Shown here: positions 1-64,000 of the stretch, one piece after another | Position numbering within the stretch: the first letter of the stretch is position 1 | Layout: each line of letters starts with the position of its first letter | Source: Planctomycetota bacterium | Lineage (GTDB): Bacteria; Planctomycetota; B15-G4 | NCBI GenBank assembly: GCA_029259745.1 | Contig: JAJDEO010000013.1 | Location: 1-64,000, forward strand | Length of the DNA stretch: 64,000 nucleotides | Direction of reading: 5' to 3' | Notes under the pieces: model-generated | Told to the model about the DNA's origin: nothing | The model's input: only the letters and a program-made list of their open reading frames with translations | Database searches by the model: none | Position numbers and translations under genes: made by a program

Positions 1-1361
1 TCCGCGCGCGGGTCGACCTCGAGGCCGCGCGCGTCGCCTCGGCACTCGGACACATCGACGAGGCTGCCCGGCGCTACGCAGCGCTCGAAGTCACGAGTCC
101 GTCCGATGCACCCGAGGCGCTCCTCGGCTTGGCGGCGTGTCTCTCGGCGCTCGAGGACGCGACAGGCGCCGAGGCGACGTGGCGTCACCTTGCAGCCGAA
201 CACCCGACGAGTCCCCACGGCGCCGTGGCCGCGGCGATCCTGACCCATCCCGCCTTCGAGTTCATCGGCCCGTTCGATCTCACTTGGCCCGACGCCGAAC
301 TCACCCGCCTCGTCGAGCGTCGCGAACGAGCGCCACTCGGCGCCGCGACGGCCGACCGCGCGCGCTCCGATGCCCGCACGTACCTGCTCGACACGCAACG
401 CGACAACGGCGCCTGGCTCACGGCGGCGCAGGTGACGTCCGGCGCCGACTCCCGCGACGAAATCGTCGACGCCACGACGGCCCTCGCCGCGCGCGCACTC
501 CTCGCCGAACGCGAGGCACCCGGCACGCGGGAAGCCGTCGAGCGCGCGCTCGCGTGGCTGTCGCGTTCGCTCGACGAGCACCTCGCCGATTCCGGGGACT
601 CGCCATACATGGACTACGCCGTCTGGAGTCGCTGCTGCCTGTTGCTCGCGCTCGCCGACGCCATCGACGCGGGTGTCGGTGAGGCCGACGCTCACCGCGC
701 GGCGATGCGCAAGGCCCTCGATGACCTCGTCGCACGCCAGCAACCCACCGGCGGGTGGACGTACTTCCTGTCGGGCAGCGCCACAGGCGAACCTGTCAGT
801 CAGTCGATCAGCTTCGTGACGGCGTTCGTCCTGAAGACACTCGAACGCACGGCCGAGCTCGGCCTCACGGCGCCCGCCGTCACCGTGCAGCGCGGCACCG
901 ATGCGCTCGCGGCCATGCGCTCGGCCGATGTCCGCTACGCCTACATGCTCATGGACGGTGGCGTCACGTCGCCGCCCGTCAGCGAAGCCGGGTCCGCGGC
1001 GCGCGCACCGCTGTGCACGCACGCGCTGATGGAGTCGGGACGCACGTCACTCGAAGACTTGCGCGACGGACTCGACGTCTACGCCGCGCACATCGCGCCA
1101 CTGAACCACGAGGCCGGCAAGCGCATCATGCATGCCGGACCCGACGGACTCGGAGCCCACTACGTGCTCTTCGATCATCTCATGTCGGCCGAGGCGCTTG
1201 CGCCGCTGGATGCCGGCGAACGACGACGCTGGCGCTCGACGATCCTCGACGCGCTGCTCGCCGTGCGGCGCGACGACGGCTCGTTCGTCGATCTCCCGCA
1301 ACTCGGTCCCGCCACCGGCACGTCCCTCGCACTGCTCGCGCTCCAGACCCTGGCCGAGTAG
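1..1361 (+). CDS. prenyltransferase/squalene-oxidase-repeat (terpene-cyclase-like alpha/alpha toroid) protein, 5'-partial
   Basis: The frame of ORF 129..1361 stays open back to nt 3 (RARVDLEAARVASALGHIDEAARRYAALEV...), so the N-terminus lies upstream of the window. Q-x-x-x-G-(A/G)-W repeats (QRDNGAWL, QQPTGGWTYF) are typical of this repeat family. Stop TAG is at 1359-1361. Confidence 0.6.
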   Translation, partial: RARVDLEAARVASALGHIDEAARRYAALEVTSPSDAPEALLGLAACLSALEDATGAEATWRHLAAEHPTSPHGAVAAAILTHPAFEFIGPFDLTWPDAELTRLVERRERAPLGAATADRARSDARTYLLDTQRDNGAWLTAAQVTSGADSRDEIVDATTALAARALLAEREAPGTREAVERALAWLSRSLDEHLADSGDSPYMDYAVWSRCCLLLALADAIDAGVGEADAHRAAMRKALDDLVARQQPTGGWTYFLSGSATGEPVSQSISFVTAFVLKTLERTAELGLTAPAVTVQRGTDALAAMRSADVRYAYMLMDGGVTSPPVSEAGSAARAPLCTHALMESGRTSLEDLRDGLDVYAAHIAPLNHEAGKRIMHAGPDGLGAHYVLFDHLMSAEALAPLDAGERRRWRSTILDALLAVRRDDGSFVDLPQLGPATGTSLALLALQTLAE

Positions 1362-1364
1362 GTC

Positions 1365-1378
1365 GGCCCCCCGACTGT
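1365..1378 (+). terminator. short GC hairpin GTCGG-CCCC-CCGAC immediately after the stop of the first gene
   Basis: Perfect 5-bp inverted repeat 4 nt after TAG. There is no U-tract, as is common in high-GC genomes. Confidence 0.3.
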
Positions 1379-1484
1379 GCACTGAGCGCCATCGAGCAGG
1401 ACATGCGATGCACAGCGCCGTCGCGACACAGCCCGCTCGCCGCGAGCACCAAAGGGCGCAACGTCTCATCGCGCGGGCCTTTTT

Positions 1485-1649
1485 CCGGGTTATTCACGGA
1501 GATCGTCACGAGGTCGCGGCTGGGCCTTGCTGGCAAGGCGAAGCGAAGTTTCTGACCAGCAATGGCCATTGAGCACCCGAACCTTCGCTTGAACGCTGCC
1601 GGGAACGATTCAGGAACGACCGCAGCAGATCGTCCGTGAATCATCCGGG
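1485..1649 (+). repeat. MITE-like dispersed repeat, copy A (about 165 bp, full-length)
   Basis: Terminal inverted repeats CCGGGTTATTCACGGAGATCGTC ... GATCGTCCGTGAATCATCCGGG. Internal core GAGGTCGCGGCTGGGCCTTGCTGGCAAGGCGAAGCGA ... GTTCTGACC ... GACCGCAGCAGATCG is shared with copies at 40626, 42118, 51326, 32062, 27537, 48516 and 4398. It ends 78 bp upstream of the VIT-VWA start. Confidence 0.7.
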
Positions 1650-1726
1650 TTCGGACAATCGCGCTGTCATTGGCACGCGATGCGCAAAGGCAGTCTCCGT
1701 CGTCATCCCATTCACGGAGACACCCG

Positions 1727-3757
1727 ATGACCTTCTCGCTCGTACCGCGCACCGGCCTGCTCGCCGCAGCGCTCCTGCTGTCCCTTTCGGCTCCCGCTGC
1801 AGACGCCGGGGGCACGCTCACGCCCACCGGTGCCGTCGACCAAGAGATCAAGATCCTCGACCACCACGTCGACGTCACGCTCAACAACGGCTTCGCCCGC
1901 GTCGAGGTCTTCCAGACGTTCTTCAACCCGAACGCCTACGACCTCGAGGCGCGCTACAGCTTCCCGGTTCCGGAGAGTGGAAGTCTCTCGGAGATGTCCA
2001 TCTTCATCGGCGAAACGCAGCTCGACGGCGAGGTGATCGAGAAGACGCGCGCCGACAAGATCTACGAGGAAGAGCGCGCAGCCGGCAACGACGCCGGCCA
2101 CGCGACCAAGGAGAGCTACCTGCGCTACGAGTTCGCCGTCTCGCCCGTGCGCGCCGGTGACGAGACGAGCTTTCGCTTCGTCTACTACCAGCCGCTCAAG
2201 ATCGACACCGGCGTCGGGCGCTTTCTCTACCCGCTCGAGAACGGCGGCACCGATGAGATCGCGGATGCGTTCTGGACGACGAACACCGTCGTCGAGCGTA
2301 GCTTCTCGATGAACGTCGATGTCCGCTCGGCCGTACCACTGGCATCCGTGCGCATGCCGGGCTACGAAGCCGCCGCCGTCGTCACGCAGAAAGACCTTGG
2401 CGACTGGAACATCCGCCTCGACGCGGCTCGAGGCAGCCTCGCCGACGACATCGTCGTGTACTACAAGCTCGCCGAAGATCTTCCGGGGCGCATCGAGGTC
2501 ATCCCTTACAAGCCGACAAGCGACGCGACGGGCACGTACATGCTCGTCATGACGCCGGGCATCGACCTCGCACCGCTCAGTGGCGGTGCGGACTACGTCT
2601 TCGTGCTCGACCGATCGGGGTCGATGAAGGCCAAGTTGCACACGCTTGCCAAGGGCGTCAGGCAGGCGATCGGACAGATGCACGCCGGCGACCGCGTCCG
2701 TGTCGTCACGTTCGCAGAGGGCGCCACGGAGATCACGAAGGGCTGGACTCCCTGTACGCCTGAAAACATCGCGGGGATCGTCAGCAAGGTCGAGCGGCTC
2801 GAAGTCGGCGGCGGCACGAACGTCCATCGTGGCCTCGCGCACGCGCTCCGAGGTCTCGACGACGATCGCGCGACGAGCATCGTGCTCGTGACCGACGGCG
2901 TCGCGAACGAAGGCATCGTCGAACCGCGCGCCTTCCACGACCTGCTCTCGCAGTACGACGTGCGTGTCTTCGGCTTCCTCATGGGCAACGGCAGCAACTG
3001 GCCGCTCATGCGCACGATCTGCTCGGCCAGCGGCGGCTTCTACGCCGGCGTCTCGAACACCGATGACATCGTGGGCCAGATCCTGCTCGCGAAGAGCAAG
3101 ATCGCCTTCGAGTGTCTGCACGACGCCCGCATCGCGATCCGCGGCGTCGACACGCACGGCACGACAGGCGAGAACCTCGGCAAGGTCTTCCGCGGCCAGC
3201 AGCTCGTCTCGTTCGGTCGCTACGACAAGGCCGGCCGCGCGACGGTTTCGCTCGACGCCACACTGACAGGCGCCGACAAGACCTACTCAGCGACGTTCGA
3301 TTTCCCTGAAGTCGCCACGGAGAACCCGGAGATCGAACGTCTCTGGGCCATGGCGCAGATCGAGGACATCCAACACCGCATGGACATCGGCGCGGACGAC
3401 GAAGACGAGGGCGCCGCGGCGATCATGGACATCGGCGTGGAGTTCCAGCTTGTCACGGACGAGACGTCGATGATCGTGCTCGCCGACGAGGCCTTTGCCC
3501 GACACGGCATCGACCGGCGCAACCGCGAGCGGACGTCACGCGAGCGCTCGGCGCAAGCGACACGCAAGGCCGCACCCGTTCGCTCATACCGCGTCGACGA
3601 AGAAGCACCGGCGTTCAATCAGCGTGCCCCGCGGCCGAACTGGGGCAACGGCTCCGGTGGCGGCGCCGTCGACATCTGGATCTTGGCCCTCGCGGCAGGT
3701 GCGGTCTTCGCCGCGCGGCGTCGCCAGTCGGCGGATGAGGGGAAGGACGCGGCATGA
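1727..3757 (+). CDS. VIT + von Willebrand factor A domain protein with GlyGly-CTERM sorting signal
   Basis: ATG 1727 is preceded by GGAGA. Signal peptide MTFSLVPRTGLLAAALLLSLSAPAADA. VIT-like N-terminus, then a VWA MIDAS motif DYVFVLDRSGSM. C-terminus GNGSGGGAVDIWILALAAGAVFAARRR is a Gly-rich stretch, a TM helix and a basic cluster, the GlyGly-CTERM architecture. It overlaps the rhombosortase gene by ATGA. Confidence 0.8.
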   Translation: MTFSLVPRTGLLAAALLLSLSAPAADAGGTLTPTGAVDQEIKILDHHVDVTLNNGFARVEVFQTFFNPNAYDLEARYSFPVPESGSLSEMSIFIGETQLDGEVIEKTRADKIYEEERAAGNDAGHATKESYLRYEFAVSPVRAGDETSFRFVYYQPLKIDTGVGRFLYPLENGGTDEIADAFWTTNTVVERSFSMNVDVRSAVPLASVRMPGYEAAAVVTQKDLGDWNIRLDAARGSLADDIVVYYKLAEDLPGRIEVIPYKPTSDATGTYMLVMTPGIDLAPLSGGADYVFVLDRSGSMKAKLHTLAKGVRQAIGQMHAGDRVRVVTFAEGATEITKGWTPCTPENIAGIVSKVERLEVGGGTNVHRGLAHALRGLDDDRATSIVLVTDGVANEGIVEPRAFHDLLSQYDVRVFGFLMGNGSNWPLMRTICSASGGFYAGVSNTDDIVGQILLAKSKIAFECLHDARIAIRGVDTHGTTGENLGKVFRGQQLVSFGRYDKAGRATVSLDATLTGADKTYSATFDFPEVATENPEIERLWAMAQIEDIQHRMDIGADDEDEGAAAIMDIGVEFQLVTDETSMIVLADEAFARHGIDRRNRERTSRERSAQATRKAAPVRSYRVDEEAPAFNQRAPRPNWGNGSGGGAVDIWILALAAGAVFAARRRQSADEGKDAA

Positions 3758-4437
3758 CAGTGAGCCCGGCGCGTGTCGTTCCGATTCCTCGCGACCACGA
3801 TGGCCGCGCGTCGGGCTCCGATGCGTGGCGGCGGGCAGCTCACTTGCCCGTCGTCACGCTCTTGATCGCCTGCTCGGCCCTCGTCGCGGAGCTCTTGCCC
3901 GGCGCCGGGCCACTGCTCGAGTGGCACCGCGCCGCCGTCGCGAAAGGTGAACTCTGGCGCCTCGTCACGGCCCACCTCGTGCACTTCGGCTGGGCCCACC
4001 TGGCCTACGACGTCGGCGCGTGGCTGCTCCTGGCCGGCCTCAGCGAGCGCCGCGGACGCCGCACGATGGTCGCCACCCTGGCCGTCGCCGCCGCGCTGAT
4101 CCCGCTCGCCGTCGCCGTCACGCGCCCGGACCTGCTGACCTACCGCGGGCTCTCGGGCCTCGACTCGGCACTCTTCGCGCTGCTCGTCACGGACGTGCTG
4201 CGCGATCCGTCGACGCCCCGCCGCGGCCTCATCGCGCTCGTCGCCGTCGGGTTCGTCGCCAAGCTCCTCATCGAGTGCAGCGGAACCGGTGTCTTCGTCG
4301 TCACCGAAACCTTCGTGCCCGTGCCGATCGCCCACGCCGTTGGCGCCCTGGTTGGGCTCGCGATGGCGCTCAAACCCCGCGCACACCCGCGCGATGACCC
4401 GGGAAGGTTCGGCCCGGTCGCAGACGATCGTCCATGA
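3754..4437 (+). CDS. rhombosortase (rhomboid-family intramembrane serine peptidase, GlyGly-CTERM processing)
   Basis: Multi-TM protein with rhomboid motifs HLVHFGWAHLAYD, GLSGLDSALF (catalytic Ser) and AHAVGALVGL (His). It is translationally coupled to the upstream GlyGly-CTERM protein. The last 12 codons and the stop (PGRFGPVADDRP*) are contributed by MITE copy H. Confidence 0.75.
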   Translation: MTVSPARVVPIPRDHDGRASGSDAWRRAAHLPVVTLLIACSALVAELLPGAGPLLEWHRAAVAKGELWRLVTAHLVHFGWAHLAYDVGAWLLLAGLSERRGRRTMVATLAVAAALIPLAVAVTRPDLLTYRGLSGLDSALFALLVTDVLRDPSTPRRGLIALVAVGFVAKLLIECSGTGVFVVTETFVPVPIAHAVGALVGLAMALKPRAHPRDDPGRFGPVADDRP

Positions 4438-4447
4438 ATCACCCGGG
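4398..4447 (+). repeat. MITE-like repeat, copy H (50-bp minimal copy)
   Basis: CCCGGGAAGGTTCGGCCCGGTCGCAGACGATCGTCCATGAATCACCCGGG lies exactly between the convergent stop codons of the rhombosortase (TGA 4435-4437, inside the element) and the YciI-like gene (TCA 4448-4450). Confidence 0.6.
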
Positions 4448-4744
4448 TCAGCCCATCCCCAGATGGTTGTTCTCTTCGTGCGAGAGCAACCACTCTCGAA
4501 CCTCGCACGTCGAACTCCCTTCGGTGACGAACGGATCGGAGTTTGCAATCGTCCGTGCCGCTGCGAGCGAGTCGGCGCGCAGGACGATCATGCCCCCGGC
4601 TCCGTCTTCGAAGGGGCCAGCAAGGATGAGTTGACCCTGAGCATCAAGCGCTCGGAGGAACGCGACGTGGGCCCTGACGAGGGCCTCGCTGCGTGCTGTG
4701 CCCGGCGTCCGTTCCAACGTCACCACGTAGCAGCGATCGCTCAT
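4448..4744 (-). CDS. YciI-like protein
   Basis: MSDRCYVVTLERTPG...AHVAFLRALDAQGQLILAGPFEDGAGGMIVLRADSLAAARTIANSDPF matches the YciI family. ATG 4744 is chosen over the upstream ATG at 4849. Confidence 0.65.
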   Translation of the reverse strand: MSDRCYVVTLERTPGTARSEALVRAHVAFLRALDAQGQLILAGPFEDGAGGMIVLRADSLAAARTIANSDPFVTEGSSTCEVREWLLSHEENNHLGMG

Positions 4745-4938
4745 GGCCGAAGAGTCGACGTCGCTTGGATCCGACATCTTTGCTGATACAGCCTCTTTGC
4801 TGACACGACGACCGACTCCCGACCAGCGCAACGAAAGCGTTTCCGCCACAAGCTACGATGCTTCACACAAAGGGAAGCTCGTCGGCATCTTACTTCCGCT
4901 CGACGCTTCAGACTTCGAACCCTCCCGGAGGATTAGCC

Positions 4939-5265
4939 GTGACCGATGACACTGACCGTCCGCCGAAGCCGTTCCGCCAGTTCGTCGAGCGCTACCCCGA
5001 AGTGGCAAACGCCTATGAACAGCTGGGTGTGGCGGTCAGGAAGGGACCGCTGAACGAGCGCGAGGTGGCTCTCGTGAAGTTGGCTCTGTCGGTCGGCGCG
5101 CGCATCGAAGGCGGCACGCACGCGCACACTCGCAAGGCACTGGCCGCGAACATCGAACCCAAGGCCCTCGAGCAAGTCGCCGTCCTGGGCTGCCCCACCC
5201 TCGGCTTCCCGCACATGATGACCGCCCTCTCGTGGATCCGCGACGTGACGCAGGCGTCTGACTGA
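4939..5265 (+). CDS. carboxymuconolactone decarboxylase (AhpD-like) family protein
   Basis: GTG 4939 lies 8 nt after GGAGG. FVERYPEVANAYEQLGVAV...EREVALVKLALSVGARIEGGTHAHTRKA matches the AhpD-like core. Confidence 0.65.
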   Translation: MTDDTDRPPKPFRQFVERYPEVANAYEQLGVAVRKGPLNEREVALVKLALSVGARIEGGTHAHTRKALAANIEPKALEQVAVLGCPTLGFPHMMTALSWIRDVTQASD

Positions 5266-5316
5266 GCGACAAGGTCCGCGATACACCGCAAGCGACGGAA
5301 TCGTCTGCACCGATCG

Positions 5317-7131
5317 TCAGCTGTCGTACGACGCGTCGTGCGTGATGACGTGGACGCGATCGGCGGCGAGGTCAGTGCGAGTTTCTTCGGTTCCGTCGGG
5401 CCAGCGGACCGTCAGCTCGTCGACAACCGTTGCCTGCCCGAGTCCGAAGTGCAGCTCGCTCGGATGGCTGCTGAGATACGCCCCGTCGGCACCCACCTGC
5501 GCACATTGAACGAACTCACCGACGCGCACGGTCGCAACGGCACCGAGAGCTCGTTCGTTTCCACCGCGCTGCCGCAGGCGCAGAATGAATCGGTGGTGAT
5601 CGTTCGTTGTCGTGTTGCGCAGGAGGACGGGGCCTTCGCCGTGACGAGCGATGAGCAAGTCGAGGCGGCCGTCGCCGTCCCAATCCGCAGCGACACCGCC
5701 GCGTGCGACCCACGCGTCGGCCAACACGGGGCAAGCGCGCTCGCCGATCTCGAAGAAGCCGCGCTCGGGCACCTGGCGGAAGATGTGAGTTCGTTGAGGC
5801 TGGAGAAGCTTGGGCTGTCCGCTGACCTCCAGCGTACTGCCGTTCAACACCCACAGGTCGGGCCACCCGTCATCGTCGAAGTCCGCGAAGCCCGTCGACC
5901 ACCCGACCATCTGCAACGAGATCTGCCCGAGGCCATTCTGGTCGGCCTGGTCCATGAACAGCAGGCGCGGAGCGATCTCCTCGGATGACTTCTGGTCTCG
6001 CACCATGTTCTCGAAAAATGCATTCTCCTGCGCGACCCAATGCGTCACGAAGAGATCGAAGTCACCATCGTTGGAGAGGTCGGTGACGGCGAGGCCCATG
6101 GCCCCGCGGTAGTCGGCAGCGAGTGAGCTGGCTCCCACGTCTGCGAACGTGCCGTCACCTTCGTTGCGGAACACGCCGTTGGCGGAAACGTCGTTGGCGA
6201 CGTAGAGATCCAGGAGGCCGTCCATGTCGAAGTCGAACCAGATCGCGCCCAGTGAGCGCCCGGTGGGATTCGCGACGCCCGCTTCCACGGCGACCTCTGC
6301 AAAGCGACCGTCGCCCTCGTTGCGATAGAGACGATTGGCCTGCGGCGAGTAGGAAGACGGGTTGACCGTGAACGGGATCCCATGGCCGTACTGACGCGTG
6401 AGGCCGCTTCCATCGCCCTCGGGGACCTCGAAGTCCACGTAGTTGCACACGTAGAGGTCGAGGTCGCCATCGGCATCGGGATCGGCCCAGGAACACCCCG
6501 TGCCGAAGCCGGCATCGCCCACACCTGCTGCCGCGGTGACGTCGGTGAACGTTCCATCGCCTGCGTTGCGCATCAGACGGTTGGGACCCCAGGCGGTGAC
6601 GTAGAGGTCGAGGTCGCCGTCGGAGTCGTAGTCCCCGAAGGCAGCGCCTTGTCCGTAGAGCAGCAGGTCGAGGCCGGACGACGCAGACTGATCGGTGAAC
6701 GTGCCGTCGCCTTCGTTGCGCCAGAAGGCGCAGCGTCCCGTGGGCTCGGCCTGTTGCAGCGGGACATCGGCCGGGCCGGCGAAGTTCACGAGGAAGAGGT
6801 CGAGATCGTCGTCACCGTCGACGTCGCCGACCGCGAGCCCCGGCCCCATGTCCTCGGGCAGGAGTGATGAGCGCGTCGCGGGAAAGTGCTGGAACACGAT
6901 GCCGGTTCGCTCCGTCACGTCCTCGAACGTGAAGCTCACCATGTCGTCCGAAACTCCGCGCGTGAGCACACTCGTCAACCCGTCCACGCTGCCGTCCGGG
7001 TTGGCCGCGGAGGGATCCTCGCGCCCGCCGAAAGCAATCGCGACCCACGCGAGCAGAGACATCAGCACGAGAGCCGACACACCCCAGCGCAGCATCAGCG
7101 CGTGGCGCTTGCCGAGTCGTCGGCTAATCAC
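5317..7131 (-). CDS. FG-GAP/VCBS repeat protein with ASPIC/UnbV C-terminal domain (CRTAC1 family)
   Basis: Repeated DxDGDGDLDL(F/Y)V calcium-binding FG-GAP blades and RNEGDGTF motifs. N-terminal TM/signal region. The start overlaps the stop of the upstream cytochrome gene by 8 nt, consistent with an operon. Confidence 0.75.
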   Translation of the reverse strand: MISRRLGKRHALMLRWGVSALVLMSLLAWVAIAFGGREDPSAANPDGSVDGLTSVLTRGVSDDMVSFTFEDVTERTGIVFQHFPATRSSLLPEDMGPGLAVGDVDGDDDLDLFLVNFAGPADVPLQQAEPTGRCAFWRNEGDGTFTDQSASSGLDLLLYGQGAAFGDYDSDGDLDLYVTAWGPNRLMRNAGDGTFTDVTAAAGVGDAGFGTGCSWADPDADGDLDLYVCNYVDFEVPEGDGSGLTRQYGHGIPFTVNPSSYSPQANRLYRNEGDGRFAEVAVEAGVANPTGRSLGAIWFDFDMDGLLDLYVANDVSANGVFRNEGDGTFADVGASSLAADYRGAMGLAVTDLSNDGDFDLFVTHWVAQENAFFENMVRDQKSSEEIAPRLLFMDQADQNGLGQISLQMVGWSTGFADFDDDGWPDLWVLNGSTLEVSGQPKLLQPQRTHIFRQVPERGFFEIGERACPVLADAWVARGGVAADWDGDGRLDLLIARHGEGPVLLRNTTTNDHHRFILRLRQRGGNERALGAVATVRVGEFVQCAQVGADGAYLSSHPSELHFGLGQATVVDELTVRWPDGTEETRTDLAADRVHVITHDASYDS

Positions 7132-9462
7132 GCGGCGCGACTTCGATCGTGGAATGCACCTGCGTCATCAGCGTCACGGGAGAGCGAATGTCGGTCTCCG
7201 TGCCGTAGACAGCTTCCAGGAACTCCGGGTTCGCCTTGCGGTACCAGAGCGAAGCCGTGACGGTGAACGTGTCGGGAGACGTGTCGGCGTCAGCGCCGAA
7301 TGCAAAGTCCTCGACTCGCTCCCCGGGGGGCAACTTCTCGTCGTCGGGCGCGAGACGACCGCGCGACATCGAAGGGCACTGAAACTCGACATCGACGGCA
7401 TCCGACGTCGCAGGATAGACGCTCCGCTTGTAGCTCGACCCCACGAGGTCCCAGAGGTTGTGGCGATCGATCGGTTCTCCCTCGCGGTCGAACCCGACGC
7501 CCTTCATCAAGATGGGCGAGTCCGTGATCTCGTCGTCTTCGTCGAGTCCGCCTACATGAAAGATCTCGGTTCCGTCGGAAGACGTCACCAAGACCTCGAC
7601 CCAACTCTCGATCATGTCGAGTGGTCCGGTCGGGAAGTCGTGCCCGGTCTTGTTGTTCGTCAGCACGACGCGCACGACGACGTCATCGCCGGGGGCGATC
7701 CGCTCGGGCGCCACGACGTCCATGCGGACAACCGGGCCGGTCGCCCACTTGTCGGCGATCTCGGGGATCTCGTACTCGCCGCGCAACCAGGCCTCGGTCA
7801 GCCGCACGTGCTCGTCGGCCCCCTCGAGCCCGTGGAGCAACGGGATGTACTGGTTGGACGCCAGCATGCGATGGCTTCTGTGCTTGCCGTCGTCGCGAGT
7901 GCGGTTGACGTCCGTCATGTCACCGCGCGCCGGATCGGTGCTGTCCATCAGCGGCATGTGACACTCGCGACAACTGAGATCACGAGTGGAATCGTCCGGG
8001 TGATGCCAACGACTGTTCTTCCAGGAGTCATACTGATTCTGCCCTTGCACCTTGCCAATGTCGGTATTGACCTCTTTGTCGACGTACTGCTTGTGGCAGG
8101 CAGCGCAGAACTCGGGCGTTTTGTAGAGCGGACGTGAGTAGCTCTCGATGTGGTGCTCGGGGTACGTGCGAATCAGGAAGTCGCTGACGACCTTTGCGAA
8201 GTCTCCACCATTACTCTCGAAGATGTAGCGTTCGGGCTGACGCAACGTGTAGTCACCGTTGCCCTGCACGTCGGTCTGCACGATGGAGTGACAAACCAGG
8301 CACGAGCTCCCCTCGTCGGAACCTTCGGCGCTGAGAGTGATGTTGCCCTCGTTCTTGGCGCCGCTGAAGAGCGAGATCGGGTCGTGGCACCCAGCGCAAT
8401 AGCGCGTGTGCTCGGGTGACGTCTCCGCCGCCATGATCTCCTGGACACGCTGGAACATGTCGTCCAGCGCGGAGTAACGGTGTGCACTCGGAAGCCACTC
8501 TTCGTAGATCTGTGGATGACATCCGCTCGTGCCGCACCCCGCGCTGCCCGCCAGCGTCCCCGGCGGCGTCGCGCCGCGTTCGCGCACCTGACGCGCCGTC
8601 GACGTGAGGACGCGTTCGACGACATCGCGATCGACATCCGCACCGTCCACGCTCGCCACGGCAGCGCGCACGTGGTCGAAGAACCCGACCGTGTCGCCCC
8701 GTGGTTCGTCCATCGCGGCGGACAACGCGGCGCGGATGTCCGACGACACGGCCGCCAAGACACCGGTGCGCACGTCCTCTTCGACATCCACGTGCTCGAC
8801 GCGAGACATGCTCGGAGCGAAGGGGCGATCCTCGCCGAAGCGCCAGTTGTAGTCGTCGGGAAAGGGCTGCCCCACGACCGCTTGCTGATAGAAGAACGAC
8901 AGAATGCCGCCGATGATCAACAGGATGGCGGCCCCAGCGGCGCTGCGCCTGTAGAACGTGACACGCGCTGCTCGGAGACGCGCGCGTGCTTCGGCGCTGT
9001 GCACCGCGCGCACGATCAGCGTCGCCAAGTGCACGACCGTGAACAGCGGCACGCCGATGCCGCTCACGAGATGCACGATGTCCCAGAGTGTGGAAATACG
9101 CGGGCCGATCAGCCCCTGCACCGTCAGGATGACGCCGCTCGCAACACAAGCGACGAGGACGACGAGCGCGGCGTACCCCAGCAACTGATGGTGGCTGAGA
9201 TTCCCGCCACGGCGTACGAGCCAATGGCGCACGAGATACCAGCTTATCCACGGGAGTACGGCAACTCCGGCCACGGTATGCAGCAACACGCCGACCTGGT
9301 TGAAGCGACTGAACGGCAGCAGCAAGATGGCGAGTCCGGTCAGCGACTCGAAGAGCAGATAAGCGCCCGTGAGCCCTGCCAACGGCGATCGCCACTCGGC
9401 GATCGCGTCGACGCGGGCGCCCGTTTCGGAGAGGAGCGACGACCGACCCCGTGTCTCGTCTT
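7124..9462 (-). CDS. membrane-anchored multiheme c-type cytochrome
   Basis: At least five CxxCH motifs (CGTSGCH, CAGCH, CLVCH, CAACH, CRECH). N-terminal polytopic membrane domain (4-5 TM). Start ATG 9462 (MDSQDETRG...) is chosen because the in-frame upstream 70 codons are an R/G-rich non-protein-like extension. Confidence 0.7.
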
Positions 9463-9994
9463 GGCTATCCATCTCGGTCACCCGTGACGCTGAGGTGAGA
9501 GCGTCACAGCGCCTGGCGGCAGCTCCGTGCTCGGCGCCACACGGGTGGCCAGAGCCGCGGGGCGATCGGCCCCAGCTCCGCGTGGCAAAGCCAGCCTGGA
9601 CGTGCCCTGCATGATCCACCTCGCTGAATGAGGGAACTTCGCAACCCTCCTCCTGTTTACCTCCCACCCATCGCCGCGGCAATGCCTAATACGACTTTCC
9701 GATCAGTTTAGACGCATACAGTTCGAAGGACCGGAAAAGCCCCGAAATGAGCGTTCCTCAGGGAGCCGGTGGCAGCTGGACCGTCGGCGAAGAAGACAGC
9801 CCCGCTCGGGCGCAGCGAACACGACGCACAGTCACAGCCCCCGGCGCACTTTTCGGAATGCACTTTGTCTCGCGATCGCCCAAATCGGCTGCACGGTCGG
9901 CGCCTCGGTCACGCCTTGATCAGAAGACAACGCTGTCGCCGCCGACCTCGGCCGTGCGCGGCATCCCGAACGATTCAAGGAGAGGAACCGAACC

Positions 9995-11248
9995 ATGAAG
10001 ACCTCCATCATCTCACGCCTGGCGCTGTCGACTGTCGCCGCGCTGGCGCTTGCTGTCCCCGCGTCGAACGCCCAGTGCTTCGGCGACGACAACCTCGACA
10101 ACGGCCCATGCTGCGGCCTCACGCAGGCCAACCTTCCCGACTTCCCCGGCGTCCAGATGGGCGGACTGGGCGTCTGTTGGGATGCCTGCGCGGTGGTCGA
10201 CAAGAACAACATCCGCGTCGAGTGGGGCACCCTGAACCAGACGGTCTGCGGGCAGTACGTCACGCCGCTGCGCGTCATCGACGGAGCCACCGGCACGATC
10301 CTGCTCGACGGCCCGATGACGCTCGACTACTCCCGCACGTGGATCGAGATCGACCCGACCGGCATCGCGCATCAGGTCTGGCGCTTCGTCGCGAAGGTCG
10401 ACCTGACGGCCACGGCACCCGCCGGCGCCGTGCCACCGTGCCCGGTGCCGCTCAACCTCGTTCAGAACCCGAACGCCACGGCGTTCTTCTACGGGTACCT
10501 CGACTACGTCGACTGCCAGACCACGCCCGGCTTCGGTCCGCGCAACGCGCTCGTGCTCTACCACCCCTGCGACCGCTTCATGCACACGCCGGGCTTCTCG
10601 AGCCAGCCGGGTGCAGCTCACGGCGATGACGCGTTCGCGATCGTTGCGCCGCACAACGCCGCCCAGCCGTTCACGCCCGTGAACCAAAAGGCGCCCGGCG
10701 GTCCGGTCATCGAAGGCGCGACGCGCAACGTCTCGCCGTCGCCGCAGGTCTGCTTCGTCGAAGACCAGGTCTCCGTCGGATCGATCGCCGCTCTCGCCGC
10801 GGGTTGCCTCTGCACCGTGCAGAAGAACCCCAAGCAGCACACGATCCGTGACTTCAACGCCATGACGACCTGCCCGTCCCCCGTCGGCGTCCCCGGCGAC
10901 TGGGACAGCCAGGCCGTCAACTTCCCGACGCTGCCCTGGTTCGAGATGGTGACGACGAGCATCGGCTTCTGGAGCACGCCCGGCCTCTACCCCGGTGAAG
11001 AATCGGCCTGGGCCGACGAGGGTCTGTTCATCCACCAGGACGTCTGCCAGGGCTCGTTCATCGAGATCAAGTACGGCGGCTCGACGAACAAGGGCTGGGA
11101 CGCCCTCTCGTTCGCGGGCAACCAGCTCGGCTCGTTCACGGACATCGCCGACAACTGGTCGGCACCGCTGTTCGGCCCCTACAACCTGCCGATCTTCGGC
11201 AGCTCGCAGCCGACCGATCGCGTCATCCACGTCAACCTCGCGCCCTGA
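9995..11248 (+). CDS. secreted Cys-rich hypothetical protein
   Basis: Strong RBS AAGGAGAGG. Signal peptide MKTSIISRLALSTVAALALAVPASNA. No recognisable domain. Confidence 0.6.
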   Translation: MKTSIISRLALSTVAALALAVPASNAQCFGDDNLDNGPCCGLTQANLPDFPGVQMGGLGVCWDACAVVDKNNIRVEWGTLNQTVCGQYVTPLRVIDGATGTILLDGPMTLDYSRTWIEIDPTGIAHQVWRFVAKVDLTATAPAGAVPPCPVPLNLVQNPNATAFFYGYLDYVDCQTTPGFGPRNALVLYHPCDRFMHTPGFSSQPGAAHGDDAFAIVAPHNAAQPFTPVNQKAPGGPVIEGATRNVSPSPQVCFVEDQVSVGSIAALAAGCLCTVQKNPKQHTIRDFNAMTTCPSPVGVPGDWDSQAVNFPTLPWFEMVTTSIGFWSTPGLYPGEESAWADEGLFIHQDVCQGSFIEIKYGGSTNKGWDALSFAGNQLGSFTDIADNWSAPLFGPYNLPIFGSSQPTDRVIHVNLAP

Positions 11249-11270
11249 AGCAGGCTGAGGACTGACACCC

Positions 11271-11305
11271 GAGGGCATCGACCGCCACGCGCGGTCGATG
11301 CCCTC
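11271..11305 (+). terminator. perfect 15-bp stem-loop (GAGGGCATCGACCGC-CACGC-GCGGTCGATGCCCTC)
   Basis: Begins 23 nt after stop TGA 11246-11248 and is followed by a T-containing stretch. Confidence 0.55.
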
Positions 11306-11336
11306 GCTCATTGTCCGAAACGGTTAGAGTCGGGTC

Positions 11337-11870
11337 ATGTCGACGACCCGACTCGAGAAAGACGGCAAGCCCAGCCTGACGCGCCTACGGCGCACGCGCC
11401 CCGATCTCGAGCTTCGCCCGACGCGGCTGCGGGCGATCGTCGGCATGGGCCACGCATTCAGCAGCGGCACCCTGTTCGGCTACTTCCTGGTGCTCGCAGT
11501 CGACATGCTCATCACGGAGCGTGCTCCGAAGGACGACGAGCTCTGGCTCCCGGTCGTCGCCGCCGCAGCGGCGTTCGTGGTGGGCGCGATCTTCTCCGTC
11601 ACGATGGAGCGTTTCGGACAGCTCGGTCTCGTGGGCGACAAACTCATCGTCACCTTCCGAAACCTCGAGAACCCGGCAGTCGTCCCATGGGACACGATCG
11701 ACCAGGAGCGCACGCGTCGTGGGTCGCTCCTGCACTCCCTCTTCGGGCACCGGCGCATCGTGCGCATCGACGAGCGCCCGCTGTACATCCCGCGCGCCTT
11801 CTACTCCGACGACACGTTCGAGGGCTTCCTCGACGACTGCGAACAGCACATCCGCTCGAACGTGAGCTGA
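11337..11870 (+). CDS. membrane protein with bacterial PH-like (bPH_2/DUF304-like) domain
   Basis: Two predicted TM helices (LFGYFLVLAVDMLI, VVAAAAAFVVGAIFSV) followed by a roughly 90-aa soluble domain. The start is uncertain and an internal Met is possible. Confidence 0.45.
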   Translation: MSTTRLEKDGKPSLTRLRRTRPDLELRPTRLRAIVGMGHAFSSGTLFGYFLVLAVDMLITERAPKDDELWLPVVAAAAAFVVGAIFSVTMERFGQLGLVGDKLIVTFRNLENPAVVPWDTIDQERTRRGSLLHSLFGHRRIVRIDERPLYIPRAFYSDDTFEGFLDDCEQHIRSNVS

Positions 11871-11873
11871 CCG

Positions 11874-14495
11874 TCAGTCGTCGTCGCCTTCCTCTTCAGG
11901 CTCGGGTGCTTCGACGAAGATGTTCGCGAACTCGAGCGCGTCGCCTTCGTTGACGAGGGCGAGGGCCGTGCGGGCAGAAAGCGTGGTGCTTGCCTCACCC
12001 ATCGTCACCGTGACGCTCTCGTCATCGCGCGTGAACTCGACGCGGTTCCATTCGCCGGCCTGCTCGCCGGACAGTAAGACGTCCTGCCCGCCGAGCACGA
12101 AAGGCAGGATCTCGTCGGCCGTCTCGCGCTTGAAGTCCACGACGAGCGACGTCCACGTTTCGGGCAACTCCGTGAGAAGCTCACCCATCGACGACGCCAC
12201 CAGCTTCCAGTCGTCGGCCTTCCACTCGCCGGCGTTCACCGTCCAACCTTCGAGGTCGACGCCCGTGTAGAGCGTCGTGTGTTCTCCGGCTTCGCGCGCC
12301 GTGCTCGCTTCGTCAGCAGGGTTGGGGCCGACGGGCAGCTCGAGGATGCGCATGTCGCGGAAGTGCACCTCGCCGCCTTCCGACTCGAGGCAGAGGTAGC
12401 CCTTGGACGGGCTGGCGTTCGTGCCCGCCGTGACGAGCTCGCCATTGACCTCGAGCGAGACCGTGCCATCGAAGGCCGTGATGCGGTAGTGGTTCCACTC
12501 GCCCGTCGGGCGCGCGTGGAAACTGTCCTCGTTGGGCATCGAACGCGAGTTCGAGATCCTGAAGCGCGGGTCGGGCGTCATCTCGGCGCCCCAGATCGGG
12601 AAGATGTCACCGTGCGACGTGAACCAAGTGCCATTGCCGAGGTTGCAGATCTGAACCTCGACGCCGCGCGTGAACGGACCACCGAGCGCGGGCAGCGGAT
12701 CGGCCCAGATGAAGAGCCCCGCGTTGCCCGGGTCGTCGAGGTGACGCCACTCGAACTCGAGGATGAAGTTCTCGTACATCTCCTTGCTGCGGGCGAGCCC
12801 GATCGGCGCCCCGCTACAACGCAAGATGCGTTCGTCGTCGTCATCGGGGTTGTCGATCAACTCGAACGTGCCCGGCGCACAGTTGACGTCGACCCAGTGC
12901 TCGAGATCGCTCTTGCGCCCACCGAGCAGCTCGTCCCAGTCACCTGGGCGCGGCGCACGCGCGGGGCGCGACGCGAACTCGTCCACCGCGGTGAGCGGTG
13001 CGGGGTCGAGCGGCGTCAAGGTGCGGCCTTGCAGCCCGGGATTATCGGGTGCGATGCGCGTGGCGCGGAACATGCCGTACGTGAAGACGTCGGCCTCACC
13101 GTCGTCATCGAGCTTGCCGAACGGGCTGAGCAGGTCCCAGACCAGCGCGCCTGCGGGCGTCACCTCGAAGACGCGACCATCGGGGCCCGAACAGACGAGC
13201 GTGTTGCCATTCGGCAAGCGATGGGCACCGGAGATGAAGCTCGCGTAGACGCGCTCATCTTCCGGCGGTTCGTACTCCCAGGTTGGAGCCTCGGGACCGA
13301 AGGGCGCGTCGCCCTCGAGCGCGTAGGTGCCATCGGCGCGCAGCGGTGGCGCGATCTCGACGACGCTCGAATACTCTTCGTCGGGACGCCCGCGACCGTT
13401 GTTGAAGATCGTGATGTTGCCGGCACCGGGAAAGCCACGCGGGACCCACTGCGGATCGTGCTGGTGGAAGAGCTGACGGTCGGCCGGCCCGCCGCGCCCG
13501 TAGACCTGCGGATTCCCCCACCGGTAGAGCAAGTCGCCGGCTGGCCCGCTCGCCTGCTCCGTGGTGGTGCCGTGGTCGATCACCCAGATCTCGTTCATGA
13601 ACCATGAGCTGACGACGATCTGGTCGAGCTCGGCGTTGTAGTCGATGCCGTTGATGTGCAGCCAGTCGGCGCGCGTGGCGTCGTTGTCATCGCCGTGACC
13701 TCCGCCGTCGCCGTCGTCATCTCCGTCGCCACCATCACCGTCGATGTATCCCAACGCGATGAGATTCGCACGCTCCTCGCTCGACATGGCTTGCACGCTC
13801 TCGTCCTCGGCGCTGCGTGCAACGTCGCCGTTGATGTCGACCCGATGAGGATGATCAGAGGGCTTTCCGTAGTTCGGCAGACTCGGATCCTCGTCCTGGA
13901 CGAGGTGGTCCCAGACACGCCACTCCCAAACCACGCGAGCACCGTGCGGACGGTGGGGTTCGATCTCGTAGATGGCCCCTGGCCAGAGACCGTCATCGCC
14001 CGCGTGCGTTTCGCGGCGCCCTGCTGCGCGCACCTCGTCCGTCGTCTTCGCCTCCCAGACGATGGCGAGGAGGTTGCCGTTCGGAAGCGGCTCGATGTCG
14101 TGGTGCAAGTGAGCCCTGTCGCTCGCGAGCAGGAACTCCCAGACGAGCTCGCCGTCCCAGCTGAACTCCTGGATCCCGCCCGTGATCCCGCCGGCACCGA
14201 AGCGCACGGGGAGATCCTCGACCTGGACTCCGCGCAGCAGGTTGCCGTTCGGGAGCAGATACGGCGCAAGCCCTGGACGGTAGCCGCTCGTCCAGGAGTG
14301 GACGACGCGTGCCTGGTCATCGAGCAGGTACGTCACCGTGTCCGAGAATGGACTCACGAGCGTGTAGCCAGGACTCGCGCCGTCACCGGCGAGGGCGAGC
14401 CCGCGTGGCTTGTCCGCCTCGCCGTCCTCCGAGAGGGCATGGGCAGCGTTGGTCGCGACGAGCGACACGAGCACGAGCAGTCGGAGTAGGGGCAT
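11874..14495 (-). CDS. arylsulfotransferase (ASST)-like beta-propeller fused to DUF1080 (3-keto-disaccharide hydrolase-like) domain, secreted
   Basis: Start at MPLLRLLVLVSLV (14495), a signal peptide. Repeated LPNGNLL propeller motifs. C-terminal FILEFEWRHLDDPGNAGLFIWA resembles the DUF1080 jelly-roll. An acidic GDGDDDGDGGGHGDDND insert is present. Confidence 0.65.
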   Translation of the reverse strand: MPLLRLLVLVSLVATNAAHALSEDGEADKPRGLALAGDGASPGYTLVSPFSDTVTYLLDDQARVVHSWTSGYRPGLAPYLLPNGNLLRGVQVEDLPVRFGAGGITGGIQEFSWDGELVWEFLLASDRAHLHHDIEPLPNGNLLAIVWEAKTTDEVRAAGRRETHAGDDGLWPGAIYEIEPHRPHGARVVWEWRVWDHLVQDEDPSLPNYGKPSDHPHRVDINGDVARSAEDESVQAMSSEERANLIALGYIDGDGGDGDDDGDGGGHGDDNDATRADWLHINGIDYNAELDQIVVSSWFMNEIWVIDHGTTTEQASGPAGDLLYRWGNPQVYGRGGPADRQLFHQHDPQWVPRGFPGAGNITIFNNGRGRPDEEYSSVVEIAPPLRADGTYALEGDAPFGPEAPTWEYEPPEDERVYASFISGAHRLPNGNTLVCSGPDGRVFEVTPAGALVWDLLSPFGKLDDDGEADVFTYGMFRATRIAPDNPGLQGRTLTPLDPAPLTAVDEFASRPARAPRPGDWDELLGGRKSDLEHWVDVNCAPGTFELIDNPDDDDERILRCSGAPIGLARSKEMYENFILEFEWRHLDDPGNAGLFIWADPLPALGGPFTRGVEVQICNLGNGTWFTSHGDIFPIWGAEMTPDPRFRISNSRSMPNEDSFHARPTGEWNHYRITAFDGTVSLEVNGELVTAGTNASPSKGYLCLESEGGEVHFRDMRILELPVGPNPADEASTAREAGEHTTLYTGVDLEGWTVNAGEWKADDWKLVASSMGELLTELPETWTSLVVDFKRETADEILPFVLGGQDVLLSGEQAGEWNRVEFTRDDESVTVTMGEASTTLSARTALALVNEGDALEFANIFVEAPEPEEEGDDD

Positions 14496-14694
14496 TTTCG
14501 AGTCGTCCAGAGAGGCCGCGAGGGGCCGGCAATGTATCAGCGTGCGTCGGCGCTGGGGAGGCAACACACATCAGCGCTCTCGGCGTACACTTCGTGTCAG
14601 CTCCGCGACTCTCTCCCGATCTTCGCGGCGCGTCGGTCACCGCGGGCGCGGTCGCCGACACCCACTCTCCCGAAACCCGCAAAGAGCGTTCTCA

Positions 14695-16209
14695 ATGATC
14701 TCGAGACTACGCATCACGTCACTTCTCGTGCTCGCCGCAGCCTTCAACCCCGCCGCTGCGCAGGACGAAGAGCCCCGCGACATCCGCATCGATCACCACT
14801 TCGACTCCGGATGGGTCAGCAACGACACCGATTCCGAAGCCGTCATCATCGCCTTTCCCGTTCACATCCAGACCGCGCGCTCTCTGCGCCTCTACTTCGA
14901 CGACATCCAGCTGTCGGGCAACACGTTCGACGGGACCGGGTCGACCCTGCGCATCACGGCGCTGCGCGACGACGCGATCCAGTCCATGAACGCCGATCAC
15001 GTCGCGCAGTGGCAGAACTCGAGCTGCTACTTCAACGGCAACGCGGTGATGGTCGAGGTGATCGCCCAGCCCGGCACCGGGCCCAACCGCGTCGCGCTCG
15101 AGTCGATCGACATGGGCCTTGCGTGGAATGAGTACGAGTCGATCTGCGGCGTCGACGACCGCCAGCCGTCGAACGATCCACGCGTTTCGCGTCTGCTGCC
15201 TGTGGGCTGTACGTCGTGGCTCATCGACGATTGCGGCAAGTGCTACCTCACGGCAGGTCACTGCGTCGGGTTCATCAACGCCGTCGAGTACAACGTGCCG
15301 TTCTCGACCTCGGGTGGCTCTTGGAATCATCCGGGCCCCGAGGATCAGTACGCCGTCGACCCCGCGTCGATCCAGTCGAACGGTGGCGGCGGCGTCGGCA
15401 ACGACTACGCCTACTTCGGCACGTTCGCGAACTCGAACACGGGTCTGACGGCCTTCGAGGCTCAGGGTGATGCGTTTGAACTCGTTGCTCCGCCGAGCAC
15501 GACGTCTGGAAACACGATCCGGATCACGGGCCACGGTACTGACAGCACGCCGAACTCGACCTACAACCAGGTGCAGCAGACGCACGTCGGCCCGCTCGTC
15601 GGCGCGAGCACGTCCTCGCTCCAGTACGCAACCGACACGACGGGCGGCAACTCCGGCTCGCCCGTGATCTGGGAGCAGACCGACCAGGCGATCGGCATTC
15701 ACACGCACGGCGGCTGCTCGAGCGGTGCCAACAACGGCACGGCGTTCACGCAGAGCGGACTGCAATCGGTACTCAACAACCCACAGGGCGTCTGTGCACT
15801 CGGCTCGACGAGCGGTGTCTTCAGCGACCTCGGGTTCTCGAAGGACGGCTTCTTCTTCGGTGCGCCGGAGCTCGCGGGCTGCGGCTCCCTCCAGCCTGCC
15901 TCGGCGATGACGCTCACGCTCGCGATGCCGTTCAACCTCAACGGCCTCGTCGCCACGCGTTTCATCGGCCTCGCGCAGATCAACGCACCGTTCAAGGGCG
16001 GCACGCTCGTGCCCGCCCCGACGATCGTGCTTGGCGGCCTTCCGCTCGAGAACAACGGTCCGCCGGGCGCCACACTCATCGTCGACGCCATCTGGCCTGC
16101 CGGCATCCCGTCAGGCACCGAGATCTTCATCCAGGACTGGGTGAACGTGCCGTTCGCCCTCGGCGACGAACTCGTCGCGTCCAATGCGCTGAAACTCACG
16201 GCCCCCTGA
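14695..16209 (+). CDS. secreted trypsin-like serine protease with conserved C-terminal sorting-like domain (CTD family member 1)
   Basis: Signal peptide MISRLRITSLLVLAAAFNPAAAQ. Catalytic His in CYLTAGHC and Ser in GGNSGSP. The last roughly 85 aa (FIGLAQINAPFKGGTLVPAPTIVLGGLPLENNG...WPAGIPSGTEIFIQDW...SNALKLTAP) are homologous to the C-termini of four other proteins in the window. Confidence 0.8.
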   Translation: MISRLRITSLLVLAAAFNPAAAQDEEPRDIRIDHHFDSGWVSNDTDSEAVIIAFPVHIQTARSLRLYFDDIQLSGNTFDGTGSTLRITALRDDAIQSMNADHVAQWQNSSCYFNGNAVMVEVIAQPGTGPNRVALESIDMGLAWNEYESICGVDDRQPSNDPRVSRLLPVGCTSWLIDDCGKCYLTAGHCVGFINAVEYNVPFSTSGGSWNHPGPEDQYAVDPASIQSNGGGGVGNDYAYFGTFANSNTGLTAFEAQGDAFELVAPPSTTSGNTIRITGHGTDSTPNSTYNQVQQTHVGPLVGASTSSLQYATDTTGGNSGSPVIWEQTDQAIGIHTHGGCSSGANNGTAFTQSGLQSVLNNPQGVCALGSTSGVFSDLGFSKDGFFFGAPELAGCGSLQPASAMTLTLAMPFNLNGLVATRFIGLAQINAPFKGGTLVPAPTIVLGGLPLENNGPPGATLIVDAIWPAGIPSGTEIFIQDWVNVPFALGDELVASNALKLTAP

Positions 16210-16229
16210 TCGTCCCCATCTGGGGACGA
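16210..16229 (+). terminator. hairpin TCGTCCCC-ATCT-GGGGACGA directly after the protease stop
   Basis: Perfect 8-bp inverted repeat starting 1 nt after TGA 16207-16209. Confidence 0.45.
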
Positions 16230-16581
16230 GACGCCGCGTCCGGGGTCCGCTCCTGGCAGCCTGTTGAAGAACTGCTCCGAGTGGGACGTGCGTGACCGAG
16301 TGAGCCTGTGCCAGTGTGGGAACGAGACGAATCGGTGGATTCGTCGAGACTCCCGCGCTCGCACAGTCGCGCTCGGGTGCGTGCAGCGCGCCGGATGAGT
16401 TCTTCAACGGGCTGCTGGCGCGGCATCTTGCAAGTCGCCCCGGCGTTTCCTTAACAACGGCGTCATCGAGCGATCCCGCACGACACCGCAGAGCTCCCGA
16501 AACAGGCTCTGAATCGTCCTGCAGCGTTGCGTACCGTGGGGGTGCGTTGGCATCGGGAATCGCGAAGACCGGGAGGCGACG

Positions 16582-17130
16582 ATGGACGATGTGTATCTGT
16601 GGTCGGCGGTAGGCGGCGGAGGGCTTCTCATCCTCCAAGTGCTGCTGATGCTGATCGGTGGCGACGACTTCGACGGCGAAGGTGACATTGACGTCGACGG
16701 AGGTGGCTCGACGCTCTTCTTCAAAGCGCTGAGCCTCAAGACGATCGTCGCGTTCTTCACCTTCTTCGGCTTGGCCGGAGTGTGGTCGACGGGAAGCGGC
16801 TGGTCGACAGGCTCGTCACTCGCACTCGCGAGCATCACCGGCATGCTGGCGTTCTTCGTCATCGGCTGGGTCATGAACGCGCTGATGGAGCTGCAATCGA
16901 GCGGCACGATCCAGCTCGAGGACGCCATCGGGCAGACGGCCGACGTCTACCTGCGGATCCCAGGCAAGCACAAAGGGCACGGCAAGGTGACGGTGACGTG
17001 CGGCGGACGCACGCACCAGGCCAAGGCCGTCACGTCGGGTGAAGAGATCCCGACGGGTCGATCAGCGCGCATCGTGGGGATGTCGAGTCCCGGCACGCTG
17101 GACGTCATCGCACTCGACGAGGAGACCTGA
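16582..17130 (+). CDS. NfeD-family membrane protein (OB-fold C-terminal domain)
   Basis: RBS GGGAGG. TM helices plus a C-terminal beta-barrel segment (KGHGKVTVTCGGRTHQAKAV). The stop lies 1 nt before the flotillin start, the typical nfeD-flotillin arrangement. Confidence 0.7.
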   Translation: MDDVYLWSAVGGGGLLILQVLLMLIGGDDFDGEGDIDVDGGGSTLFFKALSLKTIVAFFTFFGLAGVWSTGSGWSTGSSLALASITGMLAFFVIGWVMNALMELQSSGTIQLEDAIGQTADVYLRIPGKHKGHGKVTVTCGGRTHQAKAVTSGEEIPTGRSARIVGMSSPGTLDVIALDEET

Positions 17131-17131
17131 C

Positions 17132-18772
17132 ATGTTCGACTTCATCACCGAGAACGTCGGCGCGCTGGGGACGGGCATCCTCGTTCTCTTCGTCCTGCTG
17201 ATGATCATCCTGCTCGTCAAACGCTACAAGCGCTGCCCGAGCAACCGCGTCCTCGTCATCTACGGACGCGTGAGTGGCGGATCAGCCAAGTGCCTGCACG
17301 GTGGCGGCGCGTTCGTCCTCCCGCTGATCCAAGACTTCTCATTCCTGTCGCTCGACCCCATCCAGATCGAGGTGCCGCTCAAGGGTGCGCTGTCGATCGA
17401 GAACATCCGCGTGAACGTGCCCAGCGTGTTCACCGTGGCGATCGGAACCGACAGCACCGCGATGAACAACGCGGCCGTGCGTCTGCTCGGACTCAACACG
17501 CACGAGATCATGAAGCAGGCCGAGGACATCATCTTCGGTCAGCTGCGCCAAGTGATCGCCTCGATGCGCATCGAGGACATCAACCGCGACCGCGACAAGT
17601 TCCTCGAGGCGATCCAGAGTTCGCTCGAACCCGAGCTCGAGAAGATCGGCCTCGTCCTGATCAACGTCAACATCACCGACATCACGGACGAGTCGGGCTA
17701 CATCGAGGCCATTGGTAAGAAGGCCGCGAGCGAGGCGATCCAGCAAGCCGAGATCGACGTCGCGGAGCAGCGGAAGAAGGGCTCGATCGGCGTCGCGGAG
17801 GCTGAGCGGGAGCGTGCGATCAGCGTCGCAGAGGCCGAGAAGCTGCAGATGATCGGCACCAAGAAGGCCGAGCAGGAGCGCACCGTCCAGGTCGCAAACC
17901 TCGAACGAACGAAAGCGATCGGTGAGCAGGCGGCGCTCTACGAGCAGGAGGCGCAGGTCAAGAACGACGAGCGCGAGATGCGCATCAAGGTCGCCGAAGC
18001 CAACGCGACGGCCGTCGCTGGTGAGAACCTCAGCCGCGCCGAAATCGCCGACTCGAACGCCAAGCTCCAGGTGAAGGAAGCCGAGGCATTCCAAATCGGT
18101 GAGACGCGCAAGCGTGAAGCCGATGCGGCCGTTCGTGAGGCACAGTACGAGGCCGAGGCCAAGGCCGCCACGGCGCTGTCGTTCAAGATCGAGGCCGAAA
18201 AGCGCGCCGAGATGGAAGCCGTTGCCAAGGCCATGAAGGCCAAGCAGATCGTCGACGCCGAGGCGCGCGCCGAGCGCACGCGTATCGAGGCGGAAGGCGA
18301 AGCGGCGGCAATCTTCGCGCGACTCGAAGCCGAGGCCAAGGGTGAGTATCAGATCCTGGCCAAGAAGGCGGCGGGTCTAAAGGAGATCGTCGAAGGCTGT
18401 GGAGGTTCGCAGCAGGCGTTCCAGCTCATGATGCTCGAGCACCTCGAGAAGCTCTCGGAAACAGCGGCGACCGCGATCTCGAACATCAAGTTCGACAAGA
18501 TCGTCGTCTGGGAAGGCGGAGGTGCAGGCGACGGCAGCGGTGGCACGGCCGGGTTCTTGAAGAGCCTGACGGGCGCGCTGCCGCCGATGCTGGAAGTGAT
18601 GAAGGACATCGGCGGTGTCGAGATGCCCGAGTACTTCGGCAAGCTCGTCGACCCGGACTCCGATGCGAAACGCACGCCCGTCGCCTCGCGCATCAGCAAA
18701 GAGGACTCGGAGTCGAGCGACGACGGCGCCGAGGATGATCACTCGAATGGCGCCGACGAGGTCACCGAGTGA
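17132..18772 (+). CDS. flotillin (SPFH/band-7 family, YqiK/FloT-like)
   Basis: N-terminal TM GALGTGILVLFVLLMIILLV, then the SPFH domain (RVLVIYGRVSGG...), a long EA-rich coiled coil and an acidic tail. RBS GGAGAC. Confidence 0.85.
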   Translation: MFDFITENVGALGTGILVLFVLLMIILLVKRYKRCPSNRVLVIYGRVSGGSAKCLHGGGAFVLPLIQDFSFLSLDPIQIEVPLKGALSIENIRVNVPSVFTVAIGTDSTAMNNAAVRLLGLNTHEIMKQAEDIIFGQLRQVIASMRIEDINRDRDKFLEAIQSSLEPELEKIGLVLINVNITDITDESGYIEAIGKKAASEAIQQAEIDVAEQRKKGSIGVAEAERERAISVAEAEKLQMIGTKKAEQERTVQVANLERTKAIGEQAALYEQEAQVKNDEREMRIKVAEANATAVAGENLSRAEIADSNAKLQVKEAEAFQIGETRKREADAAVREAQYEAEAKAATALSFKIEAEKRAEMEAVAKAMKAKQIVDAEARAERTRIEAEGEAAAIFARLEAEAKGEYQILAKKAAGLKEIVEGCGGSQQAFQLMMLEHLEKLSETAATAISNIKFDKIVVWEGGGAGDGSGGTAGFLKSLTGALPPMLEVMKDIGGVEMPEYFGKLVDPDSDAKRTPVASRISKEDSESSDDGAEDDHSNGADEVTE

Positions 18773-20613
18773 CGTCGAACCTGTCGTTGACGCTGCGCGT
18801 GCTCGTGTCGCTCTTGAGCCTCGCGCTCATGGGGACGGAAGCGAGTGCGCGCAGCGCCGACAAGCTCTCGCCGTTCGACGGTGTCCGTTGGGGCACAGAT
18901 GAGCGTCCCGAGGTGGACATCGCAGGTGAGTGGTATGCCTTCGAGAGCATCGACGGCGTCGCCTGCGACGAGATCCTCGCGGCGATCGACGAGCGTTGGC
19001 CCGGCCAGCGTGACAAGCGCTTCGCCGAAGACCTCATGGAGGTGCTCGAGATCCTCGGCAGCGCGCCACGCACAACGGCTTCCGTTCATGGACGCCGACT
19101 CAGTGACGGCGTGGCGGTCACGCTCGAGCACGTGCCGAACACCACATCGAAGCGTCAGGCGCTCCGGGCGACGCGCAATGCGCGCCGAGCAACGCCGGTC
19201 GCGCCCAGCGAGATCTCTCGCGACGCCGCTCGTGCGGACGTCGCCGTCTTCGCCCGCGAGTTCGCGGCGCGCTTTGCATACCTCGAGTGGCGCGGCATTG
19301 ACTTCGACGACAGCGTCGCCAAGCTCCTGCTGCAACTCGAGGAAGCACCCGACCCGCTGCCGACCAAGGAACTCGCCAACGCACTGACGGCCATCGTCGC
19401 TCCGTTCGGCGATGGGCATGCGTCTGTCAGCGGTGTCCGATCGATGGGCCGCGGTGCGCTCCCGTGTCTCCTGCACGAAGTCGACGACATCGTCATCGCC
19501 AGCTCGGCCGATCGCACGCAGCTGCTCGCCCCCGATCACCCGCGCGTGCTCGCCATCGATGGTCGCGAGATCGAGTCGTGGATCGACAGCCAGCGCGCGT
19601 TCATCAACGCGGGAAGCGAACATTACGTCCGGCGCCAGGCGCTGCGTGCCCTGCGCGAGATCAACGACGTCCGCGATCTCATGGGCATGCGCACGTCTGG
19701 CTCGGCCACGCTCACTCTCGCATCCCTGACCGACGTCGCGGACACGCGCGACGTCGAGCTCACCCTCGTGTCACGACGCGCAACCTACGGCACCTGGCCC
19801 CCGCGCCCACTTCATCACGTCACCGAGATGAACACGGGCCAGCGCATCGGAACACTCAGCATCCCCGCGATGGATGCCGACCTCGTCGACGCGATGCATG
19901 ACGTTCTCACCGCACTCGCCGACTGCGATGCGTGGATCATCGACGTCCGCGGCAACGGCGGCGGCAGTCGCGCACATCTCCTCGGCCTTGCACCCTATCT
20001 CCTCGCGCCCGGCGCCACGCCGCTGGTCGGCAATATCGCGGCCTACCGTCTCCACCCCGACCGTGACGACGATCACCTCGTCGCGCGCTTCATGGTGCGC
20101 TCCGATACACCCGAACTGACCGCTGAGCAGAGAGCTGCGATCGATCGCGCGGCGCGCTCGTTCAAACCGGAGTGGACTCCCCCCGCCGAGAAGTTCTCCG
20201 CCTGGCATTATCTCCTCCTCGACCGCAAGAACGCCGACGCACGCACGTTCCACTTCACCGGGCCGGTCGCACTCCTCACGGACGCCGGATGCTTCAGTGC
20301 GACCGACATCTTCGTGGGCGCCCTGACCGTACTGGATGCCGTCGAGGTCATCGGCGCACCGACCGGCGGCGGCAGCGCTCGGTCGCAGACGTTCACGCTC
20401 CCGCGATCGGGCCTCAGCGTCCGCTGCGCCTCGATGGCGAGCTTTCGACCCGATGGCCGCCTCTACGACGGTCGCGGGATCGAGGTCGACATCCCCGTTC
20501 GAGTGACCGCGGAGGATCACCTGATCGACTCCGATACCGGTATGGCACAGCACGACGCCGTTCGCGCGAGAGCGATCGAGCGCCTCGAAGAGCGCCTCGC
20601 CGAACGACGCTGA
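18769..20613 (+). CDS. S41-family peptidase (C-terminal processing / tail-specific protease-like), secreted
   Basis: ATGA overlap with the flotillin stop. Signal peptide. Motifs IIDVRGNGGG and LTDAGCFSATDIFVGAL are typical of peptidase S41. Confidence 0.7.
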   Translation: MTSNLSLTLRVLVSLLSLALMGTEASARSADKLSPFDGVRWGTDERPEVDIAGEWYAFESIDGVACDEILAAIDERWPGQRDKRFAEDLMEVLEILGSAPRTTASVHGRRLSDGVAVTLEHVPNTTSKRQALRATRNARRATPVAPSEISRDAARADVAVFAREFAARFAYLEWRGIDFDDSVAKLLLQLEEAPDPLPTKELANALTAIVAPFGDGHASVSGVRSMGRGALPCLLHEVDDIVIASSADRTQLLAPDHPRVLAIDGREIESWIDSQRAFINAGSEHYVRRQALRALREINDVRDLMGMRTSGSATLTLASLTDVADTRDVELTLVSRRATYGTWPPRPLHHVTEMNTGQRIGTLSIPAMDADLVDAMHDVLTALADCDAWIIDVRGNGGGSRAHLLGLAPYLLAPGATPLVGNIAAYRLHPDRDDDHLVARFMVRSDTPELTAEQRAAIDRAARSFKPEWTPPAEKFSAWHYLLLDRKNADARTFHFTGPVALLTDAGCFSATDIFVGALTVLDAVEVIGAPTGGGSARSQTFTLPRSGLSVRCASMASFRPDGRLYDGRGIEVDIPVRVTAEDHLIDSDTGMAQHDAVRARAIERLEERLAERR

Positions 20614-20753
20614 CGAATCCGCTCAGACAACCGGAGTGACACACGGGCGGTCGAGGCGAGACCTGCGCGACATGGATCCGGATGAGGGGAGCAGACGCCC
20701 GAGTCCTCGATGCCCGCGCCGCCATGTCACTCCCCCTACCTCTGAGCAAGCCG

Positions 20754-21371
20754 TCAGTCTTCGAGCACGAGATCCGCGAGCCGCGCCAAGGCCCGCGGGA
20801 GCAGGTTGCGAATCGACGCCTCCGTGCGCCCCGTCACCTGAGCAATCTCGGCCCGCGAGAGCCCCGCGACACGCGACAGCATGATCACTTCGCGATGGTC
20901 GTCGGGCAGCTGCTCGAACGCCGCATCGAGACGCTCGAGGGCCTCCCGCCCCACGGCGTCTTGACTCGGACTCGAAAGCGTGCGCCGCACGAGGTCGAAC
21001 ACGCCGTCCTCGACACGCTGCTCGCGTCCGACGTCGCGCCGCTGCGCCTTCCAGTACTCGGCACGATCCGCGATCTTGCGCGAGACGTGCGTGTAGAGCC
21101 AAGCGCGGAACGCGGCCTCACCTCCGTAGCGGAAGCGTGGCGCCCCCTCGAGCACTTCGCGAAACGCCGACTGCACGACATCATGGGCCGATTCGCGCGC
21201 CGCGAGCATCGGCCCGAGACGGAGGCGGGCGAACGCGAGCAAGGCGGGCATGTGCTGCTCGAACAGAGCGTCGACAGCCCCAGGCTCACCGGCACGGAAG
21301 CGCTCGATCGCGCCCTCGGATACGACCGCCCAGTCCGGCGGTACACTCGTCTCTCGTTCCATCATCGGCAT
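20754..21371 (-). CDS. ECF-family RNA polymerase sigma factor
   Basis: Sigma-70 region 2 (HDVVQSAFREVLEG...FRAWLYTHV) and region 4 (HREVIMLSRVAGLSRAEIAQVTGRTEASIRNLL). Start at MPMMERE (21371). Divergent from the Ser/Thr kinase gene, 71 bp away. Confidence 0.8.
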   Translation of the reverse strand: MPMMERETSVPPDWAVVSEGAIERFRAGEPGAVDALFEQHMPALLAFARLRLGPMLAARESAHDVVQSAFREVLEGAPRFRYGGEAAFRAWLYTHVSRKIADRAEYWKAQRRDVGREQRVEDGVFDLVRRTLSSPSQDAVGREALERLDAAFEQLPDDHREVIMLSRVAGLSRAEIAQVTGRTEASIRNLLPRALARLADLVLED

Positions 21372-21442
21372 TCCGTTGGGAGGCGTGATGCAGTCTTGGA
21401 GAAGCACGACGCGACTGTGGTATTGCGCAGGAGATACACGAC
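21372..21442. promoter_or_regulatory. divergent promoter region between ECF sigma and Ser/Thr kinase genes
   Basis: 71-bp spacer between divergent starts at 21371 (-) and 21443 (+). No motif is assigned. Confidence 0.3.
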
Positions 21443-24370
21443 ATGAGTGACGAGCGTGAGCACGTCGCCGAGTTCGTCGCGCGTTGCGTCGCACTTCGTG
21501 AGAGCGAAGGTGACGTCTCGATCGAAGCCGTGTGTGCCGAACACCCCCACCTCGCCGAGGCTGTTCGTCGGCGCCTCGACGTGCTCACGTCGATGGGCAT
21601 GCTCAACGACGAAGAGACGCCACAGCGCGGACGACGCCTCGGCCCGTTCGAGCTCCTCGGCAGTCTCGGGGGCGGCGGCATGGGCGAGGTCCACCTCGCC
21701 CGTCAGGACGGACTCGAACGTCATGTCGCCCTCAAGATCGTGCGCCCCGACCATTTGCACTTCTCGGGCGCGCGCGAGCGGTTCGCGCGCGAAGCGGAGG
21801 CGATTGCGCAGCTCAAACATCCCGGCATCGTACCCGTCTACACCGTGGGCGAGGATGGAGGTGTCCCGTATCTCGCCATGGAGTGCGTCGAGGGAGCAAC
21901 GCTCGAGGAGATCCTGACATCCGTGTCGGGCCGCGACCCGGCCACGCTTTCGGGGCGCGACATCGAGCGCGCGGTCGAGGCCTGTGTCGAGCGTCTCGAT
22001 CTCGCGCGCGGAACGACCAGGACCTCATGGTCGTCGGAGGGACGCGGGCGCGCGCTCTTCACGGCGAGCTGGGTCGAAGCCGTGCTGCGTCTTGGCGTCG
22101 CGGTCACCGACGCGCTGCAGCACGCCCACGACCGCGGAATCCTCCACCGCGACGTCAAGCCGTCGAATCTCATGCTGACGCTCGATGGACGCGTGCTGCT
22201 GCTCGACTTCGGACTCGCGCTGCGCGATGGAAGCGCACGCATGACGCGTACGGGTGCCGTGGTCGGGTCGTTGACGTACATGGCACCCGAACTGATCCGC
22301 GGTGAAGAAGCCGACGCCCGTGCGGACGTCTACGGACTTGGCGTGACCCTGTTCGAGATGCTCGCCCTGCGCGCACCTTTCATCGGGAACGACTACGACA
22401 CGACGCGCGCCGCGATCCTTGCCGGCGGCCCACCCTCGGTGCGCTCGACGAACCCCTCGGTGGGCCAGGACGCGGCCACGCTGCTGGGCATCGCCCTGGC
22501 CGCGCAGCAGGCCGACCGCTACCCGTCCGCGGCAGCTCTCGGTGCCGACCTCCAACGCGTTCTCGAACGCCGCCCGTTGCTGGCAAAACCGCCCAGCGCC
22601 GCACTCCGCACGTGGCGCTGGGTCCAACGTCGCCCAGCATTCGCGGCGGCCTGCGCGCTGGCGTGCGTGCTAGCGATCGGTGGCCCGATCACGTACGCCA
22701 TGCTCGCCCAACGGCATGCCGACGAAATGTCGGACATCGCCCGTGAAGCCAAGGATGCGGCCCAGCGCGCCGATGAGGAATCGCTTCGCGCCACGGCGGC
22801 GATGCGCGCGACGGAACGCCACTTCGCACTGGCCAAGCACGCCATCGACGACCTCCTCGTCGAAGTCGGCCGCGTCGACCTCAAAGACCACCCGCGCATG
22901 CTCGCCGTGCGCCACAGCATCATCGATCGCGCCATCACGGCCTACGACACCCTCATCGAAGCGCGCCCCGACGACGTCGACCTGCGGTTCGAGCGCCTCT
23001 CGATCCTCAACAACGCGGCCGTCTTGCTGCTGAACATGGGTGAGTCGTCGGAGGCACTCGAACGCTACCAGCAGTCGCTCGACCTCTCGACGGCGGAACT
23101 CGCACTTGTCACCCCGGGATTGGCGCCGCGTGCACTCGTCCGACAGCACATCAAGACAATCTTGGCAATCGCCATGGCGAGGATCGCACGCGGCGAGTTG
23201 GACCGCGGAAACGAGCTGCTCGTCGAGGCCTTGGCTCGCCTGGAGCTCGCCACCGAGACGTTCCCCGACGACCGCGACCTGCTGACCGACCTTGCCGAGG
23301 CACGTGGATACTGGGCCGATCAACTGGCCATGCTGGGCAACGAGGACGCGGCGGACGCGGAGTACGAACGCGCTCTCGAACTGCTGGACGCGTTGCTCAC
23401 GGGCGTCCGTGACGACGCGCGCGCTTTGCACGTCCGCACCTGGATCGGGCAGTCGTGGGTGACGCACTTGAGCGAGCTCCAACGTCTCGAAGCGTGTGTC
23501 GACGCCGGCCTCGAAACCCTCACGTTCGCCGATCGTCTCGAGGAACTCGGGCGCACGACGGTCGCCGATCGCACGGCGCGCCACGCCGTCTGGGCACACA
23601 TGGGTCGCAGTTTATCGCGACTCGGTGCAGCATCCGAAGCGGAGTCGATGCTCGCCGCGGCACGCGCGGCCGCACGCGCCCTCTCCGAAGAGCACCGCGA
23701 CGACGCTCACATCGTCACGACATACCTCAACTCGCTCGACTTCAGCGCAGCGCATGCCCGCCGCGTGGGTCGTCCAACGGACGAACTCGAGTTCTACATC
23801 GAGCTCGAGCTCGCATCGCGGCAGGCACACGAAGCGGCACCGACCCTGGTCGCGCCCGCCATCTCGCAGGCCTTGGCAGCACTCGGGCAGGCGCGCGCCC
23901 AGCGCAGTCTGCACGCTCCCGAAGCGGCGCTCGTCGCCGCACAACGGGCGGTGGAACTCTGCCGCGCGCTCGAGGGTCGCGTTGAACGGGCAACGTGGAC
24001 GGAGAGGATGCGTGACTTCTTCGACGTCCTCGGCCGCGTCCACGATGATCTGGGCGACCACGCCGCCACGATCCGTGCCGCCGAGGCGATGGCGAGTGTC
24101 GACCCCGAGTCCGCAACGGCGACGAGCCTCCGACGCGCGGCTTTCCTGATGTGTTGTGCGCTCGAGGACCTCTCACGCGACACCAGGCTCGGGGCGGACG
24201 AGCGCGACACACGTCGTCGCGCAACCATCGACCGCTGCATCACTCTGCTCACACAGGCCGCACGCCTTTCCCCCGTGCCGCCGGCGAGTTTTCGTGTCGA
24301 TCCGCGCTGGTCACCCATTCTCGATCACCCGCACTTTCCCGCGATCGAAACAGCGTTTGCGCTTCCGTGA
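21443..24370 (+). CDS. Ser/Thr protein kinase with C-terminal TM and TPR-like region
   Basis: N-terminal ECF-associated motif (CAEHPHLAEAVRRRLDVL), then GxGxxG (LGSLGGGGMGEVHLA), VALK, HRDVKPSNLML and DFGLA kinase motifs. A TM helix and a long helical repeat region follow. Confidence 0.85.
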   Translation: MSDEREHVAEFVARCVALRESEGDVSIEAVCAEHPHLAEAVRRRLDVLTSMGMLNDEETPQRGRRLGPFELLGSLGGGGMGEVHLARQDGLERHVALKIVRPDHLHFSGARERFAREAEAIAQLKHPGIVPVYTVGEDGGVPYLAMECVEGATLEEILTSVSGRDPATLSGRDIERAVEACVERLDLARGTTRTSWSSEGRGRALFTASWVEAVLRLGVAVTDALQHAHDRGILHRDVKPSNLMLTLDGRVLLLDFGLALRDGSARMTRTGAVVGSLTYMAPELIRGEEADARADVYGLGVTLFEMLALRAPFIGNDYDTTRAAILAGGPPSVRSTNPSVGQDAATLLGIALAAQQADRYPSAAALGADLQRVLERRPLLAKPPSAALRTWRWVQRRPAFAAACALACVLAIGGPITYAMLAQRHADEMSDIAREAKDAAQRADEESLRATAAMRATERHFALAKHAIDDLLVEVGRVDLKDHPRMLAVRHSIIDRAITAYDTLIEARPDDVDLRFERLSILNNAAVLLLNMGESSEALERYQQSLDLSTAELALVTPGLAPRALVRQHIKTILAIAMARIARGELDRGNELLVEALARLELATETFPDDRDLLTDLAEARGYWADQLAMLGNEDAADAEYERALELLDALLTGVRDDARALHVRTWIGQSWVTHLSELQRLEACVDAGLETLTFADRLEELGRTTVADRTARHAVWAHMGRSLSRLGAASEAESMLAAARAAARALSEEHRDDAHIVTTYLNSLDFSAAHARRVGRPTDELEFYIELELASRQAHEAAPTLVAPAISQALAALGQARAQRSLHAPEAALVAAQRAVELCRALEGRVERATWTERMRDFFDVLGRVHDDLGDHAATIRAAEAMASVDPESATATSLRRAAFLMCCALEDLSRDTRLGADERDTRRRATIDRCITLLTQAARLSPVPPASFRVDPRWSPILDHPHFPAIETAFALP

Positions 24371-24759
24371 GGCCAGTACGGATGGAGGGCGCACGTGGGA
24401 CGGACTCACACGCGGAGCCCCTCGAACATCACGAGGGCGCCGTGCGAGTTGGACCGATCGTTACAGTTCCGAAGACGTGTCACTTTACCGCGACGCGACG
24501 TCTGTCGAGTGCTCACCACTGTCGAGAAGTGATAGTCTTCAGCGCTCGAGAGTCGTCGTGAGGGCGTGACTTCTTCAGTAGAGGCAGGACGCGCGAGGTG
24601 TATGCCGAGGCATCTTCAGGCCTAGGTCGACGCGCGTTCGCTGAACAGAGACACGCCCCGCCGACCCTCGCGAGATGTTGGCGGCACGTCTGGCCAGTGA
24701 ACACAAGTGGACACGAGCCGATCGTCGCTACAGTGAACTGTCATGCGCGGGGGGCCAAC

Positions 24760-25338
24760 GTGGGCGAGGCCGAAGCAGACGAAACGACGGAGATTCTCCA
24801 CGAGATTGCCAAAGGCAATCGCGCGGCTGTCGATCGACTCGCGCCAGCCGTCTATCGCGAGCTCCATGGCCTTGCGCAAAGCATGCTGCGCCGCGAGGTG
24901 CGCGACCACACGCTACAGCCGACAGCCCTCGTCAACGAAGCGTACCTCCGACTGATCGACCAAGACCGGGTCGAGTGGGCATCGCGTGCGCACTTCTTTG
25001 CGATCGGCGCCAAGGCCATGCGACGCATCCTCATCGACCACGCGCGGAACCGCAAGCGACTCAAGCGCGGTGGAAACCATGTGCGCGTGATCGTCGACAC
25101 CGAGCTTGCCCTCTCCTTCGACCGTCCCGAGAGCTTCCTCGCACTCGACGAAGCTCTCGTCAAACTACGGGGACTCGACCGACGCCAATGCGACGTCGTC
25201 GAGATGCGGTTCTTTTCAGGCATGACCATGAGCGAGATTGCCGAGGCGCTGAACACATCCAAGCGCACCGTCGAGGGCGACTGGATGCTGGCACGTGCTT
25301 GGCTGCGCCGTGAGTTGAGCGACCCAAGCGTCGAATGA
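24760..25338 (+). CDS. ECF sigma factor of the Ser/Thr-kinase-associated (TIGR02999-like) type
   Basis: N-terminus EILHEIAKGNRAAVDRLAPAVYRELHGLAQSMLRREVRDHTLQPTALVNEAYLRL is characteristic of that family. Region 4 FSGMTMSEIAEALNTSKRTVEGDW. Start GTG 24760 (alternative GTG 24733). The stop overlaps the kinase start (ATGA). Confidence 0.7.
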   Translation: MGEAEADETTEILHEIAKGNRAAVDRLAPAVYRELHGLAQSMLRREVRDHTLQPTALVNEAYLRLIDQDRVEWASRAHFFAIGAKAMRRILIDHARNRKRLKRGGNHVRVIVDTELALSFDRPESFLALDEALVKLRGLDRRQCDVVEMRFFSGMTMSEIAEALNTSKRTVEGDWMLARAWLRRELSDPSVE

Positions 25339-27536
25339 GTCGCGATCAGCACAAGCGGGTCAGGAAGCTCTTCCTGCGTGCCGTGCGACGACCGGCCGAC
25401 GAACGCACCGCGTTGCTCGACGCCGAGTGCGACGACCAAGAACTTCGCGCCGACGTGCAGTCACTGCTCGACCACCATGTCGACGACGTCGCGACCGACA
25501 GCCTCGACGACATGCTCCCTGAAGTGCTGGTGCCGAGCAGTGGTCTCCGCAGCGCCTTTCAGTTCATGGCGAGGCAGCGCCCTTTCGTCACGGCCGCGCT
25601 GACAACGCTTCTCGTCGCGTCTGTTGGCATGCTGCTGCTCGCCATCGTCATGCAGCGGGAGATGCGTCACGTCCAAGCTGCCTCGCTCCGCACGATCCAT
25701 CGGGTGAGCCTCGAGGCTCTCGAGCAGGCTCTCAACACCCATCGCATGCAGGTTGTCGACTGCGCCGGTATGCCCAGCGTGCGTGCCGTGGTCCAAGACA
25801 TGGTCGCCCTCGAGGTCGGCGAACGAACGGACGAGGAGAGCGCGGACATCCCCAAGCTGCGCGCGCTCAACGAACGCATGAACGTGTTGATCGCGTCGTG
25901 GCTCGAAACGCTGCCCGGCGCGACGGGCTTCGGGATCGCTGACGAGCGCGGATACGTCCTCGCGATCGACGCCAACGACCGTGATTGGCTCGGCCGCAGG
26001 CTCTCCCCGATGGGTCGCCAGCTGACAACAGCAGTCATCGCCGCTGGACCACGCGTCCTGCTGCCATTCAGCGAGGATGAGCTCGTCGACACACCGCTAC
26101 GCCCCGACTCGATCAACACACTCGCCTTTACCGCTCCCATCCGCGGCAGCGACGGCACGCCGGTTGCCGCACTCGCAGTCTTCGTGGACGTCGAAGCCGA
26201 CTTCACGCGCATCCTCTCGCTCGCGCGGAGCACACCCGCAGGAACGACCTACGCGTTCGACGACCGCGGTGCCATGTTCTCGGCGCAACAGATCGACGAC
26301 GCCCACGACAGCCTGGCTTACGATGACAAAGGACGTCTCTTGCTCCTCGACCCCGGCGCCGACATCACACAAGGCGAGACGCCCGACCCCGTTTCGCTAC
26401 GTCCGACGACGCGCATCGTGCGCCAGGCGCTCGCCGAACGATCGAACCCCGAAGGGCCGCGTACCGGTGAGGTCAGCGACTACCGCGACATCCGCGGAGT
26501 AGAGTCCTTCGGGTTCTGGACGTGGCTCGACGAGTTCGGCTTCGGCGTGATCACGGAGATCAGCGATCGCCAAGCGTCGACGCCGATCCGTCCGCTGCGC
26601 AGCACGAGCGTGGGATTGATGGTCGCCACCATCGGGGCGCTGCTCGCCCTCTTCATCACGACGGGCGCTGCGAGAATGCTCCGTTCACGCCTCGCGCACA
26701 TCCGCCGACTCGGCAGCTACACGCTCGTCGAACACCTCGGCGTCGGCGGCATGGGCGACGTGTTCTTGGCGCGTCACGACATGCTCAAGCGCCCCACCGC
26801 CGTCAAGGTCCTCAGTGCGCGAGCGCTCACCGAGGTCGGCATCGCGCGCTTCGAACGCGAGGTGCAGTTCATGTCGCTGCTCACCCACCCGAACACCGTC
26901 GGCATCTACGATTACGGCCTCACCACCGAAGGGCTGCCGTACTTCGCGATGGAGTACGTCGACGGCACGACGCTCAAGTCGCTCGTCGAAACGGAGGGCG
27001 CGCTGCCCCTCGCGCGCGCCGTCGGCATCCTCGAACAACTCTGTGGAGCCCTCGCCGAGGCGCACACGCTGGGGCTCGTCCACCGCGACGTGAAACCTCT
27101 GAACATCATGCTGACCGAGCGGGGCGGTCGGCACGACTTCGTCAAGCTCCTCGACTTCGGACTCGCCAAGGACGTCCAACGCCGCCAGGACCTCACGCTC
27201 ACGTCCGCGACGACCGGCACGCCGCTCTACATCGCTCCCGAAGTCCTGCGCAGCCCTTCGGCGACGTCACCACGCTCGGACGTCTACTCCGTCGGCATCA
27301 TCGCCTACTACCTCGTGACGTCACGCGAGGTATTCGAGGGCGACACGGCTCTCGAGCTGTTCGCCCAGACCCTGACCGAAGACGTGCCGACACTCGCGGC
27401 ACTCACCGGCATCTCGCCGGACTTCGAGCAACTCATCCGCGACTGCCTCGCGAAGGATCCCGAGGAACGCCCGCAACACGCCGGCGCCGTCCTCGAACGA
27501 CTGCACGCGATCAGGGCCGCCATCGTGCCGACCTAG
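25335..27536 (+). CDS. Ser/Thr protein kinase with periplasmic sensor domain
   Basis: N-terminal ECF-associated motif (LFLRAVRRPADERTALLDAECDDQELRADVQSLLDHH), TM, a roughly 270-aa extracytoplasmic domain, a second TM, then the kinase domain (VGGMGDVFLARH, HRDVKPLNIML, DFGLAKD). Stop TAG 27534-27536 directly abuts MITE copy F. Confidence 0.85.
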   Translation: MSRDQHKRVRKLFLRAVRRPADERTALLDAECDDQELRADVQSLLDHHVDDVATDSLDDMLPEVLVPSSGLRSAFQFMARQRPFVTAALTTLLVASVGMLLLAIVMQREMRHVQAASLRTIHRVSLEALEQALNTHRMQVVDCAGMPSVRAVVQDMVALEVGERTDEESADIPKLRALNERMNVLIASWLETLPGATGFGIADERGYVLAIDANDRDWLGRRLSPMGRQLTTAVIAAGPRVLLPFSEDELVDTPLRPDSINTLAFTAPIRGSDGTPVAALAVFVDVEADFTRILSLARSTPAGTTYAFDDRGAMFSAQQIDDAHDSLAYDDKGRLLLLDPGADITQGETPDPVSLRPTTRIVRQALAERSNPEGPRTGEVSDYRDIRGVESFGFWTWLDEFGFGVITEISDRQASTPIRPLRSTSVGLMVATIGALLALFITTGAARMLRSRLAHIRRLGSYTLVEHLGVGGMGDVFLARHDMLKRPTAVKVLSARALTEVGIARFEREVQFMSLLTHPNTVGIYDYGLTTEGLPYFAMEYVDGTTLKSLVETEGALPLARAVGILEQLCGALAEAHTLGLVHRDVKPLNIMLTERGGRHDFVKLLDFGLAKDVQRRQDLTLTSATTGTPLYIAPEVLRSPSATSPRSDVYSVGIIAYYLVTSREVFEGDTALELFAQTLTEDVPTLAALTGISPDFEQLIRDCLAKDPEERPQHAGAVLERLHAIRAAIVPT

Positions 27537-27632
27537 CCCGCACTTCTCATGACGATCTCCCGCGCCTGCATCTGAATCCTTCCTGGCAAGGCTCAGCTGC
27601 AGCCTCGCGGCGACCCTCGTGCATCACTCGGG
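27537..27632 (-). repeat. MITE-like repeat, copy F (about 96 bp, internally deleted)
   Basis: TAG|CCCGCACTTCTCATGACGATCT ... CAAGGCTCAGCTGCAGCCTCGCGGCGACCCTCGTGCATCACTCGGG aligns in reverse orientation with copies A-D. It starts at the kinase stop codon. Confidence 0.6.
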
Positions 27633-27703
27633 CGCGCTCGGCTCGGCGCGGGCGCGAGACGCGAAGATCGGCGCGCCGGGTGCCGCGTCCTCGGCTCAGA
27701 GAC

Positions 27704-28987
27704 TCAGGGGCCGAAGACAGCCTCCAGCGCGTTGCTCAACGCCACGCCCTTCGGTTGCGAGCCGTCTGCGATCGCCGCCTGGAGGATGGCCGTGAAGGGG
27801 CCGCTCCCGCCGGGCACGGGCAGCGCGAGCTCGCCGGAGCTGTCGGTGCCGAAGGACAGCGTCAGCAAGATCGGCACCGGCACGAGCGTGCCGCCCTTGA
27901 ACGGCGCAGGGTTCTGCGCCAGCCCGACGAACAGGGCCACGGGCGCGTTCGCTGCCGCTTGTGTGAGCGAGAGGGTCGCGAGGCCACCGGAGTCGAGCGC
28001 ATCGCCACACAACGAAAGCGCAGCGTTGCCGGGTCCGCCGAAGCCGAGGTCGGTCTGGCACGTCTCGCAGACGAGTCGCTCGATACGCAGGTCGTCGATG
28101 GCCGCCTCGATGATCGACCCGTCGCCGTTGTCCGAGGCGATGAACCGCAGGCGCATCTGCGAGGTCGGCGCGACGAGGTCGGCGACGACAAAGCGGTGCT
28201 GCATCCAGCCGCCCACCGTCTCCGAGCCCGTCGGACCGACCACCTCGACACTCGTCCACGATGAACCGCCGTTGTTCGTGATGTCGACTTCGAAGATGTC
28301 CGCTCCGGCCGAACCGCCGGTCGAGTTGGAGTACCAGCGCCAGTAGCTGATGAGCGCGTCCTCGCCCGCGAGGTCGAAGAGATTCGTCGTCAGAGTCGTC
28401 TGCCCGCCGTCGACGTCGTTGTCACCGAGCCCGCCACCGAACGAGCCCTGCCCCGTGACGTAGCACTGCGTGCCGGACGGCGTGTGGTCGTCCTCCGGCT
28501 GGGCGCTCGTGCCGACGGGGTTGACGCGTTCCCAAATGCCCGTCGTGGCCGTGTCGGCCGGAGCCCCCACCGACCAGCCCGGGTTCGACTCGAGATCGAC
28601 TTCCGAGAGCAGCACCAGGTCGGATGCCGCGACCGTCGAGTAGCGCGCCGTCGGCGCACCGGCCGGCGCGGTCCAGGTCACACCGTCGGTCGTCTCGGCG
28701 CTCACGTACCACGAAACTTCCGAGCCACACTCGAACGTCGGCAGCAGCGCGCGGTAGTCGTCTCCACCGAGAACGGCGAGCGGCAGGTCGAACAGGCCCG
28801 CACCGGCGTCGTAGTGGAACGTCGCACTTCCCGGCACGATCGACACGCCAGGCTCGGGGTTGATCGTGACGTCTACCACCTCGTTGCTCGTGGAAAACAG
28901 CTCCGGGATGCCGTCGATGACGGTGATCGTGAGGTCGGGATCACCGAGACGCCAGAGAAACAGGCCCTTCTCGATGTCACTGCCCAC
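27704..28987 (-). CDS. C-terminal fragment: MAM-like (choice-of-anchor J-like) domain + conserved CTD (CTD family member 2)
   Basis: MAM-like motifs (PSGTQCYVTGQG, ALISYWRWYSN, GSIIEAAIDDLRIE). C-terminal LAQNPAPFKGGTLVPVPILLTL...ALSNALEAVFGP is the conserved CTD. It has no start codon of its own (GTG only), so it is the continuation of the upstream fragment. Confidence 0.55.
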   Translation of the reverse strand: MGSDIEKGLFLWRLGDPDLTITVIDGIPELFSTSNEVVDVTINPEPGVSIVPGSATFHYDAGAGLFDLPLAVLGGDDYRALLPTFECGSEVSWYVSAETTDGVTWTAPAGAPTARYSTVAASDLVLLSEVDLESNPGWSVGAPADTATTGIWERVNPVGTSAQPEDDHTPSGTQCYVTGQGSFGGGLGDNDVDGGQTTLTTNLFDLAGEDALISYWRWYSNSTGGSAGADIFEVDITNNGGSSWTSVEVVGPTGSETVGGWMQHRFVVADLVAPTSQMRLRFIASDNGDGSIIEAAIDDLRIERLVCETCQTDLGFGGPGNAALSLCGDALDSGGLATLSLTQAAANAPVALFVGLAQNPAPFKGGTLVPVPILLTLSFGTDSSGELALPVPGGSGPFTAILQAAIADGSQPKGVALSNALEAVFGP

Positions 28988-30149
28988 GAGCGTGCCACTC
29001 GGTAGGTACGGGTAGACGTTCCACAGACCGTTGAACTCCGCGGCATCGTCTTGCGGGTACGTGTCGAAGAAGGCCGTCGACGGGCGCCGTCGGGTTCGAG
29101 GCGTCGAAGACCCGCAGACCGCTGCGGTAGTTCGCCTCGAAGATTTGCGTGCCCTTGGTGTAGAGGTTGTGGTCGATCGCCGTCAGACCGGTCGTGAACG
29201 TTCCGACCTGCGTCGGGTTCGAGAGGTTCGAGACGTCCGCGATGCGCGTCGTCGTCAGCGTGCCGAAGGACGTCTCGTCAAGCTCGTCGTTGATGTAGAT
29301 GTACTGGTTGTCCGGCGAGAGCCAGCCTTGGTGACTGAAGACGGGGCTCGAGTAGAAGAGCGTGCTCAGCGTCTGGATGTTGCCCTTGTTCGTGACATCG
29401 AGGATGTCGACACCCGGCGAGCCGCCGCCCGACGATGTCTCCGAGTAGGCGAAGACGATCTGCTTGCCCGCGTTGGGACCACTCGTGTACGTGATGGCCT
29501 GGGCGTCATGGACGTAGCGCGTATCCCAGCTCGTGACGAACTGCGGCGAACTCGGGTTCGAGAGGTCGTAGATCCGGAGACCTTCGGTCGGGTCGCCGCC
29601 GCCTCCCGTGCGATACAAGTAACCCGACGTCTCGTCGATCGCGAGGTTGTGCGTGGCGCTCGTCCCCGGACCGCCGACGGAGCTCAAGAGCTGCACGTTG
29701 CCGTTGTCGATGTCCGACATGTCGACGACCTGGATCCCGTCGCCACCTTCCGACACGTAGTACGCGTGGTCTTGGTAGACCTTGATGTCGCGCCACGAAC
29801 TTCCCACCGCGGAAATGACCTGCACGATGTCCGGCTGACCGGGATCGGTGACTTCGACGAACGCCACGGCGTTGGACGTCCCGATGATCGCGTACTCGCG
29901 ACCCGACGGCGCCGTGTAGCCCCAACAATCTGCGCCCGAGGACCCACCGCCGAGCTGGTCGAGCGGGATCCAGCCGAGGAGCGAGATCCCATTGGCCGGA
30001 AAGACCTCTGGCGTGTCACCTGCCGTGAGCTTGAGCGGCCCCGTGAACGGAGCCTGCCGCGCCGAGATGAACTTGACGCTGTCATGCGCCGCGAGAGTGG
30101 GCGCCAAAGCGCACACGAGGAGAGACGCTGCAACGAGACGGAGGGTCAT
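28977..30149 (-). CDS. N-terminal fragment: choice-of-anchor B family beta-propeller (signal peptide + LVIVD-like repeats)
   Basis: See the pseudogene entry. The last roughly 25 codons before the stop are R-rich and not protein-like. Confidence 0.55.
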   Translation of the reverse strand: MTLRLVAASLLVCALAPTLAAHDSVKFISARQAPFTGPLKLTAGDTPEVFPANGISLLGWIPLDQLGGGSSGADCWGYTAPSGREYAIIGTSNAVAFVEVTDPGQPDIVQVISAVGSSWRDIKVYQDHAYYVSEGGDGIQVVDMSDIDNGNVQLLSSVGGPGTSATHNLAIDETSGYLYRTGGGGDPTEGLRIYDLSNPSSPQFVTSWDTRYVHDAQAITYTSGPNAGKQIVFAYSETSSGGGSPGVDILDVTNKGNIQTLSTLFYSSPVFSHQGWLSPDNQYIYINDELDETSFGTLTTTRIADVSNLSNPTQVGTFTTGLTAIDHNLYTKGTQIFEANYRSGLRVFDASNPTAPVDGLLRHVPARRCRGVQRSVERLPVPTEWHARGQ

Positions 30150-30298
30150 CGGGGCCAGCTCCAGGAGCGGATCGCGAGCCTCGAGTGGTGGAATACGGCC
30201 CGGATATCGGGAGAGAGGGAGCCGTGGACGCGAGGATCGCTGGTCGGGGGAGGACTACAGCTCACACCGCGATGGGCCACCCGTCAAGCTTCGGCCGC

Positions 30299-31597
30299 TC
30301 AGTTGCTTTGCGACGTCAGCCGTGCCGACGCCGGCGCCCGTCGCAGATCGGCGTCCAGAGTCTCGTCTGTCAGCGACGCGAGGAATGCCAAGAGATCGTC
30401 GACCTCCGCCTCCGAGAGGTGCAAGGGAACGAGGATCGTCTCCGTGTGTTCCCCCGGCGCCGCCGCGTTCTCCAGCGTCGAGTAGAACTCGACGACAGCG
30501 CGCAGCGTCGCGATCTGACCCTCGTGCATGTACGGAGCCGTCCTGGCGACATTGCGCAGCGTCGGCGTCTTGAACTCACCCGGCGTACGCCAGCCCATCG
30601 GCGCCAGCGCGAGCTTCCGTCGCCCCTCTTCTCCACCGTCGTCGGCATGGCGGGAGAGACTGTTGAACGGATCCTCGAGCAGGCGACTGATCCCGAGTGG
30701 CCGGCCCGGATCAGACCCTTCGCCCGTCGGGACACGGTTGGCGTGAAACTCGAGATCCGTGAAGTTTGGGCCGTCGTGACACACGAGGCACTGGGCCTTG
30801 CCGACGAACAGCGAGAAGCCGCGCTGGGCCGACTCCGAGAGCGCCGCGACCTTGTCGCGATCCCGCGCGGCCAGGCCTTCGACGAAGACGTCGAACGGTG
30901 CGCGGCGCGAGACGATGCGACGTTGGTAGGCGGCGATCGACTTCCCGACGTTGACGAAGACGTCGTCGATGAGCGCCTGATCGCGCTCCTCCATCGCAGC
31001 CCAGGCGCGCGCATGGGGATGTTCTTCGTCGCCCGCGACGGGACGGGCGTCAGCCGGGAAGCGCGCGCCGTCCGCGAGATCGGGAAGCGCACCGAAGAGT
31101 TCTTCGTACGCGGAACGAAGATCGTCGTCGTCGTGGACGACGTGCGCCACGGCCAGTCGGCTCGTCCCGTGCTCACGCGGATCCTCGAATGGCGCCAAGG
31201 CCTGCGACCACAGCGTGTCCTTGCGTCCGGCCCAGAAGAACCAGCGGTTGTAGGCCACGTTCCAGAGGGTCAGCGTGTGGCGCGGGTGGTGAGCGATGGC
31301 TTTCGCGAGGCGCCGCCCGTCACCCCAGCCACGAGCAGGGTCATGGCACGTGGCGCAGGAGACATCGCCCGTCCCCGAGAGCCGCTCATCGAAGAACAAC
31401 GCCTGCCCGAGTCGAGCCGCGGCTGGGTCGTCTGCGACACGGTTCGTCGGTGAGGGCGGTACCGGCGGGAGCGGCGAGAGTTCAAGCGCGATCGCGACCT
31501 CTTGTCCCGTGAGTAAGTGACTTGGCGCCGTCGGGGAGCGCGTCACGAACCAGAGGGCAACGACAAGCAGGACACTGAAGGAGATGAGTGTGCGCAT
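30299..31597 (-). CDS. di-heme cytochrome c peroxidase (CCP/MauG family)
   Basis: Two heme sites, CATCHD and CLVCHDG. The TPTLRNVARTAPYMHEG motif is present. N-terminal signal/TM region. Confidence 0.85.
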   Translation of the reverse strand: MRTLISFSVLLVVALWFVTRSPTAPSHLLTGQEVAIALELSPLPPVPPSPTNRVADDPAAARLGQALFFDERLSGTGDVSCATCHDPARGWGDGRRLAKAIAHHPRHTLTLWNVAYNRWFFWAGRKDTLWSQALAPFEDPREHGTSRLAVAHVVHDDDDLRSAYEELFGALPDLADGARFPADARPVAGDEEHPHARAWAAMEERDQALIDDVFVNVGKSIAAYQRRIVSRRAPFDVFVEGLAARDRDKVAALSESAQRGFSLFVGKAQCLVCHDGPNFTDLEFHANRVPTGEGSDPGRPLGISRLLEDPFNSLSRHADDGGEEGRRKLALAPMGWRTPGEFKTPTLRNVARTAPYMHEGQIATLRAVVEFYSTLENAAAPGEHTETILVPLHLSEAEVDDLLAFLASLTDETLDADLRRAPASARLTSQSN

Positions 31598-31600
31598 GTC

Positions 31601-32026
31601 TCAGAGGTCGACGACGAAGGAAACGGTCTCGGCGACGTCGCCGGCGCGCAGGTCGAAATGGAGGTCCCAGCGCCCGCGCATGTGCAGCAGCAGCCCCTCC
31701 ACGCGATAGCGCCCCGCGCCCATGTCGCGCACCGGCGGCGTGCGCACCATGCCGTGGCCGTGGTCGGGCATCCACCCGCGCACGGCGACGTCGAGCCCCG
31801 CCGCGGGCTCGCCGTCCAAATCGACGGCGACGTCGAGATCGCGACTCTCGTTGCGGGCCAGCGGCATGCCGGTCGACCGCCACGCGACGGAGAAGCGGCC
31901 CTCGCCCGCAGCGCTTGTCACCCACTGCTCGGACGGCGCAAGCGCGTCATCCGCGCACGCTCCGAGCACCATGACGATCGCGGCAGCGAGCCCCGAGACC
32001 GTCCAACGTCGCACCGAGTTCAGCAT
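31601..32026 (-). CDS. lipoprotein with FixH/YtkA-like domain
   Basis: Lipobox VMVLGAC. The GWMPDHGHGM motif resembles YtkA/FixH-like metal-binding domains. The stop lies 4 nt upstream of the CCP start, suggesting co-transcription. Confidence 0.45.
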   Translation of the reverse strand: MLNSVRRWTVSGLAAAIVMVLGACADDALAPSEQWVTSAAGEGRFSVAWRSTGMPLARNESRDLDVAVDLDGEPAAGLDVAVRGWMPDHGHGMVRTPPVRDMGAGRYRVEGLLLHMRGRWDLHFDLRAGDVAETVSFVVDL

Positions 32027-32061
32027 GGCCCCATCCTTCCTGAGAGTTGGACGTCTCGCCA

Positions 32062-32160
32062 GCCCGGGCTGTCAGGGAGAGCGTCGCGAAGCCGCAGCTG
32101 GGCCCATGCTGGCAAAGCGAAGCGACCTCTCTGACGTGATTCAACCCCCGAGGATCAGGG
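32062..32160 (+). repeat. MITE-like repeat, copy E (5' half only, 3'-truncated)
   Basis: CCCGGGCTGTCAGGGAGAGCGTCGCGAAGCCGCAGCTGGGCCCATGCTGGCAAAGCGAAGCGACCTCTCTGAC...GAGGATCAG aligns with the left half of copies A-C. The right TIR is absent. Confidence 0.5.
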
Positions 32161-32300
32161 GCGCGGCCCGTGCGGATTGCTTGCCCGTCGCGCGGGCCGC
32201 GCTCGCGACACACGCACCGTCACAAGCCCGACATCTCGGCGCTGAAATCTCGCTCGACGAATCGAAACAATGCCCCATTGCACTCGACGGAGGAGTCCCC

Positions 32301-33950
32301 ATGCGCGCTCTCGGCCTGACCATCGCCGCCGCACTCGCCCTCGCACCCGCCAGCCACGCCGCACCCGACGAGTGGACACACCTCGCCAGCGCGCAGATCG
32401 CGAGCGGCCGCGAACTCTGGGACAGTCCCCTGGGCCGACCGATCCGAGCCGCGCTCGAAGCTGAGGAAGACGTTCGCAAGCTGCGCGCCGGCTTCCAGCT
32501 GGCCACGCGCGTCCCGCTCGAGCGCGCTCTCGACGCCCTGCTCGGTGGACCGCTCGACATCGAGGTCCACGTGGCACAACAGTCGCGCTCACGCCTGCAG
32601 GACGGCGAGCGTTCGGACCCGCACGTGATTCTCCGCGCGCGGACCGAACGCGGCGAGGACACACGCAAGCTACTCGACTCGACACTCGCCATGGTGCAGC
32701 AGCACGAGCGCGTGCGCCGCGCGACGTTCCGCGGCGTCGACTACGCTCGCATCGGCGACGACGTCCTCTGCTGCGTCGTCGGCGACACGCTCCTCCTCTC
32801 CTCGCACGACGACCTTCTCGCCGCGGCCATCGACGCGCTTCTCGACGGCGACGCCGGCCCGCCGCAGCGCCACGCCCCCGGCGTCCACTTCCGGGCCCAG
32901 CGCCCCGACGGAGCACTGGCAACCGACGGCTCCAGCGCACGCGAGCCACTCGCGAACCTGCTCTTCGCCGGACTCATCGACATCGCATCCGGCGCCCAGA
33001 GCCTCGACGCTCACCTGACATGGACCGACGAAGAGCTCGTCCTCGACGCCCTCATCGACACAGACGCCGAGCCGGCCGTCTCGCCCTACGCGCCGCTCGC
33101 CACGACAGCGACATCCATCCCGACGACATCACACACGCTCGGCATCTTCTTCGCCCGGCGCGATCTCGCCGAATGGTGGCGCCGGCGCGAGACGCTGATG
33201 TCGATGGATGTCCAGAAGCAGCTCGCGAAGTTCGACGCCGACATGACCACGCTCTTCTCCGGGCAGGACCTCGCGGAGGACGTCTTCGCGCGACTGGGCG
33301 ACGCGTGGGCGCTCGTCGTCGGCCGTCAGGACTTCGCCCTCGCCGACCGCGCACCCGACGTCCGACTGCCGGGATTCTGCCTCGTGGCACGCATCCGCGA
33401 GGGTGAGGAAGCCGCGCTGAAAGCAACGATGCGCGTCGCGTTCCAGTCCGTCCTCGGCTTCGTCAACGCCGATCGTGGCGAGAAGGGACTGGCGCCGTTC
33501 CTGGTCGACGCAGATGTCCACGACGGTGTCCCTGTTTACGCCGCGCGCCTGCTGCCCGACCTCGGACGCACCGGCGTGGCGCCGGGATCGCTCGAGTTCA
33601 ACTTCACGCCCAGCCTGGCGCTCGTCGACGATTGGCTCTTGCTCGGGTCCTCGGCCGAACAGGTCAAACGGCTCGTGTCGTCGATCGGGTCCGACGATGT
33701 CGAGGCGCTGTCGAGCAACACGACACTAGACGTCGACGTCTCTCGATCGCTCGCACTCGCGCACGAGAACCGCAGCGCACTCGTGGCGCAGACGGTGCTC
33801 GAGAAAGGTCTCGACGTCGTCGCGGCTGCGCAGGAGATCGACATGCTGTTCGACCTCGCCGGGCTGCTCGACCGACTGCGCGTCGACGTCACGCCGGGCA
33901 GCGAAGGCCTCGCGCTGCGCCTGACCCTCGACGCGGCCGCCAACCGATGA
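32301..33950 (+). CDS. secreted hypothetical protein (first gene of a DUF1800/DUF1501 operon)
   Basis: ATG 32301 is preceded by GGAGG. Signal peptide MRALGLTIAAALALAPASHA. The stop overlaps the DUF1800 start (ATGA). The longer ORF from 31722 is rejected as a non-protein-like N-extension. Confidence 0.55.
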   Translation: MRALGLTIAAALALAPASHAAPDEWTHLASAQIASGRELWDSPLGRPIRAALEAEEDVRKLRAGFQLATRVPLERALDALLGGPLDIEVHVAQQSRSRLQDGERSDPHVILRARTERGEDTRKLLDSTLAMVQQHERVRRATFRGVDYARIGDDVLCCVVGDTLLLSSHDDLLAAAIDALLDGDAGPPQRHAPGVHFRAQRPDGALATDGSSAREPLANLLFAGLIDIASGAQSLDAHLTWTDEELVLDALIDTDAEPAVSPYAPLATTATSIPTTSHTLGIFFARRDLAEWWRRRETLMSMDVQKQLAKFDADMTTLFSGQDLAEDVFARLGDAWALVVGRQDFALADRAPDVRLPGFCLVARIREGEEAALKATMRVAFQSVLGFVNADRGEKGLAPFLVDADVHDGVPVYAARLLPDLGRTGVAPGSLEFNFTPSLALVDDWLLLGSSAEQVKRLVSSIGSDDVEALSSNTTLDVDVSRSLALAHENRSALVAQTVLEKGLDVVAAAQEIDMLFDLAGLLDRLRVDVTPGSEGLALRLTLDAAANR

Positions 33951-35227
33951 CGCCAGCGACCGACGCACTCACACCGACGAGCCTCCGCCGCGCCGAAGAG
34001 GCGCTGCTCCCCTACCGACCCGACGTCGACGGCCCGTTCGGCGCCCAGCAAGCGGGACATGCCGTTCGACGGATCCAATTTGGCGGCCCGATCTCACTGC
34101 GTCACGAAGTCGAAGCCTGGGGGCCGGTCCGCGCGAGCGTCGAACTCACGCGACTCGACGCCGACACGCGCGACCACCGTGCATTGCTCGAGGCACTCGA
34201 CATGCTCGCAGGCGTCGAGGACCTCACCACGGCCCAGTCGATCTGGCTGACGCGCATGCTCCGCTCGCCGCGCCCCTTCGAGGAGAAGCTGGCCGTCTTC
34301 TGGCACGGACACTTCGCCACGTCCGTCACCAAGGTGCAACGCACGCGCCTCATGGTCGAGCAGGTCGACACGCTGCGACGCCTCGGCCCCGGCGACTTCG
34401 GCACGCTTGCCAAGGCCGTCAGCCGCGACCCGGCCATGATCCTGTGGCTCGACGGGAACACGAACCGGCGCCACCAACCCAACGAGAACTACGCGCGCGA
34501 ACTGCTCGAGCTCTTCTGCCTCGGACACGGCAACTACAGCGAGCGCGACGTCCTCGAGGCCGCGCGCGCGCTCAGCGGTTGGCACGAGTCGGCCGGGCGC
34601 TTTCGTTTCATCGCCGCAGAGCACGATGGCGGCGCGAAGACGGTGCTGGGGCGCAGCGGGTCACTCGGGGGTGATGACGTCGTCGAGGCGTGCCTCGACC
34701 ACCCCGCCTGCGCGCGCTGGATCGCGAGTCGACTGCTGCGCTTCTTCGTGCATCCCGAACCCGGCGCGACACTCATCGACGCTGCCGCCGACCTCTATCG
34801 CGCCGAGGGCCACGACACGCTCGCCTTCCTGCGCACGGTCTTCGCGAGTCGCGCGTTCTACGCGCCGCGTGCCTACCGCGCTCTCATCAAGAGCCCCGTC
34901 GAGCTCGCCGTCGGCGCCGGACGCACCTTCACGACGCCGCTGGAAACGAAGGCGCTCGCAGCACGTCTCGAGAGCCTCGGTCAGAGCCTCTACTCCCCGC
35001 CGAGCGTCAAAGGTTGGGACGGCGGACAGACGTGGCTCAACACAGCAACACTGATCGGTCGCCTTCAGCTCGCCGCCACGATCACGGCGTCGCCCGAGTC
35101 CGATGACGCCGTCGACGCCCTGCTCGACGATCAGCTTCCCGACGCGATCCGGTCGACGCTCCCACCGCCCGGATCACGCCGGCACGTCACGAGCGTGATG
35201 TCACTTCCGGAGGTCCAACTCGCATGA
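33947..35227 (+). CDS. DUF1800 family protein
   Basis: FWHGHFATS, ILWLDGNTNRRHQPNENYARELLELFCLGHGNYSERDV and YSPPSVKGWDGGQTWLN motifs are characteristic of DUF1800. Confidence 0.8.
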   Translation: MTPATDALTPTSLRRAEEALLPYRPDVDGPFGAQQAGHAVRRIQFGGPISLRHEVEAWGPVRASVELTRLDADTRDHRALLEALDMLAGVEDLTTAQSIWLTRMLRSPRPFEEKLAVFWHGHFATSVTKVQRTRLMVEQVDTLRRLGPGDFGTLAKAVSRDPAMILWLDGNTNRRHQPNENYARELLELFCLGHGNYSERDVLEAARALSGWHESAGRFRFIAAEHDGGAKTVLGRSGSLGGDDVVEACLDHPACARWIASRLLRFFVHPEPGATLIDAAADLYRAEGHDTLAFLRTVFASRAFYAPRAYRALIKSPVELAVGAGRTFTTPLETKALAARLESLGQSLYSPPSVKGWDGGQTWLNTATLIGRLQLAATITASPESDDAVDALLDDQLPDAIRSTLPPPGSRRHVTSVMSLPEVQLA

Positions 35228-36423
35228 CGCACACCACCCACACCATGCACCCGAACCGCCGCGCACTGCTCGCCGCGCTTGCCGCCACGCCGCTGGCCGC
35301 CGCACTCCCGTGGACGCAGGCACCGTCTTCGGCTCGGCCACGCGACCGCGTGCTCGTCGTCGTTCAACTCACAGGCGGCAACGACGGACTCAACACCGTC
35401 GTGCCTTACCGTGACCCGCGCTACCGAGCCGCCCGGCCTGTGCTCGCCCACGCGGCCGACGCCGTGCTTCCGCTCGACGAGCACAACGCCCTCCACCCCG
35501 CACTCGGCGGACTGGCAGAGCTGTGGGCCGACGACCAACTCGCGGTCGTCCACGGTGTCGGCACACCGCAGCCCGATCGCTCGCACTTCCGATCCATGGA
35601 GATCTGGCACACGGCGAGCACGTCGCCCGACGTCCCGCACGAGGGTTGGATCGGGCGCCTCGCAGCCAGCCGTGCACACGCAGGTCGCGCGCTGCCGTTC
35701 GCGCGGCTCGGCGGGCGTGATCTCCCGCTTGCCCTGGCCGGCGCCCCGGCTCAGATCCCCGCGATCCCCTCCATGGCCGAGCTCGACCTCAGCTCACTCG
35801 GGTCGCCCGCGGAGCGACGCGCGCTCGAGACGCTTTGCACGTCGCACGAGGGCCGCACGGGACTCACCGCGGACATCGCGTCGCTCATGAGCTCGACGTT
35901 CGCGAATGCGCGGCAGCTCGCTTCGGTGGACGTCGGGGCCTCGGACGCCTTCGGCAACTCACAGATCGGACGTTCGTTGGCACTCGCGGCTTGGGTCATT
36001 CACGCCGACGTCGGCGCCCGCGTGCTCTACGTCACGCAGGACGGCTACGACACGCACTCGAAGCAATCGAAGCCGCACGCGGCACTCCTGGGCGACCTCG
36101 ACCGCGCGCTGACGAGCTTCGTCCAGCAACTCGGCGAACAAGGCAACGGCGAACACGTCGCGACGCTGGTCTTCTCCGAGTTCGGCCGACGGGTTCGCGA
36201 GAACGCCTCGGCGGGCACCGACCATGGCGCGGGGAACTCGGCGTTGCTCGTCGGATCACCGGTGCGCCGCACGATCCACGGCCCGCGCCCAGACCTCGAT
36301 CGCGACGACGTGCCCGTCACGACCGACTTCCGTTCGCTGTACGCCACGGCGCTCGAATGGCTCGGCGAAGACCCACGTCAGGCCCTTCCCGGACGCCATT
36401 CGAGCCTGCCGCTGTTCACCTGA
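35224..36423 (+). CDS. DUF1501 family protein with twin-arginine (Tat) signal
   Basis: Tat signal NRRALLAALAATPLAAALPW. VVQLTGGNDGLNTVVPY, FRSMEIWHTAS and SEFGRRVRENASAGTDHGAGN are typical of DUF1501 (sulfatase-like fold). ATGA coupling with DUF1800. Confidence 0.8.
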   Translation: MTHTTHTMHPNRRALLAALAATPLAAALPWTQAPSSARPRDRVLVVVQLTGGNDGLNTVVPYRDPRYRAARPVLAHAADAVLPLDEHNALHPALGGLAELWADDQLAVVHGVGTPQPDRSHFRSMEIWHTASTSPDVPHEGWIGRLAASRAHAGRALPFARLGGRDLPLALAGAPAQIPAIPSMAELDLSSLGSPAERRALETLCTSHEGRTGLTADIASLMSSTFANARQLASVDVGASDAFGNSQIGRSLALAAWVIHADVGARVLYVTQDGYDTHSKQSKPHAALLGDLDRALTSFVQQLGEQGNGEHVATLVFSEFGRRVRENASAGTDHGAGNSALLVGSPVRRTIHGPRPDLDRDDVPVTTDFRSLYATALEWLGEDPRQALPGRHSSLPLFT

Positions 36424-36432
36424 CAGCGAGCG

Positions 36433-36795
36433 TCAGTCGTCGCGCTCGACCTCGATCACGGTCCCGTCGGACAACACCTCGACCTCCCAGCGTTCGCCGT
36501 TCAGCGTGCCTTCGAGGTCGTAGACGGTCCCTGACGCGGAGCCTTCCGTCTCGGCGGCGTCGAACGTCACGCCGGGGAGCGCGGCCAGAGCGGCGTCCAT
36601 GACATGGCGCGGCACGGCACTGAGCGCGATCGGCGTGTCGTCGTCATCGAGATCGTCGTCGGCGACGTCATCGTCGACAACGGCGGCCGCTGGCGTCACG
36701 GCATCGGGACCGGACGGCCCGTCGTCGTGCAGGAGGAACGGAACGATCACAGCTGCGACGGCTCCAAGAGCCATCATCCATCGACTAGACCTCAT
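36433..36795 (-). CDS. small secreted PepSY-like domain protein
   Basis: RBS GAGGAGAG. Signal peptide MRSSRWMMALGAVAAVIVPF. Acidic linker, then YDLEGTLNGERWEVEVLSDGTVIEVE, which is PepSY-like. It is the last gene of the HK/RR operon. Confidence 0.5.
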   Translation of the reverse strand: MRSSRWMMALGAVAAVIVPFLLHDDGPSGPDAVTPAAAVVDDDVADDDLDDDDTPIALSAVPRHVMDAALAALPGVTFDAAETEGSASGTVYDLEGTLNGERWEVEVLSDGTVIEVERDD

Positions 36796-36838
36796 AGAAC
36801 TCTCCTCGTCATCTTGGGATCGACCCACGTCGCGAGTT

Positions 36839-37591
36839 TCAGAACTCGAGCTCGCTCTCGAGATCGACTTCGCTCAGTGTCGTGTCGAAGAGCTTCGTCT
36901 TGCTGCCGTCGGCCTTCTCTTTGACATTCCCGACGCCGGGAACGACCCAGCGAAACTCATGATCGTCGCCGTTGTCGGAACTCGACTCGCGCAGCTTCAC
37001 CGACCACTGGTACTTCCCCGACGGCACCTTCACCCGATCACCGACCGACACGACGGTCAGCACTTCGTCGGAGTGCGGGAAGTCCTCTTGCTTGAAGACG
37101 TCACCCTCGGCGAGTGTGGCCGGCATGTACATCTGTGGACCGGCGGCGTTGTAGACCGTCGGTGGATCGGTCGCCTGTGTCGCGCCACCGACGATCCAGC
37201 TGTCGCTCTCGACGTTCACTGGCACACCGTCGGCGTACTCGATCGACACCTCACCGAACGAGCGCACGTTGCCGGCGTCGTCCTGCGCGAGATAGTGCAG
37301 CGTGATCTCGGCCAATGAGCCCGCCTCGAACTCCTTCTCCTCGAGCGTGCAACACGACACGGCGACACCACCGAGCTGGAAGACACGAACATCGTCGAGG
37401 TGATTGATGACCGTTGTCGTCCGCTTGCCCTCACGACGACCGTGAAAGATCTTCACAGCGCCATGATCGAACGGCGCGAAGACGTTGGTGATCGCTGTCG
37501 GGTTGCTGAAGGTCTCGTCGAGCCCCTGACCTGCGAGGTCGGGCGCGGAGAGCGCGAGACCGATCACCAGCAGAGAACATGAATGACGCAT
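36839..37591 (-). CDS. secreted hypothetical protein (lower-GC composition)
   Basis: Signal peptide MRHSCSLLVIGLALSAPDLAGQ. No recognisable domain. Codon usage is visibly less GC-biased than that of its neighbours. Confidence 0.5.
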   Translation of the reverse strand: MRHSCSLLVIGLALSAPDLAGQGLDETFSNPTAITNVFAPFDHGAVKIFHGRREGKRTTTVINHLDDVRVFQLGGVAVSCCTLEEKEFEAGSLAEITLHYLAQDDAGNVRSFGEVSIEYADGVPVNVESDSWIVGGATQATDPPTVYNAAGPQMYMPATLAEGDVFKQEDFPHSDEVLTVVSVGDRVKVPSGKYQWSVKLRESSSDNGDDHEFRWVVPGVGNVKEKADGSKTKLFDTTLSEVDLESELEF

Positions 37592-37632
37592 GGAACGGTC
37601 TCCCGAACGCGAGGGTGGCTACTGCGCGAAGC

Positions 37633-39147
37633 CTATCCCTGGCTGGATGTGGCGACATGATGTGAAGATGACGAATCCGCCTCGTCGACGGACGAGGCCC
37701 GTTCGAGACCGGCGAGCGACATCGTGAAAACCCGCGCATCGATCTGGGAAGCCACCGTACACCCCAGGACGGACGCCACGGCACGCACCAGGGTGAGGCC
37801 CAGTCCACTGTGCTGACCGCTGCTGCGGGCCTCGTCCTTGCGCCAGAACGGTTCGCTGAGGAGGACGAGATCGTCGGACGTGAGGTCGTCGGTGAAGTTC
37901 GCCACGGACACCGACCACGTCCCGTCGTGTGCGAGGGATGACCGCACGTCGACGTCCCCGCCGGACGCGAAGCTCGCGGCGTTCTGAAGCAGATTCCCGA
38001 GCGCGATCGCGAGCAGCCCGGAGTCCGACGCGACAAGAGCGTCGTCGGCGATGTTGTTCACGAACACGAGCCCACGTTCGTCAGCACGCAGCGAGTGCGG
38101 GACCCACAGCGCATCGACGAAGGGACGCAAGGCAATCGTCTCCACCTCGAGCCGCGCCTGGCCGGCCTCGAGACGGCAATAGCGCATCAGCGACTCGATC
38201 GTCGTGCCCATGCGTCGCGCCACTTCGCCGGCCGTGGCGATCACCTCGTCCACCATCGAATCGTCGTCGGGCCAGGCGCGCGCCACGTCTGACGCGCTGC
38301 GCAGCTCGGCGATCGGCGTGCGCAACTCGTGCGCCATTGCGGCCGTCATGCGACGCTCCTTGGCGAACGACTCATCGAGGCGCGCGAAGAGTGCATCGAG
38401 CGCGCTCGTGATCGGCTTCAACTCGACGGGCACGGCGTCGCCATCGACGCGCGTCGTCAGCGATTGGGCATCCACGGCGGCCACGCGCGCTGCGAGCTGC
38501 TCGACCGGCTCGAGCCCTCGGCGCACCGCGAACATGATCACGACTGCAAGCAAGACCGCCGACGCGACGGACGCGAACGCAAGTCCGGTCCCGAGCGCGG
38601 CGAGCTGTGAATCGAGACTCTCACGCGACGTCGCCACCACCACGGTGACGGCGAGATCACCCGTCCCGACCTCGGCCTCCAGCAACGGAGCCTCTTCATC
38701 GTCGTCGTCCGGCTCGTCGCCGTCATCATCCTCGACCACGACGACCGGAAGATCGACCCCGATGACGCGCCCCGGGCGACCGTCGGGAAGCACCGCATCC
38801 CAGACGACGCGCTCGCCGAGCCCGGCCGACCGCCGCTCGAGCGACCGACCACCCAGACTCGGGGACGTCATGGTCTTGGTCTGCCCCTCGAGCCACATGG
38901 TGAAGTACTCGAGGTCCGCGCCATCGACGAACTGCGGCATCGCCTCCTCGTGGAAGTTCACCTCCACGTAGATCCCCTCACGCTCGACCATCGCACCGAG
39001 CGCGCGGGCCCGCGCCTCGAGCCCGACGTCGAACTGAGCCGTGAGCGAGTCGGTGACGGCGCCATGCAGGATCCAGCCCCCCACGGCCAGCACGGCCAGT
39101 GCGCTGACGAACAGCGTCACGACGAGTTGGCGACGGATCGACTTCAT
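37633..39147 (-). CDS. sensor histidine kinase
   Basis: Two TM helices flanking a periplasmic domain with an acidic DDDGDEPDDDDEE insert. HisKA H-box AMAHELRTPIAEL. HATPase N/G boxes (LLQNAASFA, GLGLTLV). Confidence 0.85.
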   Translation of the reverse strand: MKSIRRQLVVTLFVSALAVLAVGGWILHGAVTDSLTAQFDVGLEARARALGAMVEREGIYVEVNFHEEAMPQFVDGADLEYFTMWLEGQTKTMTSPSLGGRSLERRSAGLGERVVWDAVLPDGRPGRVIGVDLPVVVVEDDDGDEPDDDDEEAPLLEAEVGTGDLAVTVVVATSRESLDSQLAALGTGLAFASVASAVLLAVVIMFAVRRGLEPVEQLAARVAAVDAQSLTTRVDGDAVPVELKPITSALDALFARLDESFAKERRMTAAMAHELRTPIAELRSASDVARAWPDDDSMVDEVIATAGEVARRMGTTIESLMRYCRLEAGQARLEVETIALRPFVDALWVPHSLRADERGLVFVNNIADDALVASDSGLLAIALGNLLQNAASFASGGDVDVRSSLAHDGTWSVSVANFTDDLTSDDLVLLSEPFWRKDEARSSGQHSGLGLTLVRAVASVLGCTVASQIDARVFTMSLAGLERASSVDEADSSSSHHVATSSQG

Positions 39148-39821
39148 GGCTCGTGCTCGGTGAGGACGTATCCGAGTCCGCGCCGCGTATGGATCAGGCG
39201 CGGCTCGCCTTCGGCTTCGAGCTTCTCGCGCAGGGAGCAGATCGTCGACGCGATGACGTTGCTGAGCGGGAGCGTGTCCTCGTCATAAAGGTGATCCTCG
39301 ATCTCGATGCGCGAGACGATCTCGCCGCAGCGCGACGCCAGGTACGTGATCAGGGCGTACTCGCGGCGCGACAAGTCGAGTCGGCGCTCGCCACGCATCA
39401 CGGTTCGACCAGCGGTGTCGATCACGAGGTCACCAAGGCGAATCTGCGGCGCGGGAGTTCCTCGCACCCGACGTCCCAACGCCTCGACGCGTGCCGCGAG
39501 CTCCTCGAACGCGAAGGGCTTGACGAGGTAGTCGTCGGCACCGGTATCCAGTCCCCGCACACGATCCTCGACGGTGTCGCGAGCCGTGAGCAGCAGCACC
39601 TGGGTGTCGACGCCGAAGTCGCGCAGCTGACTGAGCACGGACAACCCATCGAGCCCCGGCAACATGATGTCGAGCAACACGACGTCGTACGGGTTCACCT
39701 TCGCGTACGAGAGCCCCGTCGTGCCATCGAACACGACGTCGACCGCATGCCCGAGCTTGCGGAGTCCGGCCTGCACGGAGCGTGCGAGGCGCTGACTGTC
39801 TTCGACGAGGAGGATGCGCAT
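39144..39821 (-). CDS. OmpR-family response regulator
   Basis: REC domain MRILLVEDSQRLARSV...DVVLLDIMLPGLDG plus a winged-helix domain (LSRREYALITYLASRCGEIVSRIEIEDHLY). Overlaps the HK start by 4 nt. Confidence 0.9.
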   Translation of the reverse strand: MRILLVEDSQRLARSVQAGLRKLGHAVDVVFDGTTGLSYAKVNPYDVVLLDIMLPGLDGLSVLSQLRDFGVDTQVLLLTARDTVEDRVRGLDTGADDYLVKPFAFEELAARVEALGRRVRGTPAPQIRLGDLVIDTAGRTVMRGERRLDLSRREYALITYLASRCGEIVSRIEIEDHLYDEDTLPLSNVIASTICSLREKLEAEGEPRLIHTRRGLGYVLTEHEP

Positions 39822-39964
39822 GGCTGAACCGTATGCGGCTTCTCATCACCCCGCAAACGGATACGTCCGCTTATCACATTCACATAACGTCGAAACACGT
39901 CCCGCGAAGGGCGCTGCGGGATCCGACATGACGTTCAATGCCGCCTCGTCGAACATCTGTCGCT

Positions 39965-39996
39965 CTCCGAGACACGAGGCCTCCGAGACACGAGGC
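39965..39996. repeat. perfect 16-bp tandem duplication (CTCCGAGACACGAGGC x2)
   Basis: Two identical adjacent units inside the decayed gene. The unit is not a multiple of 3 bp and is therefore frameshifting. Confidence 0.85.
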
Positions 39997-40133
39997 ACCG
40001 AGCCGGTCACTTCACGCGCGTCGCACCGTGAAGGCAAGCAACTTGGCCAGCTCGCGCTCGCGCTTCGCCTCGTCCCGCTCGACGACGCGCCACGCGACTG
40101 GGCCTCGAGGACCTCGATGAGCTTGCGGTAGAG

Positions 40134-40169
40134 CCCCTCGTTCCCGGCGATCCCCTCGTTCCCGGCGAT
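40134..40169. repeat. perfect 18-bp tandem duplication (CCCCTCGTTCCCGGCGAT x2)
   Basis: Encodes the in-frame IAGNEG-IAGNEG repeat of ORF 39846..40181. Confidence 0.85.
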
Positions 40170-40625
40170 GAAGAACTTCATGAGTTCGTCTTACTCGGGC
40201 GTGTCGCGATAGCCGCTGCCGTACGAGGTAAGCGCGAGTGCTCTTCGTCGATCGTCTCGAAGAGGATGACGTTGGAGAGCTTGTCGGCGTCCTGCTTCAG
40301 CACCTCGGGCCAGTTCTTCGCGACGTCGGGATCGTGCCGCCGACGCGGAGGTCGCTCTCCACGAGCGGTGACGGCCACGCGACCCAGCCGTCAACCGTCG
40401 TGTGGCATCCCAGACGGCACGTTGCGGCGCCGCGATGGAAACCTCCTGGACGAGGATCCGCTCGCCGGCATCGGTCACGTCGACGCGACTGACCACGTGC
40501 CCGGTTGCGTCGCCCGTCGGCGGGACATCGAGGGCAGCCACGACGAGCGGCAGCAGCGTTGCCGCAACGAAGATGACGAGGCGCATCGAGCCGCTCCGGT
40601 GAGTGGGTTACGATCACCCGCGTCA

Positions 40626-40802
40626 CCCGGATCATCCATTGACGATCGTCGCGAAGTCGCAGCTAGGCCTTGCTGGCAAAGCGATGCGAGGGTTCTGACC
40701 GGAGGCGGCCCATTTTGGCCGTTGAGGATCAGAAACGTCGCTTCGACGCCGCCAGGAAGGATCGACATGCGACCGCAGCAGATCGTCCGCGGATGATCCG
40801 GG
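40626..40802 (+). repeat. MITE-like repeat, copy B (about 177 bp, full-length)
   Basis: TIRs CCCGGATCATCCATTGACGATCGTC ... GATCGTCCGCGGATGATCCGGG. It is the best-preserved internal sequence (GTTCTGACC...GAGGATCAGAAACGTCGCTTCGACGCCGCCAGGAAGGATCGACATGCGACCGCAGCAGATCG). It sits between divergent genes and ends 36 bp before ATG 40839. Confidence 0.7.
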
Positions 40803-40838
40803 CTCAGTGCCCCAGACCCCGCTCGGCTCGAGTTCCCG

Positions 40839-42020
40839 ATGAACGCCCTCTCGATCCTCCTCACCTGTCTCCTTGCCGCATCGAGCCTGGCCTCGCCCGT
40901 GCAAGAGGCACGTACCGTCGACCCCGTCGAACCCGCCACGCTCGGAGACGCCTCCAACGTGCACCGCGCCGGATCACTGTTCCTCTCAGGAGGGCTCGAG
41001 CCTGGCGATGTCGACACGCTCGTCGAGCGCGGGATCACGCGCGTGATCAGTCTGTGTCAAGACGGCGAGGTCGATTGGGACGAGCAAGGTGCGCTGCGTG
41101 CGGCCGATATCAGGTTCATCTCGATTCCCCTGCGCGCGCCCGACACGTTCACGGACACGGCATTCCACACCCTGCGCATGCACCTCGCGACCGGGTCCGA
41201 GCCCACGCTCCTGCACTGCGCGTCGGCCAGTCGCGTCGGTGGTCTGTGGATTCCCTTCCGCGTCCTCGACCAGGGCGTGCCGATCGAACGCGCCGTCGCC
41301 GAAGCCAAGACGATCGGCATGGGCAATCCGGTCTACGAGCAGCGGGCGCGGGCGTACGTCGCACGGCAGCTCGCGCGAACGCGCGCACTCGAACCGTCGA
41401 GCATCAACGAGGGCATCAACACGTCGTACCTCGACCCCGATCTCGACGTCGACGCATTCGTCGCGCGCTTCGAGACCGAGAGCCGCGAGATCTTCACGTC
41501 ACGACACGCGATCGTCGCGTCGCTCGGCCTTGCTCCGGGCGACCGCGTCGCCGATGTCGGTGCGGGCACGGGCCTTTTCACGCCACTCTTCGCCGACTCC
41601 GTGACGCCGAACGGTTGGGTCTACGCCGTCGACATCGCTCCGCGCTTCCTGCAGCGCATCCTCGCAGCCGCCGAGGAAACCGACACGCGGCACCTCTCGG
41701 CCGTCCTGTGTCCCGAGGACTCGATCGGCCTCGCGCCCTCGACGATCGACGCGGCGTTCGTCTGCGACACGTATCACCACTTCGAGTATCCGCGGGCAAC
41801 GATGACGTCGATCCACGACGCCCTGCGACCGGGTGGCAAGCTCGTCGTCATCGACTTCCACCGCATTCCGGGTCTATCGAAGGACTGGGTCCTCGGACAC
41901 GTGCGCGCCGGACAGCAGGCGTTTCGCGCCGAGATCGAATCGGTCGGCTTCGAACACGTGCGCGACCTCGAGGTGGCCGGACTCGTCGAGAACTACGCGA
42001 TGGAGTTCGTGCGCCCCTGA
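40839..42020 (+). CDS. fusion protein: dual-specificity-phosphatase/rhodanese-like N-terminal domain + class I SAM-dependent methyltransferase
   Basis: Signal-like N-terminus. The HCASASRVGG P-loop-like motif resembles the DSP/Blh family. Methyltransferase motif I VADVGAGTGLFT and GGKLVVIDF. Confidence 0.65.
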   Translation: MNALSILLTCLLAASSLASPVQEARTVDPVEPATLGDASNVHRAGSLFLSGGLEPGDVDTLVERGITRVISLCQDGEVDWDEQGALRAADIRFISIPLRAPDTFTDTAFHTLRMHLATGSEPTLLHCASASRVGGLWIPFRVLDQGVPIERAVAEAKTIGMGNPVYEQRARAYVARQLARTRALEPSSINEGINTSYLDPDLDVDAFVARFETESREIFTSRHAIVASLGLAPGDRVADVGAGTGLFTPLFADSVTPNGWVYAVDIAPRFLQRILAAAEETDTRHLSAVLCPEDSIGLAPSTIDAAFVCDTYHHFEYPRATMTSIHDALRPGGKLVVIDFHRIPGLSKDWVLGHVRAGQQAFRAEIESVGFEHVRDLEVAGLVENYAMEFVRP

Positions 42021-42117
42021 GGATCCGGGTTCGGCGGCGCTGACGACGCCCTCGTGCGTGTCCAAGGGCATCGCCAGAGCAACTCGCGCTCCGTAGAGGC
42101 CGCGGCCCATTCCTAGC

Positions 42118-42263
42118 CCGGGTCATGGACGATCTGCTGCGGTCGCATCTGGATCCTTTCTGGCTGCGTCGAAGCGACGTCTCTGATCCTCAATGGCCCT
42201 CGCATCGCCTTTCCAGCAAGGCCCAGCTGCAACCTCGCGACGATCGTCCAGGAATGACCCGGG
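42118..42263 (-). repeat. MITE-like repeat, copy C (about 146 bp, reverse orientation)
   Basis: CCCGGGTCATGGACGATCTGCTGCGGTCGC ... GCGACGATCGTCCAGGAATGACCCGGG. It is preceded by TAG as in copies F and G. Confidence 0.7.
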
Positions 42264-42397
42264 CCTGGCAGGCTGTCGAAAAACTGCGACTCCGGGACGC
42301 CGTCTCGCCGCGCACGGCTTCACGCGTGACGCGCCGACCCCACGGCCGCGGCGCGACTGGTATCTTGGCGGTCAACGTCCTTCCTTGGAGCCCCACC

Positions 42398-44035
42398 ATG
42401 TCCCGCTTGCCGCTCGCCTCTGTTCTCGGCGCCCTCGTTCTCGCGCCGACCAGCCTTGCGTCCGACCCTAGCGACGTCGTCATCCAAGCCGTCGTGCTCG
42501 AGGGTGACACTATCAGCGGCATCGGCGACGTCACGACGACGGGCGCTGTCGCCGTCAACAACGCCGGCACATGGCTCGTCGAAGTCGACACGAACAACCC
42601 CGACACCGACATCGACGGCGCCATCGTCGGTGCCAGCGGAGTCGTGTTCGCCGAAGGTCAGTCGATCGCCACTCCGACCGGCGCGCTGCTCGACTCGTTC
42701 GGCGCGATCTCCGGCGCGCTCAACAACGCTGGCGACCTCGCCTGGAACCTCTTCCTCGACAACACCGTGGGCGGCGGCAACGACGACTCGGGTATCTACT
42801 TCAACACCGCGCAGGTGGTCCAAGAAGCAGGCATCGCGCTCGTCACGGGCCTCTCGGTCGGCACGACCTGGGAGGGCTTCTTCTCGGTCCACCACAACGA
42901 CGCCAACCAGGTGCTCGCGATGACGAGCGTCGACGACCCGGCCATCGCGACCAGCGTCGATCGCGCGCTCGTGCTCTTCACGATCGACGGCACGGGCACG
43001 CCGACGAGCGCAGAGGTCGTCCTCAAGGAAGGCGACATCCCGCCCGGTCAGACAGAAGCCGTCGCCGACATGGAGACGAGCGTGCACAACTTCGTCCTCA
43101 ACGATGCCGGGCAAACGCTGCTGATCGCCGACCTCGCCGGCGACACGGCCGTCGATCACGCCGTCTACATGGACGGCACCCTGCTCGCGCAAGAGGGTTC
43201 GCCGTCTCCGGTGACAGGCCGCAACTGGGACCTGCTGTCGCTCGCCGAACTCGACCTCAACAACGCGGGCAGCTGGGTGCTCAGCGGATCGATCGAGGGC
43301 GACACCGCCACGGACGACATCATCGTCGTGGACGGCGACGTCTTCATCCAAACCGGCGACAGTCTGCCGGCGACGGGCGGATCGCCGATCACGTCGCTCG
43401 GGACGACGGGCTCGTCGGGCCCCGTGTACATCGGCGACAACGGCAACGTGCTCTGGTCGGCCGAGTGGAACGGTGGGAGCTCGAAGGGACTCTTCCTCAA
43501 CGACCGCCTGTTGGCCGAGATCAACCTGACCTCGATCGGCGGGTTCGTGCTTGAAGAGATCTTCGCCGTCACCGAGGGCTACGCGCTCAGCGATGACGGC
43601 CAGAAGGTCATCTTCCGCGGACGCCTTTCGGGCAGCATCGACGGAGCGTTCCTGATCGACGTGGGTCCGTGGGTCAGCCTCGGCAAGGGACTCGCCGGCG
43701 TCAACGGTGTGCCATGCCTGACGGGCTCGGGCACGCTCGCCGCGGGTGACGACGTCACGCTGTCACTGCGCGATGCAGCGCCCTCGGCCGTCACGAACCT
43801 CGTGATCGGATTCACGGAACTCTGCGCACCGTTCAAGGGCGGCACGATCGTGCCGAGTGTCGACGTGCTCATCGGCGGCCTCCCCACCAACGGGTTCGGC
43901 GACCTCGCACTGACGGCACCCTTCCCGGCCGGCGTCCCCGCGGCCACCGACCTCTACTTCCAGTTCTTCACGTCAGACGCAGCAGCGATCAAAGGCATCT
44001 CGGCCTCGAACGGCGTGCGCGGGACGACGCCCTGA
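42398..44035 (+). CDS. secreted repeat protein with conserved C-terminal domain (CTD family member 3)
   Basis: Signal peptide MSRLPLASVLGALVLAPTSLASD. Roughly 60-aa internal repeats (..DG.L.AQEG......G..L.S....NNAG.W.). C-terminus NLVIGFTELCAPFKGGTIVPSVDVLIGGLPTNGFGDLALTAPFPAGVPAATDLYFQ...SASNGVRGTTP. Confidence 0.75.
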   Translation: MSRLPLASVLGALVLAPTSLASDPSDVVIQAVVLEGDTISGIGDVTTTGAVAVNNAGTWLVEVDTNNPDTDIDGAIVGASGVVFAEGQSIATPTGALLDSFGAISGALNNAGDLAWNLFLDNTVGGGNDDSGIYFNTAQVVQEAGIALVTGLSVGTTWEGFFSVHHNDANQVLAMTSVDDPAIATSVDRALVLFTIDGTGTPTSAEVVLKEGDIPPGQTEAVADMETSVHNFVLNDAGQTLLIADLAGDTAVDHAVYMDGTLLAQEGSPSPVTGRNWDLLSLAELDLNNAGSWVLSGSIEGDTATDDIIVVDGDVFIQTGDSLPATGGSPITSLGTTGSSGPVYIGDNGNVLWSAEWNGGSSKGLFLNDRLLAEINLTSIGGFVLEEIFAVTEGYALSDDGQKVIFRGRLSGSIDGAFLIDVGPWVSLGKGLAGVNGVPCLTGSGTLAAGDDVTLSLRDAAPSAVTNLVIGFTELCAPFKGGTIVPSVDVLIGGLPTNGFGDLALTAPFPAGVPAATDLYFQFFTSDAAAIKGISASNGVRGTTP

Positions 44036-44100
44036 CAACGCGGCCCGCGCGAGCGCGAGCAGCACGCCAATACAGCAACAATCACGACCGGAGTTCGAGG

Positions 44101-45717
44101 ATGATGATCCGCAACGCCCTGCTTGCCGCCGCAACCATCCTCGGCCTCGGTCCGTCGGCCGTGGCTGACGACATCTTCGTTCCTGCCGACACGCCCTCGA
44201 TTCAGTTCGCTCTGAACTCCGCGTCGACCGGCGACCGCATCTTCGTCTCGGCCGGAGCCTACGCGAACGCTCTCGCGTTCTTGGGCAAGGACGTCGAAGT
44301 CATCGCTGTCGACGGCCCGGAGGTCACGGTGCTCGACGGCGCGGCGATCAACGGCGGGGCCTCGGTGATCTTCGCCTTGGGCACCGGGGACGGCGCGCTC
44401 GTGAAGGGCTTCACGATCCGCGACAACGACGGCGATGCGGTCACCATCGAAGACGCCGTCGGTACGCTCGAGAACTGCGTCATCTCGGGCACGAACGGAA
44501 ACGGTATTCGGGTCTTCGCGAACGGTGAGCTGCGAGCGACGGAGGTCACGATCACGGGGTGTAGCCTGAGCGGTGTCGACGGGGCGGGTGGAACGTCGAT
44601 CCTGGAGCGCTGTGAGATCTCGTCTTGCGGAAACACGGGGCTTCGGGGTGGCACCTGCATCGAGTGCCTCATCGAGGGGAACGGCAACGCGTCGTCCTTC
44701 GGCGGCGGAGCCTTCGGCGCGACGCTCATCGACTGCATCGTGCGCGACAACCTCGCATCGACGGGTGGCGGCGGGGCTTTCCTGGGGGGCGCGCAAGGCA
44801 CGACCTTCAGCTCGAACCACGCGACGTTCGCCGGCGGCGGCTACTACTTCACAGGTTCGTTCGGAGCCTCGCTCAGCGGTGCGACGTTCATCGACAACAC
44901 GGACGCCAACGGAACTTCGGGCGCCGCCATCAGTGCATCGAGTGACGGCATCTTCGGGACCAGTGCGTTCATCGGCGACTGTGTGTTCGTCCGCAACGAC
45001 GCATCGGTGAGCGCCTACGCAGCCACCTCGACCAGTTCGGCGGGCTTCGGGTCGTGTACGTTCATCGACTCGGACGCGTTCGTGTCCGCCGACAGTATGG
45101 GCGTCGCGAACTCGATCGTGCGCGGTGGCTCGATCGTCTCGTCGTCGGGAACGCTGAGCGTGACGTACAGCAACGTCGAAGGCGGTGCCGTCGGTGAGGG
45201 CAACATCGACGCCGACCCGCTGTTCGTCGGCGGTGCCGATCAGGGCGTGGTCTGCCTCGGCCTCGGGTCCCCGTGCATCGATACCGGCAACCCGACGGTC
45301 TTCGACCCCGACGGCTCGGTCCTCGACATGGGCGCCGAGCCCTACTCGGTCTTCTGCGACGCCGACAACGCACTGCGCGGACGCGCCGGCTTCCCGACGC
45401 TCACACCCAGCGGCGACACGACGCCGGGCGCGGCGCTGTCACTCGCCCTCGAGCACGGCGTGCCGAACGGCACGAGCAACTGGATCCTCGGGATCGCGCC
45501 GGTCTTCGCGTCCTTGAAGGGCGGCGTGCTCGTCCCCGACCTCACGTTCCTGCTGCCCGGGCTGCCTCTCGACGCCACGGGCAGCCTGATGCTCGGCTCG
45601 ACCTGGCCCGCCGGCATTCCGGCCGGCACACCCGTCTGGATCCAGGCCTGGATGGTCGACTCGCAGGCCGTGAAGAACTTCTCGGCGTCGAACGGCGTGG
45701 CCATCCTCGGGAGCTGA
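44101..45717 (+). CDS. secreted right-handed beta-helix (pectate-lyase-fold) repeat protein with conserved CTD (CTD family member 4)
   Basis: Signal peptide. Repeated G-rich beta-helix rungs (GTNGNGIRVF, GCSLSGVDGAGG, GNTGLRGG, ...). C-terminus ILGIAPVFASLKGGVLVPDLTFLLPGLPLDATGSLMLGSTWPAGIPAGTPVWIQAW...SASNGVAILGS. Confidence 0.75.
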   Translation: MMIRNALLAAATILGLGPSAVADDIFVPADTPSIQFALNSASTGDRIFVSAGAYANALAFLGKDVEVIAVDGPEVTVLDGAAINGGASVIFALGTGDGALVKGFTIRDNDGDAVTIEDAVGTLENCVISGTNGNGIRVFANGELRATEVTITGCSLSGVDGAGGTSILERCEISSCGNTGLRGGTCIECLIEGNGNASSFGGGAFGATLIDCIVRDNLASTGGGGAFLGGAQGTTFSSNHATFAGGGYYFTGSFGASLSGATFIDNTDANGTSGAAISASSDGIFGTSAFIGDCVFVRNDASVSAYAATSTSSAGFGSCTFIDSDAFVSADSMGVANSIVRGGSIVSSSGTLSVTYSNVEGGAVGEGNIDADPLFVGGADQGVVCLGLGSPCIDTGNPTVFDPDGSVLDMGAEPYSVFCDADNALRGRAGFPTLTPSGDTTPGAALSLALEHGVPNGTSNWILGIAPVFASLKGGVLVPDLTFLLPGLPLDATGSLMLGSTWPAGIPAGTPVWIQAWMVDSQAVKNFSASNGVAILGS

Positions 45718-45727
45718 CGCGCGCGTC

Positions 45728-46303
45728 TCAGCTCGCCGTCAAGGCTGCGGCGGTTTCGACGAGCTTCGCCACGAGGCCGTTGACGAACGTCGCCGTCCTT
45801 TCATCGGTGAACGACCCATCGTCGGCGAAGGCCTCGTGAACCCTTCCGACGGCGGCATCGCCGGGCACGACGTGCGCGCCGATGCCGGACAGAATCGCGC
45901 GCACGTGAACGAGACCACGCATCCCGCCGAGCGCCCCCGGGGACGCACTCAGTAACCCCACGACCTTGCCGCGCGTCACCTGCGTGCCGGCGGCGACAGC
46001 ACTCGGACGCGACGTCCAGTCGATGACGTTCTTCAGCAGCGGTGTGATCGATCCGTTGTACTCGGGACACGCGATGAGGAACGCGTCGTGCTCGAGCATG
46101 AGTCGCTGCATGGCCAAGACGTTCTCGGGAATGCCTTCGCGCTCCTCGAGGTCGCCGTCGTAAAGCGGCATCGGCAATGCGGCAAGATCGACGAGCGTCA
46201 CATCGACCCCTGTGCCGCGCGCTTGCTCTGCGGCATAGCCAGCGAGACGTTTGTTCCAAGACGCTTGGCGAACACTTCCGGCAAAGACGAGAACACGTGT
46301 CAT
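45728..46303 (-). CDS. NAD(P)H-dependent FMN reductase family oxidoreductase
   Basis: MTRVLVFAGSVRQASWNKRLAGY...FLIACPEYNGSITPLLKNVIDW matches the flavodoxin-like FMN reductase family. RBS GGAG. The very long R-rich ORF above it (to 48145) is rejected as an antisense artefact. Confidence 0.8.
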   Translation of the reverse strand: MTRVLVFAGSVRQASWNKRLAGYAAEQARGTGVDVTLVDLAALPMPLYDGDLEEREGIPENVLAMQRLMLEHDAFLIACPEYNGSITPLLKNVIDWTSRPSAVAAGTQVTRGKVVGLLSASPGALGGMRGLVHVRAILSGIGAHVVPGDAAVGRVHEAFADDGSFTDERTATFVNGLVAKLVETAAALTAS

Positions 46304-46558
46304 CGAGGGTCTCCGTAGCTTGGGGCGTGACTGCGGAAAACGATAGCAGTCGTGCGCGGCCGCGACACGGGCACGGCGGAGACAGGCACGGCGGACCGCG
46401 CCGGCCAACCCGGGTGGATCAGCATCTTTCGACAGGTCGGCGAACTCACGCTTCGTTGAGCGCAAGAGGCGTGTTGTTCGACGCAGCCCTGCTCGCGCAG
46501 GCGCATCCTTAAGGTAGGGTGCCGAGCACGCTCGCTTCCCGCTTCTCGAGGTGCCGAC

Positions 46559-48088
46559 ATGTCTCCATGCCTGTTGCTCACGCGCACGATCGGCGCGGTC
46601 GCGCTCCTCTCCGCGCTGCTCCACGCTCAGACCTGGCCGGTTGTCGCGCGGTCGGCCGATGGCTCCTTCGACGTCCGCATCGTCCCGGGCACGGGGCTCG
46701 TCGTCGAGCGTGACGGCGAGGTCGTCTTCCGCGATCCCGAAGGTGCATTTCCGCGCTTCGACGTCGACGGAACGCTGATCTTCGAAACGGCGTACGACGA
46801 CGGACACATGCTCTTCGGGCGCAAGACGTGGCGCTGGTCGCCGAGCACGGGCCAGTCGCGCAAGCTCGGCGATTCCGTCGCCATCCCGCCGTGGCGCCCC
46901 CTCGTCGGGAACGACGCCAGCGGCGACGGCGGAGATGTCCGACTCTGCATCGATCCCGGGCACGGCGGCAGCGACCCCGGCGCGGTCGGCAACGGCCTCC
47001 TCGAGAAGGACATCGTCCTCGACGTCGGCTTGCGTCTGCGCGATCTGCTCGACGCCGACACGGCGGACGCCTCGGGGGGCGGCGCGTGGGACGTCCTCAT
47101 GACGCGCGACACGGACGTCTTCATCTCGCTGCTCCAGCGCGTCACGCTCGCCAACACCTTCGGCGCCGACAGCTTCATCTCGATCCACGCCAACGGCTTC
47201 GGCGACCCGGCCGCCAACGGCACCGAGACCTTCGCGTTCGCCGAAGGCACGGTCGCGGCGTCTCTGCGCGACCGTATCCACGCGCGCATGATCGAGGCCT
47301 GGCAGCTGACCGATCGCGGCACGAAGACGGCCGGCTTCTACGTGCTCGTCAACACGGCGATGCCCGCGTCGCTCTCCGAGCTCGCCTTTGTCACGAACCC
47401 CGGTGATGCCCTCGTGCTCGGCAACCCCGCCGAGCGCCAGCAGGCCGCCCGCGCGCACCTCTTCGCCGCCCAGGAACATCACGGTTTCGCGCCCTACGAG
47501 CCCGGCGGCGGACCGACAGCCGGAACGCTCAAGGGGATTCTCTTCGACGCGAATGTCGGCACGTCCGCGCCGCTCGCGGGCGCACTCGTCGCCCTCGCCG
47601 ACGGCACCTTCACGACGACGACGAGCAACGGCCTCTACGAGTTCCCGCTTCCGGCCGGGACGTACTCCTTCGCGGCAACGGCAGCAGGCTTCGACGTCGG
47701 CACGGCGAGCGAAACCGTCACGAGCGGTGATGTCTGGGAGAGCCTCGGTCTCGCCACCCGTGTCGCGCCGACGCTCGCGACGACGGTCGTGGGTCACACG
47801 CTCACGCTCGCGGCCACGGGCGATCCGGCCACGCCGGTCTTCCTCGCCGCGGCGCTCTTTCCGCAGCTGCCCGCGCTTTCGCTCGGCAACAAGGGAACGC
47901 TGTGGGTCGACGTCGCGACCCTCGTGGTCGTGCCGCTCGGCAACGCGGGACCGACAGGCGTCGCCTCGACGATCGCGACGCTGCCGAGTCTCCCCGGCGC
48001 GACCGGCGTGCCCCTCCACCTGCAGGCCATCGCCGTGTCCGGCGGGAGTACGCAGCTCTCGAACGGCACGGCGTTTGCTCTTCCGTGA
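46559..48088 (+). CDS. N-acetylmuramoyl-L-alanine amidase (Amidase_3) + carboxypeptidase-regulatory-like domain + conserved CTD (CTD family member 5)
   Basis: Signal peptide. Amidase_3 motifs CIDPGHGGSDPGAVG, EKDIVLDV, ISIHANG and GFYVLVNTAMPASLSELAFVTNP. SNGLYEFPLPAGTYSF is a CarD-like beta-sandwich. C-terminus PALSLGNKGTLWVDVATLVVVPLGNAGP...LQAIAVSGGSTQLSNGTAFALP. Confidence 0.8.
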   Translation: MSPCLLLTRTIGAVALLSALLHAQTWPVVARSADGSFDVRIVPGTGLVVERDGEVVFRDPEGAFPRFDVDGTLIFETAYDDGHMLFGRKTWRWSPSTGQSRKLGDSVAIPPWRPLVGNDASGDGGDVRLCIDPGHGGSDPGAVGNGLLEKDIVLDVGLRLRDLLDADTADASGGGAWDVLMTRDTDVFISLLQRVTLANTFGADSFISIHANGFGDPAANGTETFAFAEGTVAASLRDRIHARMIEAWQLTDRGTKTAGFYVLVNTAMPASLSELAFVTNPGDALVLGNPAERQQAARAHLFAAQEHHGFAPYEPGGGPTAGTLKGILFDANVGTSAPLAGALVALADGTFTTTTSNGLYEFPLPAGTYSFAATAAGFDVGTASETVTSGDVWESLGLATRVAPTLATTVVGHTLTLAATGDPATPVFLAAALFPQLPALSLGNKGTLWVDVATLVVVPLGNAGPTGVASTIATLPSLPGATGVPLHLQAIAVSGGSTQLSNGTAFALP

Positions 48089-48119
48089 CGAGTTCAGACA
48101 CCTCGCACGGAGCACTCCC

Positions 48120-48515
48120 ATGCTGTCACTTCGCCCCGCCGTCACGGCCCTCGTCCTGCTCGCGCTGACGTCATGTTCCGCGACGCGTCTCTACGATGGC
48201 CCCGCGCGCCTCGAGCACGAGGTGGTTCGCATCAAGGGCATGAGCAACGCCGACCCGCTGTCGGGCTTCACCGGCACCTCCGTCTGCGCGATCGACGGAC
48301 GCGAACTCGAGGGATGCCCACGCCACGTCGAGTTCCTGCCCGGAACGCACGAGCTACGCCTCGAGAGGCGTCGCTACGGCCTGAACGCCGCGCAGGCGAC
48401 CGTCGTGCAAGACTTCGCGCCTGGCGAACGCCACGTCATCGGCATCAGCTACAGCGCCAATGACGGCATGAAGCCGGCGTTGATCATCACCGACATCGTG
48501 ACCGCAGACGGTTAG
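48120..48515 (+). CDS. hypothetical lipoprotein
   Basis: Lipobox LALTSCS. It lies 31 nt downstream of the amidase gene. Stop TAG 48513-48515 is immediately followed by MITE copy G. Confidence 0.5.
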   Translation: MLSLRPAVTALVLLALTSCSATRLYDGPARLEHEVVRIKGMSNADPLSGFTGTSVCAIDGRELEGCPRHVEFLPGTHELRLERRRYGLNAAQATVVQDFAPGERHVIGISYSANDGMKPALIITDIVTADG

Positions 48516-48600
48516 CCCGGGTGATTCATGGACATCGGCTGCGACCGAATCCGAATCCTACCTGGCAGCTCCTCACGACGATCGTCCGTGAACCATCCGC
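48516..48600 (-). repeat. MITE-like repeat, copy G (about 85 bp, internally deleted, reverse orientation)
   Basis: TAG|CCCGGGTGATTCATGGACATCGGCTGCGACCG ... CACGACGATCGTCCGTGAACCATCCG. It fills the gap between two convergent genes. Confidence 0.6.
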
Positions 48601-48613
48601 TGATTCTGGCGCG

Positions 48614-49240
48614 TCAGGCTCGCGGTTTGCCGAGCACCCAGGTCGTCATGCACCGCAGACCGGCAACGTTCGTCGTCTTGATCGGGTCGAGGAGTTCACC
48701 GCCGAGCCGACGTGAGTGACCGAGCAAGTCGTTCTCGTCGACGAGGTAGCGCTGCGAGCCATCGGGCAACTGGAACCAACCCGGTTGCGCCGGGACGACG
48801 TGGACGCGTTTCTCGATCCCGATGGACGACGCCAGGCGCGACCAGAACAGCCCGCCCTCGGCGAGCACGCGCCAGCACTCGTCGAGACACGCAACGAACA
48901 CGGCACGCGATGCACTGAAGTGCAGCACGGCATTGCAGATGACGACATCGAAGGCCCCGTCGTCGAACGGGAGCTGCTCGAGCGCCGCGACCTCGAAGCG
49001 TGCGTTCGGCCTGCCCGCGAAGCGCTCTCGAGCCTCGGCGACCGCCTCTTCGCTGCGGTCCACTCCCACGACATCGAAACCGGCCTGTGCGAGGTAGTCC
49101 AGGTTGCGGCCCGCGCCACAGCCTGCGTCGAGCACGCGCATCCCCGGGACGATCCGCCCGCGCAGGAGCTGATCGAAGAGATACACATCGATTGAACCGA
49201 AGAGGTCGCGCAGGCCCTCGGGCGGCAATGGTGTGGACAA
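48614..49240 (-). CDS. class I SAM-dependent methyltransferase
   Basis: Motif [17 protein letters not shown] and post-I DVVGVD. The start is uncertain: TTG 49240 (GGAG 6 nt upstream) is preferred over the GTG at 49339, whose N-terminus is not protein-like. Confidence 0.55.
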
Positions 49241-49323
49241 TCGATGCTCCGTTCGCTCGAGAGGCGGACATGCGACACAGATGGCACATTTGCGTGGCAG
49301 CGGTCGACATGGTGCTGTGACGT

Positions 49324-49941
49324 GTGGCCGATGACCCACCGGGAGGAGAGAACATCGACGACCCCATCACGAAGAACGTCTTCATCGTCAAAGAGCACAT
49401 CGGGATGTTCAAGGCGGCAAACAACTTCGATATCTACGATCCGACTTCCGGCAAGATCGTGATGGAGTGCCGCGAGGAGTCCCTCGGCGTCTTCACGAAG
49501 TTCCTGCGCTTCACCGACTACAAGCGCATGACGCCCTTCGACATCCGCGTACGTACGGCGGATGGGCGGCAGGTCGTGCGCGTAACGCGCGGCGTGTCGT
49601 TCTTCCTCTCGAAGGTCGACGTCTTCGACGAGACCGACGCGTACATCGGCGGGTTCCGTCAAAAGTTCTTCTCGATCGGCGGACGCTTCACGATCCTCGA
49701 TCCCCACGAGCGTCCGGTCTGCGAGCTCAAGGGTAAGTGGACGGGCTGGGACTTCCGCTTCCTCGCCGGCACGAAGGAGCTCGCCCACGTGTCCAAGAGG
49801 TGGTCCGGCATGGGCAAGGAGATGTTCACGTCGGCGGACACGTACGTCCTCGAGATCGCCGACGACGTGGCGCCCGACGATGACGCACGCCCGCTGATCG
49901 TCGCGGCCGTGATGTGCATCGACATGGTTCTCAAGGAGTAG
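49324..49941 (+). CDS. scramblase/LURP-one-like (tubby-fold) family protein
   Basis: [23 protein letters not shown]...[17 protein letters not shown] matches the PF03803/DUF567-type fold. Only a GTG start is available in frame. Confidence 0.5.
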
Positions 49942-50177
49942 TCCCGCAAGGATGGTGCGCCGAACATCACGTGTCGGACCGCTGGACATCACGTGTACGG
50001 TCGGCGCCATTGCGCCGCGCACCGTCGCCCAGGGCAGCGAACTTTTCTCCCGCGCGTCCCGCGCTCGAAGCCAGCCCCTCCTGGCGACTATGGGCACCGT
50101 CACCCTGGTAGACTCCGGCCCGTTGTTTCCCCCCTGGACGTCAGCGCGGCGCTCCAGAAGCATCCCGAGGAGTTCAT

Positions 50178-51167
50178 TTGATGAAGGCATTCGCCGGCAT
50201 CGCCGCAGCCGTGGCTCTCGCCGCGTCCGTGATGACCTCGCCCGTGTATGCGAACGACTCGGCCGTCGGCTCGACCCCTCCCGAGATCGAAGCCGTGAGG
50301 TGGTACAACACGATGCCACTCACCTTCGAGCAGTTGCAGGGACGCGCCGTACTGGTCGAAGTCTTTCGCACTTGGTGCGGCGCTTGTAAGAACCAAATCC
50401 CCTCCCTCAACTCCAAAGCGGAAAAGGGTCGGAAGGAGGGTTTGGTGATCATCGGCGTGACCGATGAACCTGCGGAGGTGGTCGATCAGTTCGTGGCGAC
50501 GTACCAGCCCACGTATCCGATCGTGATCACGAAGGACAACAGCTTCGAGCGTCATCTCGGGGTAAAAAGCTTCCCCACCGCCGCGGTGATCGACACCAAG
50601 GGTGACATCTCTTGGCTCGGACACTTCGGTTTCGAAGGCGCGGTCAAGAACGCCCAGAAGGGCGCCGATCGGTCCCCGCTCTGGCCCGAGCCGTTTGCCA
50701 AGGCCGAGAAGAAGCTGAACGATCACGACATGGCTGGCGCGTACGCCGAAGTCAGCAAGACGATCGAGAAGAAGCCGCTCGACGACGAGGAGGCGGCATT
50801 CGGCGCGCGCGCGAAGACGTGGCTCGAGTCGGAAGCCTCCACGGCGTTCACGCGCGCGAAGGCTCTCGTCGCCGCGGGCAGCGTCTACATGGCGATGACC
50901 AAGCTCGAACCATACGTCGACGGTGATGCCCCGTTCCCCGAGCACCAGGAGATGGTGACCTTCCTCGAGGAGCAGCGCAGCCGGGACGGATTCAAGGACG
51001 AGATGAAGGCCGGCGGCATGCTCGTCGAAGCCAACGATCTCGCCCGGAACAAGCGCACGGTCAAGGACGCCATCGAGATGTTCGAAGAGATCGTGAGGAC
51101 GTACGCGGGGACGGCTGTCGCCGACGTCGCACTCAATCGTCTCGACGAACTCGAGAAGTACCGCTGA
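50178..51167 (+). CDS. secreted thioredoxin-like (TlpA/redoxin, WCGAC) protein with C-terminal helical/TPR-like domain
   Basis: Signal peptide MMKAFAGIAAAVALAASVMTSPVYA. Redox motif FRTWCGACKNQ. The helical C-terminal half is YbgF/TPR-like. GC is locally about 10 points lower, with AAA/GTA/TTT codons. Confidence 0.75.
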   Translation: MMKAFAGIAAAVALAASVMTSPVYANDSAVGSTPPEIEAVRWYNTMPLTFEQLQGRAVLVEVFRTWCGACKNQIPSLNSKAEKGRKEGLVIIGVTDEPAEVVDQFVATYQPTYPIVITKDNSFERHLGVKSFPTAAVIDTKGDISWLGHFGFEGAVKNAQKGADRSPLWPEPFAKAEKKLNDHDMAGAYAEVSKTIEKKPLDDEEAAFGARAKTWLESEASTAFTRAKALVAAGSVYMAMTKLEPYVDGDAPFPEHQEMVTFLEEQRSRDGFKDEMKAGGMLVEANDLARNKRTVKDAIEMFEEIVRTYAGTAVADVALNRLDELEKYR

Positions 51168-51189
51168 CTGACGAATAGTTGCACCAAGA

Positions 51190-51246
51190 GAGGCTTCGAA
51201 CCTCTCCGACGACCGCCCCGCGAAGCCTGCGCTTCGCGGGGCGGTC
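51190..51246 (+). terminator. tandem hairpins: GAGAGG-CTTCGAA-CCTCTC, then perfect 16-bp stem GACCGCCCCGCGAAGC-CTGC-GCTTCGCGGGGCGGTC
   Basis: Starts 23 nt after stop TGA 51165-51167 of the thioredoxin-like gene. Confidence 0.6.
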
Positions 51247-51325
51247 GTCGTTCGCGGGCATCCACTTCGCCGGTCCACCACATGGACGAATCGACATCGA
51301 CACATGCGTACACACCTGAACAGCG

Positions 51326-51448
51326 CGGGTTCATGCACGATCGTCGCGAGGTTGCGGCTGGGCCCGCTGCGCATCGGGAAACATCGCTGCCGCGCTGCGA
51401 GGGAGGATTCAGAGGCGACCGCAGCAGATCGCCCGTGAATAATCCGGG
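51326..51448 (+). repeat. MITE-like repeat, copy D (about 123 bp, central deletion)
   Basis: CGGGTTCATGCACGATCGTCGCGAGGTTGCGGCTGGGCC ... GGCGACCGCAGCAGATCGCCCGTGAATAATCCGGG. It ends 54 bp before the start of the giant CHAT gene. Confidence 0.65.
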
Positions 51449-51502
51449 TTAACGTGAGACGCCGCTGCCGCGACGGCAGCGAGATATCTTGGGGGCAAGA
51501 TC

Positions 51503-54500
51503 ATGGCCGAGTACACCGTCGTCGGGGAACGCACGCGCAACGCCGAAAGCGCACTGCGACTCGACGGAACGACCATCTCCGTGGCGCGCGGAGTGCGCAT
51601 GCTCGGCGCGACGCGCGCCGGCGCGCACGAGACGAAGATCGAGATCGGGAAAGACGATCTCATCGAGGTGGAGTTCGACAACGGCTTCGTCCTCTGGACG
51701 ACCATCGACCGCCTCGAGCACGACACGCGCCAGGGTGCGACGCGCGGCGCCGAGGGCACGCTCCCGACGCGCTATCCCACGCCGGACGATACCGGCGAGC
51801 GCGGCTTCGTCGGCAACGTCATCCGCGCCCTCAAAGTGCTCAACTACGACCTTCCGAAAGAGGGCGCGCGTGCGGTTGCCGCGAAGGTCGAAGGGCAACT
51901 GGCGGGCGAGGGATTCCTGCGCATCGCGCGCGACGGCAGTCTGACGCCCGAAGCCCCCGCTGCGGACAACGCCGACAAGCCGGTGCTTGTCCTCATCCAC
52001 GGCACGGCCTCGGCGACGGCGAACGCCTACTCGGGGCTCTTCGAGACGAACAACAAGCTCTGGCGCGAGCTGCACGACCACTACGAAGGCCGCGTCTTCG
52101 GCTTCGAACACCGAACGCTCACGCAGAGTCCGCTGCAGAACGCGGCAGACCTGCTCGACGCCCTCCCGGCGGACCTCGAGCTGCACCTCGTCACGCACAG
52201 CCGCGGTGGACTCGTCGGCGACCTGATCGCGCATGGCCAGGTGCAGGGCGACATCTTTGCGCCCGACGACATCGAGCGCGAACTCGCCCACGCCTTCGGC
52301 AAGGGATCCTCGGCGTTCACCGAGCAACGCAAGCTCTACCGCAAGTACCAGCGCGCCATCGCCGCCAAGCGTCCGCGCGTCACGCGCTTCGTGCGGGTCG
52401 GTTGTCCGGCAGCCGGCACGACGTTGGCTTCGGGGCGCCTCGACACGCTCTTCTCGATCCTCGTCAACCTCGCCAACGGCATCCCGGGAATCGGTCCGTT
52501 CGTCGCGGCTTTCGGTGAACTCGTCGCGGCCGTCGCCAAGGAGCGCACCCAGACTGACGCCCTGCCCGGCCTCGAAGCCCAGCGCCCCACCTCCGCGTTC
52601 ATCCGCCTGCTGAACAGCTCGCAGCACGTCCTCGAGAGCGACCTCACGGTGCTCGCCGGCGACTCGGACGGCTTCATCAAGAACCTCGCCAACCTCTTCT
52701 TCTGGAAAGCCAACGACCTCGTCGTCGACACCCGCTCGATGGCCGGTGGCGCGACCCGGCGCGAGTACCTCTGGCACCTCGAAGAGAACCGCCACGTCAC
52801 GCACGTGAACTACTTCCGTCGCTCCGAGACGGCCTCGCTCGTCCAGCGCGCACTTCTGCGCACGGACGCCGGAACGGCGGGCTACGAGCGACGCGCGCGG
52901 AACAGTGCGATGCGCGGCGAGGTCGACGAGGGCAAGCCCGACGAGAAGGTCGATCAGACGGGCGTGGTCTTGCTGCCCGGCATCATGGGCTCGCATCTGA
53001 GCGTCGAGGACGGCAACCGCCGCAACCGCATCTGGCTCGACAAGTCGGACATCATGATGGGACGCGGGAAGCTGCTCCGCACGGGAGCCGCGACGGTGCA
53101 TCCCGACGGTGTCCTTCAAAGCGCCTACGACGACATCCGCGACAACTTCGTCGGGCACGACCTGCACGTCATGCCCATGGCGTACGACTGGCGCATTTCG
53201 CTGACGCGCGCCGCCGACCAGCTCAACGCGCTCGTCCGGCAGCGGCTCGAGGCCTCATCGGAACCTCTGCACCTGCTGGCCCACTCGATGGGCGGTGTCG
53301 TCGCGAGCCTGTTCATCGCACGCCACGACGATACCTGGCAGCGACTGCGAGCCGGTGGCGGGCGGCTTGTCCAAGCCGGGACACCGAACCGCGGTTCGTA
53401 CGTCATCCCGCGCATCTTCCAGGGCACCGAGAAGATGCTGCGCATGCTTGCCGGCCTCGACTTTCGTGCCGACACGAAGCAGTGGGCGACGTGGGCCACC
53501 GGCTGGCAAGGGGTGCTGGAACTCACGCCGCAGTTCGACGACCTCGACTTCTCGAAGACGCAAACGTGGAAGGACTTCGCGCCGCTTGCGCATCCGAGCG
53601 AAGCGCAGCTCCGCAGAGCTGGCAACATCTGGGAGATCTTGCACGAGCAGACGAAGAAGCTCGCCGATGAAGACGTTCTCTACGTCGCCGGCGGCCCCAC
53701 CGAGACGCCGATCTACGACCCGACCGCCGTGAGTGACGACAAGAGCGGCGCGCACCATGTCATCCGCTGGACCGAGCGCGGCGACGGCCGTGTCACCTGG
53801 GACTCGGGGATCCCGCCGCGTACTCGCACCTGGTACATCCCCGTCAAGCACGGCAGCTTGCTCAACGAGAGGCAGGCCTTCGACGGCCTCCGCGAGCTCG
53901 TCACCACGGGCGCGACGGACAAGCTCGCCAGCGAACCGCCACCGGCCTCGACGATGCTGCGGTCGGGCACCGAAGACGTCCCGGTGCTCGCCGACGACGA
54001 GCACATGCCGTTCATTCCGTCGGACGAGCAACTCGAGGCCGCTGCTCTCGATGCCGAGGACCCGACCGAACGCCGCGCGCGTCGTCGCCGCGACACGCCG
54101 CCCGTCACACTCTCGGTCGTGCACGGCGACCTGCGCTTCTCACGCCACCCGATCATGGCGGGCCACTACGCCGGCGACCCGATCGTGCACGCCGAAGCCG
54201 CACTCGACCGCTGCCTCGACGGGGCACTCCGCACGCAGCACCAGCTCGGCCTCTATCCCGGCGCGACGGGAACGGCCGAGATCCTCCTGAGCCCGCGAAG
54301 CGCTTTGCGCTCAGACCTGGCCGGACCGAGTGGCGCGATCATCCTCGGCCTCGGAAACGTCGGCGAGCTGACGCCAGGCGCCCTCACACGTTCGATCGAG
54401 GCGGGGCTGCTGCGCTTTGCACAGGCCGCCTGCGACCGTCCCCATTCTGCCGCGGGCCTGACCGTGTCGACGCTCCTGGTCGGGAGTGGCGAGGCCGGAC

Positions 54501-56836
54501 TCGCCGTCGCGCCGATCATCGACGCGCTGCTCGACGGAGTCGAACGCACGAATCGCGCCATCGCGAATCTTCCCCGAGACGACGAGGGCGCGTCGCTCCG
54601 TCAGCTCTCTCCGATCGCGCGCATCGAGATCATCGAGCTGTATCACGACATCGCTCTCGAGGCCCTCCACGCCCTGCGCGCCGCGCCAGCACGCAACGGC
54701 GTCACCATTCATCCCACGCTGATCGCACGCAGCGGTGGTCGCCGACGGGCGCGCGCATCAGCGCCGGCGGGTTGGTGGACGCGCCTGTCGATCGAAGCCT
54801 CGCGCGACGAGAAGTGCGCCGACCGCGTCACGCTCCGATTCACGTCGCACGGCGAGCGGGCGCGGGCCCGCGTCAGCGACGTGTGCCTGCAAGAACGCCT
54901 CGTGAGTCAGGTGCTCGCCGAGACGATGCGCAACCAGGCCTCGGCGACGGGACACGTTCCGCAGGCGCTCTTCGAGCTGCTCGTGCCGTGTGACCTCAAG
55001 GCCGGCGCCGCCGACCAACGCGACATCCAACTCGTGCTCGACGAGACCTCGGCGAGCTACCCGTGGGAGCTGCTCGTCGACCGCAACTCCGCCGGCGATC
55101 GGCCGATCGGCATCGGCGCGGGGATGCTGCGGCAGCTGCGTGTGAAGAGTCCACCGCTCGTCCACCATCCCGAGAACCACAGTGCGCTGGTGGTCGGCGA
55201 CCCGCCGTCGAACTTCCCGGCACTCCCGGGTGCGCGACGCGAGGCCCAGGCCGTCGCCGCGACGCTCTCGGATCGCGGCTGGGACGTCGTGACGCAGATC
55301 CGCAGCAGCGATGACGCCACCGATGTCTCGGCGTCGAGCGTCGTGCGCGCCCTGCTGACGCACGACGCACGCATCCTCCACCTCGCCGGCCACGGCATCC
55401 ACGACGCCAACGACCCGCGCAAGTCGGGGCTCGTCCTCGGTGGCAGCCCGAACGATCCCAAGGACCCGCCGGTGCTCGTGACGGTCGAGGAGATCGCGCA
55501 GATGCGCACGCAGCCCGAGGTCGTCTTCATCAACTGCTGCCATCTGGGACGCATCGAATCGAACTCGCCGTTCCCGGAACTGGCGTCCAACCTCGCGGCC
55601 GAGTTCATTCGCGCGGGCGTAAAGATCGTGGTGGCTGCGGGCTGGGCCGTCGACGACCGCGCCGCGAAGACGTTCAGCGAAACCTTCTACGAGTGGATGC
55701 TCGGCGGGGCCGACTTCGGCACGGCGGTTCGCCGCGCGCGCGAAGCCACGTACGACCAGTTCAGCGAGTCGAACACCTGGGGCGCCTACCAGTGCTACGG
55801 CGACCCCGGCTTCCGGCTGTCGATGGACCTCGAGGTTCGCGCACTCGCGCAAGACACGTCACGCCGACGCACTCGCTTCGTCGACCCCAGCGAGATCGCG
55901 ATCGCGCTCGACAACATCGTGCACACCGCATGCGTCGATACGTCGGACAAGGAGAAGGAAGGGCTCGCCCGCTGGCTCGAGTCGCTCACGTCGGCGGCCG
56001 AGGACGCGGGGTGGGAAAGCGACCCGGACGTCCTCATCGGCCTCGCGCGTGCGCATGGCGAGCTCGGCAATCACGAGATGTGCATCGCGCTGACCGAACG
56101 CGCACAGAGGCTCGAGGCCGGTCGCGTGACGCTGCACGACATCGAGCAACTCGCCAACCATCGCGCGCGCGTCGCGTTGTCATCGCGCGACGCGAAGCTC
56201 TTCGAACGCGTCATCGGAGATCTCGAGGCGCTGATCACGACGCACGGCGCAACGGCCGAGCGCAAGTCGCTCTTGGCTTCGACGTGGAAACGTTTCGCGA
56301 TCCTCCAGATCAGCAAGGACGCCTCGCGCAAGGCCGTGCGCAAGGCGGTCTGCGCCATGACGCAGCGATACATCGAGGCCACGGCGCTCGACGCGCCTCA
56401 GTGGTTCTACCCGGCGACGAACGCACTCCTCGGCGTGCTACTGCTCGGCGGCCCGTGGGCGCGCGCGCCGCGCAAGAGCACCGTGGCCCGCGAGATCTGG
56501 GACGCACTCGACGGGTGGGCGAAGCGCGAGACGTTCGAGACGAACTTGCGCCGTGCCGAGGACAGCCTTCCGAACGACGGGCACCAAGACCTCTGGGACG
56601 CCCTCGCGTCCCCGGAACTCGCGGTAGTGAAGGCCCTCGCGGACGATGCGTTCGCCAAACGATCTCAGCAGATCGCCGCCCGCTATCGCTCGGTGCTCGC
56701 TCTGTACGGATCACAGCGCGAGATCGGTTCAGTCGCCAACAACTGGGACTTCGCTCTGAACGCCGCCAAGGCGCTTGACGAACCTCAACTCATCCGCGAC
56801 ATCGCGCAACTCCAGCAGCTTCTCCAGCGCCCCTGA
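51503..56836 (+). CDS. giant (1777 aa) multidomain protein: two PGAP1/LCAT-like alpha/beta-hydrolase (lipase/esterase) domains + CHAT (caspase-like) peptidase domain + helical/TPR-like C-terminus
   Basis: Domain 1 VLVLIHGTASA...LVTHSRGGLVGDL. Domain 2 VVLLPGIMGSHL...LLAHSMGGVVASLF, an AHSMGG nucleophile elbow. CHAT HGxxD near the end of ILHLAGHGIHDANDP and the Cys dyad region VVFINCCHLG. C-terminal helical repeats. Single uninterrupted ORF. Confidence 0.85.
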   Translation: MAEYTVVGERTRNAESALRLDGTTISVARGVRMLGATRAGAHETKIEIGKDDLIEVEFDNGFVLWTTIDRLEHDTRQGATRGAEGTLPTRYPTPDDTGERGFVGNVIRALKVLNYDLPKEGARAVAAKVEGQLAGEGFLRIARDGSLTPEAPAADNADKPVLVLIHGTASATANAYSGLFETNNKLWRELHDHYEGRVFGFEHRTLTQSPLQNAADLLDALPADLELHLVTHSRGGLVGDLIAHGQVQGDIFAPDDIERELAHAFGKGSSAFTEQRKLYRKYQRAIAAKRPRVTRFVRVGCPAAGTTLASGRLDTLFSILVNLANGIPGIGPFVAAFGELVAAVAKERTQTDALPGLEAQRPTSAFIRLLNSSQHVLESDLTVLAGDSDGFIKNLANLFFWKANDLVVDTRSMAGGATRREYLWHLEENRHVTHVNYFRRSETASLVQRALLRTDAGTAGYERRARNSAMRGEVDEGKPDEKVDQTGVVLLPGIMGSHLSVEDGNRRNRIWLDKSDIMMGRGKLLRTGAATVHPDGVLQSAYDDIRDNFVGHDLHVMPMAYDWRISLTRAADQLNALVRQRLEASSEPLHLLAHSMGGVVASLFIARHDDTWQRLRAGGGRLVQAGTPNRGSYVIPRIFQGTEKMLRMLAGLDFRADTKQWATWATGWQGVLELTPQFDDLDFSKTQTWKDFAPLAHPSEAQLRRAGNIWEILHEQTKKLADEDVLYVAGGPTETPIYDPTAVSDDKSGAHHVIRWTERGDGRVTWDSGIPPRTRTWYIPVKHGSLLNERQAFDGLRELVTTGATDKLASEPPPASTMLRSGTEDVPVLADDEHMPFIPSDEQLEAAALDAEDPTERRARRRRDTPPVTLSVVHGDLRFSRHPIMAGHYAGDPIVHAEAALDRCLDGALRTQHQLGLYPGATGTAEILLSPRSALRSDLAGPSGAIILGLGNVGELTPGALTRSIEAGLLRFAQAACDRPHSAAGLTVSTLLVGSGEAGLAVAPIIDALLDGVERTNRAIANLPRDDEGASLRQLSPIARIEIIELYHDIALEALHALRAAPARNGVTIHPTLIARSGGRRRARASAPAGWWTRLSIEASRDEKCADRVTLRFTSHGERARARVSDVCLQERLVSQVLAETMRNQASATGHVPQALFELLVPCDLKAGAADQRDIQLVLDETSASYPWELLVDRNSAGDRPIGIGAGMLRQLRVKSPPLVHHPENHSALVVGDPPSNFPALPGARREAQAVAATLSDRGWDVVTQIRSSDDATDVSASSVVRALLTHDARILHLAGHGIHDANDPRKSGLVLGGSPNDPKDPPVLVTVEEIAQMRTQPEVVFINCCHLGRIESNSPFPELASNLAAEFIRAGVKIVVAAGWAVDDRAAKTFSETFYEWMLGGADFGTAVRRAREATYDQFSESNTWGAYQCYGDPGFRLSMDLEVRALAQDTSRRRTRFVDPSEIAIALDNIVHTACVDTSDKEKEGLARWLESLTSAAEDAGWESDPDVLIGLARAHGELGNHEMCIALTERAQRLEAGRVTLHDIEQLANHRARVALSSRDAKLFERVIGDLEALITTHGATAERKSLLASTWKRFAILQISKDASRKAVRKAVCAMTQRYIEATALDAPQWFYPATNALLGVLLLGGPWARAPRKSTVAREIWDALDGWAKRETFETNLRRAEDSLPNDGHQDLWDALASPELAVVKALADDAFAKRSQQIAARYRSVLALYGSQREIGSVANNWDFALNAAKALDEPQLIRDIAQLQQLLQRP

Positions 56837-56879
56837 CCGCCGAGCCGACGCAAATCGGCCCGGCGGTCCACCGAGCCGT

Positions 56880-57224
56880 TCAGTCGAGCAGGTCGCCGTA
56901 GGCATCTTCGTGGAATCCGACCATCCACGTCTTGCCCTTGCGGAAGGCCGGCGCGCGCAGATTGCCGGACGGTCCGATGACGACCTTCTGCGCCGCTTCG
57001 CCGAACACGTCGTCGCCCTTGAACTCGAGCACCTTCTTGCCGCGCGCGACGACGAGTCGTGAGGCGCCTCCGAAGAGGGTTTCGAGGTCGTCGGCGCCGT
57101 AACGCTCTTTCGTGGCGTTCACCGTCTCACGGACGGTGACGTCCCGGCCTTCAAGGAAGGCGTCGGAACGCTTGCAGCTCGTTCAGCCCTTGCGGTGGTA
57201 ATACCAATCGATGCGCTTGGCCAT
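56880..57224 (-). CDS. ArsC/Spx/YffB-family thioredoxin-fold protein with in-frame TGA at the catalytic Cys position (candidate selenoprotein; alternatively a nonsense pseudogene)
   Basis: ATG 57224 with RBS GAGGGAG. MAKRIDWYYHRKG-[TGA 57183-57185]-TSCKRSDAFLEGRDVTVRETVNATKERYGADDLETLFGG...GPSGNLRAPAFRKGKTWMVGF. The TGA replaces the first Cys of the family's CxxC (CTSC in Spx) motif. A GCCUUC-CUU-GAAGGC hairpin lies about 21 nt downstream. Confidence 0.5.
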
Positions 57225-57385
57225 GTGCTCACTCCCTCTCTGTGGGTGTCGGTGACAACAAGCGCCAGGAATAGCATGTTCCCCACACCGCCGCGACGGC
57301 GCAGCTCAGGCGTGAATCATGGCGTCTCGCCGCCATCTGTCGTCATCCGCCGACCTCGCGTTGACGCGGCCCTCCACACGGCCGC

Positions 57386-58288
57386 ATGATTGCTCCCATG
57401 ATCGAAGTGCGAGAGCTGCACAAGAACTATGGCGACCTCCATGCCGTCGATGGCGTGAGCTTCGAGATCGCCGCCGGCGAAGCGTTCGGGCTGCTCGGAC
57501 CCAACGGGGCTGGCAAGTCGACGACGATCCTCATGATCGTGGGTGCCCTCGCCCCAGACAGCGGCCAGGTCATGCTCGACGGACAAGTCGACCCGACGCG
57601 CGCCGAGGTGCGCCGCAAGGTCGGCATCGCGCCTCAGGACCTCGCGATCTACGACGAGCTCACGGGCAGCGAGAACCTCGCCTTCTTCGGCAAGCTCTAC
57701 GGGATGCGCGGCGCCAAACTCGCCGAGCGCGTCGACTGGGGGCTCGAGTTCGCTGGCCTCGAAGACCGCCGCGCCGACCGCGCCGCCGGTTACTCGGGCG
57801 GCATGAAGCGACGCCTCAACCTTGCCTGCGCGCTCATCCATGCGCCGCGCATCTTCTTCTGCGACGAACCGACCGTCGGCGTCGATCCTCAATCGCGCAA
57901 CCACATCTTCGAGAGCATCGAAGGCCTCAAGCGCGACGGCTGCACGCTGATCTACACGACGCACTACATGGAAGAGGCCGAGCGCCTCTGCGACCGCGTG
58001 GCGATCATCGACAGCGGCAAGGTGCTGGCCGTCGACACGCCGGCCGCGCTTGTCGATCAACACGGCGGCGCCTCTATCGTCGAAGCCGAGTTCACGGAAG
58101 CGCCGCCGCCCGACCTCCTGCAGCGTGGCACGTTCGCCGACGGCTGGCTCAAGCTCGAAACCGACCGTCCGATCGAGGCGATCGCGGCGCTGGGCAAGGG
58201 CGGCGCCGACATCGCCAACCTGCGTATCCGCCGCCCGAATCTCGAGCGGGTCTTCCTGCACCTCACCGGCCGGAGCCTGCGCGACTGA
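57386..58288 (+). CDS. ABC transporter ATP-binding protein
   Basis: Walker [10 protein letters not shown], signature YSGGMKRRL, Walker [14 protein letters not shown]-loop. Translationally coupled (ATGA-like overlap) to the permease. Confidence 0.9.
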
Positions 58289-59613
58289 TGGGACCGATCC
58301 TGACGCTGGCACTCAAAGACGTGAAGCTCGTGGTGCGCGACAAGTTCGCGCTCTTCTGGCTCTTCGCCTTCCCGCTGATCTACGCGCTGTTCTTCGGCGC
58401 CATCTTCGGTAGCGACGATGGTGACGGCTCGCGCGGCCGCATGGGCGTCGCGATCGTCGACGACGACGGCTCGCAGGCCTCGCGTGACCTCGCCGCGCGG
58501 CTTGCCGACCACTCGGCTCTGCGCGTCGACCGCGTGTCCGAAGGCGACGACGCCGCGCCACTCCTGCACTCGGTCGAAGACGCTCGCGACCTCGTGCGCC
58601 GCGGCAAACTCGCCGCCTACATCCAGATCCTGCCCGGCTTCGGCGAGACGCCCTGGGGCATGTTCGGCGGCGGCGGCGACCCGATGATCGAGGTCGGCAT
58701 CGACCCGTCACGCACGGCCGAGGCAGGCATGTTGCAGGGCGTGATGATGGAGTCGCTGTTCGGCGGCATGACGGCGCGCTTCGGCGACAAGGACTGGCTG
58801 CTCGAACAGACCGCGTCCGCGCGCGAGGACATCGCGGGCGCCGCCGACCTCAGCGGCGTCCAGAAGCTCGTCTTCTCGAACTTCATGTCGGCCCTCGACG
58901 TCTTCTTCACGCAGATCGACTTCGATTCTCTCGAGGGCGACGGCCCGGGCGTCCTGGCCGGCGGCGCCGACATGGTGAACGTGGTCGAGGTCACCCGCGA
59001 GCGCGGCAACGTCCCCCGGTCGACGTTCGAGATCACCTTCCCCACCGCCATGATCTGGGGCCTGATGAGCGTCGCGCTGACGTTCGCCATCACGATCGTC
59101 CGCGAACGCACCCAGGGCACGCTACTGCGCCTGCGTGTCGCCCCCATCTCCGGCGCCCAGATCCTCGCCGGCAAGGCGCTGGGATGCTTCCTGATGTGTC
59201 AGGTCGTGATGATCTTCCTCATGGCCGTGGGCACTCTGGCGCTCGACATCCGGGTCGCGAGTGTCCCGCTGCTGATCGTCGCGATGGTGAGCATCGCCTG
59301 CTGCTTCACCGGCTTGATGATGGTCGCCTCCGTCACCGGCAAGACGGAGCAAGCCGTCGCGGGTGCATCCTGGGGACTGATGATGCCGTTTGCCATGATC
59401 GGTGGCGGGATGATCCCACTCATCGCGATGCCGTCCTGGCTGCTCACGCTCAGCAACTTCAGCCCCTTCAAGTGGGGCATCATCGCCATGGAAGGCGCGA
59501 TCTGGCGCGGCTTCAGCATCGCGGACATGGTCATGCCGTGTACGATCCTGATTGGCCTCGGCGCAGCGTTCTTCGCCGTGGGTGTCTGGATCTTTCGGCG
59601 CGGCGAGGGGTGA
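58288..59613 (+). CDS. ABC-2 type transporter permease
   Basis: N-terminal TM, a large extracytoplasmic loop, then 5 TM helices (ABC-2 topology). Confidence 0.8.
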   Translation: MGPILTLALKDVKLVVRDKFALFWLFAFPLIYALFFGAIFGSDDGDGSRGRMGVAIVDDDGSQASRDLAARLADHSALRVDRVSEGDDAAPLLHSVEDARDLVRRGKLAAYIQILPGFGETPWGMFGGGGDPMIEVGIDPSRTAEAGMLQGVMMESLFGGMTARFGDKDWLLEQTASAREDIAGAADLSGVQKLVFSNFMSALDVFFTQIDFDSLEGDGPGVLAGGADMVNVVEVTRERGNVPRSTFEITFPTAMIWGLMSVALTFAITIVRERTQGTLLRLRVAPISGAQILAGKALGCFLMCQVVMIFLMAVGTLALDIRVASVPLLIVAMVSIACCFTGLMMVASVTGKTEQAVAGASWGLMMPFAMIGGGMIPLIAMPSWLLTLSNFSPFKWGIIAMEGAIWRGFSIADMVMPCTILIGLGAAFFAVGVWIFRRGEG

Positions 59614-59695
59614 CTCGTCGCGACTCCTCGGAGGGAGGCCGTCGTGACAGTCCTGGTTGCGTCCTGCCGCGTGTCTCGGTCGGTCGATTAACGCG

Positions 59696-61024
59696 ATGCC
59701 GCAAGTCGCCCCCCGCCGGTGGAATCTCACGGTCTTCGCGCTCGCGCTGTTCTTCGTCACAATCGGCTGCCGCGAGCCGGTCGACGACACGCGGCTCGAT
59801 GTCCTCGCCGCCGACGCCATCGACTGGCTCGTCCGGCACCAAGAGCCCGATGGATTCTGGTCGGGTGCGGCGTTCGACCTCGTCTGCGCCGAGGAGCACG
59901 ACGAACCGTGCGGCGGACTGGCCGGCTCGGCCGTCCACGACGTCGGCCTGACCGCCCTCGCCGCGCTCGCGCTGATGGCGAGCCCGACCGCCGACAGCGA
60001 CCTCCGTGGCCCCCTCGACCAGGCTCTCGAGTGGCTCGTCGCCCAGCAAGACTCCACGGGCAATCTCGGGCTCGCCGACGTCTTCAACCACACGTACGAC
60101 CACGCGATCGCCACGCTCGCGCTCGCACGCGCCGTCCGACTGCTCGGCCGCGACGACCTCCGCGCACCGCTCGTCGACGCTGTCCGATACCTCCGCGAGA
60201 TGCGCACCCCACGCCTGGGCTGGCGCTACGCCGACTTCTCCGTCGAGATGCGTCAGCACGCCTCGGACAGCTCGGTAACGGCATGGGCCGTGCACGCACT
60301 GCTCGCCGCACAGCAGGCCGGGATCGCGATCGAGCAAGACGTCCTCGCGCAGGGCCTCCGCTTCCTCGTCAACATGACGGACGACGACGACGCCCAGGCC
60401 GTCGCCGACGCCGAAGAGGCGATCGAGAAGGCGCGCGCCGAGCTCACGCGGCTGACGAAGCTGCACGACGACAGCGCGTCCTCGGCCGCGGCGATCTCCG
60501 CTCAGCGATCGTTGATCCAGTCGCTGGAGGACGAGGCGCCGCGGGCGAAGGCCACCGGCCGCACCGGCTACTTCGAGCGCGGCGGACTCGTCTCGCGCAT
60601 CGACGCCGCGAGCGAGCTGTTCCCGTGGAGCAAGTCGGAGGCCTGCACGGCGGCGGCCCTGAGCTGTCGCCTCGGCCGCGTCGGCGACACCGAGCACCTC
60701 GACGAAGCTCATGAGCTCATGCTTGCGCGCTGCCTCGAGCTACTCCCCGACGTCGGCAACCCGGAAGCCTTCGACGCCTACGGTTGGCACTACGTCTCCG
60801 TCGCCGTCGCCCATCCCCTCGTCCCACGGCGCGATGCCGTGCGCTGGCGCGACGCGCTCGCGACGACGCTCACCGAGCTGCAACGCACCGACGGATGCGC
60901 ACGCGGATCTTTCGACCCGCACCGCTTCGCTTGGGGCTCGGCCGGTGGACGCGTCTACCAAACGGCCATCCTCGCGCTGGCCGCCCAGGCTCACCGCGGC
61001 AGGCACCTCAACCCCGCACCCTGA
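59696..61024 (+). CDS. prenyltransferase/squalene-oxidase-repeat (alpha/alpha toroid) lipoprotein with coiled-coil insertion
   Basis: Start MPQVAPRRWNLTVFALALFFVTIGC, a lipobox. Repeats of the HQEPDGFWSG, QQDSTGNLG and RTPRLGWRY type. Coiled-coil insert AEEAIEKARAELTRLTKLHDD. Same family as the partial gene at 1..1361. Confidence 0.6.
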   Translation: MPQVAPRRWNLTVFALALFFVTIGCREPVDDTRLDVLAADAIDWLVRHQEPDGFWSGAAFDLVCAEEHDEPCGGLAGSAVHDVGLTALAALALMASPTADSDLRGPLDQALEWLVAQQDSTGNLGLADVFNHTYDHAIATLALARAVRLLGRDDLRAPLVDAVRYLREMRTPRLGWRYADFSVEMRQHASDSSVTAWAVHALLAAQQAGIAIEQDVLAQGLRFLVNMTDDDDAQAVADAEEAIEKARAELTRLTKLHDDSASSAAAISAQRSLIQSLEDEAPRAKATGRTGYFERGGLVSRIDAASELFPWSKSEACTAAALSCRLGRVGDTEHLDEAHELMLARCLELLPDVGNPEAFDAYGWHYVSVAVAHPLVPRRDAVRWRDALATTLTELQRTDGCARGSFDPHRFAWGSAGGRVYQTAILALAAQAHRGRHLNPAP

Positions 61025-61530
61025 CCCGCCCTTCCTGCTCGCCGGACGAGCGCGGTGTTCCCGGTCGTCGTAGCGCTGCACGTCTTCGAGGGATGCCTCA
61101 GCCCGCGGCGCGTCTCGGGTCTGTTCTTCTGGGACGCACCGGATGCGAGCGATGCGAGCGGACGTCGGCGCGAGCGCCTGGTCACGTCGACGCCGTCGTG
61201 GCTCGAACTCGCGGCGGTTCTTCTGCTCGCCCTGGCGACATGCGCTCACGCGCCGCCATGGCTTCACGTGTCCCGGAACACGCGTCGGGTTCATGGCGTA
61301 GGGAGACCACGCTTGACGGGATCGGAGATGTCGGCGAATCTCCGGGCTCATGACCATTGTCTGAGAATCTCATCGTGGCCCGCCCGCGCGCTCGAACCGC
61401 CGCCGCCCCTGCGGCGAGGGTCGCCACCGTCGTTCGCCTCCCCCCGCCACCGCGCGGGCCGCGAGGCCTGCTGAACCCCGCTCGCTCGATCGCTCGACGC
61501 GATGCCACGACTCACGGATTCTCACCTGAC

Positions 61531-62610
61531 ATGGATCTCCACGACCTCGGCTGGACCTCGTTCTTCTCCGACCAGCCCGCCTGTCCCGATCACCACACCC
61601 TGGGGCGCATCGTCGCCCAAGAGCGCCACGGCTTCGTCGTCGCCACCGCGGCGGGCCAGCGCCCGGCCGAACCCTCCGGCAAGCTGCGCCGCCTCGCTGA
61701 AGTCGAAGACGACGCGGTCGTCGTTGTCGGCGACTGGGTCGACATCGCCACGGCGGCCGGCAGTGGCGCCGACGACGTTGCGCACATCGTGCGTGTCTAC
61801 GGGCGCCGCAGCACGCTGCAACGCAAGGAAGCCGGCGAGGTCACACGCCGCCAGCTCATCGCCGCGAACGTCGACGTCGTCTTCGTCGTCTGCTCGCTGA
61901 ACCAGGAGCTCAACATCCGCCGCATCGAGCGGTATCTCACGGGCATCTGGGACAGCGGCGCGCGGCCCGTTGTCCTGCTCAACAAGGCCGATCTCTGCGA
62001 CGACCTTCCCGCCGTGCTCGCGGAACTCGAAACCGTCGCGCTGACAGTGCCGGTGTTGGCGGTCAGTGCCGCAACCGGCGCGGGGCTCGACGAGGTCCAT
62101 GCGCAGCTCCCCGCCGCGACCACGGGCGTGCTCGTCGGGTCGTCGGGCGTGGGCAAGTCGACGCTCACCAACCGTCTGCTCGGACGCGCGGTGCAGCCTA
62201 CACAGGCCGTGCGCGCTGGCGACGACAAGGGCCGTCACACGACGACGGCCAAGCGTCTCGTCGCGCTCAGCCACGGCGGGCTCGTCATCGACACGCCGGG
62301 CATGCGCGAGTTCCAGCTCTGGTCGGGCGACACGGCCTCGTTCGACGACGTCGACAGCCTCGCCGCGCAGTGCAAGTTCAACGACTGCGGTCACGAGTCG
62401 GAGCCCGGCTGCGCCGTGCGCGCGGCCATCGACGACGGCTCACTCGACGCCGGCCGCGTCACGAGCTGGCGCAAGCTCGGCCGCGAACTCGCCCGCCTCG
62501 AAGCCCGCAAAGACGCCGCAGGTCGAGCCCAAGAGCGCGCCCGCTTCAAGTCCCAGGGCAAGCTCTACAAGTCGATCCAGAAGCACAAGCGCGACCGTCA
62601 CCGCGACTGA
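61531..62610 (+). CDS. rsgA: ribosome small-subunit-dependent GTPase A
   Basis: Circularly permuted GTPase motifs VVLLNKADL (G4), GSSGVGKSTLTN (G1) and DTPG (G3). C-terminal zinc finger CKFNDCGHESEPGC. ATG 61531 is chosen, and the upstream 58 codons of the ORF are not protein-like. Confidence 0.85.
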   Translation: MDLHDLGWTSFFSDQPACPDHHTLGRIVAQERHGFVVATAAGQRPAEPSGKLRRLAEVEDDAVVVVGDWVDIATAAGSGADDVAHIVRVYGRRSTLQRKEAGEVTRRQLIAANVDVVFVVCSLNQELNIRRIERYLTGIWDSGARPVVLLNKADLCDDLPAVLAELETVALTVPVLAVSAATGAGLDEVHAQLPAATTGVLVGSSGVGKSTLTNRLLGRAVQPTQAVRAGDDKGRHTTTAKRLVALSHGGLVIDTPGMREFQLWSGDTASFDDVDSLAAQCKFNDCGHESEPGCAVRAAIDDGSLDAGRVTSWRKLGRELARLEARKDAAGRAQERARFKSQGKLYKSIQKHKRDRHRD

Positions 62611-62645
62611 GGACGGCGGCTCGGCAGGCTCGGCGCGCCCCATCC

Positions 62646-63725
62646 TCAGCGCGGCGCGTCGAGCACCTGCTCGAGGACGGTGAAGTTGCCGGGGTTCCAG
62701 GCGTAGGCGAGGACGTAGAGCTTGCGCGGGCCATCGGGTTGGTCGACGACGTGGAACGCGGCGTTGTGGATGTGCGTGAAGCCTTCGAGGCCGAGGTCAC
62801 GCGTGATGTTGAGTTCGGCGACGATGTTGCCGTGCTCGAGGATGTAGATCGGCGCGGGCGTGGAACCGTCGGGGCCGCGCAGGCAGCCGACGAGCGTGAG
62901 GTCGTCGAGGTAGTCGACGTCGCAGGGTAGTGTTCCGGGCGGCAGGGTCGTGCCGCCGACGTAGCGGCCGTCGGGCGTGAACGACTCGAGGCGCGCGTGG
63001 GCGCGGTCGGCGATCGTCACGACGTTCGTCCCCGGCATGCGTGTGATCCCGTGGGCGGTGCCGAACTTGCCGTGCTCGGTCCCGGTCCCGCCGAACGTGT
63101 GGTCGTCCCAGTGGCCGAGGCTCGGCTCGTCGGCTTCACGACGCAGCGGGTTGGTGACGAAGACGACGTTGTCGGCGTAGCCATTCGTCGCGATGAGCTG
63201 CTCGTCGACGTACTCGAGGTCGGTGACGCGAAACGCCTGGCCGCTGTCGCCGTAGGGGTTCGGGAACGTGCGCAGCAACTGCCCGCGCGGCGAGGTCAGG
63301 AACGCGCGCTGGGCCTCGTCGGACGGGAGCGCCAGGAACGTCTCGCCGTGGGCGCGGAAGAGACACGTGTTGTGCACGTTGACGTTGGCGAACGATTCGT
63401 CGCCGCCGATCACATCAACAGCCGAGACGTCGGCGCGCAGGTTCAGCAGCCCGACCCCCTTGAGCGCGAAGTACGTCGACCCATCGCCGCCCGCCGAGCG
63501 CGCGTCGTGCGCGAAGCCGCCGTGGGCGTGGACGAGCTGTTGCGCCATCTCGGCCGGGATCTGCACGGGCAGGTGGCGAAAGGTGTATTCACCCGAACCC
63601 GTCGTCGCCTCGGTCGGTGCTGCGAGCTGCAGTGCAGCCGGAACTGCCGGCGGCGCCTCGTGGGCATGGTGTCCATCGTGGACGAACAAGGAGAGCGCAG
63701 CGAACGCAGCGGTGACGAACGACAT
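62646..63725 (-). CDS. secreted hypothetical protein (possible NHL/PAL-like beta-propeller)
   Basis: Start MSFVTAAFAALSLFVHDGHHAHE (signal-like). The upstream 61 codons are R/P-rich. No confident domain assignment. Confidence 0.45.
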   Translation of the reverse strand: MSFVTAAFAALSLFVHDGHHAHEAPPAVPAALQLAAPTEATTGSGEYTFRHLPVQIPAEMAQQLVHAHGGFAHDARSAGGDGSTYFALKGVGLLNLRADVSAVDVIGGDESFANVNVHNTCLFRAHGETFLALPSDEAQRAFLTSPRGQLLRTFPNPYGDSGQAFRVTDLEYVDEQLIATNGYADNVVFVTNPLRREADEPSLGHWDDHTFGGTGTEHGKFGTAHGITRMPGTNVVTIADRAHARLESFTPDGRYVGGTTLPPGTLPCDVDYLDDLTLVGCLRGPDGSTPAPIYILEHGNIVAELNITRDLGLEGFTHIHNAAFHVVDQPDGPRKLYVLAYAWNPGNFTVLEQVLDAPR

Positions 63726-64000
63726 CGGCAGTTCCAAGGGCAGGTTCACGTCGGCGACCGCCGCTCGCGGCCGGGCCGTGCAGTGTCGCAGATCCGACGT
63801 CGGACGACACGTCAGGGGCGCTCCACGCAGCGAGGACGCCGTGTGCTCGCGCGAACTGACTGGTGTCCGAGTCGGTGATCGAGCGCAGCAGGGGAATCTT
63901 TCGTGCACCGGAACTTGTCACCCAGCCCGTCTTGCCGGATGCTCGGGACGTGAACTCTGTCGACTCTCTCCCCCCGTGCGGCCGAGTCCTCTGGACGACG

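Follow-up and report, generated by a model that had tools for sequence, protein, structure and literature searches.

Background

What is the role of a bacterial protein that joins two lipase/PGAP1-like hydrolases to a CHAT caspase-like protease on a single chain? The question is raised by a 1777-aa reading frame in the 64 kb stretch of DNA analysed here, which we refer to as the window. An initial annotation, made from the sequence alone, regarded the combination as unusual and read the protein as a membrane-targeting toxin/effector or a self-regulating defence protein. TIR signalling, caspase-like proteases and lipases are themes common to bacterial, plant and animal innate immunity, and the family described below gathers all three in or around one protein.

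Several bacterial immune systems offer points of comparison. In Thoeris type II, His-ADPR acts on a Macro-domain effector, and in type IV a caspase-like protease is activated by N7-cADPR. A CMP-hydrolase-TPR effector is activated by cADPR, its TPR having been predicted to function in TIR signalling (bioRxiv 10.64898/2025.12.03.692087). In type III-B CRISPR, SAVED-CHAT processes PCaspase (bioRxiv 10.1101/2024.10.24.620036). Phospholipase effectors like CapV are common in CBASS, and membrane phospholipid hydrolysis is reported as an established killing mechanism for CapV (PMC12480259).

Results and discussion

Gene structure and general features of the protein

The gene occupies positions 51503..56836 of the + strand, stop codon included. 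The ORF list and the translation confirmed the initial annotation in that this is a single uninterrupted frame, with an ATG start and 1777 codons for amino acids. Position 51503 is the first start codon past the upstream stop, homologue alignments begin at M1, and a protein called on a public contig (P0001) is 100% identical to the window protein. Neither a transmembrane helix (19-residue windows, maximum Kyte-Doolittle value 1.69) nor a signal-peptide-like N-terminus was found in the 1777 residues; as judged from its sequence, the product is a cytoplasmic multidomain protein. No family covering the whole protein was found in PADLOC or NCBIfam.

The four motifs picked out by the initial annotation lie where it had placed them (THSRGG at aa 231, AHSMGG at aa 593, HLAGHG at aa 1293 and NCCHLG at aa 1344), and its domain calls proved right, DUF7379, LCAT, CHAT and TPR-S all scoring above their Pfam cut-offs. 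Conservation was scored over 61 homologues sharing 34-56% identity with the window protein. The three catalytic centres, S233/D405/H434, S595/D761/H783 and H1297/C1346, are invariant in 61 of 61. The triads of both hydrolases and the CHAT His/Cys pair, flagged earlier as the residues to check, are thus intact, with neither H1297 nor C1346 substituted, and their invariance implies that all three enzymes are under selection, as expected of effectors. Structural statements below refer to AF2 models computed from 44-sequence alignments.

N-terminal module and serine hydrolases

The N-terminal module (aa 1-~150; 51503..51952, +), at first taken to be ~80 aa long, actually spans about 150 aa and two units in the AF2 model of the N-terminal half. 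A five-strand beta unit with a helix (aa 1-76; pLDDT ~85 over aa 1-70) is followed by a small alpha/beta unit. The module has no sequence match in Pfam, NCBIfam or PDB, and its only invariant positions among the 61 homologues are G8, R38 and R100.

Serine hydrolase 1 (aa ~160-470; 51980..52912, +) is a lipase-like alpha/beta hydrolase that matches DUF7379 (PF24096) with 128 bits against a cut-off of 33 (E 5.6e-37). Its nucleophile S233 (codon 52199-52201), within THSRGG, occupies in the model a nucleophile elbow of the strand-turn-helix type, with strand E226-232 before it and helix H235-246 after it. H232-S233-R234-G235-G236, D405 and H434 are invariant among the 61 homologues, and D405 and H434 are the putative triad partners of S233. 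DUF7379, the signature domain of the family, is without any characterised relative, and our literature search found no paper that mentions it.

Serine hydrolase 2 (aa ~486-803; 52958..53911, +) resembles LCAT and lysosomal phospholipase A2 (LPLA2). The Pfam match to LCAT (PF02450) scored 28.6 bits against a cut-off of 21 (E 1.1e-6) and covers only profile positions 85-183 of 392; PGAP1 gave a weak match to the window protein (E 0.09). When the family profile was compared with PDB, LPLA2 (4x90) was matched at about 6e-9 (6.2e-9) and LCAT at about 8e-8, and Foldseek retrieved LPLA2 (4x92, E 4.8e-9, TM (target) 0.57-0.60) as well as the T6SS lipase Tle4 (4r1d, E 1.8e-7). By model and sequence, hydrolase 2 has the overall fold of LCAT/LPLA2 and its Ser-Asp-His triad. 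The nucleophile S595 (codon 53285-53287) lies in an AHSMGG nucleophile elbow like that of these enzymes, D761 within GDGRV and H783 within HG; H594, S595, G597, D761 and H783 are invariant among the 61 homologues. We take GDGRV to be the equivalent of their Asp motif, GDG.V. Unlike LPLA2 and LCAT, the window protein is bacterial and cytoplasmic, and the hydrolase forms one part of a multidomain chain. Both hydrolases may act on membrane phospholipids; they are alpha/beta hydrolases, whereas CapV is a patatin.

Linker, macro-fold domain and connector

The two halves of the protein are joined by a disordered linker (aa ~804-865; 53912..54097, +) that lacks secondary structure in the model, with pLDDT below 50 at aa 824-830. 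Within it, R820 (codon 53960-53962) is kept in 61 of 61 homologues while the flanking columns vary or are gapped, and lipase-less relatives start just past the linker, which may serve as a proteolytic site.

What had been described as a long linker (aa ~866-1150) turned out, in structure models and fold matches, to be a macro-fold domain and a beta-rich connector. The former (aa ~866-1062; 54098..54688, +) has the macro fold, and its closest sequence family is Peptidase_M17_N (PF02789), the LAP N-terminal domain, matched at E 0.057 (3jru, family profile against PDB) and at 3e-7 in homologues. G887, H888, D892, E898, Y918 and G949-L-G951..G954 are invariant. The corresponding loop regions (GH..GD...AE..LD and GLG.VGEL) are strongly conserved, yet they are unlike the canonical macro motifs. 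Similar folds include the hydrolases Af1521, YmdB and MacroD2; we know of no report of the LAP N-terminal domain as an ADP-ribose binder. The connector (aa ~1063-1153; 54689..54961, +), which has no family match, leads to the CHAT domain with four strands at aa 1067-1130 and a conserved WW.RL motif, in which W1091, W1092 and R1094 are nearly invariant.

CHAT domain and TPR-S tail

The CHAT domain (aa 1154-1434; 54962..55804, +) matches PF12770 over profile positions 5-289 of 289 with 121.1 bits against a cut-off of 24. It shows a caspase-like (clan CD) fold with a His-Cys dyad after consecutive beta strands, formed by H1297 (codon 55391-55393) and C1346 (codon 55538-55540), and is predicted to be a protease.

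The initial annotation had called a helical, TPR-like tail. The tail is present (aa ~1460-1777; 55880..56833, +) and all-helical, and its assignment can be sharpened, as it matches the TPR-S ("sensor") family specifically rather than generic TPR models. In the window protein the match to PF20308 is marginal, 28.6 bits being 1 bit above the cut-off of 27.6; TPR-S is annotated in most of the listed homologues, with E-values down to 5.4e-15 in relatives. The fold resembles the TPR region of ASK1, and ASK1 TPR and TPR-S co-match in a neighbouring gene. R1556, Y1623 and W1698 are invariant, and E1586, R1587, K1596 and R1597 nearly so; the conserved basic and aromatic residues would suit a small anionic ligand. 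Burroughs and Aravind (2020) are said to have predicted that TPR-S senses NAD+-derived signals. We infer that TPR-S is the same as the TPR of ThsI, and the tail is predicted to bind an NAD+-derived or TIR-derived messenger. With the tail read as a predicted nucleotide-signal sensor, the likely mechanism shifts to that of a signal-activated effector. Our search found no relevant paper tying TPR-S to CHAT, TIR or conflict systems.

Distribution and variants of the family

The combination is neither rare nor a one-off, contrary to first appearances. A full-length search returned 1779 matches, the closest at ~2000 bits, so that homology lies far beyond chance, and relatives were found in at least 581 of the 185,579 species representatives and are spread over many phyla, from Bacteroidota to Nitrospirota. 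The best match among the species genomes is a Woeseiaceae MAG (51% identity), and the macro-CHAT-TPR-S module was found in 1481 representative clusters at E<=1e-30. Some copies are plasmid-borne. A distribution that is patchy and sometimes plasmid-borne argues that the family is not the conserved housekeeping enzyme that the initial annotation had considered as a counter-reading. No relative was found in IMG/VR or INPHARED, and a phage origin was rejected.

Several variants were recognised. A fused C-terminal TIR domain (TIR_2) is carried by 12 of 120 listed homologues (~10%), and our TIR HMM recovered exactly these 12; the TIR-fused form is seen, for example, in Geobacter grbiciae. A Rhizobium plasmid encodes a 936-aa macro-CHAT-TPR-S protein without lipases, flanked by two TIR domain-containing giants, of which the one scanned is a TIR-nSTAND1-WD40 protein. 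A 1028-aa LCAT-macro-CHAT relative has SIR2 and endonuclease genes downstream, and relatives of intermediate length have only lipase domains at the N-terminus.

This two-lipase CHAT family is widespread but unstudied. The accessible parts of the supplements of a systematic TIR survey contain no mention of CHAT, PF12770, PF24096 or PF20308, nor any lipase or protease effector label for Thoeris, and the architecture is not dealt with in the eLife 2021 paper on Death/TRADD-N.

Genomic neighbourhoods

The family is statistically linked to TIR and caspase genes. Well-flanked homologue loci, with 5 kb or more of sequence to either side of the gene, number 43. A TIR domain lies within 5 kb in 30% of them; in 33%, a gene for a caspase or a clostripain is no more than 1 kb away, as a rule immediately upstream; neither is present in 51%, as in the window. 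Since about half of these loci are solo, TIR signalling cannot be obligatory in cis. With the TIR HMM, a TIR domain was found fused or within 10 kb in 30 of 86 loci; 15 of 40 matches lie within 1 kb of the gene and none at 8-10 kb. Short ThsB-like TIR genes are directly adjacent in several loci, with proteins matching Thoeris ThsB models at 2e-48 and 4e-35, and a TIR-WD40 gene and the start of the big gene overlap in P0005, a close relative with 53% identity. Many of the neighbouring TIR proteins are TIR-STAND-WD40 giants. In 21 of 80 loci the big gene has a C14 caspase gene (~265 aa) or a C11 gene no more than 1 kb away, mostly as its immediate upstream neighbour in the same orientation. TIR and caspase occur together in eight loci, for instance in the order caspase, big gene, TIR-REC (L081, from Nitrospira).

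TIR, caspase/clostripain, SIR2, nSTAND and restriction-modification genes are over-represented in the homologue loci; SNF2/ZorD-like, DpdE-like and nSTAND genes are also seen, peptidoglycan hydrolases (M15, GH108, muramidase) recur, and an Azotobacter plasmid copy adjoins a type I R-M system, Fic and IS elements. Guilt by association, including the TIR fusions, thus backs the conflict or defence part of the earlier reading. There is no NTPase partner of the kind that the initial annotation proposed to look for. In the closest clade, three of the four contexts examined share no partner, and a conserved partner was rejected: the big unannotated proteins encoded upstream (in L091, L093 and others) are mutually dissimilar and show no similarity to the window either.

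The window copy is solo in the same sense. Our TIR HMM detected no TIR domain in the 64 kb, and the gene is without any partner, be it TIR, caspase or other. Its neighbours are housekeeping-like, with Redoxin, scramblase-like, amidase, ABC-2 transporter and RsgA genes as well as an FMN reductase gene and a hopene-cyclase-like gene, and the GC content of the gene region is the same as that of its surroundings.

Comparison with known systems

The closest parallels are with Thoeris effectors (type II Macro, type IV caspase-like ThsE and type VIII CMP-hydrolase-TPR ThsI), in which an intracellular killing enzyme is combined with a ligand-sensing domain and activated by TIR-made ADPR derivatives. 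The present protein joins candidate sensors (TPR-S, macro fold) to CHAT and two lipases as candidate killing domains, so that macro-fold and TPR sensor types and a clan-CD protease effector are all represented, and in relatives a TIR domain is fused to the protein or encoded next to it by a ThsB-like gene. However, no Thoeris effector described so far unites a CHAT domain, a macro-fold domain, TPR-S and a pair of lipases in a single chain of ~1800 aa. An adjacent ThsB-type TIR gene is found only beside some relatives, being absent from the window and from about half of the family, and in place of a canonical ADPR-binding macro domain the protein has one of the M17_N-like kind.

In the SAVED-CHAT/PCaspase system, one protein combines a nucleotide-signal sensor with a CHAT protease, and its target, a small caspase-like executioner that is a protein of its own, is activated by cleavage. 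A sensor-CHAT protein with a ~265-aa caspase or a clostripain within 1 kb recurs here in ~25% of loci, but the sensor is TPR-S and/or the macro fold, not SAVED, two lipases are added, and there is no CRISPR association; a cascade is suggested by gene order. Csx29 of the type III-E Craspase has an N-terminal TPR and docks on gRAMP/Cas7-11, whereas TPR-S is C-terminal here. Identity to Csx29 is 11-13%, lipase and macro domains are extra, and neither gRAMP/Cas7-11 nor Csx30/31 was found in the window or among the recurrent neighbours of ~80 loci. Borvo (BovA), a defence system that likewise consists of one large CHAT-containing protein, was the sole PADLOC match, a weak one confined to the CHAT core (E 3.3e-4, 17.8 bits, profile positions 509-645 of 711); with no full-length match and no common architecture, membership in Borvo was rejected. 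Separase and ASK1 are eukaryotic fold-level counterparts of single domains (10-17% identity) with no common pathway.

Proposed mechanism and alternatives

On balance we lean towards the view that the protein is a suicide effector within a TIR-linked (Thoeris-like) immune system, acting in the cytoplasm upon a signal and carrying all its functions on one polypeptide. What we infer for its ligand, order of activation, substrates, lipid targets and defence phenotype is as follows. Upon infection a small NAD+-derived messenger from a TIR protein would bind to the TPR-S tail, perhaps with a contribution from the macro-fold domain. Ligand binding, probably with oligomerisation, would switch on the CHAT protease, which would cut its substrates: the adjoining partner caspase or clostripain where one is encoded and perhaps also, just behind the invariant R820, the linker of the protein itself. 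Membrane phospholipids would be hydrolysed by the two lipase-like enzymes, leading to death or arrest before the invader replicates. Because the window gene stands alone, its trigger would come from an unlinked TIR gene, or else the tail would sense something directly. The lack of a partner, the housekeeping-like neighbours and the native GC content of the window copy argue against this effector reading, as do the affinity of the macro-fold domain to the LAP N-domain and the marginal TPR-S match. If it is true, the family would represent a new class of effector in immunity of the Thoeris type, a second case of a cascade from CHAT to caspase outside CRISPR and a test case for the ligands of TPR-S and M17_N-like macro domains, the TIR-fused, caspase-linked, lipase-less and solo forms providing ready-made natural controls. 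A more specific proposal, which we put forward only tentatively, is that of an undescribed Thoeris-like pathway, in which the messenger would act on CHAT, the cut after R820 would free a double-lipase warhead and the partner caspase or clostripain, where present, would be matured, with solo copies wired in trans to unlinked TIR genes. One protein would then destroy both membrane and proteome, merging TIR-messenger sensing, by TPR-S and/or the macro fold as receptor, with an initiator-executioner protease cascade.

The absence of TIR and caspase genes near the window copy and in ~51% of well-flanked loci would also fit a stand-alone sensor-effector independent of any TIR or NAD+-derived signal, in which direct binding of a protein or peptide of the invader to the TPR tail would unleash the CHAT and lipase activities. 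There is a precedent in repeat receptors of the Rap or Avs type, the TPR of Csx29, a fold match, serves protein-protein contacts, and nearby TIR and caspase genes would be co-effectors or co-resident defence genes, many of the TIR-STAND-WD40 giants being potentially self-contained systems. We nevertheless regard this as unlikely: the tail belongs to a specific family rather than being a generic TPR, the conserved R1556, Y1623, W1698, R1587, K1596 and R1597 suit a small anionic ligand, and the TIR fusions in ~10% of listed homologues and the adjacent ThsB-like genes reproduce the Thoeris layout. Sensing could instead serve the cell's own physiology, the macro and TPR modules responding to endogenous NAD+ metabolites to control envelope or lipid turnover or regulated proteolysis, for instance as an enzyme that remodels membranes in response to stress or as a factor in developmental cell death. 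The redox- and lipid-flavoured context of the window copy (Redoxin, scramblase-like, FMN reductase, hopene-cyclase-like), its native GC content and the recurrent M15, GH108 and muramidase neighbours, which could point to envelope remodelling, agree with such a role. It is made quite improbable by the patchy occurrence over many phyla (at least 581 of 185,579 species representatives), plasmid copies beside R-M systems and IS elements, variable neighbours and linkage to TIR, caspase, SIR2 and STAND genes, which are hallmarks of an accessory conflict gene, not of core physiology.

The resemblance of hydrolase 2 to Tle4 and the frequency of lipases among interbacterial toxins recall a secreted or contact-delivered antibacterial lipase of the T6SS Tle type that carries a protease domain incidentally. 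This is scarcely credible here. The protein has no secretion marker, signal peptide, transmembrane segment or PAAR/MIX/Rhs/LXG-type trafficking domain, no VgrG, Hcp, PAAR or immunity-gene family is among the recurrent neighbours, the best fold match is the intracellular-type LPLA2/LCAT, and both the sensor-like modules (TPR-S, macro) and the TIR fusions characterise an intracellular immune effector. A variant of the preferred mechanism concerns the macro-fold domain, which might be, instead of a receptor, an enzyme that degrades an ADPR-type messenger, as a built-in off-switch comparable to the ring nucleases among type III CRISPR effectors, or removes ADP-ribose from a protein. Strict invariance of H888, D892, E898 and the GLG..G loop, the many hydrolases among similar-fold macro domains and the self-limiting effectors known in cyclic-nucleotide immunity, as reported in two preprints (bioRxiv 10.1101/2024.05.08.593097 and 10.64898/2026.09.16.751991), are consistent with it. 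We give it little credence, as the closer sequence relationship is with the LAP N-domain (PF02789), which is non-catalytic, and no canonical macro catalytic motif was recognised.

Sequences flanking the gene

Upstream of the big gene lies the Redoxin gene (50178-51167, +). Two minus-strand ORFs in this region (50100-51374 and 48646-50319) were dismissed as spurious high-GC frames; they have no Pfam match and clash with the Redoxin gene. Just past the latter, a perfect 18-bp inverted repeat (51208..51249) forms a terminator-like hairpin, which suggests that the big gene is transcribed on its own; the hairpin pattern by itself constitutes no repeat family.

A dispersed intergenic repeat of ~110-170 nt, detected by blastn, has a copy at 51326..51450 (+), 53 nt before the start codon, and others at 1486-1651 (+), 40732-40802 (+) and 42123-42254 (-). 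What had been called a MITE copy was thus partly borne out, being a repeat with four copies in the window. Rfam has no match for the repeat or anywhere else in the window. Each of the other + copies precedes an unrelated gene by 19-37 nt, one for a VIT-VWA protein and one for a methyltransferase, and we do not assign the copy at 51326..51450 to the system. Downstream, both genes announced earlier were recovered: the candidate selenoprotein gene is ArsC/Spx-like, with an in-frame TGA at the CxxC position, and the ABC exporter is represented by an ABC-2 permease.

Domain organization and conservation of the CHAT gene product

The CHAT gene (window positions 51503-56836, + strand) is, as the initial annotation held, a single uninterrupted ORF of 1777 aa. 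It starts with ATG; no in-frame start codon lies farther upstream of 51503, and homologue alignments begin at this first methionine. The four motifs that had been quoted for it are all in place (THSRGG at aa 231, AHSMGG at aa 593, HLAGHG at aa 1293 and NCCHLG at aa 1344). Its GC content (0.65-0.70) is the same as that of the remainder of the window, and an identical protein is recorded in one public assembly. Pfam searches identified DUF7379 (E 5.6e-37), LCAT (E 1.1e-6), CHAT (E 8e-35) and, barely over threshold, TPR-S (E 2.3e-6). The two halves of the protein were modelled separately, each from 44-sequence alignments (N-half, pLDDT 84.8 and pTM 0.56; C-half, pLDDT 86 and pTM 0.74). In the N-half model, S233 and S595 each occupy the classical strand-Ser-helix elbow of an alpha/beta hydrolase. 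For the second hydrolase, the similarity is to lysosomal phospholipase A2 and LCAT (Foldseek, 4.8e-9; family profile against PDB, 6e-9) and also to the T6SS lipase Tle4. The C-half contains a macro-fold domain whose nearest family by sequence is Peptidase_M17_N. The beta-rich N-terminal module (~150 aa) had no detectable relatives, and neither a signal peptide nor a transmembrane segment was found in the protein sequence. The protein genuinely belongs to the CHAT, DUF7379, LCAT-like and TPR-S families, and to the macro-fold superfamily.

Among 61 aligned homologues sharing 34-56% identity, invariant residues were found in hydrolase 1 (HSRGG with S233, D405, H434), hydrolase 2 (H594, S595, G597, D761, H783), the macro-fold domain (G887, H888, D892, E898, Y918 and G949-L-G951 with G954), CHAT (H1293, H1297, G1298, C1346) and the tail (R1556, Y1623, W1698). 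The CHAT His/Cys pair, whose substitution would have spoken against the initial reading, is thus intact throughout (H1297, C1346), and the invariant residues as a whole show that purifying selection acts on every one of the three enzymes as well as on the two putative sensor modules. R820 (codon 53960-53962) is likewise kept in 61/61 homologues, in a disordered and otherwise variable linker that separates the lipase half from the macro-CHAT-TPR-S half; lipase-less relatives start shortly past this position. Since related clan-CD proteases cleave after Arg, we infer that R820 is a candidate site of Arg-specific (auto)cleavage.

Distribution and modular forms of the family

A full-length search returned 1779 matches (E<=1e-5), and the ~1750-1850-aa architecture is common to nearly all of the 120 matches listed, 12 of which carry an extra C-terminal TIR_2 domain and reach ~2130 aa. 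With the macro-CHAT-TPR-S half as query, 1481 representative clusters were recovered (E<=1e-30). Relatives are encoded in at least 581 species genomes, distributed over Pseudomonadota, Bacteroidota, Acidobacteriota, Nitrospirota, Chloroflexota, Desulfobacterota, Verrucomicrobiota and other phyla. Given this size and spread, the domain combination is not a one-off fusion, and its description as unusual did not hold. The closest match in these genomes, from a Woeseiaceae MAG, shares only 51% identity. Plasmid or chromid copies occur in Ensifer, Paracoccus, Azotobacter and Burkholderia, where they are annotated merely as 'CHAT domain-containing protein', and scans of 2.9 million viral contigs and of 50,697 phage records turned up no relative. 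The family is accessory and patchy in distribution, not a conserved housekeeping enzyme.

Its modules also occur in other assortments. A lipase-less 936-aa macro-CHAT-TPR-S protein is encoded on a Rhizobium plasmid between two TIR domain-containing giants, the one scanned being TIR-nSTAND1-WD40; a 1028-aa LCAT-macro-CHAT variant is followed by SIR2 and nuclease genes; and relatives of intermediate length have only DUF7379 or only LCAT at the N-terminus.

Genomic neighbourhood of homologues

ORFs were called in 86 homologue loci and clustered, and recurrent clusters were annotated. Most often the neighbour is a gene for a clan-CD protease, which as a rule sits immediately upstream in the same orientation and is found within 1 kb in 21/80 GTDB loci; most of these genes encode C14 caspases of ~265 aa, a few C11 clostripains, and ten matched the PADLOC 'caspase' model. 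A TIR HMM built here, whose fusion hits were precisely the 12 annotated by Pfam, placed a TIR domain in the protein or within 10 kb at 30/86 loci. These matches cluster near the gene (15/40 within 1 kb, none at 8-10 kb), and several of the adjoining TIR proteins are hit by the ThsB models of Thoeris (2e-48 and 4e-35). Where both flanks extend for at least 5 kb (43 loci), a TIR lies within 5 kb in 30% of cases and a caspase or C11 gene within 1 kb in 33%; both are present in 14% and neither in 51%. In one close relative a TIR-WD40 gene overlaps the start of the large gene, and three others examined (all four at 50-56% identity) share no partner gene.

The clearest candidate operon is a TIR-dense island in Nitrospira sp. 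RSF3 (locus L081, 1891-16779), where three TIR domains upstream are followed in tandem by a caspase, the large gene and a TIR-receiver gene. Separate ~458-aa MAP3K_TRAF_bd + TPR-S proteins, which may be paralogous sensors of the same messenger, are encoded near family members at about 10 loci (L003 13565-14941, L045, L056, L081 and others); that of L003 has a weak N-terminal match to a PADLOC TIR effector model.

Peptidoglycan hydrolases (M15, GH108), TPR-S/MAP3K_TRAF_bd paralogues, SIR2, an endonuclease, nSTAND1, SNF2/ZorD-like helicases, and R-M, Fic and IS elements also recur in the neighbourhood. The peptidoglycan hydrolase genes recur immediately 3' of family members (L029, L060, L063, L070, L085; also L089 8803-9420) and comprise a GH108 + PG_binding_3 gene and Peptidase_M15-like genes, which in some cases overlap the stop codon. 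Their recurrence suggests a lysis module, which may likewise be CHAT-controlled.

A model for activation and its alternatives

The Pfam TPR-S family reportedly derives from work of Burroughs and Aravind in 2020, in which it is said to have been proposed as a sensor of NAD+-derived signals. TIR proteins produce ADPR-derived messengers, which in type II Thoeris activate a Macro-domain effector. In type IV Thoeris a TIR-made messenger switches on a caspase-like protease, and in type VIII it activates a CMP-hydrolase-TPR effector, for whose TPR a role in TIR signalling had been predicted earlier (bioRxiv 10.64898/2025.12.03.692087). In type III-B CRISPR, a CHAT protease fused to a sensor matures a separate caspase (bioRxiv 10.1101/2024.10.24.620036), and phospholipases often serve as suicide effectors in CBASS (PMC12480259). 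Because each step has a published precedent and TPR-S has reportedly been put forward as a sensor, we propose, with moderate confidence, that the protein is a signal-activated effector. The presumed ligand, a TIR-made messenger, would be bound by the TPR-S tail and possibly also by the macro-fold domain; CHAT would then be turned on and would cleave a partner caspase, wherever one is encoded, and might also cut its own chain at the R820 linker, after which the lipases would destroy the membrane. What the analysis demonstrates is the architecture, its conservation and the linkage of the genes; ligand, sequence of steps, substrates and phenotype are inferred. A variant of this scheme that makes the macro-fold domain a messenger-degrading enzyme appears improbable.

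The many solo loci, lacking a nearby TIR or caspase/C11 gene, favour direct sensing by the TPR tail independently of TIR, which we nevertheless regard as rather unlikely. The window copy itself stands alone, and the TIR HMM detected no TIR across the whole 64 kb. A physiological role outside conflict is at odds with the patchy and mobile distribution and seems quite doubtful, and action as a secreted toxin, which the lack of trafficking signals and of T6SS linkage speaks against, is very improbable. In its mode of action the proposed effector would come closest to a cross between a Thoeris effector and SAVED-CHAT/PCaspase. An adjoining TIR gene is defining for Thoeris, and the window copy has none.

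Other assignments were rejected: Borvo, where the match is limited to CHAT (17.8 bits); Craspase, for absence of a gRAMP neighbour; and Tle effectors, for absence of T6SS linkage. In the accessible literature we found no paper describing this architecture; the family is uncharacterised, widespread and open to experiment.

Surroundings of the gene in the window

Upstream of the CHAT gene lies a Redoxin-family gene (50178-51167), and 40 nt past its stop a perfect 18-bp inverted repeat with a 6-nt loop (51208-51249), terminator-like except for the lack of a T-run. A scramblase-family gene (PF03803; 49324-49941, + strand) is located ~1.5 kb upstream of the CHAT gene, beyond the Redoxin gene; the proximity of this bacterial phospholipid-scramblase-like gene to a double lipase may be coincidence. 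The gene had been described as preceded by a MITE copy. A + strand copy of a dispersed intergenic repeat (~110-170 nt, conserved core GCGACCGCAGCAGATCGYCCGTGAATNATCCGGG) is indeed present at 51326-51450, with others at 1486-1651 (+), 40732-40802 (+) and 42123-42254 (-). The repeat corresponds to no Rfam family. Three of the four copies share orientation and lie 19-53 nt 5' of unrelated + strand genes (for a VIT-VWA protein, a methyltransferase and the CHAT protein), and the element could be a MITE/REP element or else a common promoter or leader.

The downstream neighbours agree with the initial annotation. A small ArsC/Spx-like gene on the opposite strand (56880-57225, -) has an in-frame TGA at the first-Cys position of CxxC (MAKRIDWYYHRKG*TSCKR...); with Cys substituted, its product weakly matches Spx 3l78 (E 0.009). 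It is a plausible candidate selenoprotein gene. Past it lies a 764-aa ABC-2 transporter ORF (57319-59613, +), whose start is probably wrong, because ABC-2 permease models match aa 328-761 only and an overlapping 300-aa ORF in a different frame (57386-58288) may be the real ATPase gene.
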